DNA of 64,000 nt, from contig OX597818.1 in NCBI GenBank assembly GCA_951406725.2, positions 129,022,001 through 129,086,000 of the forward strand. The letters run 5' to 3'. Shown here one piece after another: positions 1-64,000 of this stretch. A program made the translations under genes and the position numbers. The DNA comes from Octopus vulgaris (Eukaryota). Position 1 is the first letter of the stretch. Every line of letters starts with the position of its first letter. The notes under the pieces are model-generated. The model ran no database searches and was not told the DNA's origin. It worked only from the letters and a program-made list of their open reading frames with translations.

Positions 1-291
1 GTTCGACCCACTAGAAATAGCAGCCAGGGCTCCAACCGCAAATAGTAGTAATTCCGAAATCAGAGGAAAAATTGAAAAAACATTTACCCTGTTTTTTCCT
101 CTGATTTTGGAATTACTACTATTTGCGGTTGGAGCCCTGGCTGCTATTTCTAGTGGGTCGAACGGCCTATTGTAGCCGTTCCTCAATTGTTGTTGAATTT
201 ATTAATAGTCTCTGACTATTTCCTCTTTCTCACTAGACCGCTGGTGGCAAAATAATTTCTATTGAATTTTTTGCTACCCTAAATTGATTAA
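1..291 (+). mobile_element. Fold-back Penelope-like (pLTR-type) fragment ending in (TA)n; truncated by window start
   Basis: 1-70 is the reverse complement of about 93-163 (gttcgacccactagaaatagcagcc... / ...ggctgctatttctagtgggtcgaac). Carries the GCTGCTATTTCTAG motif shared with other fold-back elements and runs into (TA)n at about 292. Confidence 0.55.
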
Positions 292-317
292 TATATATAT
301 ATATATATATATATACA

Positions 318-478
318 ATGGACTTCTTTCAGTTTCTGTCTACCAAATCCATTGACAAAGCCTTGGTCAGCCTGAGGCTATAGTAGAAGACGCTTGCCCA
401 AGATGTCACAGAGTGGGATTAAACCTGGAACCATGTGGGTGGGAAGTGAGCTTCTTACCACACAGCCATGCCTGCACC
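318..478 (-). mobile_element. SINE family A, 5' half
   Basis: Matches the repeated family A sequence (tttcagtttc..taccaaatccac..caaggc..tatagtagaagacacttgcccaagg..accacacagcc). Confidence 0.85.
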
Positions 479-914
479 TAATGGTTAGACTTATTTGTAT
501 ACCATGTATAGAAATACCATTTGTATACCATTTCTGACAATGACGATGACGACGACGATGATGATGATGATGATTATAAAGACCATGATCAGTGCTGCTT
601 AAGGCATCAAGGGAAGTGTGGGCACACAGTAATTGTAAATGGTTTATGGTACAAAAGAATTCACTTAAAACATGCTAAAATAAGCATTATTGAATGTGCC
701 TTTCCAAAGGCAGATATTATCTTTCATATATTCTTAATATATGACAAATTGCTCAGCTGAGCATTCATTTTCGCAGTTGAAGAATATTAAAAATACCATC
801 AGAACAACTATGCAACAAGGCAGGTTGGATGCCTTATCTCTACCAAGTATAGAAGCAGATGTGTTATGTAAGATTAATTTTGAGGATCAGATCAAAGACT
901 TTGCAATTAGAAGC

Positions 915-1172
915 ATCGCCTGGCCCCGTGCCAGTGACACGTAAAAGCACCATCCGTTCGTGGCCGTTTGCCAGCTCTGTCTGGCACCTGTGCAGGTGGC
1001 ACGTAAAAACACCCACTACACTCGCGGAGTGGTTGGCGTTAGGAAGGGCATCCAGCCGTAGAAACACTGCCAGATCTGACTGGGCCTGACGAAGCCTTCC
1101 AGCTTCACAGACCCCTGTTGACCCGTCCAACCCATGCTAGCATGGAAAGCGGACGCTAAATGATGATGATGA
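915..1172 (+). mobile_element. Short retroelement family D ((TGA)n tail, RTE-like 3' end)
   Basis: ggttggcgttaggaagggcatccagc..ccaacccatgctagcatggaaagcggacg..(tga)n. The same sequence recurs at 3472, 5748, 9037, 25640, 31165, 43220 and 52690. Confidence 0.8.
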
Positions 1173-1257
1173 AGAGAAAACTTTTCAAATATAAATAAAG
1201 CAGGAGTATATAAAACGAAAATACTATTTTCCATTGTACTGTTAGTTTGGCTTCATT

Positions 1258-1655
1258 TTACTCTTTACTCTTTTTACTCTTTTACTTGTTTCAGTCATTT
1301 GACTGCGGTCATGCTGGAGCACCACCTTTAGCCGAGCAAATCGATCCTAGGACTTATTCTTTGTAAGCCTATAAATTATTCTAGCGGTCATTTTTACTGA
1401 ACTGCTAAGTTATGGGGACGTAAACACACCAGCATCGGTTGTCAAGCCATGTTGGGGGGACAAACACACACACACACACACATACATATACATATATATG
1501 ATGGCCTTCTTTCAGTTTCCGTCTACCAAATCCACTCACAAGGCTTTGGTCGGCCCGAGGCTATAGTAGAAGACACTTGCCCAAGGTGCCATGCAGTGGG
1601 ACTGAACCTGGAACCATATGGTTGGTAAGCAAGCTACTTACCACACAGCCACTCT
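1258..1655 (-). mobile_element. SINE family A, full length
   Basis: tRNA-like head (ggctgtgtggtaag..ggttcagtccc on the minus strand), CCTTGGGCAAGT central box, internal (TA)/(CA) microsatellite, tail TGACTGAAACAAGTAAAAGAG with short repeats. Confidence 0.9.
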
Positions 1656-1874
1656 TGTACATATTTTGGACATAAAAAATTTATTTAATGGTTTATAATT
1701 GTTTATATTTTTGAATTACATATATATAAGGGGGTACAAAAATGTTTTAAGTGCTTAGGAGCCTCAATGGGTTTTGATCTGGCCCTGACTGTGATGGAGA
1801 GGTTGGTGGTGATGACAATGGTAATGAATACTGTTGAATGTGATAGCTGTGGCAGTGATAATCTTCTATCATTC

Positions 1875-2255
1875 ACTCCTTTTAGTCATTGGACTGTGGC
1901 CATGTTGGGGCACTGCCTTGAAAGATTTAGTAGACAAACAAACCCAGGCACTGAATGTTTGTCTAAGCCTAGTATTTGTTCTATTGACATCTTTTACTGA
2001 ACAGGTAAGTTATGGGAATGTAAACAAACAAAACCTCAGTCGTCAGGAGATGGTGGGGGTCAAGCACAAAGATACACATACACACACACACATATGTACA
2101 CACACACATACACACACACACACATGATGGGCTTCTTTCAGTTTCCATCTACCAGATCCACTAACAAGATTTTGTTCAGCCTGAGTCTAGAGTAGAAGAC
2201 ATTGGCTTGAGGTGGAACTGAACCTAGAACCATGTGGTTGAGAAGCAAGCTTCTT
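1875..2255 (-). mobile_element. SINE family A, head interrupted by a family B SINE
   Basis: Family A sequence stops at aagcttctta (about 2255) and resumes as cttaccacacagc at about 2669. Confidence 0.8.
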
Positions 2256-2669
2256 ATTTCTTTATTGCCCACAAGGAGCTAAACACAGAGGGGACAAACA
2301 AGGACAGACAAAGGGATTAAGTCGATTACATCGACCCCAGTGCGTAACTGGTACTTAATTTATCGACCCTGAAAAGATGAAAGGCAAAGTCGACCTCGGC
2401 AGAATTTGAACTCAGAATGTAATGGCAGACAAAATACCTATTTCTTTACTACCCACAAGGGGCTAAACACAGAGGGGATAAACAAGGACAGACACACGAA
2501 TTAAGTCGATTACATCGACCCCAGTGCGTAACTGGTACTTAATTTATCGACCCTGAAAAGATGAAAGGCAAAGTCGACCTTGGTGGAATTTGAACTCAGA
2601 ACGTAATGGCAGACAAAATACCGCTAAGCATTTTGCCCGGCGTGCTAACATTTCTGCCAGCTCGCCGCC
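2256..2669 (-). mobile_element. SINE family B, full copy plus tandem 3' duplicate
   Basis: Reverse complement of aaggcggcgagctggcagaa..gagttcaaattcc..gactttgcctttcatc..tgtgggtagtaaagaaata; about 185 bp of the 3' part is present twice. Confidence 0.9.
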
Positions 2670-3032
2670 TTACCACACAGCTTCTTACCTCACAGATATG
2701 TATAGGAGTGATAGTGATGTTACTGACAATGATGGTGATGATGACGATGGTAAAGATTTGTGTAGAATGTAGAGTTTGCTGTAATGATGATGATAATGAT
2801 GATGGTGATGGTGATGGTATTTTAAAGTAAAATATTTCTGATTTGACTTAAGCACAAGAAAAAAAAAGAAGAAAATACAAAAGAAACAAACATTTTTTTT
2901 AAGAAATAAAGTATTTTTTGCAGGTTTCCAGCAAGCAATAACTACATCTAGGATATACTTCAGTAGTTTATAGTAATGATTTTGAAAAACACTATGCATG
3001 TGTGTTTGTGTATATGTATACATATACATACA

Positions 3033-3068
<36 letters not shown>

Positions 3069-3471
3069 TATACATACACATACGCACACATATGCACACA
3101 CATACATATATACATATATGTATGATCATGTGCATGTATGTATGTTTAGAGAAAAATCAATATATATCAGCTCATAAAACCAATGGTCAGCAAAATATTT
3201 TTGTTTGATTTACATATCGCAAATGAAATAAAATATTGCATCTTAAATACACTAGAATAATTAATTATAAATGTGTATCTATGTATAGGCATGAAATTCA
3301 TCACTATTATCGCACAGTCACATGCTCACAACACCCTGGCTCATAAATATGGATGATTGGTTCTCTGTCATTTTCCAACAATGAGGATTCAGTTGTTTAA
3401 TCAACTAAATTACCTGTTCATTGAATTAGTGTAAGTGGTTGAGTATTCCACAGACCACATATCCTTAGTGT

Positions 3472-4131
3472 AGGCCAGCGCTGCCTCGACTGGCTTCTGT
3501 GCTGGTGGCACATAAAAAGCACCATCCGAACGTGGCCGATGCCAGCGCCGCCTCGACTGGCTTCTGTGCTGGTGGCACATACAAAGCACCATCCGAACGT
3601 GGCCGATGCCAGCGCCGCCTTGACTGGCTTCCGTGCCGGTGGCACGTTAAAAGCACCAACCGATTGTGGCCGATGCCAGACTCCCCTGGCACCTGTGCCG
3701 GTGGCACGCAAAAAGCACCCACTACACTTGCGGAGTGGTTGGCGTTAGGAAGGGCATCCAGCTGTAGAAACACTGCCAGATCAGACTGGAGCCTGGTGCA
3801 GCCCCTGGCTTCCCAGACCCCAGTCGAACCGTCCAACCCAGTGATTCCCAAGGTGGGGCGTACGCCCCACTGGTGGGGCCTGAGAAAATTCAGGTGGGGC
3901 GCGGGGCATAGACGTGGGCTGTGAAAATATTTGTACATGACGAGCGGTCATCGCGGGCACAACCTTAGATTTACATGTACTTGTAAATGTGAGTGGACAT
4001 GGGAAAAGGTGGGGCGTAAAAACTTTTGCTATGAAAAAGTGGGGCGCCGGGAAAAAAGGTTGGGAAACACTGGTCCAACCCATGCTAGCACGGAAAACGG
4101 ATGTTAAACGATGATGATGATGATGATGATG
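3472..4131 (+). mobile_element. Family D retroelement with internal ~68-bp tandem repeats; hosts a hAT MITE
   Basis: Three or more copies of gccagcgccgcctcgactggcttctgtgctggtggcac..gcaccatccgaacgtggccgat, then the family D body and (tga)n tail. Confidence 0.8.
3839..4072. mobile_element. Non-autonomous hAT MITE (234 bp)
   Basis: TIRs CAGTGATTCCCAA / TTGGGAAACACTG; perfect 8-bp TSD GTCCAACC at 3831-3838 and 4073-4080. Confidence 0.92.
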
Positions 4132-4486
4132 AATCTGTATGACGCAGTATTGTGTTGTATTGTGCAATCTACTTTATGGGATTCTATGCAGTTTCCACCT
4201 GCCCTATTTCACTCACAAGATATGAGTTGATCCAAGGTTGTAGAAAATGATGTCCATCAAAATTGCTACATAGTGAGATTGAACCTATGATCATTTGGTT
4301 GCAAGGTGAATTTCTTAACCTTTTGGCTACGCTGCACACCTATATACACACATACACACATATATGTAAATCATTAGATATCTAATGAGATGCATCACTA
4401 TTTTGTCTTCCTATGTTACTGGAAACAGAGTGTTCAATGTAATATGCATATCTAAATATATTTACATACATTTTGGGTAGGTCAAA

Positions 4487-4845
4487 TATGTCTCAAACAT
4501 ATTTGAACTGACCTGATAGTTTGTTCTTTTCACAATACTGCTTTGAATGCAGACCATGTATTTTGCTTAAGCCTTGCAACCATACAACACAATCAGCGGA
4601 TACTTTCTATTGATTCCTTATAAGGAAGTGAAAGCTTCCACTCATTTCGGAGTAGTCTTCCTTAGTATCTAATACTGATGAGGGCGTAAAGATCTTGAAA
4701 TCATATATTAGTCCATAGGAGATGCTCTGAAATGACTTTTAGTATTTTACCTCTTTCTCCTAAAGCAAGAATTTTCCTCCATGGCAGAGCACAATGAAAA
4801 TGGTCTTTTTACAGATTAACTATGTCCCAAATATATTTGAACTGA
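4487..4845 (+). mobile_element. ~334-bp unit with terminal direct repeat and degenerate hammerhead core (pLTR/retrozyme-like)
   Basis: tatgtc.caaa.atatttgaactga at 4487 and 4821. CTGATGA..GAAA..GTC at about 4675-4713 lies inside the stem tcatttcggagta / tgctctgaaatga. Confidence 0.45.
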
Positions 4846-5031
4846 TTTAAAAGGTTGTTTATATAGAATTTGTTACAGAAAAACTGGTACAATTACAAAT
4901 CAAATACCAAAATACACATCAAAATGAATATAATAATTAGATTTGTATAGCAGAATGGTTATTCTTATAATCTAGTACCCAGAAGAGGTACTCATTCAAC
5001 TAATCTAAATCCACATGTAAAGGTAGAAACC

Positions 5032-5062
<31 letters not shown>

Positions 5063-5324
5063 CCAGATGGCTATAGACTGGTAACTGATAACAGACATTA
5101 CTATTTAGGACTTTTAATACATTATTATGAACTAGGTATCTCAAAGGTGCAGATACCCATAATGTATGTTTAAGAAATCTGCTTCCCAACCATATGGTTT
5201 TGGTTTCAGCACCCCTGTACAGCACTTGGGTAAGTGTTTTCCACTACAACTCTAGGCCAACCAAAGCTGTGAGTGAATTTGGTAGGCAGAAACGGTAATT
5301 GAAAGAAGCTCATTGTATACATAC

Positions 5325-5620
5325 ATGGTGGTTGTCTACTCTCTATGCAGAGTCTGATCACCTCTTGTATTTACAGCTTAGGTCTATCATGGCATCTGAT
5401 GTGGCTTTTTAAACCAGACAATGTTTTGAAAAGACACCCACATAAATTGCATATCTGCTTTGGACCACCAAGAGTTGTAGTTAAGTTCTGATCTTTGTGG
5501 ATCTTAAAATGTCTTTTGAGGCCTCCGTTATATTTGCAGACCTTAAGACATACATGGCGTTTGACAGGTATGCACAGGTAGAGAGGCAGAGCAGTTGGTG
5601 GAGGTTCATTTTTCAAGGGT
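5325..5620 (-). pseudogene. 3' end of an RTE-type LINE with two C2H2-like zinc fingers
   Basis: Translates to ..CK YNGGLKRHFKIH..CNLCGCLFKTLSGLKSHIRCH-stop with no TGEKP linker, followed by a short 3' UTR running into microsatellite. Fragments are re-copied at 6454-6860. Confidence 0.6.
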
Positions 5621-5747
5621 CCAAAAATGAGATTTGAGCTCAGCAAAAGAAAGGCATGGTCTGTCACGAATTGTGCACACGAAAAAGTGATTTGGATTCA
5701 TTTTCTCATTTATTGTTGTATTGTTCTTTAAATATATACATACATAT

Positions 5748-5897
5748 GGTGTTAGGAAGGGCATCCAGCTGTAGAAACTCTGCCAAATCAAGATTGGAGC
5801 CTGGTGCAGCCATCTGATTCGCTAGCCCTCAGTCAAAATCGTCCAACCCATGCTAGCATGTAAAGCAGACGTTAAACGATGATGATGATGATGATGA
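5748..5897 (+). mobile_element. Family D retroelement, 5'-truncated
   Basis: gttaggaagggcatccagctgtagaaac..ccaacccatgctagcatg..(gat)n. Confidence 0.8.
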
Positions 5898-6189
5898 CAT
5901 ACATGCATGCATACATACTTACTTCTATCAAGTGCGAACATAGTAGGCAGGATATCATTGTTATAATGTGAGCAGTTGAATATTTTATTGACATGAGTAC
6001 CTTTAATGTAAATCTCAAGACAGAATCAAATTGAAAAAGCCAGGTTCTTGGATTATAGGGACATTCCATCCAACAGCCTTCTGTACAGCTTTTGTTTGTC
6101 CATTTTTTACTTTTATTAATCAGTAACACACACACACAAACATTGCATATACATACAAATAAATTGATGTATATATATGTATGTATGTA

Positions 6190-6238
<49 letters not shown>

Positions 6239-6326
6239 TTAGAGACAAAACCACTATTATGCAAATCAAACAAAGAAAGACTTAATCCAATACATAAAAA
6301 ATTTTATATAAATTAAATAAAATCAA

Positions 6327-6986
6327 GTTTCAGTCATTAGACTGCAGCCATGCTGGGGCACTGCCTTGACGAATTTTTAGTCAAATGGATCAACCTCAGT
6401 ACTTATTTTTTAAGCCTAGTACTTATTCTATCGGTCTCTTTTACCAAACTGCTAATGTTTTGAAAAGACACCCACATAGATTGGATGGAATGTCCCTGTG
6501 ATCCAAGAAACTGGCTTTTTCAATTTGATTCTGTCTTGAGATTTACATTAAAGGTACTCATGTCAATAAATATATATGTCTGTTAAGGCCTCTGTTAAAT
6601 TTGCAGACCTTATGACATACATGGCATTGACAGCTATGTACAGGTAGATAGGCAGAGAAGTTATTGGAGGTTCATTTTTCACCAATTATTCTGCTTATAT
6701 GTCTGTGCACACATTTCAATGCAATGTATGCCAGAGGGCCTGCAAATCTAAAGGAGGCCTCAAAAGACATTTTAAGATCCACAAAGATCAGAACTTAACT
6801 GCAGCTCTTGGCGGTCCAAATCAGAGGTGCAATCTATGTGGGTGTCTTTTCAAAACATTAGCAGTTTGGTAAAAGAGACCGATAGAATAAGTACTAGGCT
6901 TAAAAAATAAGTACTGAGGTTGATTTATTCGACTAAAAATTCGTCAAGGCAGTGCCCCAGCATGGCTGCAGTCTAATGACTGAAAC
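6327..6986. repeat. ~155-bp inverted repeat (SINE A tail + RTE zinc-finger fragment) enclosing locally copied segments
   Basis: 6327-6483 is the near-perfect reverse complement of 6830-6986. Confidence 0.85.
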
Positions 6987-7085
6987 AGGTAAAAGATAAA
7001 AGCTACATATACACTGGTAAAAACACACATTATATAAGTTGATAGTTCATATATTTACACATTATGCATCCACGAATGAATGTAT

Positions 7086-7118
<33 letters not shown>

Positions 7119-7729
7119 TACAGTCACACGTATAAGGCGAAGGGGAAATATCTACATACATATATACACATACACACATGTACACACATACAGTTACACA
7201 TATAAGGCGAAGGAGAACTATCTACATACATATACGCACAAACACACATGCACGTATATATTGTAAGCATTCATAATGACAAACAAACATAAACACACAT
7301 GTACATTCACAAACACTTATAGATGCAACCCCGCTCCCCCCATAGGTGTGCGAGAAGTTCGCCTTCAGTACACAAAAACACAAACATAGCAACATACACA
7401 CAACAAGTTAAAAGAGCAATTAGATATAATTGTTATGCTATTTCCATTGCTATTGTAATATAGTATACAGGAAACTGAAGTGCTATTGTTTCAGGATAAG
7501 CTGTAGAAGCTGTGGTAGTGGTGGTGGTGTTGGTGGTTGTAAGGGGTAGAGGTTGGTGGTGCATCGGTGATAGAGAAGTGGTGATAGATGTGGCTGTGAT
7601 TGTGGCATTAGGATGGGTGGGGGTGGTGGTGGAAGATAGATGCCTGCGTTGGGAGTGGGGTGGGGTGGGGCTGGGGGGTAGGGTCACTGGCAGGCCGGGT
7701 GGGTGGGTGGTTGGGTGGGTGGGTCATTC

Positions 7730-8222
7730 GTAGAGGAAGGAGGTAAAGGGGAAAGAACAGAAGCAAGTGCAAAGAAGAAGAAGTGGAGGAGGAAGGAGAA
7801 AATGATGATGGAGAAGAGGATGAAGAAAATGGAGAAGAAGAAAATGAAGAAGAAAAAGGAGAAGAAAAGAAGAAGAAGAAGAAGAAGAAGAAGAAGAAGA
7901 AGAAGAAGGAGGAAGGAGAAAATGATGATGGAGGAGAGGAAGAAGAAAATGAAGGAGAAGAAGAAGAAGAAGAGAAGAAGAAGAAGAAGAAGAAGAAGAA
8001 GAAGAAGAAGAAGAAGAAGAAGAAGAAGGAGAAAATGATGATGGAGGAGAGGAAGAAGAAAATGATGAAGAAGAAGAGGAAGGAGAAGAAGAAGAAGAAG
8101 AAGAAGAAGAAGAAGAAGAAGAAGAAGAAGAAGAAGAAGAAAATGATGATGAAAACGAAAAGGAAGAAGGAGAAAAAGAAGATGATGAAGAGGAGGAAGA
8201 CAAAAAGAAGATGAAGAGGAAA
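7730..8222. repeat. (GAA)n purine-rich microsatellite with higher-order unit
   Basis: Long GAA runs interleaved with repeated ggagaaaatgatgatggaggagaggaagaagaaaatga. Confidence 0.9.
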
Positions 8223-8427
8223 ACAAAGAGAGTTATTCTGTAAAATAAATACAGTAGATAAAACAGTAGGTTGGATTCATTCAATAATGTTTACTGTTGT
8301 TTGTTTGTTTAATACATTCATTTATTGGTTTGTTTATGTGTATTTAAAAGTGTTTTGTTAATGTTTGTTAATTGTTTGTGCGTTGGGTCATTTTCAGTTT
8401 TAAATATGTTACAACAGAGAGAAATAA

Positions 8428-8431
<4 letters not shown>

Positions 8432-8504
<73 letters not shown>

Positions 8505-8609
8505 CATATATATATACATATATACATATATATATACATATATATATACATATGTATATACATATATATATACATATGTATATACATATGTATATACATA
8601 TATATATAC

Positions 8610-8648
<39 letters not shown>

Positions 8649-8829
8649 AACACACATAAGCGTTTATATATGTGCATATACATATATGTGTATATATATA
8701 TGTGTGTGTGTATATCTATAAGTATATATACATGCATATATATCATATATGTGTGTGTGTGTGTATATACATATGTGTATAAATATATATATATATGTAT
8801 ATATATAAGCATCAATATGTGTATCCATG

Positions 8830-8868
<39 letters not shown>

Positions 8869-8999
8869 ATATTTGTATATATATGTGTATGTATATACAT
8901 ATTTGTATGTATATATATATATATATATATATACATATATATATAAACACACATATAAATACATACATGTATACATATGTGTGTATATGGATGTGTGTA

Positions 9000-9035
<36 letters not shown>
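8432..9035. repeat. Compound (TA)n/(TACA)n microsatellite; representative of many such blocks, e.g. 10030-10520, 11230-11860, 21630-22200, 22730-23330, 48600-49440, 59760-60310
   Basis: Directly visible dinucleotide and tetranucleotide repeats. Confidence 0.95.
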
Positions 9036-9036
9036 C

Positions 9037-9442
9037 GCCGTCCGCCAGCCTCATCTGGCACCTGTGTCGGTGGCACATAAAAACACCATCCGAGCGTGGC
9101 CGTCTGCCAGCCTCGTCTGGCACCTGTGTCGGTGGCACATAAAAACACCATCCGAGCGTGGCCGTCTGCCAGCCTCGTCTGGCACCTGTGTCGGTGGCAC
9201 ATAAAAACACCATCCGAGCGTGGCCGTTCGCCAGCCTCGTCTGGCACCTGTGTCGGTGGCACATAAAATCACCCACTACACTCTCGGAGTGGTTGGCGTT
9301 AGGAAGGGCATCCAGCTGTAGAAACACTGCCAGATCTGACTGGCCTGGTGCAGCCTTCGGGCTCCCCAGACCCCAGTTGAACCGTCCAACCCATGCTAGC
9401 ATGGAAAACGGACGCTAAATGATGATGATGATGATGATGATG
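9037..9442 (+). mobile_element. Family D retroelement with 61-62-bp internal tandem repeats
   Basis: About 3.5 near-identical copies of gccagcctcgtctggcacctgtgtcggtggcacataaaaacaccatccgagcgtggccgtct, then body and (tga)n tail. Confidence 0.85.
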
Positions 9443-9567
9443 ATACACACAGATTGATGGTTAGACAGAAAGAGACAAAGGGAAAGGAAGAGGGAGAATA
9501 AGAGAAAGCATTTCTCTTAAGTGAAATAGACATAAACAAATTAGCATATAATAAACATTCAATATGC

Positions 9568-9607
<40 letters not shown>

Positions 9608-10049
9608 AAACAACAAAGTCAAAGGGCACGAAGTAGGAGAATATCTGGTTAAATATGTTTACCTACCTTGCAAAATTTACCCAACACCTGCACTGCCCCA
9701 CCCACCTTAAATTAACTACAGATTCATTTTGTATACAATTTTAATTTTTACTTTTTCTTTTTGAAATACTTTATTGTTTCAATATGCCGGAGTTGTTGTT
9801 GTTGTTGTTATTGTTGTTGTTGTTGATGTTGTTGTTGGTTCTTACTGTGATGATATTGTTTTCATTTTCGATGATGCCATTGTTTACGGCTCTTTAGAAA
9901 CACCTCAACAGAATTCGCAGAATGGAAACAATTATCTTGTGCAAGCTTTTATACGTAAGTACATACATACATACATACATACATACATGCATGCATACAT
10001 ATGTGTGCCTGAGAATATTTATGTATGTGTGTCTATGTATATATGTGTA

Positions 10050-10205
<156 letters not shown>

Positions 10206-10354
10206 TATATATACACACATATATATATATATATACACACATATATATATATATATGCGAGTGTGTGTGTATGCATGTATGACAGACAGGCATAAATACA
10301 AGCATATACATATATACAACACATACATATAAAACATATATGTATGTATGTATG

Positions 10355-10399
<45 letters not shown>

Positions 10400-11330
10400 G
10401 CACACAGTTTTAAATCTACACGTGTGTGTATGTATATGCATTGATTTATACACACACACACTCATATATATATACACACATATATATATATGTGTATATA
10501 TATATACATATATATATATAGATATAGATGCAATTACCTGTGATTGTTTACACAAACAAGTAAAAAATATAAGCACATATAAATATAGATATATATTCAC
10601 AAACAACAACAGATACTCATATACACACTCATATATACACATGCACCTACACCTATAGTTCATGCCCACCACCCTGTGCGTTGACCTACCTCCTCCCCAC
10701 CTTCCACAACTGATACATCACATGACAAATTGAAAATTTACAAATGTACTTATATAAAATGCTTATTCATTACGACAGATAGTAATAAATGGATAATTAG
10801 ATAAATAATAACAGGAAACTAATTATTAAGATGAAGTAATTGATAAGGGGTGGGGGTGGTGGGTGAGCGTGGGGCGTTGAGGTGAGGGGTGGGTGGGCTA
10901 GTGCATGTGAGCAAGAGGGTGGAAGGCGTTTGGAAGAGAAAATGGTGGTGGTGGTGGTGGTGGTAATGGTGGTAGTGGTGGTAGTGGTGATGGTGGTGGT
11001 GGTGGTGGTGGTGGTGGAGGTTGGACAATAGATAGATGTCAGGAGAAAATAAATGAAAGATGAAAGGGGAAGAGAAATGAGTGGGATATGGGGGAGAATG
11101 TGAGTGAGTGAGAAGAGGAGAGCAGAGGAGGAGAGAGATGAAAAAAAAGGGTTGAGTAAGGTGTAGTAAGGGGTAATTGGTAGTGGTGATGAATACAGCT
11201 GGGGATGGAGGAGAGTATAAACACCAGAGAATGTATATATATATATATATGTATGTATGTATATATATAGAAACATGCATGTATGTATGTATATGTGTGT
11301 AGATATATATGAATATGTTTGTGTGTGTAA

Positions 11331-11393
<63 letters not shown>

Positions 11394-11432
11394 GACATCT
11401 GTGTGTCAATACATATAGACACACACACACAC

Positions 11433-11475
<43 letters not shown>

Positions 11476-11477
11476 TA

Positions 11478-11526
<49 letters not shown>

Positions 11527-11555
11527 CTATATATACATATATATCTATATATATC

Positions 11556-11614
<59 letters not shown>

Positions 11615-11725
11615 GCACACACACATATACATATATGCATACATACATATTGTATACAGGTTTATATCTGTATGCATATATTTTATGTAGGTGTGCTTTT
11701 ATGTATATATGTATATATATATGCA

Positions 11726-11786
<61 letters not shown>

Positions 11787-12594
11787 TTATATATATATAT
11801 AAATATATAGACATTTATATAAACACACATACACACACATGCACATATACATATATAAAGTAAATTTGCATGCAGATGTAAACAAAACCACTTAAGTAAT
11901 ACATTCATAAGAACACACACACACACACACACACACCACACACACACACACCACACACACACACACACCACACACCACACCATACCACACACATACACAC
12001 ATGCACAAACACACATCCCGACATTCGAACACAAACACGAATACACACAAATCTATTTATATTTATTTATTTCTGAAAACATATTCTTAATTGAAACAAT
12101 CAATTTAGAGATATTATTTGAAAAATATAAATTTTAATCAAACTCATTCAACATTATTTATATTATTATTATTAACAATACAAAACTCATAGTTATTATC
12201 ACTTGCCAAAAGTTTGAGAAATTCTATTGGTAAATTTTGGAAAACTGTAAATGAGAGAATTCTGAGAGTAGATAATGGAAACAAAGGAATAAATTATCAA
12301 TATGTAATGGTGGGTGATGGGCCAGGGAGGGCCAAATTATTTTATATTCTTTACTGTTTTGAAGTTGCTTGGAGACTCAGATTTAGTTTTGTTTTTATTT
12401 ATGTATTCATTTATTTATTATGATAGGGATCAGGCGTTATGCATTATATGAGAATATGATCATGCATGCCTTTTCCAAATATATAATATGGGCACAGGCA
12501 TGGCTGTGTGGTAAGTGGCTTGCTTCCCAACCACATGGTTCCCAGTTCAGTCCCACTGTGTGGCACCTTAGGTAAGTTTCTTCTACTTGAGATT

Positions 12595-12667
12595 GGCCCT
12601 GTGGCCTAATGGATAAGGCGTCGGCCTCCGGAGCCGAAGATTGTGGGTTCAAGTCCCATCAGGGTTG
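12595..12667 (+). tRNA. tRNA-Arg (anticodon CCG), complete cloverleaf; probably a retrocopy
   Basis: Acceptor GGCCCTG/CAGGGTT, D-arm GCCT/AGGC, anticodon arm TCGGC-CTCCGGA-GCCGA, T-arm GTGGG-TTCAAGT-CCCAT, discriminator G; A and B boxes intact. Confidence 0.92.
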
Positions 12668-12675
12668 ATAGCCAC

Positions 12676-12682
12676 TTTTTTT
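12676..12682 (+). terminator. RNA polymerase III terminator (T7)
   Basis: TTTTTTT starting 9 nt after the tRNA discriminator (8-nt trailer between). Confidence 0.7.
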
Positions 12683-12683
12683 C

Positions 12684-12906
12684 AAGGCGGCGTGCTGGCA
12701 GAATCATTAGCACGTAGGGTGAAATGCTTAGCGGTATTTTGGCTGCCGTTACGTTGTGAGTTCAAATTCCGCCCAGGTCGACTTTGCCTTTCATCCTTTC
12801 GGGATCGATAAATTAAGTACCAGTTACACACTGGGGTCGATGTAATCGACTTAATACCTTTGTTTGTCCCCTCTCTATGTTTAGCCCCTTGTGGGTAATA
12901 AAGAAA
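12684..12906 (+). mobile_element. SINE family B, full length
   Basis: aaggcggcgtgctggcagaatc..tgtgggtaataaagaaa. Confidence 0.9.
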
Positions 12907-13024
12907 TAGGTAAGTGTCTTCTACTATAGCCTCAGACTGACCAAAGCCTTGTGAGTGGATTTGGTAGATGGAAACTGAAAGAAGCTCATCACACACACAC
13001 ACACACACACACATGCACACACAT

Positions 13025-13065
<41 letters not shown>

Positions 13066-13286
13066 TACGTATATATTTGTGTACAGTGTCTGTGTTTATC
13101 CCCCCACCATTGCTTGCCAACTGATGTTGGTGTGTTTACATCCCTGTAACTTAGTGGTTCAGCAAAAGGGGCTGATAGAATAAGTCTTACAAAGAATAAG
13201 TTCAGGGGACGATTTCCTCAACTAAAAGTTGGTGCTGCAGCATGGCCACAGTCAAATGACTGAAACAAGGAAAAAATAAAAGACTA

Positions 13287-13364
<78 letters not shown>

Positions 13365-13367
13365 ATG

Positions 13368-13722
13368 AACCGTAAAAATTAATACAGAGAGTTGCTTATT
13401 TGTAAAAAAAAATATCATGTGACTTCATTGACCGAGGTTACCGTGGTCTTTTCTGTAGGCTTTTCTTTCTCCGGGTAAACCTCACCTGTCCTCCCTTTAC
13501 ACTTTATATTGACATTTCTGTGATAATGATCCCTATTGATCGACTTTTTCTTTTTCCTTTTATTTTATTCCCTTCCCCCTTTTTTGTTTGCTTTCCTCTT
13601 TCTTTCTTTTACGATCCCTTTTGATCGAAAACCAAACCCCATTTTTTTATCCTCAAACGAAAAGCTCTACCTTGTAATTTGTCCCGTCTTGGTGCAGCCC
13701 TGTGTGGCTAATAAAGAAACAT
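13368..13722 (+). mobile_element. Probable LINE 3' UTR sharing its tail with SINE family B
   Basis: Ends tttgtcccgtcttggtgcagccctgtgtggctaataaagaaaca, versus the SINE B end tttgtcccctctctatgtttagccccttgtgggtaataaagaaata. Sits in (TATC)n. Confidence 0.5.
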
Positions 13723-13854
13723 ATCTATCTATCTATCCATTCATCCATCCATCCATTTATCAATAACTGACACTCCGTCAGTTACAACAATGAGGGTTCC
13801 AGTTGATCCAATCAACAGAACAGCCGGATCATTAAATTAGTAAACCTTTGATAC

Positions 13855-14235
13855 TCTCTCTTTACTCTTTTACTTGTTTCAGTCATTTGACGGTGGTTAT
13901 GATGGAGCACTGCCCTTAGTCAAGGAAATTGACCCCAGGACTTATTCTTTGTAAGCCTAGTACTTATTCTATCGGTCTCTTTTGCTAAGTTATGGGGACG
14001 TAAACACACCACCATCGGTTGTCAAGCAATGTTGGGGGGACAAACACAGACACACAAACATATACACACACACACACACACATACATATATATATATACA
14101 TATGTAGGACAAGCTTCTTTCAGTTTCCGTCTACCAAATCCACTCACAAGGCTTTAGTCAGCCTGAGGCTATAGTAGTGGGACTGAACCTAGAACCATGT
14201 TGTTCGTAAGCAAGCTACTTATCACACAGCCACTC
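13855..14235 (-). mobile_element. SINE family A
   Basis: Family A match with small internal deletions. Confidence 0.85.
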
Positions 14236-14518
14236 TTGGTGGTTAGGATAATCAGCTCATGAGTAGAAGACTGTGAGTTCAATACCTGGTGGTGCATTGC
14301 ATCCTTAAGCAAGGCATTTTATAAACACACCAGCGTCAGTTGTCAAGCAATGGTGAGGGAACAAACACAGACACACAAACACACACATTTTATTTTCACA
14401 TTGTGTATATATCTATACATGCATATGCACATACATACATGTGTGTGTATGCATGTGTGCATGCGCGTGTGTGTGAGAGTTTGAGTGTGTGTGTGGAAGC
14501 CTGTTGTATAAATGTGTA

Positions 14519-14572
<54 letters not shown>

Positions 14573-14579
14573 GTTGCAA

Positions 14580-14783
14580 GCGTGGCTGTGTGGGCTTACC
14601 ACCAACCACATGGTTCCTAGTTCAGTCCCACTGCGTGGCACCTTGGGCAAGTGTCTTATACTATAGAAAGAAGCCTGTTGTGTGTGTATATTTATATATA
14701 TATATATATTATACTGTAAAATTAGATTTAATCATAAATCTAATTTTTCCCTGTAAGTTTGGATTTACTCCCTAATATTATTA

Positions 14784-14819
<36 letters not shown>

Positions 14820-15030
14820 TGTATGTATGTATGTATGTATGTATGTGTATATGTGTGTGTGTGTGTGTGTTTGTGTGTCTGTGTTTGTTCCCTCACCATT
14901 GCTTGACAACTGACGCTGGTGTGTTTATGTCCCTGTAACTTAGCAGTTCGGCAAAGAGACTGATAGAATAAGTACTTGGTTTATAAAGAATGGCTGCAGT
15001 TGAATGACTGAAACAAATAAAAGATTAAAG
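14580..15030 (+). mobile_element. SINE family A with a Penelope-like end fragment (about 14710-14785) in its internal (TA)n
   Basis: The fragment matches 43860-43935 (ccctgtaagtttggattta..ccctaatatt). Confidence 0.75.
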
Positions 15031-15244
15031 ATACACACACACACAGACACAGAAACACACTCACAATTATATATATATATACACGTGAAACAATTTTTTT
15101 AGCTTAACAAAATTCAATAAGGGGAAAGTTTACATCTTCCTGCATCAATAAATCACTTTTGTTCCTGAAAGTTGCTTTTCATACCTTCTACAGATTGCTT
15201 GATGTTCACTAGCTTCCTACAGCTTGATCCTTGGATTACTTTCA

Positions 15245-15335
<91 letters not shown>

Positions 15336-15605
15336 GGGTAATAACCTCTTAACATGCATTTATGAGTTCCTATACCATTATTTAGCTACCACATGTTATT
15401 CTACAGCAGGATATTTACCAGTGCTGCTCAGACATGTGGAACTCCTCATATGCATAGGATTAATATGAAATTAAAATATGCACAGGATTAATATGAAAAT
15501 AAAATAACATGAATATGGAATATACTAAGCTTTAATAGCAAATCACAACATTTGTTTCTGCATCAGACACCAGGTTTAAGTTGCTGAGTTTACATTTATA
15601 TATCA

Positions 15606-15994
15606 CTAGCAGTGTTGCCTGGCATTGCTCGGATTTGTTTCGACCCTTTAGAATTGGAATTTTTGAAAAGTAAAAATTTCGCATTATGTAGCTTGTTATT
15701 CTCTTTAAGTGAACATTTTTCTGGTTGAAATATACTAAAAAATGGCGACACAGCAGTGAAAAAATCGTAAAAAAATAGGGATTTTCATAGAAAAAAAGCA
15801 CCTTTTTGATGTAAATAATTTTTGGTCTCAACGTGATCAGATTTGAATTTTATCTTCTACGGAATGAAGAGCAAGCCTTCTTCTATCACTCAATTTTGGT
15901 CAACTTGCACTGCAGGGTCTCAGAGGAGATAGTGTTAGTTGAAGGCTACCAAACCTTCCACACACAGACAACTTCAGCTTTATATATATATAGA
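15606..15994 (-). mobile_element. Non-autonomous Helitron (family H2)
   Basis: Minus strand starts TCTATATATATAT and ends with a GC hairpin then CTAG; inserted between A and T; second copy at 58825-59227. Confidence 0.85.
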
Positions 15995-16810
15995 TTATTT
16001 AACATTGTTCTTTAGAATAACTATATAATTAAATATTTTTTAGCAACAGCTGTATGAGGGTGCTTTATTGGTGAAAGCTGCATTGACCTCTATTGTCAGC
16101 TTTGGCAAGGTTTCTATGGATGGATGCTTTTCCTAATGCCAACCACTTCACAACAGGTACTAGGTACTTGTTTTTGTGGAACAAGCACTAGTGTGACCAC
16201 CAAGCAACTTGCAAAACTCCATAGACAGAGTGTAGATGCAGAATTAAGGGAGGTGGGTTTGTGTTGGGTGTAAAGAGGCTAAAGTAGAAAAGAGGGACAA
16301 GGACATACATCTTGATATGTGGCTACTCCAGCAAGAGAGCATGTAAGGATGGTGGAGATGAAGTGTCAGTGCATATGCTCCAGATACAAGTAGGTGGATG
16401 GGGAGAGAATGGGGGAGAGACTCAAGGATGGCTGTGTTTGTAGGTAGGTTTACAAGAGTGTGAAAAGAAAGTGACAGACAGACAGAGATGAAGACAGAAG
16501 TGAATACAGTAGGGGAAATGTAAGGAAAATACCAGTGGGTCATGGAGGAGGTAACAGATAGTAATACATGCATAAAAAAATTGAGGGTGGTGGAGAACCA
16601 TAAAGGGATGAGACGAAGCATGTGGGTGAGCAAATATGCACAGAGACTGAGACAGAGGTTAGAGGTACATAGGGGAAGATATTGTGAGTTACAAAAAGGA
16701 GCATCACTGGAAGAAGTCAGAGAGTGTTCAGGGAAGGAAAGGGATGTTCAGTGGATATATATAGCTAAGGGGTGATGTTGGGAATGTAGTTTGGGTGGTA
16801 AGGGAAATAT

Positions 16811-17035
16811 ATTTCTTTACTGCCCACAAGGGGCTAAACATAGAAGGGGACAAACAAGGACAGACAAAGGGATTAAGTCGATTACATCGACCCCAGTTGG
16901 AAACTGGTACTTTATTTATCGACCCCGAAAGGATGAAAGGCAAAGTCGACCTTGGCGGAATTTGAACTCAGAACGTAACGACAGACGAAATATGGCTGCT
17001 CATTTCGCCTGGCGTGCTAACGTTTCTGCCAGCTC
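16811..17035 (-). mobile_element. SINE family B with TSD
   Basis: Family B match; GGTAAGGGAAAT repeated on both sides. Confidence 0.9.
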
Positions 17036-19303
17036 GGTAAGGGAAATGGTTCCATGAAGTGGGTTGCTGGTAGCACCAAAAGGGAGAAGAGATATGATTG
17101 ATTGATTCTAGTTTCAGCTCACGAGCTGTGGCCATGCTGGGGCACCGCCGTGCAGTTTGGTTCTCATATAATTACAGCAACAAAGAAATAGTGCTGTAGA
17201 GGAGTGAGGGAGAGCTGAGCTTTATGAAGATGAATTGCTGGTAAAGATTGACTTGTACAGATTGTGTGCAAGGGCATAGATATTAATGATATGCTTTGTG
17301 GACCTTGTTTTTACTGAGATGGACGGGCCTTCTCAAGCATGGTATTTTGCCATTCATTGCAACTAATTGCCATCTCCTCCATGAGGCTCAACAACCTGGT
17401 TTCACTTTGTTGTCTCATGTCTTCTTCAAGTTTCATCCTCATTTAATGATCAACACTTCTTTATGCAGCTCTCCTCATCCATATTCATTGCATGACCATA
17501 CTAGTGCAGTTTTTTTCTGTTATACATTATATTTCTTACCTCTTACACTCAATTTTCATTTCAACACTTTTCAATGTTGTCATTTCTTCACTTCTCTCTA
17601 GTCATATGTATACACACACACACATACATACACATGTATAATGCTTTTTAGAAGCAGAAACATTACAAATTCTAAATGTAAGTTCTTTTGTTTCCCATCA
17701 GCAGATGATTATCAAAAATTTAAGAATATGAGATAGATATGTAAAAGACATACATATCTTTTATGTACCTAAGAGATATGTGGATATTTAACCATGTTTC
17801 AGTTAGTTGAAATTAAAAGTAAAATGATCTTATTGGTTTCCGATATGATCAGTTTGTATAAAATAACATAAAATAAGTGAATGGAGATGCAAGAGGTAAC
17901 ATTTTCTGGATGGAGAAAATAAGGAAAATAAAGAGGAATGGGGAATATGAGAATAAAAGAACAAAATTAGTAGAAATATGTTCAATGAAAAAAAAAAAAA
18001 GGAAAGGAAATTTAGGAAACATAAAATAGACGAGTATGAAAGATAATGAATTATTGAAAGAAAATACAAATGTGCAAAATAACCAAACTGTGTTGGAGAA
18101 ATGAGTTGGAAATATAAAATATGGAAATGAAATATTTATGTCTTCTGAGTAAGAAATGGAGCTGCAGAAGAGCTTATTGTTTAGAGAGAAACGGAAAGAA
18201 CTTATCTCTTGGTGGAGAGAGAAAAAGAGAGTAAGTATTTAAAGTCATGTCTGCAAGAACTCAACAAGTTGAATCTTTCATTTAAAACATCCATGTCATG
18301 TAATAAAAAATATAGAACTTTTCACTCAAGCACAGCTTACAATGTAAGTTTGGATTGAAGGATCCATGTTTATATTGTGCTACTTGCTTTAGAATATATT
18401 TTGTTTTATTTTGAATGTAATCAGATGAATTTTTTTCAAAACTCAAATGTACTTAAGATAAAAATTTTTCTCTGGGTGACTGAAGGAATGGATGTGCTAG
18501 TCAAAATCATCTTGAATTTGTTTACAATTAATCCAGTGCAAGAGTTAAACACGGTGCTACTGACATGTTCTACTTTATCAGATTAAACTAATACCTCCAA
18601 GGGGCAAATAGCATTGAGAGGACAAGTGTCTGTAACAATGAAATTACATGTAGGTGAAGGAGCAGTATTATTGATATCAGATAATCTTTTTGAATTGAAA
18701 TGGTTAGGTGAACCAGCAGAACTTTTACTATAAGAATAACTGACTTTAGCTGTGATTCTATTAAAGATGTTGTCACCATTGTCATCATCAAGATCAACAA
18801 GAAGAACACAATAAATACAAAAATAAAATTAATTCTTGAACACTTACGTTTGTCTTGAGAATCTTCAGGAACTAGTGAGACTGTACTAAGACATCTGTGA
18901 GTTTCGTTATTTAGTAACAGAAACCTGAAAATGTATCAGAAAGTAACATTAATGATCAACATATATTTATAAATTTTCAGAGTTTATCATTATTATTATT
19001 ATTATTATTATTATCAAAGGTGCAAGCTGGAAGAATCAAAAGGTAAAGTTGACCTTGGTAGAATTTGAACTCCGCAAAGATGGTTGAATTGGCACAAAGC
19101 ATTTTGTTCAGCATGGTAATGATTCTACCAGCTTACTTTCTACTAACGGCACAAGTCCTGAAATTTGGGAGAGGAGGTTTACTTGATTTCATCAACCCTA
19201 GTGTTTAACTGGTACTTATTTTTAACAATCCCACAAGGATGAAAGGTGAAGTCAAACTCGGTGGAATTTGAACTCAATGCAAAGACAGAGAAATAATAAT
19301 AAT

Positions 19304-19338
<35 letters not shown>

Positions 19339-19345
19339 TAATAAT

Positions 19346-19702
19346 AGCAGATGACAACGTGTCTCTAAAAGAAATGGAGAAACTCTCAAAATACAAAGAC
19401 CTGGAAATAGAGGTAACTAGAATGTGGAATCTGAAAACAGAAACAATTCCTATCATAGTAGGTGCATTAGGCATGATAAAAAAATATTCAGACAAATACA
19501 TAACAAAAACACCGGGACTTACAAACACATATAACATACAGAAAATTGCACTACTAGGCACTGCCCACATCCTACGCAGAACACTTTCCATACAATAACC
19601 ATCAGAGCATCACAACAAATCACAGCACATACCCAAGGCACACAGAGCTGCGCTCGGTAGTGAAGTGAAAGCACGCTATAAAAATAAAAATAAAACTACT
19701 GA
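19346..19702 (+). pseudogene. R4/Dong-type non-LTR retrotransposon 3' end (restriction-like endonuclease C-terminus) in (TAA)n
   Basis: KEMEKLSKYKDLEIEVTRMWNLKTETIPIIVGALG..IQKIALLGTAHILRRTL-stop, then a short UTR; flanked by (TAA)n on both sides. Confidence 0.85.
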
Positions 19703-19724
19703 ATAATAATAATAATAATAATGA

Positions 19725-20215
19725 TAGTGAGGGCTAGAAAGAGGCAAGACATGGTATGAGCACAAATTTCCCAATCCAAAAAGATCAGGTGCTAGAATAT
19801 AACAGATTGGACCTAGTGGTGGTGGGCAAGGTGCACCACATATGCTACATAGTTGATATTATATGCCTCTTTGACCCATGAACAGCTAAGAAGGAGGGCG
19901 AAAAGATAGATAAGTACAACCCTCTGAAGTACCAAATAGCCCGGCTATGAAAAATAAAGAAGGTGAAGATAGTGCTAGTTATTGTTGGGTCCTTGGGAAC
20001 AGTATTAGAAGGCATCAAGGGGAATATAAAGGAAATTGGAATAGAGAGCCCAGCAGAACAATTACAAAAGGTTTGTCTCCTTGGCATGGCCAGAATAATC
20101 AGGAAAGTATTAGATAGCTGAAAAGAATGGATAGCATGGTACTGTAGGCTGCAGGTAGCAATCCCGCTACACATGTGAGACTCCAGGAGCTCCAAGAAAA
20201 CCTGTGATAATGAGA
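19725..20215 (+). pseudogene. Second, older R4/Dong-type 3' fragment
   Basis: Reads NRLDLVVV..CYIVDIICLFDP*..KEGEKIDKY..VIVGSLGTV..LQKVCLLGMARIIRKVL with in-frame stops. Confidence 0.75.
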
Positions 20216-20239
20216 AAATAATGATGATGATGATGATGG

Positions 20240-20680
20240 TTTCAAATTTTGGCACAAGGCCAGCAAGTTTGGGGGTGAAGTAAACCGGTTACATCAACCC
20301 CAGTGTTGAACTGGTACTTATTTTATCGACCATGAAATGACGAAAAGCCAAGTTGACCTCAGTAGAATTTGAACTCAGAATGTAAAGATGGATGAAATAC
20401 CACTAAGCATTTGGCCCAGGATGGCTAATGGTTTTGCCAGGCTGGTGCTTTAACAACAACAACAACAACAACAATCCTTTCTACTATCCTTTCTACTAAA
20501 GGCACAAGGCCTGAAATTTTTGGGGAAGGGATTAGTTGATTACATTGATCCAAGTGTCTCACTTGTACTTTATTTACTGACCCCCAAAGGGTGAAAGGCA
20601 AAGTCGACTTTGGTGGAATTTGAACTCAGAACGTAAAGATGGACGAATTACCACTAAGCATTTTGCCTGGTGTGCTAACA
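20240..20680 (-). mobile_element. Older family B-related SINE copies (also 19020-19275, 57960-58740)
   Basis: Diverged gaaaggcaaagtcgac..ggaatttgaactcagaac blocks. Confidence 0.7.
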
Positions 20681-21888
20681 AAATAAAAAATAAAAAATAA
20701 AAAATAATAATAATAATAATAATAACAACAACAACAACTACTACTACAACATTAATAATTTTCAACACCACTATTACACAATTTATCCTCACAATTGTCA
20801 TGATCATCACCTACATCTCCTACACCACCACCACCACTACCACCAACCACCAACGCCACCACCACCACCACCACCACCACCACCACCACTACCATTATCA
20901 TCGACATCAAAAGCAACAGCAACATCAACAACCATTACAGGGTTGTGGTTTTAAGCTTTTTATCTAAACAACATGCCAACATAACATGGCACTTTTGTGT
21001 GTGAAATGATCCATCAATGATAAGAGTGTACATCCAAGACAGGTATGTATAAATTTTTTGTTTGTACATAGTATTTTTTTTTTTTTTTTTGTTTAGAAAT
21101 TTTTATTATCTATGTTTATCTAGTTATTTATTTATTTATTTATTTATTTATTTGTTTATGTATTCATTTTTGGTCAAATGCACAGTTGTCCGAATAATGG
21201 CCAATCTATTTTTGGCTATTTGCTTTGACAGAAATTTCAACAGCCAACAGAAACCAATCATCTACTTCTATTCTTATCAAAGAAAAAATCAAAAAAAAAA
21301 TCACAGAGGAAAGATGGAAGAGGTACCAAAAATATACAGAAAAAACAACCAAAGAAAAAAAGAAAAGAAATTGCAAAAAAAACCCCCACAACAAAACATT
21401 ACCCTAACAGTTGAGACCCACTCTTCCTTCACCACCAAAACTCACACACACACAAAAAAAGGGAAAAATTGACTGCAATATGAAAAATGCATTCATATAT
21501 CATTGTTGTCATTATGTCATAGCTATTGTCATCATGATGCTTATAAATGTCATTGTCATCGCTTTAGCATTCATTTTTTTTTTCCAGGTTAGAAGGGATG
21601 AAAATGAGCAAATTATATCTGCAATATAATACACACACACACACACACATATTTATATATGTATGAATATGTTTGTTATCTGATATGCTATGAGATAGCT
21701 GTTTGTTGGACAGACCATTTTAATATAACATTTATACATAAGTATATATATATATATGTGTGTGTGTGTGTATATATATATGTATATATATGTATATATA
21801 TATGCATATATATATGTATATATATATATGCATATATATATATATATATATATGCATATATATATATATATATGTATGTATATATATA

Positions 21889-21934
<46 letters not shown>

Positions 21935-21982
21935 TGTGTGTACGTGTGTGTGTACATAAATGTATATGTATATACACACACA

Positions 21983-22019
<37 letters not shown>

Positions 22020-22041
22020 TTATATATATATATATATGTAC

Positions 22042-22130
<89 letters not shown>

Positions 22131-22553
22131 ACACACACATGCACATATATACACACATACACTTAGACATAAATATATATACATCTATATGCAAAAAATA
22201 GACATGTGTATGTGTGTGCATTACAGATATTTATAGTACATAGAGAAATATAGATATGTATGTATATTGCAATACATTTTTTTTCTTCCATTTTTCGCTT
22301 TGTTTGTGTGAGTGTTGTTGACAATGGCAGACAGAACGACTACGAGAAAATATGCTGCAGGTTTCATATTTTTTCAATAACAAAAACCTTGTACATGCTT
22401 GCAATTTGTGTAATAACTTAGCAATTCTTAAAAGCTACTCATTAAGATATGAATTATTCATACATCATCATTATCATCATCATCATCAACATTATTGATA
22501 GCTGCTTGAGCATTACTTTCATTTTCTCTCTCTCTCTCTGTCTTTCTCTCTTA

Positions 22554-22586
<33 letters not shown>

Positions 22587-22756
22587 CCTTGATCTTGATC
22601 TTCATATTTATGTTTTTCTAATACGTGGAGAAGAGTACATAATAAAAAAAAAAAAAAAAAAAGATATTCTTTTTGAAGGTAAATAGTTTTGCTTATATAA
22701 AACCACTTCATTCCAGCAAGCATTTAGATAACTTTTATATATACATATATACATGC

Positions 22757-22846
<90 letters not shown>

Positions 22847-22921
22847 GTATGTATATATATATATGCATATATATATGTATTTACATATATAAGTATGTAT
22901 GTATATACATATATCTGTCTG

Positions 22922-22952
<31 letters not shown>

Positions 22953-23156
22953 CTATCTATATATATATATATATATATATATTCTAACAACCTTTTATAT
23001 AACCTTCCTATATATACATACATCATTATTACTATCATCAGGATCTTAAATTATATACACCAGTTCTTCTACTCTGATATTATATATATATATATATATA
23101 TACATACATACATGCATATATATATATATATACTACAAAATACATACATACATTCA

Positions 23157-23224
<68 letters not shown>

Positions 23225-23300
23225 ATATACAATATATATATATGTATATATGTATATATATATATATATATAAATACACACACACACATATGTATGCATG

Positions 23301-23331
<31 letters not shown>

Positions 23332-23894
23332 TGAAGGGCTTTTGCTTATTCTTTACGTCAGAAAGAAAAAGCGGAACCATTATTCATGTAGATGGATTTT
23401 GGTGACAAATATGTTTATATGAATAAGGGATGCTTTTGCAATTTCAAAACACTTGACTGCAGATCCTCCCCCACCACCATGACATTTCTTGTGCTTTTCC
23501 TTTTCTTTTGTCTTTTTCTTTATCCCCACCGTCTCATTATGTTATCACTTGATTTCCTTCCTTTTTTTTTCTTGTCCTTTTCATCCCTCTTCCCCATCTT
23601 TTCTCCTCCCTCTCAGCCTCTCCTGTTCCCCCCTCACTGCCATCACCACCTCTGTTACCACTATCATCACCTTCTCTTTCCCTTCCTATTCTCCTTCTAC
23701 TCTGTCTCTCTCTCTCTCTCTCTCTCACTTATGCACACTGCTTAAGACTCCATATAGCATGAGAAAGACTCTTCAACATTGTTTCCCAACATATTTTCCC
23801 CCAGGCCCTACTATAACTTTCCAGAAAAATGTATGCCCTACCGGTGGTTGGAAAAAAAAACAACTTTATTTTTAATATTTTATCAAAATTATGT

Positions 23895-24049
23895 GAGGTA
23901 AGAAGCTTGCTTTCCCAACCACATCGTTCTGGGTTCAGTCCCACTGTGTGACACATTGGGCAAGTGTTTTGATAGCCTCAGACCAACCAAAGCTTTGTAA
24001 GTGGATTCAGTAGAACAAAAGCTGAAAGAAGCCTGTTGTGTATATATAC

Positions 24050-24083
<34 letters not shown>

Positions 24084-24305
24084 GTATATACCTCTGTGTG
24101 TGTGTCTTTGTGTCTGTGTTTGTCCTCCCATCATCACTTGACAACCAGTGTTGGTGTGTTCATATCCCCGTAGCTTAACAGTACAGCAAAGGGACAAATA
24201 GAATAGGCTTAAAAATAGGTTCTTGGGTCAAGCAGTCTGACAAAGACACTTCAAGGTGGTGCTCCAGCATGGCTACAGTCAATTGACTGAAACATCTAAG
24301 AAAAT
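23895..24305 (+). mobile_element. SINE family A, diverged
   Basis: Family A match. Confidence 0.8.
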
Positions 24306-25112
24306 AAAATACAAATAATCTACCAGTAACTCGTTTGTTAAGTACTGAGTAAAATAAAAGTACATCATTGATTAAGAAGGAAAAACAAAGATTTTCACAA
24401 TTCCATGTCCTACCTTAAAAAAAAAAAGAAGGAATCAATTTGGACCCCATTCTCCACCAGTGTGTGTGTGTGTGGGGGGGGGGGAGAGCATATGCCCCAT
24501 GTTGGGAATCACTGCTTTACAAGGATGGCTACTTAGCATTTTGGGGAAAAACAAGGAAATCTTTTACAAAATACACTTACCATCTTGAATCCCCCACAAA
24601 AAAAAACAAAAAAAAAATACAAAATCAAAAAAAATCAAAAAACCCAAAGGATGTATCAGGTATTGTAAGTGTAGAATAAACTAGATTTGATAAGACTGGA
24701 TATTCAAGCCTTGAACATACTGTTGCTTGTCCCCTCCTCATTTATAAGCCACTTCTGTCTCTCACGTCCCCCGTTCCAGGCTGATATTTACTATCACCAC
24801 ACCTACACCTTTGTTCATCACTCTCTACATCCACCTCTGGTCCCATCTCTAACCCTCTGTCCCTCTTCCCCCACTCTCTTTTGAAATTATCCACTGTTTC
24901 TTTCCTTTCTATTCCACTGCCAATATTCTCCTTCAAACCCACCTTCTTGTAGCTTGAGAGCATGTTCAGGCATCCCATCATCATCATCTTTATTTACTTT
25001 TCAGTTACTTTCACTAACATTCACAAAATATGAGACTGCCATCTATCTCCTCTATGCCAGGTGTCTATGAATGAAGTATAATAGTGTCTCTCTATCATAC
25101 ATATTTTAGCCA

Positions 25113-25512
25113 GTGGAGGCGCAATGGCCCAGTGGTTAGGGCAGCGGACTCGCGGTCATAGGATCGCGGTCATAGGATCACGGTTTCGATTCCCAGACCG
25201 GGCGTTGTGAGTGTTTATTGAGCGAAAACACCTAAAAGCTCCACGAGGCTCTGGCAGAGGATGGTGGTGATCCCTGCTGTACTCTTTCACCACAACTTTC
25301 TCTCACTCTTTCTTCCTGTTTCTGTTGTACCTGTATTTCAAGGGGCCGGCCTTGTCACTGTCTGTGTCACGCTGAATATCCCCGAGAACTACGTTAAGGG
25401 TACACATGTCTGTGGAGTGCTCAGCCACTTACACGTTAATTTCACAAGCAGGCTGTTCCGTTGATTCGGATCAACCGGAACCCTCATCGTCGTAACCGAC
25501 GGAGTGCTACCA
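25113..25512 (+). mobile_element. SINE family C (tRNA-derived head) with TSD
   Basis: ggaggcgcaatggcccagtggttagggc..ggtttcgattccc head; tail ..cgtaaccgacggagtgct; ACATATTTTAGCCA repeated on both sides. Confidence 0.9.
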
Positions 25513-26186
25513 CCACACACATATTTTAGCCATAGACACCTGGCATAGAACCAGTGTCTATGGCTAAAGATCTCTTTTCCAAATATCCCCTTTAGTCAAG
25601 GAGGCTTTTTCCATTTCCTTTCTTTCCTTAGCCTTGCAAGTTGCCTTGGAAATCTCCTTAGTGTTGATGTCATGAAAAAAGTACCCAGTACACATTGTAA
25701 AATGGTTGGTTTTAGGAAGGGCATCCAACCATAGAAACCGTACCAAAACTGACACTGGGGCCTGACACAGCTCTGTGGCTTGCTGGATCCTGTCAAACTT
25801 GCTGACCCATGCCAACACGGAAGAGGGACATTAAATGATGATGAGGATGATGATGTTGATGATGATATATGAGGAATATTGAGATTTTACAAACTTGAGC
25901 TGATTTTTTCTAAGACTGTAATACAGCGTAATGTAATCATACACTGCAGTGTAGAGAAGTGTCTGAAGTGGTTAGAATATATTCCATTTCATGCTTCATT
26001 TGCACATTGATTTCTACAGTAAGATCAAATCACGCTTTAGTTCAGCATTTTGCCATTTCCATATTAACTATCTGAACCGTTTTTGTCATAAGAATTTAGT
26101 TATTCTATCTGTCATTTTATGTAGGTAGACAGTTTAACTGCTGCCACTATCATCCTCCTCATCTTTATCAACAATCATTATACAAT

Positions 26187-26560
26187 AAAACAAGAGCACA
26201 CAGAGAGTACAAACTTCTGCCAAGGCAACACCAATGTCCTCTCAACGATTAGCCAAAGATGATTTTTAGAATGAGAATACCTGAAATAAACTCGACTGCT
26301 CTCACAAATGAAAATACTAAAAATGAACCTGACCACTCTCAAAAATTAAGTAAAAAAAAAACAGGAAAAATAATCCAGAATCCTTGTCTGGTACCAGATT
26401 AATCCCAAAATCTAATCAGTTTGTGCCAGTCATGAGGCCAAACATCTCTGAAAGTTTCATCTAAATCCATCCAGCGGTTCTTGAGATATCTTGTCCATGG
26501 ACAAACAAACAAACGTGACTGAGAACAATACTTCTGCCTCAGCAAAGGCAGAGGTAAAAA
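26187..26560 (+). mobile_element. Helentron/HINE-like non-autonomous element
   Basis: Starts aaaacaagag; subterminal CTTCTGCC is repeated near the 3' end, where it forms the hairpin cttctgcctcagcaaaggcagagg followed by taaaaa; internal (caaa)n. Confidence 0.55.
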
Positions 26561-26979
26561 CCAAATTTACTGAGTACTAATTTTAAAACTATTTCTATAG
26601 TTTCTTCTAATCTGATTAAATTTCGTTACTTCTCATTTATTTTGAAAATATATTTTTTCGAAATCCTTTTAGAATTTTTTGACTGAACACTCAAATACAA
26701 AACTTCATTATACAGTTTTTGGCCCTTTTTACTTAATTCATAATTTACATGTTAAACATTTGATATCCTTTGACATAGTCTTTGCCTCATTCATACTTAT
26801 CCTATAATTTTTATGAGAAAATAATGACACGCTATGAAAAAGTCTATCAACATCATCAGCATTTATTTCATTTTATATATATTTATCATATATTCAATAA
26901 TTTGTGTTTTTTTTTGCCTTTTCTCCATCTTTTAAGCCTTATATATACAATGATAAAAAATTTTCTGTATTTTAGTGTT

Positions 26980-27330
26980 CTTTTACTTTCATTTGTTTCA
27001 GTCATTAGACTGTGGCCATGCTGGGGCACCACCTTCATGAGGTTTTAGTCAAATGAGTTGACCCCAGTACTTATTCTTTTATTAAGTCTGGTACTTATAC
27101 TATTGGTTTCGTTTGCCAAACTGCTAAGTTCCAGGGGCATAAACACACCAGCACTGGTTGTCAAGTGGTAGTGGGACACACACACACACACACACAAAAT
27201 GGATTCTTTCAGTTTCTGTCAACCACATCCACTGACAAGGCTCTGGTCTGACCAAGGCTATAGTAGAAGACACTTGCCCAAGTTGCCATGTATTGGAACT
27301 GAACCTGAAACCATGTGACTAGGAAGCAAG
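26980..27330 (-). mobile_element. SINE family A
   Basis: Family A match. Confidence 0.8.
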
Positions 27331-27824
27331 AATTAAAGTCTTAGAACAAGAATTAAAATCTTAGAAAAGTACCAAATCTAAATCTGAAATCCCATCTATT
27401 TCATGTAACTGAATTTGATGAGTTAGCAGTGAAAGTTTAAGTAAATTATTAAAACTGTTGATATACTTCAAATTCAAATTTCGTTTTTCATACAAACTTG
27501 CAGTGTTTGACTTTTCCTTCATCATGAAAAGTACAAAGAAGCAGAGAAGAAAGGGTAAGATTTTTTTCTTTCAATGTGAGTTACAAATGTTTCAGAACAT
27601 GGAATAAGATAAAATGACTGAAAATTACAAAAGAACACGAAAAAGAATAATTTTTGTGGTTGTTGCTGTTCAACGGAGTGTTTGCTACACTCATACTTTT
27701 TATATATCACCATCACAAGAAATTAAAATTCAGGGAAATATTCTATTAAGCATCGTTAACATCCTATTATCCTTACACACACACACACACACAAATTTAT
27801 CTGTGTGTATATATATACATATAT

Positions 27825-27980
27825 ACGACGGGCTTCTTTCAGTTTCCGTCTACCAAATCCACTTACAAGGCTTTGGTCGGCCTGAGGCTATAGTAGAAGA
27901 CACTTGCCCAAGGTGCCATGCAGTGGGACTGAACCCGGGACTATGTGGTTGGTAAACAAGCTACTTACACACAGCCACCC
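27825..27980 (-). mobile_element. SINE family A, 5' half
   Basis: Family A match. Confidence 0.85.
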
Positions 27981-28011
27981 CTACACCTATTCTTTAATAT
28001 ATATATATATT

Positions 28012-28075
<64 letters not shown>

Positions 28076-28144
28076 CTATTTATGCCTGTGTGTATGTATA
28101 TATATATTCTTTTATTTTTTATATATACATATTATATACATAAA

Positions 28145-28522
28145 ATTAATATAGACAGCTGTGTGCAATGTTTTACCGAACAGGAAAACTATAAATGTCA
28201 CAAAATATGACTAGGGTGTTAGAACACTTACATTGCTAGAAATAAGAGCTAAAAATCTCTAATGCTGTAGTTAAAGCACATAATTGTATACATATGTGCT
28301 GAGAGGGACTGGAATCGCCCAAAAGCACCGGTTGAGAGTTCCCTATACTGATCGGTCAGTTTTGGCTAATTCTGTAGCCTCATCAGTAGGGACTGGTGCT
28401 TTGGGGCAATTACACTCCTTGTCAGTGCACATGTATATAATTATGTGCTTTAACTATACCATTAGAGCTTTTTAGCTTTTATTTCTAGCAATGTAGGTGT
28501 TCTAACACTCTAATGACATTTA
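28145..28522 (-). mobile_element. Fold-back Penelope-like/retrozyme element with a hammerhead at its apex
   Basis: Arms 28212-28332 and 28392-28512 are imperfect inverted copies; flanked by TA-rich repeats. Confidence 0.7.
28341..28391 (-). ncRNA. Type I hammerhead ribozyme motif with G12A substitution
   Basis: Minus strand: CCCTA-CTGATGA-GGCTA cagaat TAGCC-AAAAC-TGA ccga TCA-GTA-TAGGG; all three stems pair. Confidence 0.75.
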
Positions 28523-28582
28523 CTTATATATATATATGTACACACACACATATATATATGTACATATACAAACATACATACG

Positions 28583-28672
<90 letters not shown>

Positions 28673-28964
28673 ACATTTACTATACTTTCAGTTTCATTTT
28701 TCTATTTCCTTTTTTCCGATTTTTAAACCTTATAAATCTAATATTGAAAAATTTAAGACGTGGGAAGAGGGTGAGGGAGTAAAATTTATAAACAAACAAA
28801 TATAAATGCAAAAGCAAGAAATTGTTCATTGTAAGATTTTTAGCTATGACAAAAGAGTAGAGAAAACCATCACCACCACCACCACCATTATTATTATTAT
28901 TATTATTATTATTATAGCTATTATTATTATTATGATCCAATAAGAGCCTCTGGGGGAGCAATTC

Positions 28965-28999
<35 letters not shown>

Positions 29000-29362
29000 C
29001 TGTTATAACAAATGAAATCAAGGCAAATAATACTATATATTGACAATATACTAAGCAATTGAATCAAATAACAATAAAAATTAACAAGCATTACAAACTT
29101 TTAAAAAATATTTATTTATGTATATATATATTTTTTTATACTAATGAATTACAAATTATTTATTAATTTACTTTGTCAATTGTAGTGTATTTTCCTACCT
29201 TTTGTCTAAAGAATACAGAATGCTAGCACCTAAAGCAAAGTTCAGTGATTGCCTGATGGAAATATAGATCTATTACATAAAAATCTACAGAGTATTTCAA
29301 CCATAAAATAAACTAATGAATGGATTAGTTGAGGTTATGATGATAATTATGATGATAATGAT

Positions 29363-29393
<31 letters not shown>

Positions 29394-29399
29394 TTGTAG

Positions 29400-29780
<381 letters not shown>

Positions 29781-30073
29781 ATATTTGTAAGCCTTTCTAA
29801 TTTGCCACAAGTCTGTCAAGGGGAGAACATTACAGTACAATAAGAAAAGCATGTTACCATGCGCATGCACACAAATACACACATATGCACACACACAAAT
29901 GTGCTTGTGTGTGTGAGTGTGTGAGTGTGTGTATGTGTGCATGGTAATATATATACTCCTATGCCTTTATATCTATCTGTCTATCTGACTATCTATATGT
30001 GTATATTAGTATGCCTGTGTGTACATGCGTATGTATGTATGTATGTATGTATGAATGCATGCGTGTGTACATG

Positions 30074-30112
<39 letters not shown>

Positions 30113-31499
30113 TTACACACACATATATATACATGCACACATACACACACACATATATATATATATACACACATGCACACACACACGCACATGAATACAT
30201 ATTCCCGCATCAATACATATGTATATGATACAGTACAATAGACGATAACAATAAAAACAATAACAAAAGCAATAACGATGATGATAATGATGATAATGAT
30301 AATAATAATAATAATGACAGTAACAACAAAAACAATCAAAATTAAATAAATAATTAAAATGAAATCAAACTTCAATCAAGACTCTTGCTGAAAATATACC
30401 TCCAGGAAAACCTGATTCTATCTATTCAATGGAATTTTATGATAGATTTTTCAGAATCACTAGTGCGGAAGACAGTTTGCTAGATAAATGGATCAAATGA
30501 CAGGGAATGTCAGGAACTATAATTCCTGAAAAATGCCTACAGAGTTATTTGAAAATTCAATGAGAGAGAGAGAGAGGGTGGGGGTGGGGGAGAAATCTAA
30601 TAACAATTTCAATTTATAGAAAAGTATTTAATATATACATATATAATATACTCTCTCATAATATATTCATAGAAAAACATATGAAAATTAATAATGAAAA
30701 TTTCGAAAAAAAATAATAACAATAATAATTGATATAAATATAGAAGAAAATTTGAAAATAAAAGTGAGATATAAATGAAAACACTAAATTTATTTGAACT
30801 AATTTTGGTTTGTCAAGGATGGTGTGGATTACTATATTAATTATGCTCCTCTCCACTCTCTGATGTATGGACATTGGGATTACTGGGTGGGTTCAATGAT
30901 TATTAACTGACTAAGAGGCCTGAGAGGTCAGTGGCAGATATACTACCAGTTTAGTAGAGTTTTCACCCATGGCCAAGATACTGAAGTCCTGTATGGCCAA
31001 GTTTACCAAATTTGGAGTAGACATCATAAATGTTTGTTGTTGTTGTTCAATCTCAGGCCAACTCAAATAAGAAATGTCCTATATATAAATTAATCAAAAA
31101 TTAAATTTCTTTATTGCTGAGTCTGTTTTTTCATTTTCTTCATTATAACAGAATTGTGGTCCTAAAACCAAGGTGCCACATAAAAAGCATTGGTGTGGGT
31201 GCTGGTGCCATATAGAAAGTACTGGTAATGGTGCTACACAAAAGGCACCCAGTATACTTTGTGAAGTGGTTGGCATTAGGAAGGGCACATAGCCATAGAT
31301 ACCAAGCCCAAACCAACTATGAAACTTGGTGCACCCCCCCCCCCCGGCCTTGCCATTTCCTGTCAAGCTGTCCAACCTATGCCAGTATGGAAAATGGACA
31401 TTAAATGTTGTTGATGATGATGATGATGATAATGATGACTTGTTGGATTTGGAAGAATGAGGCACTGTCTATGACCTGAACAAGATCTCTTAGACCAGT

Positions 31500-31830
31500 G
31501 AAATTGATGTCATCCTTAATGGTTCTCTTGAAACCTTGTAATAAAACTGAGGCGTAGAGGGAGTTTCAGACAGGTGGTATTCTGGAAAGGAAGGATTGGG
31601 GGTAGGGATCAGTACAGACCCTGGGTGGATGGGATTTGGACACAAGGAGGGTAGTGATAGGAGAGATGAGTGGGCCAGAATTGTCCAGCTGGAGGGAGCA
31701 TAATGCCAACCAGATCCAAAGAGCAGAGGCCATTATAATAGGGGTAAAAAAGGCAGAGAGATGACACAGCATGCCTGTGAGCTAGAAGTTGGAGCATGCG
31801 TGTGAGGGACTTTATCCCACTCAGCCAAGT
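31500..31830 (-). pseudogene. CR1/Jockey-type LINE ORF2 C-terminal fragment
   Basis: LQLLAHRHAVSSLCLFYPYYNGLCSLDL..LPP..H..CVQIP / SFLSRIPPV*NSL resembles the L..RR.V.SL.LFYRYY.G.CS..L / SF.PRT...WN.LP pattern. Confidence 0.6.
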
Positions 31831-31857
31831 GGCTTTTGCTGGATGCTGTCTAGAAAG

Positions 31858-31902
31858 CCTAACCCTAACCCTAACCCTAACCCTAACCCTAACCCAAACC
31901 CT
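31858..31902 (-). repeat. Interstitial telomeric repeat (TTAGGG)~7
   Basis: cctaac x6, ccaaac, cct on the plus strand. Confidence 0.85.
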
Positions 31903-32112
31903 TGTTGCTGAATGACACAAGATTGATATAGCTTCATTCAAGGATGCTTTTGAAGTTTCTGTTCATGGAATCATTGCTGGTTTGGTATGTGGTGTTTATG
32001 TTGTGAGCTGGTGGTGCATGTATGGGAATGTTAGGGAGAAAGGATTAGTAGTATCATTTGCATAATTGTTGAATATAGTGGACTTTACCCAATCTGAGTA
32101 GATATCACGAAT

Positions 32113-32495
32113 GGAGGCGCAATGGCCCAGTGGTTAGGGCAGCGGACTCGCGGTCATAGGATCGTGGTTTCGATTCCCAGACCGGGCGTTGTGAGTGTTT
32201 ATTGAGCGAAAACACCTAAAAAAGCTCCATGAGGCTCCAGCAGGAGATGGTGGTGATCCCTGCTGTACTCTTTCACCACAACTTTCTCTCACTCTTACTT
32301 CCTGTTTCTGTTGTACCTGTATTTCAAGGGACCGGCCTTGTCACTCTCTGTGTCACGCTGAATATCCCCGAGAACTACGTTAAAATGTGTCTGTGGAGTG
32401 CTCAGCCACTTACACGTTAATTTCACGAGCAGGCTGTTCCGTTGATTCGGATCAACCGGAACCCTCATCGTCGTAACCGACGGAGTGCTTCCACC
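32113..32495 (+). mobile_element. SINE family C with 15-bp TSD
   Basis: Same as 25113; AGATATCACGAATGG at about 32100 and about 32496. Confidence 0.9.
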
Positions 32496-32734
32496 AGATA
32501 TCACGAATGGTTGTTGCTTTTATTGTTAACGAGCAAAACGCCCCCACATCCAATGGGTGGTGCTGAGTTGTCAAACATTTAAACCAAATTTTCTCAAAAC
32601 AACTTGTCCGACCATTCCATAGGCCTCCCCTTTGAGAAACACTGATTTAGCCTAAATTTGAGACACCAGCAAAAGAAGAAATAATGTAACAGCTGATGTA
32701 CTTGTGCATACAAATGCATGGCTTTATCAATTGC

Positions 32735-32924
32735 ACGGCTTTATCGATCGCACGGCTTTATCGATCGCATTCTCACCTGGAATCAATTTTTGTAATTATT
32801 TTCAAGACTTATACACACCCCGATACTGTCGGTATCTACATATCAAATTTGACCGCAATCAGATGGAGGATGCCCGAGATCCTAGAAGACACACACACAA
32901 ACAGAACGGATTTTATATAATAGA
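32735..32924 (-). mobile_element. Helitron-like 5' portion
   Basis: Minus strand begins TCTATTATATAAAA followed by (TG)n, like the other Helitron 5' ends; 3' boundary unclear. Confidence 0.45.
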
Positions 32925-33099
32925 TGTGTTGCCCCAGATCAAACACACATGAAGAATGACATCAATATAAAAATGACATTTGTATAAATTAACAAAACCT
33001 GAGTTTGAATAAATTTTAGACATTGTGAGTTATTTTAAAGAATATGAATTCATTGCTGTGATTTTGAACATAAAATAGTGTAAAACATTTTAAGAGATA

Positions 33100-33406
33100 C
33101 TAGCAGTATCGCCCGGGGTTGCTCGGGTTTGTAAGGGAAATAACTATATAAGCATTTTTAGAGAGTTACTTCCCTTATATAACCCGAGCAAAAATCATTA
33201 AAAATGCGGAAAAATGATGGTAAATTTTTTTTAAATCATAGACTCATCATAGACGTGCGCTAATACCCAGAAGGGCTCGATATGAATGACGACTATAAGA
33301 TACCCACTTTTGGTTAAACTGCATGGTTAAAATGTGGGAGTAGTTAGGAATCTAAATTGGAGGAGACAGAGTCTCACACACACAACTTCAATTTTATATA
33401 TAAAGA
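33100..33406 (-). mobile_element. Non-autonomous Helitron (family H1)
   Basis: 5' TCTTTATATATAAAA; 3' hairpin CCCGAGCAACCCCGGG then CTAG; A/T insertion site. Confidence 0.88.
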
Positions 33407-33544
33407 TTTTCAACCACTGTTCCATAGCACATTTGTGTGTCACATATGGTCTGCAGGAGTGCCATGAATTTTTGAAGCGAACTGGAACTACCAAGGGATA
33501 TTGAAAATTTGAGTGTAATGGTGCTAGGGTAAGGGTAGAAAATC

Positions 33545-33803
33545 CCATCAGTCATGAATTACCATGGGATTGCACTTAGAATATCTTCCTCCAAGGCACA
33601 AGTCCAAGTGAAGTTGTCATATGGAAGACCAGCAGCCACCCATGCATGCCAGTCTCCCCTCTTCACACCACTGATGTTATCCAAAGGAAAGGCAAAAGCT
33701 GATACAGCTTGGCAGTAGTGATGTCACAACGCATTTCTACAGCCGAGTGAACTGGAGCAATGTGGAATAAAGTATCTTCTCAAGAACCACAACACACAGC
33801 CCG
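33545..33803 (-). mobile_element. SINE with CCTTGAG/CTCCAGT.CACTC central domain and a distinct tail
   Basis: gagtgaactggagcaatgtggaataaagt..ctcaag is shared with 56053-56372 and 47760-48065; the remainder differs. Confidence 0.6.
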
Positions 33804-33835
33804 ATCTAATTTTGTAAATATTCGAACAGCTGCAT

Positions 33836-34438
33836 TAATCCTTTAACATTTACACTGGCCATACCTGGCCCAAATATTCTACCTGTTTTATGTTCATACT
33901 GGTCCAACATGGCCTCTCACATTTATTCTACAACTAGCAGTATTGCCCGGCGTTGCTCGGATTTGTAAGGGAAATAACTATATAAGCATTTTTAGAGAGT
34001 TATAGCCAAAAAATAGCAAAAAATGCATTAAAAATGGAAAAAAAATTATGGTAAATTTTTTTAAATCGTTGACTCATCGTAGACATTTTTAGAGAGTTAC
34101 TTCCCTTATTTAATAGCGAAAAAAATGATGGTAAATTTAAAAAAAAATCGTAGACTCATCGTAGACACGTGCTAATACCCAGAAGGGATCGATATGAATC
34201 ACGACTATAAGATACCCGGTTTTGGTTAAACTGCACCGCAAAATGTGGGAGTAGTTAGGAATCTAAATCGTAGGAGACAGACACACAACCTTACTTTTAT
34301 ATATAAAGATGTCATTTTAAAAATAAACAATCGCATCATCAAAATCTTGAAGCTATGAGATAATGTATGATAAATTCTAAACGATGTGAATAAATAAGCA
34401 TTACATTTGACAGAGTAATCAGAATGCTAAAGGGTTAA
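33836..34438. mobile_element. TTAA-flanked (piggyBac-type) MITE with nested Helitron
   Basis: ttaatcctttaacatt ... aatgctaaagggttaa; sister copy in the opposite orientation at 34536-35078. Confidence 0.7.
33934..34309 (-). mobile_element. Non-autonomous Helitron (family H1)
   Basis: Same termini as 33100-33406, with a short internal duplication. Confidence 0.88.
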
Positions 34439-34535
34439 AGGGCTTATTTTTTAAATTTCTTGATACTTTAAAACAGAGATGGATGCATATATTGCACTAT
34501 GCTGCAAAGGAATACATATACACTTATCTGGTGCA

Positions 34536-35078
34536 TTAACCCTTTGGCACTCACATTATTCTGCCAAAGATAATACTAAGTTATTCAATTGCTTAATATT
34601 AATCATGCATCATCTCATACTGAGTGAGTTTTTGGCAATATGATTGTTTATTTTAAGATTGACATTATAGGGTAGGCGTGAGAAACCAGATCTGATTTGT
34701 TGTTGTTTGTTCCTTCTCGAGCCATGCCTGCCTCATAAGGGCCGGTTTCCTTGGCGTATAGCTTCCCCACCTGGATGGGACATTGGTCCATCGCAGTTGA
34801 GCTGCAAGATGCAGGAGGAAGGAGTGAGAGAAAGTTATGGCAAAAGAGTCAGCAGAAGTTCACCATTACCTTCTGCCAGAGCCGCATGGAGCTTAGGTGT
34901 TTCGCTCATAAACTCAAACATCGCCCAGTCTGAGATTCGAATCCACGATCTCTTGACTGTGAGTCTGCTGCACTAACCACTAAGCCATGTGCCTCAACAA
35001 CCAGATCTGATTGGTTTGAACATATAACAAGTAGAATATTTTGACAGGATATGGCCACTTTAAATGCTAAAGTGTTAA
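34536..35078. mobile_element. TTAA-flanked MITE with nested SINE (about 34700-34997, TSD AACCAGATCTGATT)
   Basis: ttaaccctttggcac ... aatgctaaagtgttaa; the nested minus-strand SINE has a family C-like head and a (caa)n tail. Confidence 0.7.
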
Positions 35079-35235
35079 AGATATTAAAGTTTTGAAAATA
35101 CATTTAGCACTTTTAATCAGTGGGACAAGGACTGATAAAGGTTAAATTTGCTACATTATACACATCAATGTGAAACAGAGAAATGAAACAGACCTCAGTA
35201 AGACCTAATTCTCTTTAGTATCTCAAATTTTTTTA

Positions 35236-35408
35236 GGAGTGGCTGTGTGGTAAGTAGCTTGCTTACCAACCACATGGTTCCAAGTTCAGTCCCACTGCAT
35301 GGCACCTTGGACAAATGTCTTCTACTACAGCCTTAGCCTGACCAAAGCCTTGTGAGTGGATTTGGTAGTCGGAAACTAAAAGAATCCCGTCGTATATATG
35401 TATATATA

Positions 35409-35444
<36 letters not shown>

Positions 35445-35698
35445 TGTATGTATGTATGTATGTATGTATTTATGTATGTGTGTGTATATGTTTGTGTGTC
35501 TCTGTTTGTCCCCACCAACATTGCTTGACAACCGATGCTGGTGTGTTTATGTCCCCTGTAACTTAGTGGTTCGGCAAAAGAGGCTGATAGAATAAGTACT
35601 AGGCTTACAAAGAATAAGTCCTGGGGTCGATTTGCTTGACTAAAGGCGGTGCTCCAGCATGGTCACAGTCAAATGATTGAAACAAGTAAAAGAGTAAA
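35236..35698 (+). mobile_element. SINE family A, full length
   Basis: Complete head, body and tail. Confidence 0.9.
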
Positions 35699-35825
35699 CT
35701 AAAATTTTAGCAAAAGTGATAGGACACTTCATTAATTGCTACACCAGTGAATTCATTTTCTAAAATCATAGCTCTGGGTTCAAGTTCTGCCAGGGACAAT
35801 TTTATATTATTTTGAGGATGATATA

Positions 35826-36535
35826 AGGTGGTGACCCGGCAGAATCATTACTGCATCAGACAGAATGCTTAATGGTATTTTGTCTGTCTTAAGGCGGCGA
35901 GCTGGCAGAAACGTTAGCACGTCGAGCGAAATGCGTAGCCGTATTTCGTCTGTCGTTACGTTCTGAGTTCAAATTCCGCCGAGGTCGACTTTGCCTTTCA
36001 TCCTTTCGGGGTCGATAAATTAAGTACCAGTTACGCACTGGGGTTGATGTAATCAACGTAATCCGTTTGTCTGTCCTTGTTTGTCCTCTCTGTGTTTAGC
36101 CCCTTGTGGGTAGTAAAGAAATAGGTATTTCGTCTGTCTTTATGAAAGGTGGTGAGCTGGCAGAATTGTTAGCACGCCAAGCGAATGCTTAGCAGTATTT
36201 CGTCTTCCGCTACGTTCTGAGTTCAAATTCCGCCAAGGTCGACTTGCCTTTCATCTTTTCAGGTTTGATTAAATAAGTACCTGTTATGCACTGGGGTCAA
36301 TATAATTGACTTAATCTGTTTGTCTGTCCTTGTTTGTTCTCTCTGTGTTTAGCCCCTTGTGGGTAGTAAAGAAATAGGTATTTCATTTGTCTTTATGTTC
36401 TGAGTTCAAATTCTGCCTATATCAACTTTGCCTTTCATCCATTTGGGGGTTGATGAAATAAATACCAGTTGAGTATTGATGTGATCAGCTTACCCACTTC
36501 ACACAGACTGCTGGCCTTGTGCCAAAATTTAAACT
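35826..36535 (+). mobile_element. Nested SINE family B cluster (two copies inside an older copy)
   Basis: Copies start at about 35891 and about 36146; GGTATTT(C/T)(G/A)T(C/T)TGTCTT is repeated at about 35874, 36125 and 36377. Confidence 0.85.
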
Positions 36536-36754
36536 ATTATTTTGAGGGTTGATAACATCAAATTTTTGCAGTATACTAAGGATCAATAAATATATTGACA
36601 AATAGCCAGAAGAAATAAAATGCAAGACAAACAGACAGATAAAATGGCTGAAAGTAAGAAACAAAGAAAACAATAAGGGAAGTTTATATATTTAAAGAGA
36701 AAAAAAAAAATCAAGTCAATAAGAACTTCAATTATGAATTTTGAATGAATATAT

Positions 36755-37175
<421 letters not shown>

Positions 37176-37194
37176 TGCATGTGGCTATAAGCAC

Positions 37195-37490
37195 AGCATG
37201 GCTGTGTGGTTTGAAGCTTGTTTCCCAATCACATGGTTCCGGGTTCAGTCCCATTCCGTGGCACCTTAGATGAGTGTCTTCTACTATAACTTTGGGCTGA
37301 TCAAAGCCTTGTGAGTGGATTTGGTGGACAGAAACTGAAAGAAGCCCATTGTATATGTGTGTGTGTATTGTGTGTGTGTGTCTGTGTTTGTTGGTGTGTT
37401 TACGTCCCTGTAACTTAGCAGTTTGGCAAAAGATATCAATAGAATAAGTACTAGGCTTACAATGAAACAAGTAAAAGAGTAAAAGAATAA
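37195..37490 (+). mobile_element. SINE family A, internally deleted
   Basis: Family A match. Confidence 0.8.
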
Positions 37491-37546
37491 TACATACATA
37501 CATATAAACATGTTTACATATATATATATATATGTATGTGTGTGTG

Positions 37547-37578
<32 letters not shown>

Positions 37579-37635
37579 CATACATGCATTTTGAATGGAT
37601 AAGTCTCTCTCTCAATCTCTCCCTCTCTCTCTCTA

Positions 37636-37687
<52 letters not shown>

Positions 37688-37689
37688 CA

Positions 37690-40574
37690 CAGTAGTCTCC
37701 TGGTATTCGTGGGGTTTACATTCCTAGAGCACCCACAAATAGTGAAAAGCACAAATATTGGACATGGTCCATAAAAATGTCTATAAATGTCAAAATATAA
37801 CGTAATATATATATATATATATGATAAATTTGATATAAAAATAAAGTAAAATGTATGGTTACTCACCAATAATGAATGATATTGATTTAAGATGATGATG
37901 ATGATGATGAAAATAATGAAGGTAATGACTACATGGCAAAGGAGATTCAAAGCTCTTCAGGTGACACCTCTTCTTCAGGTGTTTTAGGGGTTGTCATATC
38001 TTTGTGCAAAGCTTTCTTGGTGGGTTTGAGGGGAAATGTGTTGGGAAGTTGTTGTCGTTTCTTCATGGTTGTTAGGAGAGTTTTGTATGTCTGCATGGCA
38101 CCACCAGTGGTATTTGGAGAGGCCGAATGATATAGGGATCCCATACTTTTGCCTTTCCTTGCAATTCCTTTGCTGTCCTTAAAAGGTTGGACAGATGTTC
38201 AATAGTCAGGCCCACCTCATCCTCCTCCTCTTCTTCTGGATCTGGTGCTTCCTCCTCCTCTTTGCTGACAGACTTAGTTAACTCCAACAAATCTTCATCT
38301 GTCAGGGTTTCAGAGTGGGCATCGATGAGGTCGTTGACCTCATCTTGTGTGATGTTGTCAAAGCATTTGCCACCAAGTACCTTTGCCAGTTTCACCTCAT
38401 TGTTGACAGCTTTGTGTTGAATATCTTCAGATGAGAAGCCCTTATAGTTCTGGACACACACTGGTCACACCTTCTTCCAGCATACAATTAGGGATTTTTA
38501 CTTCATGTCTTTAAGAGCAGTGTGGAAGACCAACAGGCACATTGCGATCATGAAGTTATGACAGTATTCCTTTAACCTGAAATTCTCATCTGAATCCATT
38601 GCACCCACAAGGTGTTGGAGAGAGTTCTGAGTGTAAAGTGCCTTGAAGGCATGTATCACACCTTGATCCATAGGGTGGATGAGGGAGGTGGTGTTGGCAG
38701 GGAAGAACTTGACTTGGACTCCATCATGATTCAAATCCAAAGAGTGACCACCAGCATTATCTATAACAAGTAACACCTTGAATTCCATGCACATATTTTG
38801 GAGGTATTCCTTGGCTTGAGGGATGAAGCATTGGTGGAACCAATTCAAAGTTAGACTTTTGGTAATTCAGGCCTTGGGGTTGTGCATCCAGTGGATAGGC
38901 AGAAGGTTTTTATTCTTACTTTTGAAGGTGCACGGGTTCACAGGCTTGTAGATAAGTCCTGGTTTCATCATGAAGCCAGCAGCAATGCTACACATAATTA
39001 CAATTTCCGCTCTTTCTTGTGAATGATGTTATCACTCAAGGGGATGTTTTTCTTCTTGCAGTCACTGATCCACAATGCCAAGGCAAATTCCATCCTGACC
39101 AAGTGTTTATTTCTTATTGTCACTATCTCTTTGGCACTTTCACAGAAACTTACTGCTACAGTGGTCGTGACTGCTATCTCATTATGTAATTACATAATTA
39201 CACATAATTGCTCTGTCCTTCTGTACCTCAAATCCTGGGGCTCTGGCTTCGTCCTTCATGATGTACCTTCTGGAAGGCATCTTCTTCCAGAACAATCCAG
39301 TCTCGTCCATATTGAAAACCTGCTCCAGCTTGTACCTCTTGTCCTTAAGGATCTGTCTGAAGGTGTCAAGGTACTTCATGGCAGCTTCTTTGTTGCCTGA
39401 TGTTGTTTCTCCATGCAGCGAAACATATTTTATTTTAAACCGTTTCTGGAAACAGTGAAACCAACCCTTGCTGGCTTGAAAATCTTTGGGCTCCGGTGCT
39501 GTCAATGGTTTTGATTGCAGTTCTTTGATGCCTTCTGCTCTGTCTCCTCCATCGAACTGCTGGTATAATTTCTGCTCTTTCTTGTGAATGATGTTACCAC
39601 TCAAGGGGATGTTTTTCCTCTTGCAGTCACTGATCCACAATGCCAAAGCAAATTCCATCCTGACCAAGTGTTTATTTCTCACTGTCATTATCATTTTGGC
39701 ACTTTCACAGAAACTTACTGCTACAGTAGTCCTGATTGCTATCTCATTCTTCTTTATGTAGTGCATGGTGCATTTGTTGATACCATAACAGCAACCTACT
39801 GCATCATAACTTTTACCTTCCTGGAGCATATCCAGCAATTGTACCTTCTCATGGAGCGTCACAACCTTTTTCAGGCACTTAGGTTCACTGCCAGAAGCTT
39901 TAGGTGTAGGGCGTTTGGGTGGCATCTTAGGGCTTTAATAACATGATGCGAAAAACACAACATTCAATAAAATACTGGACACAGTTTATCCCCACAAAAA
40001 ATGTACCAAAAAAATCTTCCTTGTGTCTAATATGCGCATACCACAAATAGGAGATTGAGCAGGGATTAAAAATAATCATGGTTTTGAAATATTTAGTTTG
40101 TATTACCACTAGATACAGTAATCTATGCTATAATAATAATAAGAGAGAGAGAGAAAGTGTGTGTGTTTGTGTGTGTGTGTTTATGTGTGTGTGTTTGTGT
40201 GTGTGTGAAATATACATAGATATTGTTATACTAATTAGCAAGCTTTGATTGAAAGCAGGAATAAGAGATACAAGATGCAAGATACAATGTACTTGTATCT
40301 AAAATAATCAAGCTACGTGATATAGGACTATTATAATCAGCGGGGGCTTCAACTGTGAAGGGGCGTCCAATAAACCAGCAAATACAGTATATCGTTATTA
40401 ATAATTTAGCCTTAAAATGCGTGAAAAAATATATATTGCCACGAATAATGTCATAAAAAATTGTGGATGATATTTATGATTCTGTGAATATGCAGTGGTT
40501 TCTCTGAACAATCATTCGTTCTGCAAATAACTGGGACTGTGAATGCCGAACCGCAAATAAGTTGGGGTACACTG
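37690..40574 (-). mobile_element. Tigger/pogo DNA transposon, near full length
   Basis: Imperfect TIRs CAGTAGTCTCCTGGTATTCGTGG / CCGCAAATAAGTTGGGGTACACTG; encloses a CENP-B-like transposase. Confidence 0.85.
37950..39925 (-). pseudogene. Tigger/pogo (CENP-B-like HTH + DDE_1) transposase, disrupted
   Basis: Motifs TLHEKVQLL, FQASKGWF..FQKR, QVFNMDETGLFWKKMPSR, LLVIDNAGGH, FFPANTTSLIHPMDQGVI; broken by stops, frameshifts and an internal duplication. Confidence 0.92.
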
Positions 40575-40598
40575 CATATAAATATTATTTAATAATCA

Positions 40599-40766
40599 CA
40601 ATATACATTTTTATGAACTACTAATAGTAGTACTAATCTCAGATAGCATTTTTAACACATCTGATACCTTTGAATATTGCATGAAAGCACCAGGCATGTT
40701 AGAAAATACTGTCTGAGATGTTTTCCTCACACAAAACTATTAGTAGCTCATAAAAATATATATTGC
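40599..40766. repeat. Degenerate fold-back inverted repeat
   Basis: caatatacatttttatgaactactaatagt / actattagtagctcataaaaatatatattg, plus an inner atctcagatagcatttttaaca / tgttagaaaatactgtctgagat. Confidence 0.65.
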
Positions 40767-40929
40767 ATTTACTAAAGATTATGGGAGAATCCCAAACACC
40801 GCCATGTAACTGAAGGTAGACTAACCAATTACAATAAATAAGAACCAAGTGAACTGTCAGTTCACTTGGTTGATGGTGTTAGTTCAACTGTGTTAGTTTA
40901 TTCTGTTAGTTCAACGTGTGTTGGTTTAA

Positions 40930-41150
40930 TCCTTTCGTTACTGTATTTATTTTGAGATGTTCAGTGTTTCTTTCAATTAATTTAAATATAACAAAGAATT
41001 TAGTAAAATAACTTAGTTATCATTAAGCTAGTGTTAGGAACATAAATTGTGACTAAGGTTTGGTGGAAGATTTGAATTCAAAACTTATGAAAACAAGACA
41101 TTTGTACTACAGAGCCAGAGCCGGTTTCAGCCGGGTTGGTAACGAAAGGG
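40930..41150. mobile_element. piggyBac-type MITE (221 bp)
   Basis: TTAA on both sides; TIR (C/T)CCTTTCGTTAC / GTAACGAAAGGG. Confidence 0.85.
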
Positions 41151-41467
41151 TTAACAGTCAGTAGTTGAACAGTGAATATTGAGTATCGTATCTATGTTCA
41201 AGTAGTATGGTGTGCATTCTGTGTTAACATAAATTTCTGTGTTAGGTTGTTTTTAGATAACCACAACCAATTATTTATTTGTGTAATACCATTTTACACC
41301 AGATGTGTATACCCACATCATAACATTAAATAATATTTATCTGTCACCAGATGGCATATTTTTTTGTTGATCTTACCATCATGGAACAGTACACTATATA
41401 TATTTATCTCTCACCAGATGGAGTATTTTCCATTTATTTTTTTATCACAGAAAAGTACATTACATAT

Positions 41468-41616
41468 AGGAGTGACTGTGTGGTGAGCAGCTTGCTTACC
41501 AACAACATGGTTCCAGGTTCAGTCCCACTGCATGGCAAGTGTTTTCTACTATAGCCTCAGGCTGACCAAAGCCTTGTGAGTGGATTTGGTAGATGGAAAC
41601 TGAAAGAAGCCTATCG

Positions 41617-41649
<33 letters not shown>

Positions 41650-41735
41650 ATGATTGTGTGTCTGTGTTTGCTCCACCACCATTGCTTGACAACCGAAAAA
41701 GAGTACACTCAATACAAGTGAAAGAGTGAGTAAAA
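41468..41735 (+). mobile_element. SINE family A, internally deleted
   Basis: Family A match. Confidence 0.8.
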
Positions 41736-41894
41736 TTTAAAAACAAAATAATTTATTAAAAACTATGTTTTGGCCAAGAAAAGTTACCAGATGGATTCAT
41801 ATGAGGTCAGACTTTTCTGAACTGAAAATATACATACGTACGTAGGTATGTATATATGTATGTTTGTATATAAATGTATGTATGTTTATATACT

Positions 41895-42314
41895 CATTAC
41901 TCTCTTTACTCATTTACTTGTTTCAGTCATTTGACTGTGGCCATGCTGGAGCATTACCTTTAGTCGAGCAAATCGACCCCAGGACTTATTCTTTGTAAGC
42001 CTAGTACTTATTCTATCGGTCTCTTTTGCCGAAGCACTAAGTTATGGGGATGTAAACACACCAACATCGGTTGTCAAGCAATGTTGGGGGGACAAACACA
42101 GACACACAAACATATACACACACACATACATGCACACACACACACATATATATGACGGGCTTCTTTCAGTTTCCATCTACCAAATCCACTCACAAGGCTT
42201 TGGTTGGCCTGAGGCTATAGTAGAAGACACTTGCCCAAGGTGCCACGCAGTGGGACTGAACCCCAGAACCATGTGGTTGGTAAGCAAGCTACTTACCACA
42301 CAGCCACTCCTGCG

Positions 42315-42315
<1 letters not shown>
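41895..42315 (-). mobile_element. SINE family A, full length
   Basis: Family A match. Confidence 0.9.
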
Positions 42316-42373
<58 letters not shown>

Positions 42374-43173
42374 ATATATACATATATACATATATGTATG
42401 TATGAATGCATATACGTATCCATGTATGGATAGATCTATCCATCTGCTTGTCTCTATTTCTAGATACAAATATACGTCTTTCTCTTTGTCTATCTGTCTG
42501 TCTACCTGTCTGCCTTTCTTCTCCCTCTCTGTGCACGTGTACACACACACACACACACATACACATACACGTGTATATATGCATATATACACACATGTAT
42601 ATATCCTCACAATCTCTCACACACAAACTATATTTATGCACTTCAGTTTCTATTATATGGCCATGAGTAATATGTATATCTTTGTATACATTTCCTTATA
42701 CTTACTTCCATAATCTACCGCCCACTTTTCTTTCTTATTTTGTTATAGAAATCTGTGTATGTGAAGAAGAGAAAGAGAAAAAGACAGAAAGAGAGAGAGA
42801 ACACAAGATATGTAGTGGAGTATAGGACGGTACATGTATATTAATAAATGATTTCAGAATCCAGTGGAGTGTGCCAGGAAATTTATGTATAAGTCAACAT
42901 TGAAGATATTAATGTATTTGGTGATAGCACAAAGACCATACATAGAGGAAAGCACAAAGATAAATCTCAAAGCAAAATGTTGTTTGTCTGGCTCCTACAG
43001 TATTTGTGTTTGCCTAAATCAAAAGTAAAGTTTGGAATAGATATTGTACAAATGGCATTATGGAATTATTGGGTTTCTCTCCTCAGGCTAAGAATGAGTA
43101 TAAGAGTAAATACCGATATTAAATACACACACACACACACACAGAGGCACACACATACACATACAAACATACA

Positions 43174-43205
<32 letters not shown>

Positions 43206-43404
43206 CACATACATATGATATCATTGTTCAACGTCTGCTCTCCATACTGGCATGGGTGGGATGGCTTGACAGGAGCCAGCCAGGAAGAAGCCTGCAACAG
43301 ACTTCTGTGAATGTTTTGGCAAGATTTCTACGACTGGATGCCCTTCGTAACACCAACCACTCAGTAGGGTGGACTTATATATATATACATATATATACAC
43401 AGAC

Positions 43405-43471
<67 letters not shown>

Positions 43472-43603
43472 TATATATGTACATGCATATATATACACAC
43501 ACATACATATATATGCATATAAATATACACACACACACACATATATATATACATACATATATATATGTATATATGTATATATATTTATATATATATATAT
43601 ATT

Positions 43604-43931
43604 ATATTAAATTAGAGATAAAACCACTATTAGGCAAATCAAACAATGAAAAACTTAAGCCAATACATAAAATTAATTAATTTATATTATTTTAAATATA
43701 TATCAAAAGTATTAAAAGTTTAATAAAAGATAATACTTTTAATACTTTTGATATATATTTAAAATAATATAAATTAATTAATTTTATGTATTGGCTTAAG
43801 TTTTTCATTGTTTGATTTGCCTAATAGTGGTTTTATCTCTAATTTAATATAATATAATATTTTACTATAAAATTGGATTCAATCCTAAATCTGATCTTTC
43901 CCTGTAAGTTTGGATTTATTCCCTAATATTT

Positions 43932-43936
<5 letters not shown>
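43604..43936 (+). mobile_element. AT-rich fold-back Penelope-like fragment in (TA)n
   Basis: About 43604-43716 is the reverse complement of about 43739-43850; related fragments at 6235-6320 and 14710-14785. Confidence 0.65.
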
Positions 43937-43974
<38 letters not shown>

Positions 43975-44130
43975 CGTATTTTTGCCATTTCAATATGGCT
44001 AACCCTAGGGTGGATGCTACTGTAGTTTTTAGCCCCAGGTGGACACACTCTCCAGCTGGCCATAGACACACTATCTGTGTCCTGTCAGTATTTGCAAGGA
44101 AGTCATCCTTCCCGTCTTCAACTTATGATA

Positions 44131-44173
44131 CACACGGACTCGAGTTTCAAGGTATTGACCTCGTCAGCGTGTG
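44131..44173 (-). ncRNA. Hammerhead motif, antisense copy, stem II damaged
   Basis: Minus strand CACACG-CTGACGA-GGTcaatACC-TT-GAAAC-TCGA-GTC-CGTGTG; 2-nt loss relative to the sense copies. Confidence 0.65.
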
Positions 44174-44278
44174 ACAATCATAGTTGTCGCCGAGAATTAG
44201 ATTTCCTTCACAAATACTTATACTTTTTCCAGCGTCCACTGTCGCTGATATCTAATTCTCGGCGACAACTATGATTGT

Positions 44279-44323
44279 CACACACTGACGAGAGGTCAAT
44301 ACCTCGAAACTCGAGTCCGTGTG
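44279..44323 (+). ncRNA. Type I hammerhead ribozyme, copy 1 (predicted cleavage after 44317)
   Basis: CACACA-CTGACGA-GAGGT caat ACCTC-GAAAC-TCGA-GTC-CGTGTG; core intact; stem I closing pair is an A.C mismatch. Confidence 0.85.
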
Positions 44324-44630
44324 TATCATAAGTTGAAGACGGGAAGGATGACTTCCCTTTGCAAATACTGACAGGACACAGATAGTGTGTTATGGCCAGC
44401 TGGAGGAGTGTGTCCTCCTGGGGCTAAAAACTACAGTAGCATCCACCCTTAGGGGTTAGCCATATTGAAATGGCAAAAATACGTCACGATGTGTTACCGC
44501 TACTGTATATAACTCACTTTGATATTTATCATTGTTTGATTTCACTTTTTCAATATCAGCGACAGTGGACGCTGGAAAAAGTATAAGTATTTGTGAAGGA
44601 AATCTAATTCTCGGCGACAACTATGATTGT

Positions 44631-44675
44631 CACATGCTGACGAGAGGTCAATACCTCGAAACTCGAGTCCGTGTG
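44631..44675 (+). ncRNA. Type I hammerhead ribozyme, copy 2 (predicted cleavage after 44669)
   Basis: CACATG-CTGACGA-GAGGT caat ACCTC-GAAAC-TCGA-GTC-CGTGTG; all core residues and stems intact; palindromic stem III loop. Confidence 0.9.
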
Positions 44676-44883
44676 TATCATAAGTTGAAGACGGGAAGGA
44701 TGACTTCCCTTTGCAAATACTGACAGGACACAGATAGTGTGTCTATGGCCAGCTGGAGGAGTGTGTCCTCCTGGGGCTAAAAACTACAGTAGCATCCACC
44801 CTTAGGGGTTAGCCATATTGAAATGGCAAAAATACGTCACGATGTGTTACCGCTACTGTATATAACTCACTTTGATATTTATC

Positions 44884-44926
<43 letters not shown>

Positions 44927-45021
44927 CGGGAAGCTTTATGAAAATAAACAAAAGACAAAGGCAGGTGGAGTACAAACAAACAATTGTATTAGTATGGCGC
45001 TCAGGAATATAAATAAAACAA

Positions 45022-45060
45022 GTCTTTTACGTTTTGAGCCTACGCTCTTCAACAGAAAGA
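45022..45060 (-). ncRNA. Degenerate minimal hammerhead-like motif
   Basis: Minus strand TCTTT-CTGTTGA-A-GAGC gtag GCTC-AAAAC-GTA-AAAGA; two core deviations. Confidence 0.35.
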
Positions 45061-45355
45061 TACACAGAAAAGAAACACGGAGAGAAACAAGGAGAGAAAA
45101 GAAAATGCATGCAGAAGCTAGCGATTCAACATGGCGAACTATATATAAGAGGTAATGGTGACATTGAGACCCAAAGGTGTCAGGTAATGCAGAATAAGTG
45201 CTATAGACAGACCATAGTTAAGTTCCAGGTTCAGTAATTTTGCAAATAAGGGGTTCAACTTTGGTTCTATGTCAGTGTGTATATATAAGAAGTTTTTGCA
45301 TAATGAGATAAAAAAAACCAATGCTGTGTAGATATTAGAACATTTATAGATAAAA

Positions 45356-45410
45356 GGTCTTACAGCTGTTTCTAGGATACTTATTAATTATATCCATTCA
45401 TCAGAGATGG
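45356..45410 (-). ncRNA. Minimal hammerhead motif
   Basis: Minus strand TCT-CTGATGA-at GGATAT..GTATCC ta-GAAAC-AGCT-GTA-AGA; core intact, palindromic AGCT loop, weak stem I and mismatched base of stem II. Confidence 0.6.
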
Positions 45411-45883
45411 TGTGAGAGGATGGTTAAGTCATAGTTAGTTTAGATGTCATACAAAATAGAGAGTGAGGTGGAGGAAAAAAAATAGATGCAAGACATGTAT
45501 GGGTATTGAAGTTGTAGATCCCTTTTTTAGGCATAATGGTATATATGTAAGATTAAAATACCTTATGAGTGAAGTTCAACAGAGTTTAAAATGGGTCCTT
45601 CCAAATATAGAGTTTATACACAATGTAAGAGTAAACACCATTATTAAATACACACACACATACACATGCACACATATACACATACATACATACAACATCA
45701 GCCAGATAGATTCGTTATTTTTTTCTCTTTACCTGTGTGAGTTGTTGAGTATTGCTGTCTGGGAGATACCCTAGAGTAATAGAGTAGTAGTTTAACTGCT
45801 ATTTCTAAATTTCGGTATGTGGTGAAGCTAATTTTGCTGAACCCTAATTATAATTATACTCATAATTATAGAATTTTTGTGCG

Positions 45884-45923
<40 letters not shown>

Positions 45924-45927
45924 TACA

Positions 45928-45966
<39 letters not shown>

Positions 45967-46092
45967 TTCAGCAAAATTTAGATTCAAATGAATATGCTAC
46001 TTAAGTTAGATGCACCAGAATTTTGTATGGTGTTATCCATATAAATCCATGGGGTGATTATAATAAAAAATAAGCAACAAGAATAACTTCGG

Positions 46093-46184
46093 TAATTTGT
46101 ATGATCGTTTCACACTACATCATTTTATTAAATATTGTAAGTATTACAACAGTTTTAAAATGTTGAGCACTCATCAGCCATTAA
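46093..46184 (-). ncRNA. Degenerate hammerhead motif with long stem II
   Basis: Minus strand TAATGG-CTGATGA-GTGCT..(long hairpin)..AGTGT-GAAAC-GATC-ATA-CAAATTA. Confidence 0.5.
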
Positions 46185-46294
46185 TAGAGAATTTCCATTA
46201 ATACATAATTTGCATATCAATTGAAAACATTATAGAGAAGGTAGATATATAGACAAAGATGTCAATTCAAATTTTAAGAACATTAAGGTAGTAG

Positions 46295-46376
<82 letters not shown>

Positions 46377-46940
46377 ATATATATATTATATATATATATA
46401 TACACAAGAAGACAAGAAAATGGAGATAAGGAAGTTAATAATTTGTTAATAATAAACAATTACTAAGTTCCTTATCTCCATTTTCCTTTCTTTTAAATGG
46501 ATATATACTATAGGCTTTATATACACCTATGGTTTTAAGGGTATTTCATTCTCCCCAAATCACTAGGTATTGAACCAGTATTTCTTTGGATGCAACCATC
46601 CCTTCATGAGATTAACATATCCTCTAATTAAATTCATATATATGTATATATATATATACATATAAGTGAGGAAAAAATGCACTTGTATATCTGTTAATAG
46701 AGTGGGTATATTATCCAAAGTGTACAGTATCATGTATTCATTATGGCTGATCTTACCACTTGGTTTCGAACTGTTATGGAATGAAATATGGTGAGAGCAG
46801 TCACCATATTTCATAACAGTTACCTCTGTTGAGCACAAGGTTACATAATCAGATGGTTACCTAACACTCCATTGAATCCCTAGCATGAAACAGATTGGTA
46901 AGACTGGCTGCAATGGATAAATAATACTGTACACTTTGAA

Positions 46941-47001
<61 letters not shown>

Positions 47002-47027
47002 CTTAATCATATCAAAGGGAAAAGGTG

Positions 47028-47107
47028 TTCCTGCTGAGGATGATTTCACCTAGCGAGTATGTTATTTTACTTGCTAAACTAAAATCAGAAACCAATTGGT
47101 CCAGGAA
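47028..47107 (+). ncRNA. Type I hammerhead ribozyme (predicted cleavage after 47101)
   Basis: TTCCTG-CTGAGGA-TGATTT cacc TAGCGAGTA..TACTTGCTA..AAATCA-GAAAC-C AATT G-GTC-CAGGAA; all stems pair. Confidence 0.85.
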
Positions 47108-47754
47108 ACTAGATGGTAAAATGCTTTTATTTTTTCATTTCGTTCCTGTTGAATTTTATCCCTAATTTTGTGATTATAGAACCTAGCTGTTCTTTCTAGC
47201 ATGTTGAATCCCACAAGTGGATTCCTTATGTGTTTAAATGTACACTGTATTTTATATATATATGTGTGTGTGTGTGTATGTATATATGTATGTATGTATC
47301 TATATCTATCTATCTATCTATCTATCTATATATATATATCTTTAAAGAATTTACTTTACAATTAATATAACTCCATGTTGAGCCTCACTGTGTGGAATCT
47401 TGGGCAAACATCTTTGATAACAGCTTTAGGTTGATCTATATGCATATTTAGGAATTTGAAACAAACATTTCTTAGTCACTTGTGAAATCTAAAGCCCCAG
47501 AGTAAACAATATTCTTGATTTTTGCCCTGTTGTGCTGTGATAAAGGGGAAAACTAGGTCTCAAATATTTGAAGTATTGAGATGAAGCTAATCCTGAAAAA
47601 AAGAGATGGTGGTGGTGGTGGTAGTGAAGAAGATGATAATGGTAGTGGTACAGATGGATGATGATGATGGTAGTGGATGATGATGGATGATGGTGGCAGT
47701 AGTACATTATGATGATGATGATGATGATGATGATGGTAATGAGAGTGATGACAC

Positions 47755-48070
47755 TGTTGCTTAGTGGTTATGGTATTCAGCTCATGATCATAAAGTTGTG
47801 AGTTCGAAAATCTGCGGTGCACTGTGTCCTTGAGCAAGTCACATCATTTCATGTTGCTCCAGTCCACTCAGCTGGCAAAAATGAGTAGTACTTGTAATGA
47901 AAAGGGCCAGCCTTCATACATTCTATGTCACACTGAATCCCCCTGGGAATTATGTTGAGGGTACATGTGTCTGTGGAGTGCTCAGCCACTTTCATGCTAA
48001 TTTTACGAGCAGGCTGTTCTGTTGATCAGATCAATGGGAACACTCGTCATCATAACCAACGAAATACCAG
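47755..48070 (+). mobile_element. SINE (CCTTGAGCAAG central domain + family C-type tail)
   Basis: Diverged reverse complement of 56053-56372. Confidence 0.7.
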
Positions 48071-48710
48071 TCACACTGTTGCTTCAATATTGGGTCCTAT
48101 TTTGGGCTTGGTGGTCTATGCTGTCAGAAACTTAAATATTTTGGTTGCACATACAAAGCTGTTTCATTGTCGAGATGTGAACCATTGATGCCTCTATAAA
48201 TATATTAGAGAAAAATAAAAATAATACTGTTGAGCTGTCGTTTAACAGGAATCCAGAATGAGTCAGATGACTATTATATAATGTGTGTGCATGTCAGTTA
48301 GTGCATGTGTGTGCATTTGCATGTATGTACATGCATCTGTGCACATTGTTCTTGGTGTGATACACCCATACATATGTATGTAATAACTTGCACCGAGACC
48401 CGTCCAATACAAACATACACATTCCAGAAGAACCATAAGTACGTATATGTATGAGCTTGTAAGTAAGGGTTTATCATTATCTGTGTGACTGCATGTATGT
48501 GTTCATGTAAATGCATGTATTCAGGTGTGTGAGCCCATGCACACTGCTCTTGAAATAATGCATCCATATGCATTCTCATTATAGTCATATTCTCACATAC
48601 ACAAATCTGTCATACATACATACATACAAATATATATATATATATATATGTATACAGATATATATATATATATACAGAGATATATATATATATATATATA
48701 TATTATTATG

Positions 48711-48770
<60 letters not shown>

Positions 48771-49030
48771 CACATAATATATATGTATATATATATGTAT
48801 ATATATATATATGTACATATATATGTGTATATATATATATATATGCACACATACACATAAACATATGGATGCTACACACACATATGCACATATGCATATG
48901 CACACAATACTTGTATTGTCATATGCACAAATGAGTGCACATTGTGCACAGGAATATAGACATGACATTGTGCCTGCACACTGTTGATATATATAGAAAC
49001 ACAAGTATATACATTCATAAATATACAGGA

Positions 49031-49061
<31 letters not shown>

Positions 49062-50059
49062 TGTATGTATGTATGTATGTATGTATGTATGTATGTATGT
49101 ATGTATGTATGTATGTATGTATGTATGTATGTATGTATGTATGTATGTATGTATGTATGTATGTGTATGTATGTATGTATGTATGTATGCATGTATGTAT
49201 GTATGTATGTATGTATGTATGTATGTATGTATGTATGTATGTATGTATGTATGTATGTATGTATGTATGCATGTATGTATGTATGTATGTATGTATGTAT
49301 GTATGTATGTATGTATGTATGTATGTATGTATGTATGTATGTATGTATGCATGTATGTATGTATGTATGTATGTATGTATGTATGTATGTATGCATGTAT
49401 GTATTTATGTATGTATGTATGTATGCATGTACACACATACATACACACAGAGAAAGAGAGTTGGTAGATTCACTCATAAGAGAAACTTGCATCAGTGTTG
49501 AAACAAATGCATGCACACATGCACATCACACACGTGCATTTGTATGCACATATATACATGCATAAACAATGAACAGCATATTGTTAAATTCTAGCACAAT
49601 AATAATTTCATTGTACTGCACTCTGCACTTGAATGCATACATGCATGCATGTGTGCACACATGTGATCTACTGTCCATGTGCATGCATGCACCATTGCAT
49701 ATTGGTCCATGCAATCTAAAATGAAGTGCAGTGACAAAAATGCACAGCCTGCCATATGTGCACATATATAGAATCGGATATAGTCATTCCCGTATATGAA
49801 GAAATCTACATTCACATTTGCACTTTACATGCATATCCACATACATGCCAATTTTATGCATATGCACATGTACTATTAGTCATCATATATACACAGAGTT
49901 AGAAACACTTAAACACAGAAATTCTTGAATGCACATAAATGTATGTTGATGTACATATATAAGTATATATTTATCAAAATGTTAGTTTGTTTTAATATAT
50001 ACTAGCAGTAACATGCTATCTTAAAGATAGCATTTACCAGTGATATGTGTTGAAGGCCC

Positions 50060-50216
50060 AACCTTCTGAGTTATTTTACAGGGCTTAGAAAAACTGAAGG
50101 GCAGCTGCAGCAAGTGAGTGGATCCAAGAGAGGAATATATTGAATATAATCATAACTAACTGATCCTCCTGCATTTTCTTTTACCCAAAACCAGGAACTT
50201 TTCAGTAGCCCCTTGT
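50060..50216 (+). mobile_element. Mariner 3' remnant
   Basis: GLEKLKGSCSK*VDPREEYIE resembles the mariner C-terminus (GI.KL..RW.KC....G.Y.E); ends ggaacttttcagtagccccttg-TA. Confidence 0.55.
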
Positions 50217-50223
50217 ATATATA

Positions 50224-51509
50224 CGAGGGACGTTCAATAAGTAATGCCTCTGACCCACTTGCAGTTGTTTGATCTAGCTGAAATTTTGCATGTGCAATCA
50301 TTTGTATCTCTATAGAGTAAGTGGCAAATTACAGCTCTGAATTAATTGTGGTTTCTGATTTACAGGTGTTTGAACCGAGTCAAGTGTGAAATGGAGCCTG
50401 TTGAGTGTCGAGCAGTGATCCGGTTTTTGTATTTGAAAGGACGCACACCACGGGAGACTTTTGATGAAATGAAAGTAACTTATGGTGATGATGCCCCATC
50501 ATATGACCTTGTAAAACGCTGGCATCGTGAATTCAAACATGGTCGGAACTCTGTGGAAACAGCTCCCAGATCTGGTCGCCCCCTTCTGCCATTGATGAGG
50601 CATCTGTCCGTCAAGTTGAGGCTGCCATTTTGGAAGATCGACGCATAATTATTCGCCAAATAGCCCATGAGGTCAAGATTAGTACCGGGTCTGTGGAAAC
50701 TATCATTCATGACCATTTGCATATGCAAAAGGTGTCTGCCAGATGGATTCCCAGGTTGCTCACGCCCTTCCAGAAGCAAGAACGCGTCGAGTGCTCGAGG
50801 GTGAATTTGGAGATGTGCCAAGAAGATGAGTCAAAATTTTTCAAAAGACTGATTACACAGGATGAAACCAGGGTCCATCACGATGATCCAGAGACCAAAT
50901 CCCAGTCAATGCAGTGGAAGCACCGTGACTCACCCCCTCCAAAGAAGGCAAGGGTGCAGCCCTCCGCTGGCAAGGTCATGCTCACAGTCTTCTGGAACCA
51001 GGACGGAGTAGTGATGACAGATTTCCTGGCAAAGGGTACCACAATTGCAGGAGCCTATTATGCTTCACTTTTGAGGAAATTAAGAGAAGTTATCAAAATC
51101 AAGAGGCTGGGCAAGATCAGCAAAGGCATCCTCCTCCTGCAGGACAACGCTCCGGTCCACAACTTGCTTGTCGCCAGATCAGAAGCACAGGCGTATGGCT
51201 ATGAACTCCTCCCCATCTCCCCTACTTTCCTGACCTTGCACCCTCTGATTTTCACCTCTTCCTTGAAGTTGTTTTTGAAAGGAAAGCGTTTCCCAGATGA
51301 TGCAGCCTTGATTTCAGAAGTCATGTTGAGGTTGGAGGACCAAGCTGGGTTCTTCTACAAAAACGGTCTCCAGAGCCGCATCAGACGATGGGAGAAATGC
51401 GTACTTCTTGGTGGTTCCTATGTAGAAAAAGACTAATAACTGTGCCAAGTTTCGTTGCTCTACTGCTATGGGAAGTGGGTCAGGGGCATTACTTATTGAA
51501 CGCCCCTTG
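50224..51509 (+). mobile_element. Full-length mariner (DD34D) transposon, 1286 bp
   Basis: About 37-bp TIRs CGAGGGACGTTCAATAAGTAATGCCTCTGACCCACTT / AAGTGGGTCAGGGGCATTACTTATTGAACGCCCCTTG; TA on both sides. Confidence 0.95.
50391..51436 (+). pseudogene. Mariner transposase, frameshifted
   Basis: MEPVECRAVIRFL..PRSGRP / SARWIPRLLT, ITQDET, LLQDNAPVH; SPYFPDLAPSDFHLF lies in a shifted frame; RRWEKCV..GGSYVEK. Frameshifts near 50580 and 51215. Confidence 0.92.
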
Positions 51510-51524
51510 TATATATATATTTTA

Positions 51525-51835
51525 CACACTTCAATCTTTAGACTATGGTCTTGTGCTAGGGGTGCCATCTTGAATGCTTTAGTTGAATGAATTGACTCCT
51601 ATACTTATGTTTTTCTGAGATTGGTACTTATTTTTTCAGTCACTTGTTGTTGAACCACTAAGTTATGGGGATGCAAACAAACCAACACTGGTTGTTAAAT
51701 AGTGGGTGGGGGACAACAAACACACAAAACACGCACACACACATATGTACATACACACACACACAATGGCTTCTTTCAGTTTCCATCTATCAAATTCACT
51801 CACAAGGCTATGGTTGACCTGGGGCTATAGTAGAA
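51525..51835 (-). mobile_element. SINE family A, diverged
   Basis: Family A match. Confidence 0.7.
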
Positions 51836-52234
51836 AGTACTCATATATATATGATATTATATTATATATAGATTTATTGTTGATATTGTAAGAGTTTATA
51901 AACTTTCAAAGAAAACATGAAATAATTCATGTTTGGAAGAGTGAATCTGGAAGCACATGAAGCTATAAATAACAGCATGTAAATATAGGGTTGAAAATCA
52001 CCTTTGGATAGAAAAAATCAGAGAGGCTACCGGACATAACAGATGTTCTACCACTGGACCAAATAATTCCTTTGAATTTTTCTATCCATTTCAGAAACTT
52101 TATTCCTATTTGTGAGAATTGTAAGTTGTTGATGTCATAAGAATTTATAATCTTTTGAAGGAAGAGAAAATAATTCTTTCTGGGAACTGTGGATCTGAAA
52201 ACACATAAAGCTACATATATATATATATGTATGT

Positions 52235-52690
<456 letters not shown>

Positions 52691-52904
52691 ATCACCAGTT
52701 AATGTCCATTTTCCATGTTGGCATGGGTTGGATGGCTTGACAGGAGCTGGCAAGACCAGGGGCCTCACCAGGTTCCATACTCTGTTTTGGCTTGGTTTCT
52801 ATAGCTAGGTACCCTTCCTAATACCAACCCCTTTTACACAGTGTACTGAGTTCCTTTTAACATGGCCCTGGCACCCGTGTTATATATATATATATATATA
52901 TATA

Positions 52905-53195
52905 GGCACAGGCATTGCTATGTGGTAAGAAGCTTGATTCCTAACCACATGGTTCTGGGTTCAGTCCCACTGCATGGCGCCTTGGGCAAGTGTCTTTTAT
53001 TATAGCCTCGGGCTGACCAACACCTGGTGTGTGGATTTGGTAGACAGAAACTGGAAGAAGCCCATCATATATATGTATATATTTGTGTGTGTGTGTCTTT
53101 GTTTGTCCCTCGCCATCACTTGACAAGCGATGCTGGTGTGTTTATATCTCCATAACTTAGTGGTTCGGCAAAAGAGTGTAGAATAAGTACTAGGC
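52905..53195 (+). mobile_element. SINE family A, 3'-truncated
   Basis: Family A match. Confidence 0.8.
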
Positions 53196-53214
53196 GGGGG
53201 ATATAAGTATAATT

Positions 53215-53811
53215 AGTACATTACTAGTGATCATTCCAAACACCATAATGTTGACATTATGCCTACATTCATCATCCCACATGATCTCAGACTCAACACG
53301 GAGGCCCACATCGAGTGCTTGGAGGAGGTAGTGCTGCTCTGGATCAAGAGAGTGGCTGCTGGAAGACTCTATGTCTTGCAACAGGATCCTGCATCATGCC
53401 ACACAAGCCGGAGAACCCAGTCATGGTCATCTGGCAATTTCTGTGACCATATCATCCTTAACATCTGGTCACCTAACTCCCCAGACTGCAACCACCATTG
53501 ATTATTATGTGTGGGGTGCAGTCGAGCAAGCGACCAACAAAACTTTTTGTAATACCAAAGATGAACTGAAGGCAAGGATTATGGCAGCATTCACCAACTT
53601 AAACAAGGAGACTGATCAGAAGAGTTGCAGGAGATGCCAAAGTCATCTGGAGGCTGCGGTTGAAGTCAATGGCGATTTTATTGAATAAATTTACTCTTTA
53701 GTATTTCAAGATATTGTTATGTAATTTTGGTAAATATAACTGCTAAAATGAGATGTCAGTGTTATTTTCATTTTTGCATAATTTAGATGACAATACATTC
53801 CCCACATCCTG
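53215..53811 (+). pseudogene. DD37D (maT-type) transposase 3' fragment with terminal repeat
   Basis: YVLQQDPASCH..IWSPNSPDCN / IDYYVWGAVE..VNGDFIE-stop; ends ..cacatcctg-TA. Confidence 0.8.
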
Positions 53812-53984
53812 TATATATATGTATGTATATTATGTCTACTGTTTCATTATTGATGTAATTAACCAAAAAAGAAAAAAAAGTACTCTACCCAGTAAGAGAT
53901 AAATACCATTTAGGATCTTTAAATTTGAGCTACTATAAGTCTCATGCTTTTGATAGTACAATAGCTGGACTATTGTATTCTTAG

Positions 53985-54450
53985 ATCTGACTACAGATAG
54001 ATTGACTAATACTGACCACAGGTGGATTGACTAACACTGACTATGGATAGATTGATTAAGAATAATCACAATTGGATTGACTAATAGTGACTGAAGATGG
54101 ACTGGTTAACATTGACCACAGATGAATTGAATGTGACTACAGATAGATAGATAGACTAACATAACACTGACCACAGATATATAGACTAACACTGACCGTA
54201 GACAGATAGACTAACACTGATCATAGAAAGACAGACTAACACTGACCACAGACAGATAGACAGATAGACTAACACTGATCACATATAGATAGACTAACAC
54301 TGACCACAGATAGATGGACTAACATTGACCATAGAAAGACAGACTAACACTGACCACAGACAGATAGACAGAAAGACTAACACTGATCACATATAGATAG
54401 ACTAACACTGACCACAGATAGATGGACTAGCAGCAGCCATAGATTGGCTG
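53985..54450. repeat. Minisatellite, ~22-34-bp unit GACTAACACTGACCACA(GATA/GACA)n
   Basis: More than 15 recognisable units. Confidence 0.85.
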
Positions 54451-54757
54451 ACGAATACAGACTAGAGGTGAATTCAACATGACTAGTGATATTCTAAGTT
54501 CAAATCCTGTTGTGGCTGACTTTGCATTTCCTCTTTGCAGATGCAATAAAATATGTCCCCATTGAATCAATATAATTGAACGTTCTTTCTTCACAATAGA
54601 AATCAATGGAGTTTGGTCATGCATTGATAATTATCTTTGATCATCAAATCATCAAGTAGCTGATTCCATTAGTCTGTACTAGTGTGTGGATAAAGTAAGA
54701 GTAGTAATAGTAGTAGTGGTGGTGGTGGTGGTGGTGGCAGTGATAGTGTTATATATA

Positions 54758-56017
54758 CAGGATGCGGATGGTATTTGAGGAAACATGCATTTTTAGTCAT
54801 TACTTTATTTGACTAATTTTTATTGAACTTCTTTTTCAGAAAATAACAACGACAGGCTCTATGCTTACTAATGAAATGAAAAGGCATGCTGTGATTGTGG
54901 CTTTGAAGGCTAGGCATGGTGATTTAGAAATTTCTCATTTTCTAAAAATTGCAAGATCTTTTGTCCACAAGATTTGGTGTGAGTTAGAGAAAGAAGATGG
55001 AAGTGTGTTATTTGTATCAAAATGTCAGAAACATTCCAAATGCTCTGATTCTATCAGAACACCTGAATATATCCAGGAAGTTAAGCAAAACATTGAAAAC
55101 AATCCAGGAAAATCAATGAGGTCAATTACAAAAATTTCGTGTGTCAGAAAAAACAATCAGAAATGTTGAGCATGAAGACATCATATACAAATCTTACATG
55201 ATGAGGAGAGGTCAATTCATGTCAAAAAAACAAAACAAAAGAAAACAGTTTAATCAGATCCAAAAGTCTTTTGAACAAACTTGAAAATCCATCAGAAGAT
55301 GGGGTGATTTGGTTTTTCTCAGATGACAAAATCTTTGCCCAGGACGTGAAAACTAACAGAAGAAATCACAGACGGCTATGCACAGACCCTTCTGAGATTC
55401 CAAGAGTAATGCACACAAAATTTCCCACAAGTGTCATGGTTTCGGGTGTTGTTAGCAATGATGGTCATGTAATGCTTCCTCACTTTTTTCCACAAGGCCT
55501 TAGAGTGAATGCTTCTGTGTATATTTGGACTCTGGATAAAGTTGTTAAGCCTTGCATCAACAGTGTATGCAATGGAAAGGCCTTATGTCTTCCAACAAGA
55601 TTCTGCACCATCACACAAGATGCAAATGATACAAGAATGGATGGCTGATAATTTACATGATCACATCACCCCCAACATTTGGCCTCCTAATTCTCCAGAT
55701 CTCAATCCACTGGACTACTATGTATGGATAATTGTTGAGAAAAATATCAATGAGCACCCCCATAGGACCAAAGATTCTTTGAAAGCTGCCATAGTTCGAG
55801 TCATATCCAATATGAACAAGGACTACTTAATCTGAGCTTGTAAATGATTTCAACACCACGTAGAGGCAGTTATTGACACTTATAGTGGTTTTATTGAATG
55901 AAATTATTAAATTGATAATTTAGCATGATGTTTATAAAAATACAGTATTTTTTCTATTGTTATATAAGTATTTTTTTTAAAACCATAAATCTGTCCTCAA
56001 ACACCATCCGCACCCTG
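54758..56017 (+). mobile_element. Full-length DD37D (maT/mori-type) Tc1/mariner element
   Basis: TIRs CAGGATGCGGATGGTATTTGAGGA / TCCTCAAACACCATCCGCACCCTG. Confidence 0.9.
54861..55900 (+). pseudogene. DD37D transposase, disrupted
   Basis: WFFSDDKIF, FQQDSAPSH..WPPNSPDLNPLDYYVW with 37 residues between the second and third Asp; split over three frames. Confidence 0.9.
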
Positions 56018-56020
56018 TGC

Positions 56021-56052
<32 letters not shown>

Positions 56053-56372
56053 GAGCACTCTGTCGGTTACAACGATGAGGGTCCCAGCTGATACGATCAA
56101 CGGAACAGCTTGCTTGTGGAATTAACGTGCAAGTGACTGAGCAATCCACAGATACGAGTACCCTTAACTTAGTTCTCAGGGAGATTCAGCGTTACACAAA
56201 GTGTGACAAGGTCGACCCTTTGAAATACAGGTACAACTCATTTTTGCCAGCTGAGTGGACTGGAGCAATGTGAAATAAAGTGTCTTGCTCAAGGACACAA
56301 CGCATCACCAGGAATCGAACTCAGGACCTTACAATTGTCAGTCGAATGCCCTAACCACTAAGCCACATACCT
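56053..56372 (-). mobile_element. SINE (tRNA head, CCTTGAGCAAG domain, family C-type tail)
   Basis: Minus strand tggcttagtggttagggc..gagttcgattcc head; the tail matches family C. Confidence 0.8.
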
Positions 56373-56383
56373 TCACACACACG

Positions 56384-56415
<32 letters not shown>

Positions 56416-56457
56416 TTATCTATGCATGTATACACACATGCAAATATATGTGTGCTT

Positions 56458-56491
<34 letters not shown>

Positions 56492-57299
56492 ATATGTAAG
56501 TGCAGCCATGGTTCTCTAGTTAAGCTGGTCACTTTGCAGCTACACAGTTCAATCCCACTGCACAATACCTTGGCCAATTGTCTTTTATCTTAGCCAACAT
56601 GGTTATAAGTCAAATGACTGACACCAGTAAATTAACAAAAGATTTACGGTGCTGTGACACATTTTACTCATGGCAGTTGGTGACCTATAGTTGCGTAAAT
56701 CTCAGAGAGATGAATAAGATTATATCACTAAACATTATCATGCAATGCAATGCAAGGCAAGGCAATCTGATGCAACACAATAGATTGACTTCAAAGTAAA
56801 CATTGTCCATTGTATGTGGAAGATTTACTGATTGAAGTCTGAAGTTGTCAGTGGATGAGAAGACCTACAAATTCTGCAATGAGAGTGCATCTTGTCTAAT
56901 CTATTGCATCAAATACACAATACAAAGGGAAGTCAATTTCCTTATCTTCTTTTTAAATATTTGAGACCAGTTCTTAGAATCTGCAGTTGCCTTTGGTTTG
57001 CTTTAGTTTAGATTTGGATTAGTTCAATATCTACATATAGTGTTCTAATTAATCAGATAATTCTGTAAAGACAGGATCATCTCATTTATGTGAAAAACAA
57101 CGACATCTACACCAATAACAGTGAAAACAACAGTTATCTTGTTTTGTTTTTTTTTTACATTTTTTTGAAATTATATTCTTTGTTTTATTGTTGTTGATTA
57201 GCTCCAGGTTAGCTGTGGTTAAGTATGTCTATAATTAAAAATGTGTTAGCTATGGCTAATCAGTTATTTTTTACATTGAGCACTACATTCTCTAATGTC

Positions 57300-57511
57300 T
57301 TTTATCTTTTATCCTTTGCTTGTTCCAGTCATTGGATTGTAGCCATGCTAGAGCACTACCTTGAAAAATCTTTAGTCAAATGAGCTGACCACAGTATTTA
57401 TATTGTTTCAAAGTCTGGTACTTCTTACTCTATTGATCACTTTTGCCAAACCACTAAGTTACAGGGATGTGAACTTAACACTGGTTGCTAAGCAGTGGTG
57501 GGAGACAGACA

Positions 57512-57552
<41 letters not shown>

Positions 57553-57722
57553 GCATGCGATGGGCTTCTTTCATTTTCTGTCTACTAAATCCACACTCAA
57601 GGCTTTGGTCTGGTCAACCCGGGGCTATAGTAGAAAGCACTTGCCCAAGGTGCTATGCAGCAAGACTGAACCTAGATCCATGCAGTTGGAAAGCAAGCTT
57701 CTTGCCACCCCTGCACCTGCAT
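57300..57722 (-). mobile_element. SINE family A, diverged
   Basis: Family A match. Confidence 0.75.
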
Positions 57723-58824
57723 CTATAATTGTTTTTAAGGTGGTATGATGTGATTTCAGGACATTTGGCTGCTATTACTAAAAAGATGAGAAACCACATA
57801 GAAACTCCATTGTAGGTTCAATTTATGTTTATTGTAGAAAAAATGGCTTGTAATATTTAGAGACTTTGTTTTACATTCAAATCTTCTTAGGGACAAGTTT
57901 GATTATTGTTCTTTTTGGTTAAGTGAGTAATTACCACAATATACTGTAAGCTAGGCCAACTACAGAGGTCAACTTTTCTTTCATCTCTCTGTTGGGGTTA
58001 ATAAAACTAAGTATTAATCAGTTACTGAGGTCAACTGTATCAGCTAAACCCCTCCCCTCAAAAAGCACTGGCCTTCTGCTTATATCAGCAGTCATCATTT
58101 TAAAAAAAATTATTATTAGGGTAATGAATTGGCAGAATATTTGGAGCTTTGCAATATTTCTGAGTTCATGTTCTGAGTTCAAATCTTACAGATGTCATCT
58201 TTGCTCTACACTCTTTCGGGAGTCAACAAATAACACCACTTATTATTAGGGTGGTAGACTGGTAGAATGGTTAGAATGATTGAGAAAATGACTTTAAGTA
58301 TTTCTAGTCCTTTATATTCAAAGTTCAAATTCCACTGAGGCTAATTTTGTCTTTCATCCCTCTAGGGTTGATAAGATGAAATACTAGGGTTCAAATAATT
58401 GACTCCTTCTTCACCAAATTTCTCAATCTTGCTTCCAAATATATATCATAGTGCAAACACTAGAAATTGCTATTAGTTTATATATCAAGGTAAGAAATCA
58501 TTTATAAAATGCTTTGCTGTGAGTTCAGATCCCACTCAAGCCAGTTTTACTCCTCATCTATCCAGAGCAGGTATACTAAATTACAGGTCGAAATTTGTAA
58601 CCTTGTCCCCAGGTTAGAAATTATTATTACTATTATAACTGATGTCGAGTAGGCAGAATTGTTAGCTGGGCAAAATGCTTCACAGTATGTCTTCTGGCTC
58701 TTTATGTTCTGTGTTCAAATCCCACCAGGGTCATTTTTGCCCTGTATTGCTAACCAATGCCTTGTAAATGAATTTGATAGACAAGAAACTATGAGCAAGC
58801 TTGTTGTATATATATATATATATA

Positions 58825-59227
58825 CTAGCAGTATAGCCTGGCGTTGCTCGGGTTTGTTTTCTTTTTGACCGTTTAGAATTGGAATTTTTGAAAAGTAAAA
58901 ATTTTGCATTATGTAGCTTGTTATTCTCTTTAAGTGAGCATTTTTCTGGCTGAAATACACCGAAAAATGGCAACACAGCAGTCAAAAAATTGTAAAAAAT
59001 AGAAATTTTCATAGAAAAAAAGCACCTTTTTGATGTAAATAATTTTAGGTCTTAACATGGTCCGATTTTAATTTTTTCTTCTACAAAAGGAAGAGCAAGC
59101 CTTCTATCATACTCTCAGTTTTGATCAACTTGTGCCGCAAGGTCTCGGAGGAGATAGTGTTAGTTGAAAGCTACCAAACCTGCTACACACACACACACAC
59201 AGACAACTTCAGTTTTATATATATAGA
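58825..59227 (-). mobile_element. Non-autonomous Helitron (family H2)
   Basis: Sister of 15606-15994; TC...hairpin-CTAG termini. Confidence 0.85.
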
Positions 59228-59760
59228 TATATATATATGTATATGTATATGTACACACACAAACACACACACACACACGTGTGTGTCTTAGAGTTCGTGT
59301 TAGCCTCCCCCACCGAATTAGAATCTGTGTTGGTTTGTTTACATCCCTGTGAATTGGCGAGAGAATCTGATTGTTAAGTTCCTGTGTAACTGTTTCTTTG
59401 AGCATGAAAATTTGTAACATGCTTTAAATATTTTGCATATTTCATAAGCCTTTGCATGTACATGGCATGTTCTATGTATCACATGTTTGGGACATGTAGC
59501 CAATAATTATAATAAAAGAAAATGAAATTAAAGCAATCATCATCATCATCATCACTGTCAGCAGTATCATCATCATCATCATCGTCGTCGTTGTTGTTGT
59601 TGTTGTTGTATACTTTCAATGCCCAAATGAACGAAGTTCATGTATTCTCAAAGAAAAAAACCCCCAAAAGATACGATGCCATAACACGTATTCATGTGCC
59701 TTCAAAACATGCTTTCATTTTGTATCCTTTTTTGTTGTCTTGAGAATATTCTCCTCTCTC

Positions 59761-59827
<67 letters not shown>

Positions 59828-59885
59828 CACACATATGTATTATAACACACACACATATATATATATACACGCAGTATATATATAT

Positions 59886-59929
<44 letters not shown>

Positions 59930-60036
59930 TAATATATATGCATATATATCAAATTTATAATATATGTGTGTGTGTGTATATATATATATATTTACATATA
60001 TATATATAAAATATATTTGTATATATTACATTTCTA

Positions 60037-60067
<31 letters not shown>

Positions 60068-60142
60068 CATGTATATATATATATATATATATATCACATA
60101 GATATGCATTATATATATATATCATATATTATATAATGTATA

Positions 60143-60185
<43 letters not shown>

Positions 60186-60220
60186 TTTTATATATACATA
60201 TACATATATTACATATATAA

Positions 60221-60297
<77 letters not shown>

Positions 60298-60463
60298 CAC
60301 ATAAATACAAGGTGATATGTATGGTGGTTATATAGTTATTCATTTATTTGTTTTCATCATTCTTAATTCTTAAAGCACCTATTATTGTGAACTTAGTTTC
60401 TCTTTTCAATCCTCTCATTTTTCATATTTCTATTTTCATGTCTTTATACAAGCACACACGCAT

Positions 60464-60495
<32 letters not shown>

Positions 60496-60911
60496 TCATA
60501 CTAGTCTATATATACACATATACATATAAGTGTGTGTGTAAATGTAGACAGTTTCTCTGTTTCTTTTATAGCCATATTGTCATCTGTTGGAATTGATATA
60601 GATTTGGAGACATTTTGTCTGATGGTCTTTGATAATAGTAGTATGTAGTGAGAAGAGATAGCATCTCATCAATGGGAACAATCTTGCTTTCCAATCAGAA
60701 CATTTCTTGTTCAGCTTAAATGTACCATTTCCAATTTAGTGTGAAATGAAAATATCAGATATGTATCTGTACATGTATGGATGACTATATGTATGTGTGT
60801 GTGTGTGTGTGTATGCTTGTAATGTATACATATTTATGTGACAGTGTGTGTGAGTATGTGTGAATGTATTTGTATGAGAGTGTGTGTGAGGGTATTACAA
60901 TCATCAGGGTT

Positions 60912-60951
<40 letters not shown>

Positions 60952-61192
60952 CACACACACACACACATATATATATGTGTGTGTAGCTATATACATAAAG
61001 CTACACACACAGACACAGAGTCATATATATATATATATATCTGTACACATATATAAATATATATCAACACAGCATTGATGTGCATGTATGTGTATATACA
61101 TATATATATACATTATTGTGAACCAAGAATTCAATAAATGATTACTCATTCTTCGGTTCAATATTAACGTGTGTGTGTGTGTGTATGTGCGA

Positions 61193-61235
<43 letters not shown>

Positions 61236-61241
<6 letters not shown>

Positions 61242-61578
61242 GGCATAAAATAAATCACTTTGCCGCATACTGAACTCATTAGAAATAGCAGCTAAAAAAA
61301 ACTTTTTCAAAAACTATTTCCAATACTTAAAGAAAACCTCTCTCATATAGTGCTTGCTCAATTCAACTCACAAAAGTATGGGTATTGGAAATAGCTTTTG
61401 AAAAAGTTTTTTTTAGCTGCTATTTCTAATGAGTTCAGTATGCGGCAAAGTAATTTATTTTACTAAGCCCTTTTATATAATGTAATAATTTGAATTCGCC
61501 TTAAATGGTCCCTTTGTATACTGAATACTTGGTAAAATTGATTAATTAATTAATTTTACCCTCAATTGTTGAAATTAT
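61236..61578 (+). mobile_element. Fold-back Penelope-like fragment in (TA)n
   Basis: About 61236-61326 is the reverse complement of about 61383-61478; contains GCTGCTATTTCTA. Confidence 0.6.
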
Positions 61579-61714
61579 ATATATATATATGTAAATATGT
61601 AAATATATCTGAATATATATATATATATACATATATATTGGCTCATCCCATAAGTAATGCACTTCTTATACTTCTTTTATTTTTCAAAATTAAAATAGAG
61701 TTCTTTTTTTAATC

Positions 61715-62969
61715 TAAAATATACCACTCCTTCATTTTCTACAATGCTCTTCCATCTATCTGGTAGACTTGCAAGGCCCCTCTTCTAAAATTCACTTCAT
61801 ATTTTTTTCTCTCCAAATGATTTTGAAGATTGTAGAATAGATGGTAATCAGATGGGACAATGTCCAGCGAATGTGGTGGATGGGGCATTATTTCCCATTC
61901 AAACTGCTCCAGTCTTTGGAATGTCATCCTTGCTGTATGTGGCTGAGCATTATCTTGATGGCAGAACACCTTTCGTCTTGAAACCAAAGATGGTAATTTT
62001 TCTTCTGGTGTTGATCTAAGCTGCTCAAGCTGCTCACAGTAGGACTTCTTTGTTTTCATTTGGTTTGGGTTTAAAAGTTCAAAGTGGACTAAACTTTCAT
62101 ATCTCACCAAACAGATAATACCGTATGTGGGTGAAGACCTTCTTTAGCCTAGGGTGCCAGTGTTTTTCCTTTCCCTACCCACTGTCTTTGGCACTTGACA
62201 TTTTTATAGAGAACCTTGTGAGTGGATTTGGTAGATGGAAACTGAAAGAAGCCTGTCGTATATATGTATATATGTATATAAGTGTGTGTGTGTATGTTTG
62301 TGTGTCTGTGTTTGTCCCCCTAGCATTGCTTGACAACTGATGCTGGTGTGTTTACGTCCCCGTCACTTAGCGGTTCGGCAAAAGAGACCGATAGAATAAG
62401 TACTGGGCTTACAAAGAATAAGTCCCGGGGTCGATTTGCTTGACTAAAAGGCGGTGCTCCAGCATGGCCGCAGTCGAATGACTGAAACAAGTAAAAGAGA
62501 AAACCTATTTTTTGTCAGTGAACCTATTCGGTCCAAAAAAGATTCATTTTTGAGATGTGACAGCAAAGAAGAGCACACTATCACTCTGTGCTTTATTAGA
62601 CTTGGAAAGTTTGTGAGGAATCCATCGACCCAATTTGCTGACTTTCCTGATGGCAATCAGGTTTCGATGAATGGTTGAATGACAAAATCCAGGTTGCTCT
62701 GCTAGTTCCTCAGCAGTTACGATGGGATTTTGTTCCATCAGGGTTTGCAGCATATCCTTATTAAGCTCTACAGATCTTCCAGGACAAGGGTCATCTACTA
62801 GGCTGTTGTTTCCAGCTCAGAATTTCTGGAACCACCATTGATTCTGGCTTATGCTTATTGTCCAATCCCCATATACTGCATTAATATTCCTTGCACTTTT
62901 CATTGCATTGTTACTTTTATTGAACTCATAAAGCAAAATATGCTGAACATGCTCCTTTGTCACTTCCAT
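61715..62969 (-). pseudogene. Mariner transposase, disrupted
   Basis: MEVTKEHVQHILLYEF.., KLGRWIPHKLS, CHQDNAQPH, HPPHSLDIVPSDYHLF. Confidence 0.88.
62213..62500 (+). mobile_element. SINE family A, 5'-truncated, inside the mariner
   Basis: Family A match. Confidence 0.88.
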
Positions 62970-63185
62970 TATAGCTTTGAAAAAGTAACTGTTAAAATCG
63001 AACTGCACTCTTCAAAACTTCAAAAAAATTACTACCTGCTTTTATAGCAAGTTGATGTAGGTAGTTTATCATGTGCCCCTTCGACTTTTAGCTCATACAA
63101 TTAAAAAACTGCTTATTTATGGTATGACCCAATACATACATACATACATACATACATACATACGTATATATATATATATATATAA

Positions 63186-63447
63186 TGGAGTAAACACATA
63201 AATGTGAAACAAGGTGGAAAAAAGAGTACTCAAATACCAGGGGTAGAGTAATATGCTTTATTTAAAAGCAGCAGAAATTCAACAAAACCTGTTACTCGGA
63301 GCTTCATGTTCCCGTTCGTTGGACAACCTGTTACTCGGAGTTTCACGTTCCCGTTCGTCGGACAGTTTTGTTAAAAACTGTCCGACGAACGGGAACGTAA
63401 AACTCCGAGTAACAGGTTTTGTTGAATTTCTGCTGCTTTTAAATAAA

Positions 63448-63450
<3 letters not shown>
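63186..63450 (-). mobile_element. Fold-back element with three hammerhead-like 39-mers
   Basis: Minus copies at 63288-63326 and 63327-63365, plus copy at 63378-63416; outer arms ctttatttaaaagcagcagaaattcaacaaaacc inverted; (TA)n flanks. Confidence 0.65.
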
Positions 63451-63490
<40 letters not shown>

Positions 63491-63493
63491 CAT

Positions 63494-63537
<44 letters not shown>

Positions 63538-64000
63538 ACATACATACATACATACATACATACATACATACATACATACATACATACATACATACATGCA
63601 TGCATGCATGCATGTATGTATAGATACATACATATATCGGCAGTAAAATAATCAGAAGCGAATATTTATATAGATGTTCTTATTATCAACTATTTGTATT
63701 GGTTTCGATAATAATGACAATATTAATATCTATATAAATATTCTGAATATTCTGCTGCTAATTAGTACTTCTCACATTGAGGCTGTCCATATTTTGGTGC
63801 TAAGCAATTCAGGTCACCAGCAGATTTCAATGTGGTGGATTGGGAAGGTGTTTCAAAGAGTTAATATCTGCTGAAGAAGATAAGATTTTCGTATCAAACC
63901 AGAAACCAGTCCACATTTATACCTGTAGCATCCTCATTTAACATCCGCCTTCCATGCTACCATGAGTGGGATTATATATACATATATGTAAATGTAGATA

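Follow-up and report, generated by a model that had tools for sequence, protein, structure and literature searches.

The tRNA-Arg(CCG) found in a 64,000-nucleotide stretch of the Octopus vulgaris genome (hereafter the window) is the head of a retrotransposed chimera, in which an unprocessed tRNA precursor and a full-length SINE are fused in the same orientation and enclosed by one target-site duplication. The class of sequences to which it belongs is of more interest than the locus itself, which is a clean example and otherwise unremarkable. We regard this class as an unusually frequent, pre-tRNA variant of the U6-type chimeric retrogenes.

On balance we lean towards reading the hundreds of sense pre-tRNA/SINE chimeras of this genome as products of end-to-end template jumping, and as a fossil catalogue of Pol III primary transcripts whose starts and stops can be traced to single genes and which include an RNA of about 95 nt. 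On that reading they would also form the largest pool yet seen of the intermediates that have long been proposed for the exchange of SINE heads, and a few full-length heads, possibly that of the window, may be live tRNA genes spread by SINEs. How SINEs come by a new tRNA head is normally worked out from families already formed, whereas in this genome the primary events themselves can be seen in large numbers. As parents, joints and duplications can all be counted, jumping, ligation and read-through become testable against each other from the sequence.

Architecture of the insertion

All of the parts that the first-pass annotation named were found again at the same coordinates, and are listed below. 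The two SINEs are given the working labels family A and family B. Named octopus SINE families are OK, OR1 and OR2. The latter two appear as SINE names in PMC4758252 and PMC4824008.

12490..12587, +, 5' portion of the host family A SINE, up to the end of the left repeat (74-89% to the other copies in the window)
12569..12587, +, target-site duplication, left copy (direct-repeat comparison, scored against a null)
12588..12594, +, 5' leader, 7 nt (leader comparison with the C24 and C20 loci)
12595..12667, +, tRNA-Arg(CCG) body, without CCA, A and B boxes intact (ARAGORN, Rfam)
12668..12675, +, 3' trailer, 8 nt (7/8 identical to the C20 and C24 trailers)
12676..12682, +, T7 run, the presumed Pol III terminator and oligo-U end of the precursor (sequence)
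12683..12683, +, one additional C between T7 and SINE B, likely non-templated (sequence, joint tally)
12684..12908, +, full-length family B SINE from its usual 5' end, the final 2 nt lying within the right repeat
12907..12925, +, target-site duplication, right copy (direct-repeat comparison, scored against a null)
12907..13283, +, 3' portion of the host family A SINE, including the CA microsatellite inside it and the tail (end placed by eye)

ARAGORN calls a single tRNA in the 64-kb window, an Arg(ccg) at 12594-12668, and Rfam model RF00005 matches 12595-12667 over its full length with 65.1 bits. The leader, trailer and oligo-T are kept and the CCA is absent, as proposed for an unprocessed precursor. 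The T7 is separated from the start of SINE B, at 12684, by one C, and the fusion is in sense. The window copy of SINE B is about 8 nt shorter than its paralogues.

The claim of a 19-bp duplication inside a family A SINE, around the tRNA and the full SINE B together, also holds. The direct repeat (12569-12587 and 12907-12925) is identical at 18 of 19 positions and scores 15, where a score of at least 10 arises by chance in 0.6% of mismatched locus pairs. Both copies carry the private variant TAGGTAAG, which is present in one of the 11 counted family A matches in the window (TGGGCAAG is present in six), so that they are a true duplication of the insertion site. Excising the insert and one repeat in silico leaves a colinear family A SINE, approximately 90% identical to its best paralogues in the window. 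The opening TA of the right repeat doubles as the usual 3' end of SINE B, which makes for microhomology at that junction. As this is the only duplication, and it lies around both parts with no second one at the insertion, the tRNA and SINE B can be taken to have moved as one retro-insertion, as first suggested.

The empty site was sought in sequencing runs, of which 24 were listed, eight with at least half of the sampled words, and the contigs of four were compared at 85% likeness, with SINE paralogues swamping the matches. The joints listed across the insert look no different from those of other family A copies, and none of the listed pieces crosses a junction; the unique left flank lies on a long contig in three of the four runs. 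The window also contains long stop-free frames.

A genome-wide class of chimeras

To place the locus in context we searched the genome (2.8 Gb, 227 contigs) for a pattern made up of a tRNA B box, a trailer, a T-run and the head of SINE B. This gave 53 matches, against three for an antisense control in which the B box was reversed, and so supplies the count of tRNA-SINE B chimeras that the first-pass annotation had proposed. The same pattern with a SINE A head gave 120 matches, a figure to be read with the B-box-reversed control covering family B only. The event that had been presented as single is therefore one member of a large class. Controls with the whole pattern reversed gave no matches for either family but are weak, as a reversed SINE head does not exist. 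Some of the pattern matches are SINE fragments or chance and not tRNAs; at the head of the 40 B loci examined, out of 53, Rfam finds a tRNA in 21, plus the window, and further 5'-truncated tRNA heads on B loci were recognised by BLAST. The isotypes among the chimeras include Glu, Asp, Gln, Thr, His, Lys, Ala, Ser, Phe, Arg, Met and Ile.

Duplications were surveyed at the 46 of the 53 B loci with a recognisable 3' end, the other seven having none. A duplication scoring at least 10 was found at 22 of the 46, compared with 0.6% under the null, and at the remaining 24 no duplication reached this threshold. In 19 of the 22 cases the duplication brackets an upstream element together with the SINE, and 11 of these 19 elements are Rfam tRNAs, the window included. 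The 19 duplications mostly end a few bases ahead of the mature tRNA start. The other three bracket the SINE alone, and none of these three has a tRNA.

Sequences were fetched for 30 + 20 of the 120 SINE A matches. Family A chimeras have a duplication at one of 22 loci, which is not above the null, and ordinary full-length family A copies are like them in this respect, with one in 11. For the family A chimeras a single-event origin would draw its support from orientation and from parent matches.

At the joints of 34 hand-picked B loci of the tRNA type there is no extra nucleotide in 21, one in seven, including the window, and two in six. The duplications are 10-24 nt long, and the 22 SINE B targets resemble the 3' end of SINE B itself. 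Insertion at sites like its own 3' end would explain both the tandem arrays of SINE B and its nesting in family A, examples of which lie in the window at 2255-2671 and 35891-36470. The RTE insertion signature is Tn-TA, with a T stretch ten bases upstream (PMC13295347). Such a stretch at -10 is not evident in the 22 B targets, and this test does not identify an RTE element as the partner LINE.

Parent genes

The pattern search for full-length Arg(CCG)-like loci found seven in the genome: one each on C9, C20, C10 and C24, two on C15, and the window. The tRNA body in the window is identical to the C20 and C9 genes at 72 of 73 nt; the sole difference is C72T, at a CpG in the acceptor stem, which gives a G1-U72 wobble. 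The trailer motif occurs without mismatch at exactly three loci, which are the window, where SINE B follows, the C24 locus, where the trailer leads directly into a full SINE A, and the C20 gene, where there is no SINE. The last 6 nt of the leader match the C24 copy at five positions and the C20 gene at three. The first-pass annotation had called for a parental tRNA with the same leader and trailer: the trailer is shared with the SINE-free C20 gene, while the leader is absent from every SINE-free locus among the seven. These comparisons point to the C20 gene lineage, or to a paralogue that the assembly lacks, as the most likely source of the tRNA.

Segmental duplication was ruled out as the link between these loci, as the upstream flanks of the window, C24, C20, C9 and C15 share no homology. 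At the C24 copy (L003, C24:13134001, minus strand) eight of the 10 nt directly upstream of the leader agree with the closing 10 nt of the left repeat, and the match covers the one letter that separates the left from the right repeat; it was picked after the fact and is possibly due to chance. The C9 gene (L004, C9:53847752) has dispersed, decayed copies with no SINE head (L006, L008-L010, L012-L014, L016). These carry up to approximately 65 nt of downstream sequence, past a T4, and in three of them (L008, L009, L014) a segment on the 5' side is inverted, in the manner of twin priming. On C20, near 5.23 Mb, there is a tandem array of Arg(TCG).

Three of the seven Arg(CCG)-like loci are chimeras, two clear and one a decayed candidate, so that in genomes of this kind high-scoring retrocopies inflate the number of tRNA genes counted.

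Parents are easier to recognise for tRNA-Glu(TTC), of which the genome has 59 full-length pattern matches. The leader and trailer of the SINE-free gene L163 are common to L087 and L068, each with a full SINE B, and to L151, with a 5'-truncated one. The SINE-free gene L165 shares its leader and trailer with L057 (SINE B) and its trailer also with L171, where the SINE is of family A, so that one trailer is found on both families. The trailer of a third SINE-free gene, L167, is common to L105 (SINE A). For a group of four copies with the trailer CGGCATT, no Glu parent was present among the loci fetched. A retroelement-free parent, as would be expected for U6-type chimeras, is thus found for Glu chimeras; for the window the C20 locus has no SINE and shares the Arg body and trailer, but not the leader.

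Clusters of tRNA genes offer a further comparison. A 150-kb cluster on C10 (C10:81830001-81980000) contains 65 ARAGORN tRNA calls, 63 of them Glu, and none of the 65 has a SINE head within 55 nt. The B bodies that stand behind a shared trailer differ from each other by a distance of 0.096-0.118, where the median for random pairs is 0.100; being no closer than random pairs, they represent independent events. These comparisons show the pattern of repeated joining in trans, and not the one that would be left by read-through of a fixed tRNA-SINE source or by SINE insertion targeted to resident genes.

How the two parts were joined

We think it probable, and with good confidence, that the tRNA and SINE B were joined by end-to-end template jumping of a LINE reverse transcriptase during target-primed reverse transcription. 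A LINE protein would have made its nick in the family A copy where the sequence is similar to the 3' end of SINE B, and primed on SINE B RNA. The SINE would then have been copied to its 5' end and a non-templated base added, after which the enzyme may have switched to a nascent pre-tRNA-Arg(CCG), entering at its oligo-U 3' end and reading through trailer, body and leader. Integration would finally have duplicated the target, and this step is the one seen as a scar. The R2 enzyme makes end-to-end template jumps in vitro, for which non-templated addition is required (PMC8857657, PMC8594491). High dATP suppresses R2 jumping in vitro (PMC8594491), so that a simple pairing of an A overhang with the U tail is not established for the joint. 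The first-pass annotation had allowed for a template switch, for ligation or for co-transcription. A template switch fits best, while read-through is disfavoured and so is ligation, in the latter case by an argument from the chemistry of RNA ends.

Read-through would require a lost or unassembled tRNA-Arg gene with a SINE B behind its terminator, whose transcript was retrotransposed as a unit. A parent with the leader of the window is indeed missing from the assembly, and Pol III does read through in this genome, as the approximately 65 nt past a T4 in the C9 Arg(CCG) copies indicate. A T7 run is, however, a strong Pol III stop. The Arg trailer is moreover found with SINE B, with SINE A at C24 and with no SINE at C20, and two different SINEs cannot both follow directly on a single source gene. 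The identified Glu parents have no SINE, nor does any of the 65 clustered genes, and the B bodies of chimeras that share a trailer are unrelated. We therefore consider read-through very unlikely.

Ligation of the 3' end of a pre-tRNA to the 5' end of a SINE RNA, before reverse transcription, would yield the same sense orientation and the same single duplication, and the 21 of 34 joints without an extra letter agree with it. The primary Pol III transcript of a SINE has a 5' triphosphate and a pre-tRNA has a 3' hydroxyl, whereas the ends that the ligase RtcB requires are a 5' hydroxyl together with a 3' or cyclic phosphate, which counts against this route. The 1-2 extra letters at 13 of the 34 joints also speak against it, as does the start of the SINE at its natural 5' end in the matched chimeras, although this is partly because the search demanded an intact head. 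Ligation has been proposed for U6/LINE-1, with RtcB named as a route (10.1101/2025.02.02.635956); for the octopus chimera we give it no better a chance than read-through.

Least probable, to the point that we give it hardly any credence, are two separate insertions, in which SINE B arrived first or second and a pre-tRNA copy landed exactly at its 5' end, or in which the T-run of a tRNA copy serves as a target for SINEs. In favour of this, other repeats readily receive SINE B, and such an origin is possible locus by locus for the family A chimeras, which leave no duplication. At C24, for instance, SINE A could have struck a resident gene (with the post hoc 8/10 match of its flank to the left repeat end). 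Against it, the window locus lacks a second duplication, and where a B locus has a tRNA head the duplication never encloses just the SINE. The sense bias is also strong (53 against 3), and the resident clustered genes on C10 have not been hit.

Fate of the tRNA copy

Whether selection maintains the tRNA copy as a working gene is a separate question from its origin, and we consider this unlikely. The cloverleaf, anticodon, A and B boxes and terminator are all present, and there are just seven full-length Arg(CCG)-like loci in the genome. The copy also differs from the resident genes at one of 73 positions, compared with 18 in 223 for the B body, counted from the family majority (Poisson P about 0.02). 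Against this, all 18 of the B differences recur in other copies, 12 of them in at least four rows, so that the distance to the majority overstates the age of the insertion. Pooled over the class, duplication mismatches amount to just 5 of 334, a figure biased low by the way duplications are detected. Full-length chimeric Glu and Asp heads are as diverged as truncated ones, 73/1296 against 81/1455 (P = 1), a test that includes four mis-assigned or indel rows and gives 5.1% against 4.2% when these are removed by hand. The sole change in the window tRNA is, moreover, a CpG transition in the acceptor stem.

The copy is most likely a young-looking pseudogene that has kept its promoter boxes and terminator, as far as can be judged from its sequence. 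The idea that the insertion created a new functional tRNA gene finds no support, there being no excess conservation of full-length heads across the class. The same applies to the idea of a new SINE head, as no daughter copy of the Arg(CCG)+B unit was found. The genome pattern searches gave one Arg(CCG)+B locus, which is not what a composite SINE family would show, and the nearest of 51 other B copies is 7.2% away from the B part of the window. The unit is possibly a starting point for a new SINE head; it is not a new family.

Relation to known chimeric retrogenes

Chimeric retrogenes described previously include U6/L1, U6/Alu, U6/L2 and U6/Mon-1 in platypus, and U6/RTEX and U6/AnolisSINE2 in lizard, and the L2 and RTE clades are stated to form only such chimeras (PMC4476161). 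The window insertion resembles these in having a complete Pol III RNA copy at its 5' side, ending in oligo-U (oligo-T in the DNA), a direct fusion in sense, and one duplication around the whole. It differs from them in that the 5' partner in the octopus class is an unprocessed tRNA with leader and trailer, of many isotypes, that can be traced to individual genes. On the 3' side there is typically a full-length SINE, as in the window, unlike the 5'-truncated LINE of human U6/L1. The class is also much larger, with at least 173 pattern matches compared with the handful per genome reported for U6 chimeras (PMC4476161).

Human tRNA/LINE-1 chimeras are likewise made up of a tRNA and a retroelement inserted together, with a duplication of 9-19 bp, but their 21 loci are mostly antisense tRNA halves and are ascribed to twin priming (10.1101/2025.02.02.635956). 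The octopus heads are in sense, comprise the whole precursor or a 5'-truncated form of it, and meet the SINE at the oligo-T end. Precursor tRNAs also served as templates for a LINE enzyme in the pre-tRNA retropseudogenes of Schmitz et al. 2004, which are stand-alone L1 products and not SINE heads (as cited in PMC4476161). A further chimera of this kind is WEIRD/Mg-SINE of Magnaporthe, in which a cellular noncoding RNA lies 5' of a SINE within one duplication and template jumps are invoked; it consists of one long RNA and a 5'-truncated SINE, with no tRNA (PMC2104539).

Acquisition of a head by template switch has been proposed for finished SINE families (PMC5786205, PMC7245038, PMC4758252, PMC4824008), among them the birth of SINE1-1_EBu in hagfish (PMC7245038); RTE-derived SINEs (PMC5786205) and the exchange of SINE modules in molluscs (PMC4758252) have also been described. 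As in these families, a small RNA has been added 5' of an existing SINE and a template switch is the proposed route. The families are amplified and their origin is inferred, whereas the chimeras described here are unamplified single events, that is, the proposed intermediates. The literature searched, most of it outside subscription papers, contained no description of a genome-wide class of sense pre-tRNA/SINE chimeras, and the string 'chimer' is absent from the main text of a recent octopus repeat annotation (PMC13282606).

Other Pol III RNAs at SINE heads

U6 takes part as well. Among the 30 best of 48 U6 matches, 17 have a SINE head or tail fragment directly behind them, and two of the three U6/SINE B loci have a bracketing duplication. 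The same process appears to have joined many tRNA isotypes and U6, repeatedly, to several SINE families in this genome. Behind the remaining U6 loci among L193-L222 lie other, unassigned repeats.

Some tRNA heads (L070, L128, L129) exceed the length of a mature tRNA and appear to retain an intron, which would be further evidence of unprocessed templates. At L175 a pair of tRNA-Asp/SINE A chimeras that share one trailer is arranged back to back, the two pointing in opposite directions (C10:71093244 and 71093382). Several tRNA-like heads that ARAGORN does not call recur on both SINE families (L072 with L182-L184; L054, L081 and L115; L073 and L089), which suggests further unannotated Pol III RNAs or SINE heads.

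The RNA-like sequence of about 95 nt (L051 at 1445-1540, L076 and L190-L192, on C1, C11 and C23) has a terminal stem, a B box and a T-run. It has no meaningful Rfam match, and no resident gene was found for it. Four of the five copies found head a SINE B, two of them with bracketing duplications; the copy at L190 has an A-rich tail and a duplication instead.

What the first reader, a model, noticed from the sequence alone, without database searches (positions are those of the whole stretch)
43604..47260. A 3.7-kb nest of eight or more different hammerhead/fold-back elements separated by (TA)n spacers
Seen: successive, mostly unrelated units (43604-43936, 43971-44886, 44925-45145, about 45150-45650, about 45700-45880, about 45963-46300, about 46405-46640, about 46660-46945, about 47002-47255), most bounded by (TA)n. 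Hammerhead cores occur at 44131(-), 44279(+), 44631(+), 45022(-), 45356(-), 46093(-) and 47028(+), with palindromic stem III centres (TCGA, ACGT, AGCT, GATC, AATT). Inference: many distinct microsatellite-targeting Penelope-like families repeatedly hit one (TA)n locus, each insertion leaving TA target on both sides. The result is a ribozyme cluster on both strands that could cut any transcript crossing it.
Basis: partly seen in the sequence, partly recalled or inferred. Interest (0 to 1): 0.78.

Follow-up and report, generated by a model that had tools for sequence, protein, structure and literature searches.

The report
Nine ribozyme retrotransposons piled in microsatellite
Pieces of nine unrelated, many-copy retrotransposon families that carry hammerhead ribozyme motifs lie side by side between TA repeats, likely because each inserted in turn into the same TA run; most of the ribozyme motifs here are broken or cut off, so this is likely a passive pile-up and not an RNA-cutting device.

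Summary
Real, and mostly known biology. The 3.7 kb holds nine units, each a dispersed multi-copy family (98-4612 first-look candidates) with a type I hammerhead in family copies, a fixed 3' end at (TA)n, 5' truncation and often an inverted arm: hallmarks of Penelope-like elements (PLEs). C and F are 3' ends of GIY-YIG-coding PLEs; B, E and I are ORF-less tandem monomers (retrozyme type). Divergence from family consensus runs from 0.3% to 16.5%, and the C|D junction was found only here, so the units likely arrived one by one. Different families also sit side by side genome-wide (28 vs 4.3 expected); nine in a row is the upper tail. The 'ribozyme trap' reading fails: of eight motifs only two pass a strict descriptor, both on +, and one is predicted to be buried by an inverted arm. 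Best side result: in 27 of 27 two-armed B insertions one arm ends at a short site and the other 43-46 nt further, pointing to paired use of the two known PLE reverse-transcription start sites. No RNA evidence was obtained.

The parts
43598..43934 (+). Unit A: 3' end of an HHR-bearing family with an inverted arm (127-nt arms, 98%); the family's hammerhead lies upstream and is absent here; short end on the left arm, long end on the right
   Evidence: HHR seen in L123, L124, L132
43971..44886 (+). Unit B: very young 353-nt tandem monomer (retrozyme type): inverted arm 43971-44251 ending at monomer position 309, then positions 65-352 and 1-352 on +
   Evidence: 0.3% from consensus
44131..44175 (-). 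B hammerhead in the inverted arm; stem II broken by a 2-nt loss and a substitution
44279..44323 (+). B hammerhead, core intact, A.C mismatch at the first stem I pair
   Evidence: Hammerhead_1, 29.5 bits, E 2.7e-4
44631..44675 (+). B hammerhead, intact (6-bp stem I, 5-bp stem II, 2-bp stem III with TCGA loop); predicted to be buried by the inverted arm in a read-through RNA
44926..45140 (-). Unit C: 3' end of a PLE; family collinear with a GIY-YIG frame in L035/L290 and L291; minimal hammerhead 45022-45060 with G12>A here
45141..45630 (-). Unit D: 3' end of an HHR family with a long pyrimidine-rich upstream part in other copies (no ORF seen); hammerhead 45356-45408, core kept, stem II closed by a mismatch as in the family, stem I 3 bp
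45700..45880 (+). Unit E: piece of a 525-560-nt tandem monomer family; begins 3' of the family's hammerhead
45963..46298 (-). Unit F: 3' end of a PLE; about 1 kb of shared UTR and an endonuclease-like frame upstream in L087 and L100; hammerhead 46093-46182 with G16.2>A here
46405..46636 (+). Unit G: 3' end with short inverted arm; family hammerhead (long stem II) lies upstream and is absent here
46661..46943 (+).
47003..47255 (+). Unit I: piece of a 460-485-nt tandem monomer family with a 23-nt inverted arm; intact hammerhead 47028-47106 whose minimum-energy fold is the three-way junction
43541..47262 (.). Eight (TA)n tracts between and around the units (43541-43601, 43935-70, 44886-925, 45884-964, 46299-402, 46645-58, 46943-47000, 47253-62): likely remains of the repeatedly split target

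Best explanation
This is a row of nine fragments from unrelated hammerhead-carrying Penelope-like and retrozyme-type families that likely inserted one after another into the same (TA)n microsatellite and have since decayed. Inferred mechanism: a PLE RT/GIY-YIG protein nicks (TA)n and primes reverse transcription at fixed internal sites of the element RNA; copying stops early (5' truncation) or the second target strand is primed too and the two cDNAs join head to head (inverted arms). Each event splits a TA tract in two and leaves fresh target on both sides, so rows grow without units interrupting one another. The hammerheads are part of the donors' RNA (likely for processing tandem precursors) and are passengers here. 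Shown: family anatomy, TA-bound ends, ages, local state of the motifs, genome-wide clustering. Inferred: the priming steps, the order of arrival, the lack of local function.
For: Nine of nine units multi-copy. Hammerhead in copies of all nine families; core kept in 19/19 B, 18/19 C, 15/19 D, 15/19 F, 13/19 I, 10/19 H, 4/11 E, 3/12 G copies. 62 of 63 B arm ends run into (TA)n; 39 of 67 family pieces in the unbiased 1.2 Mb touch a TA run vs 7.8 by random placement. C and F are collinear with endonuclease frames. Divergence 0.3-16.5%. Only 1 of 40 scored candidates (706 at first look), the window itself, spans the C|D junction. Other-family pieces within 300 nt of 151 focal copies: 28 vs 4.3 expected, and 12 vs 1.9 with 12 hammerhead families taken from the random sample. 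A young RT/GIY-YIG family with many 784-aa open frames is in the genome. Literature agrees on TA bias, inverted arms, tails and weak dimer-type ribozymes.
Against: No empty-site allele or outgroup orthologue was seen, so serial arrival rests on ages and junction uniqueness. No ORF link for A, B, D, E, G, H, I; B has no sequence likeness to the young autonomous PLE. Nine in a row exceeds everything in 120 random stretches (maximum 4), so plain TA targeting may not explain the full length; the unbiased library-free test gave only 4 vs a maximum of 3 and has low power. Two joints (C|D, D|E) carry little or no (TA)n. Ages use consensuses from the best hits to the window's own copies.
Confidence: 0.8

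Rival explanations
1. Same serial insertion, but this locus is a special hot spot: PLE endonucleases prefer TA runs next to an existing PLE end, or the locus is a germline-open region or small-RNA trap that keeps insertions.
For: Nine families vs at most 4 in 120 random stretches although TA tract number is ordinary; the other 60 kb of the window hold only 3 library hits. Frangieh 2024 proposes nicking in the element's own pLTR as one route.
Against: The library was built from this nest, which inflates the contrast; clustering within 300 nt is genome-wide and expected from shared TA tracts; no small-RNA data.
Confidence: 0.11
2. The row is kept by selection as a ribozyme cluster that cuts transcripts on both strands.
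For: Two strict motifs in 3.66 kb against 12.5 per Mb; unit I folds as a three-way junction on its own.
Against: No minus-strand motif passes the strict descriptor; 4 of 8 motifs carry core or stem breaks that most family copies lack; 3 of 9 units lack the motif. B 44631 is predicted to be buried. PLE hammerheads are weak, dimer- or protein-dependent in vitro. No host exon recognised in the window.
Confidence: 0.04
3. The row is one composite element, or a segmental duplication, that moved as a block.
For: B and C are also neighbours in L004, L012, L031, L032.
Against: In L004 the join uses B's other end, and C is the commonest family (27 of 67 pieces); ages differ about 50-fold; units face both ways; the C|D junction was found only here.
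Confidence: 0.02
4. The row is an assembly artefact: unrelated repeat pieces joined through TA tracts.
For: Most joints are low-complexity; public contigs could not bridge them.
Against: C|D has only a 7-8 nt AT run; all five two-armed units keep the short-end/long-end pairing typical of single insertions; two- to four-family rows occur elsewhere.
Confidence: 0.03

Closest known systems
Endonuclease-positive Penelope-like elements (Penelope/Poseidon, Neptune, Nematis, Hydra) and their pLTR fragments; PMC8557442, PMC4209133, PMC3846280, PMC11167929
   Same: 5' truncation, partial tandems, head-to-head inverted arm, a tail at one end, type I hammerhead with palindromic helix III and an extra base after A9, AT-rich or (TA)n targets, RT plus C-terminal GIY-YIG in linked copies.
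   Different: No ORF in the window; tails of about 43-140 nt against the 30-40 nt described; strict one-short/one-long pairing of arm ends counted here; nine families in one row.
Non-LTR retrozymes of animals; PMC7229834, bioRxiv 10.64898/2026.07.22.740005
   Same: B is an ORF-less 353-nt tandem monomer with one type I hammerhead per unit and a strongly folded circle (z -6.9); E and I are tandem too.
   Different: B inserts with PLE-type inverted arms, two fixed ends and strict (TA)n targeting; E and I monomers are longer (460-560 nt); circular RNA and cleavage not shown here.
SaTar arrays of guayule and rice (microsatellite-targeted non-autonomous MULEs); PMC5907723
   Same: Linear rows of unrelated elements linked by microsatellite, none interrupting another.
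   Different: SaTars are DNA transposons of plants; these are retroelements with ribozymes, truncated 5' ends and head-to-head arms in an animal.
Naiad PLEs; PMC8557442
   Same: (TA)n targeting, tandem and inverted insertions, high copy number in invertebrates.
   Different: Naiads lack canonical hammerheads and carry an N-terminal endonuclease; all nine families here have a hammerhead and the linked endonucleases are C-terminal.

Membership tests
EN+ Penelope-like element | RT plus C-terminal GIY-YIG frame collinear with the unit | tested here: inconclusive
   Met for C (L035/L290, L291; tblastn E 6e-9 to a piece with Pfam GIY-YIG at 21.9 bits, cut-off 22.6) and by eye for F (L087, L100, L287; motifs recalled; the L287 piece has no Pfam hit). 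Not seen for A, B, D, E, G, H, I within the flanks fetched.
EN+ Penelope-like element | Type I hammerhead in the terminal repeat | tested here: met
   9 of 9 families (A from three loci only)
EN+ Penelope-like element | 5' truncation with fixed 3' end; inverted 5'-truncated arm | tested here: met
   two-armed copies in 8 of 9 families, none found for C
EN+ Penelope-like element | Optional tail: two alternative 3' ends | tested here: met
   Two end clusters in A, B, D, E, F, G, H, I; one in C
EN+ Penelope-like element | Insertion bias for (TA)n or AT-rich DNA | tested here: met
   62 of 63 B ends; 39 of 67 vs 7.8
EN+ Penelope-like element | Target-site duplication | not testable with these tools
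   Cannot be read inside (TA)n; same caveat in PMC8557442
EN+ Penelope-like element | Clade (Neptune, Nematis, Poseidon) by RT tree | not tested
   Only a Cys cluster before the GIY-YIG motif was noted; 'Neptune-type' rests on that and on PMC8557442
Non-LTR retrozyme | ORF-less head-to-tail monomers of a few hundred nt, one type I hammerhead each | tested here: met
   B period 353 in 19 of 19 loci listed; E 524-562 in 4 of 14; I 459-485 in 4 of 19; not seen for A, F, G
Non-LTR retrozyme | Self-cleavage and monomeric circular RNA | not testable with these tools
   Only contigs were available; no listed holder on record as RNA
Naiad | No canonical hammerhead; N-terminal endonuclease | tested here: not met
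   Hammerheads present; linked endonuclease pieces end the frame just before the UTR
SaTar (MULE) array | Members are non-autonomous Mutator-like DNA transposons | tested here: not met
   Arms are 5'-truncated copies of variable length with unequal ends, tandem monomers and RT-type links; works like it only in layout

The most novel reading that the evidence does not exclude
A two-armed PLE or retrozyme insertion is one concerted event in which the two known reverse-transcription start sites are used in a strict pair, one per target strand (as a dimeric RT would do on one RNA); the short site is the default. Animal retrozymes such as B are then inserted by ordinary PLE target priming in trans, and self-renewing (TA)n targets build long non-nested rows of ribozyme-bearing families, an animal retroelement counterpart of plant SaTar arrays. 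Family B, with thousands of near-identical copies, would be a ready substrate to test it.
Probability: 0.5. Interest if true: 0.55.

Novelty: new member of a known kind. Interest (0 to 1): 0.33.

Why it matters
The nest itself is an extreme case of a known habit, useful as a one-locus catalogue of nine undescribed-looking hammerhead families and as a sign that this genome holds very many such motifs (15 strict hits in 1.2 Mb, about 35,000 if extrapolated). The sharper value is mechanistic: how PLEs make tails and inverted arms is still open; in vitro work found two start sites with no difference between strands (PMC11167929), while the genomic record of family B shows them paired 27 of 27 times. 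That is a direct prediction for the existing in vitro assay and bears on how retrozymes are mobilised.

Tried and rejected
Rfam at gathering score finds no ribozyme in the window; its microRNA hits are microsatellite noise. RNA evidence: no RNA holder listed; contigs of four runs laid on units C-E covered the families in all four but bridged no junction; nothing on B's RNA was obtained. Host gene: 82 unmasked frames were listed; 10 were scanned with Pfam, only a pogo/Tigger-like transposase hit; two frames gave no PDB match; 72 were not scanned, so intron or intergenic is undecided. Autonomous partner of B: no likeness between B and two young autonomous copies; flanking loci of the protein search were not obtained. 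Library-free chain test: the first version (10 vs 3) was biased because its database held loci picked with the nest's own units and is not used; the fair version gave 4 vs 3. TA tract density does not single out the nest. MITE or foldback DNA transposon reading of A, G, H rejected: arms vary in length and end at different sites. No earlier findings of this scan were returned.
Full report
SETTING. The window is G000:C5:129022001-129086000 of a 2.8-Gb genome in 227 contigs, rich in microsatellites. Its repeats recall octopod genomes (recalled, not tested). I read 42.5-48.5 kb and split the finding into nine units, A to I (see parts).

OBSERVATION. A first descriptor (stem I 4 of 6 pairs) found 44285(+), 44637(+), 47034(+) in the nest and one site at 4675. 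A stricter one (unbroken stem I of 4 or more, stem II of 4 or more, paired 15.2/16.2) found only 44637 and 47034 in the whole window, 0 in 500 local shuffles of the nest, 15 in 120 systematically spaced 10-kb stretches and 0 in 5 shuffles of those (two of the 15 are second arms of one insertion and one looks like AT-rich chance). Rfam gives Hammerhead_1 at 29.5 bits for the two B motifs, below gathering. The 127-nt arms of A and the tandem-plus-inverted layout of B are confirmed.

THE UNITS ARE NINE FAMILIES. First-look candidates (lower bounds; 40 scored each): A 98, B 2650, C 1774, D 4612, E 1515, F 3297, G 1649, H 2097, I 1643. In 14-19 fetched copies per family one end is fixed and mostly runs into (TA)n while the other varies. 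Alignments show a type I hammerhead in eight consensuses and in three A loci. Core plus the 16.2 pair is kept in 19/19 B, 18/19 C, 15/19 D, 4/11 E, 15/19 F, 3/12 G, 10/19 H, 13/19 I copies. C and D have non-canonical features as families (A6>U with an extra A; a mismatch closing stem II). B repeats with period 353, E 524-562, I 459-485. C lies downstream of a GIY-YIG frame in two loci; F shares 1.4 kb upstream between L087 and L100 that includes an endonuclease-like frame (identified by recalled motifs). For A, D, G, H no ORF and no tandem monomer was seen.

STATE OF THE RIBOZYMES HERE. Intact: B 44631(+), I 47028(+). Near-intact: B 44279(+). Family-like but non-canonical: D(-). Broken: B(-), C(-) G12>A, F(-) G16.2>A, H(+) A6>U with stem III loss. 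Absent: A, E, G. Of eight motifs folded alone only I gives the three-way junction. In a + read-through RNA the inverted arm is predicted to pair with 44631 (0.93), and that motif's active monomer fold is -7.6 against -14.0 kcal/mol free. Cervera and de la Pena report no cleavage for a single minimal motif and low cleavage for dimers (PMC4209133, parts 1-2 of 4 read); Frangieh et al. found a PLE hammerhead that needs the protein and is dispensable for insertion in vitro (PMC11167929, parts 1-2 of 4 and passages). A both-strand trap is therefore unlikely.

SERIAL ARRIVAL. Window copies differ from their consensus by B 0.3, A 1.5, C 2.4, I 3.1, F 3.6, E 5.4, D 7.2, G 7.3, H 16.5% (consensus from best hits, H rough). 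Units face both ways. Only the window spans the C|D junction among 40 scored of 706 candidates. No empty-site allele was seen; contigs of four public runs did not bridge junctions.

HOW UNUSUAL. The nine families give 67 pieces in the unbiased 1.2 Mb, 39 touching a TA run against 7.8 (max 14) for random placement. Around 151 focal copies (5 overlapping loci dropped) other families lie within 300 nt 28 times against 4.3 expected; with 12 hammerhead seeds taken from the random sample, 12 against 1.9. Rows of two are common (48 of 151), three occur (6 of 151). The most families in 3.66 kb of any random stretch was 4 against 9 here, but nine of the 21 library entries came from this nest. A fair library-free test gave 4 against 3 (126 stretches, low power). 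TA tract number is ordinary (14 of 120 reach 8). So the nest is the upper tail of a genome-wide habit; how far out is not settled.

THE PAIRED ENDS. I classified 36 of the 40 scored B loci. All 27 two-armed ones, the window included, have one arm ending near monomer position 309 (300-309) and the other at 351-355; none is short/short or long/long. One-armed: 7 short, 1 long, 1 other. Two loci (L013, L305) share an inner junction and may not be independent. The 4 loci not fetched read as two short+long, one short plus an end at 329, one unreadable. Selection favoured full monomers, which should favour long ends, yet long/long is absent. Older families show two end clusters with tails of about 64 (H), 78 (A), 80-95 (I), 95 (F), 98 (E), 105 (G), 138 (D) nt. 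Their pairs were short+long in A 4/4, F 3/3, D 2/6 (4 unresolved), E 7/9 (2 unresolved), H about 15/17 (picked with a two-armed query), G 7/10 (2 apparent short/short), I 2/5 (1 short/short). The tail on one of the inverted repeats is described (PMC3846280, passages; PMC8557442, passages) and explained by two RT start sites, with no strand difference in vitro and a predicted dimer. I found no count of strict pairing in the text I saw; that paper's supplementary figure S2, which I did not view, may bear on it. Inference: both target strands are primed in one event at the two sites.

WHO MOVES B. In L002 a B array is fused head to head, without TA, to the 3' part of an RT/GIY-YIG element that is 97.6% like a copy with a 784-aa open frame. 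That family is young: all 150 scored endonuclease matches are 95-100% identical and many have frames over 700 aa; RVT_1 E 4e-8. One chimera suggests, and does not prove, mobilisation in trans; B shares no sequence with it.

COMPARISON. Everything fits EN+ PLE 3' ends and non-LTR retrozymes (PMC7229834, passages; bioRxiv 10.64898/2026.07.22.740005, part 1 of 5 and passages, supplements closed). Non-nested rows of unrelated microsatellite-targeted elements are described for plant MULEs (PMC5907723, abstract). A recent octopus repeat annotation lists 31 active Penelope-like families and does not use the word ribozyme (PMC13282606, passages); whether it concerns this organism is not established. 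Searches listed no paper on multi-family PLE rows in (TA)n (listings only; the library lacks most subscription papers, and Repbase was not seen).

VERDICT. Observation confirmed; transposon reading supported; ribozyme-trap reading not supported. New member of a known kind, interest 0.33, with one testable mechanistic lead.

Noticed in passing
L001-L020, L301-L320 (family B): 27 of 27 two-armed insertions pair a short end (about 309) with a long end (351-355); one-armed ones mostly use the short end.
   Followed up: yes
L002:234-1909: B array fused head to head, with no TA between, to the 3' part of a young RT/GIY-YIG PLE: possible template switch in one insertion.
   Followed up: partly
L289, L321, L322: Young autonomous PLE family (unit 4386 nt, tandem copies 99.95% alike in L321) with two overlapping frames (446 and 784 aa) and a U3-A8 hammerhead variant in its terminal repeat.
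   Followed up: partly
window 43971-44251: B's inverted arm differs from the forward copy by 5 substitutions and 7 gap bases in 291 nt, while the forward monomer is 0.3% from consensus.
   Followed up: no
family H loci L102-L120: The long end of H mostly abuts (CA)n/(TG)n while the short end abuts (TA)n.
   Followed up: partly
window 4667-4728: Another hammerhead-like motif on + (6-bp stem I, 3-bp stem II) outside the nest.
   Followed up: no
window 6217-6326, 14696-14785, 28197-28292: Two older relatives of family A and one piece of another hammerhead family elsewhere in the window.
   Followed up: no
window 38075-39934: Decayed pogo/Tigger-like DNA transposon on - (HTH_Tnp_Tc5 and DDE_1) with an internal duplication.
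   Followed up: partly
window 12595-12667: tRNA match, 65 bits.
   Followed up: no
L290:1918-3564: 549-aa RT-plus-endonuclease-like frame of another PLE type next to a C-linked element in the opposite sense; no Pfam hit.
   Followed up: no
window 43801-43818 and 44525-44542: A and B share an 18-nt stretch (94%) near their end sites; chance or a common cis motif.
   Followed up: no
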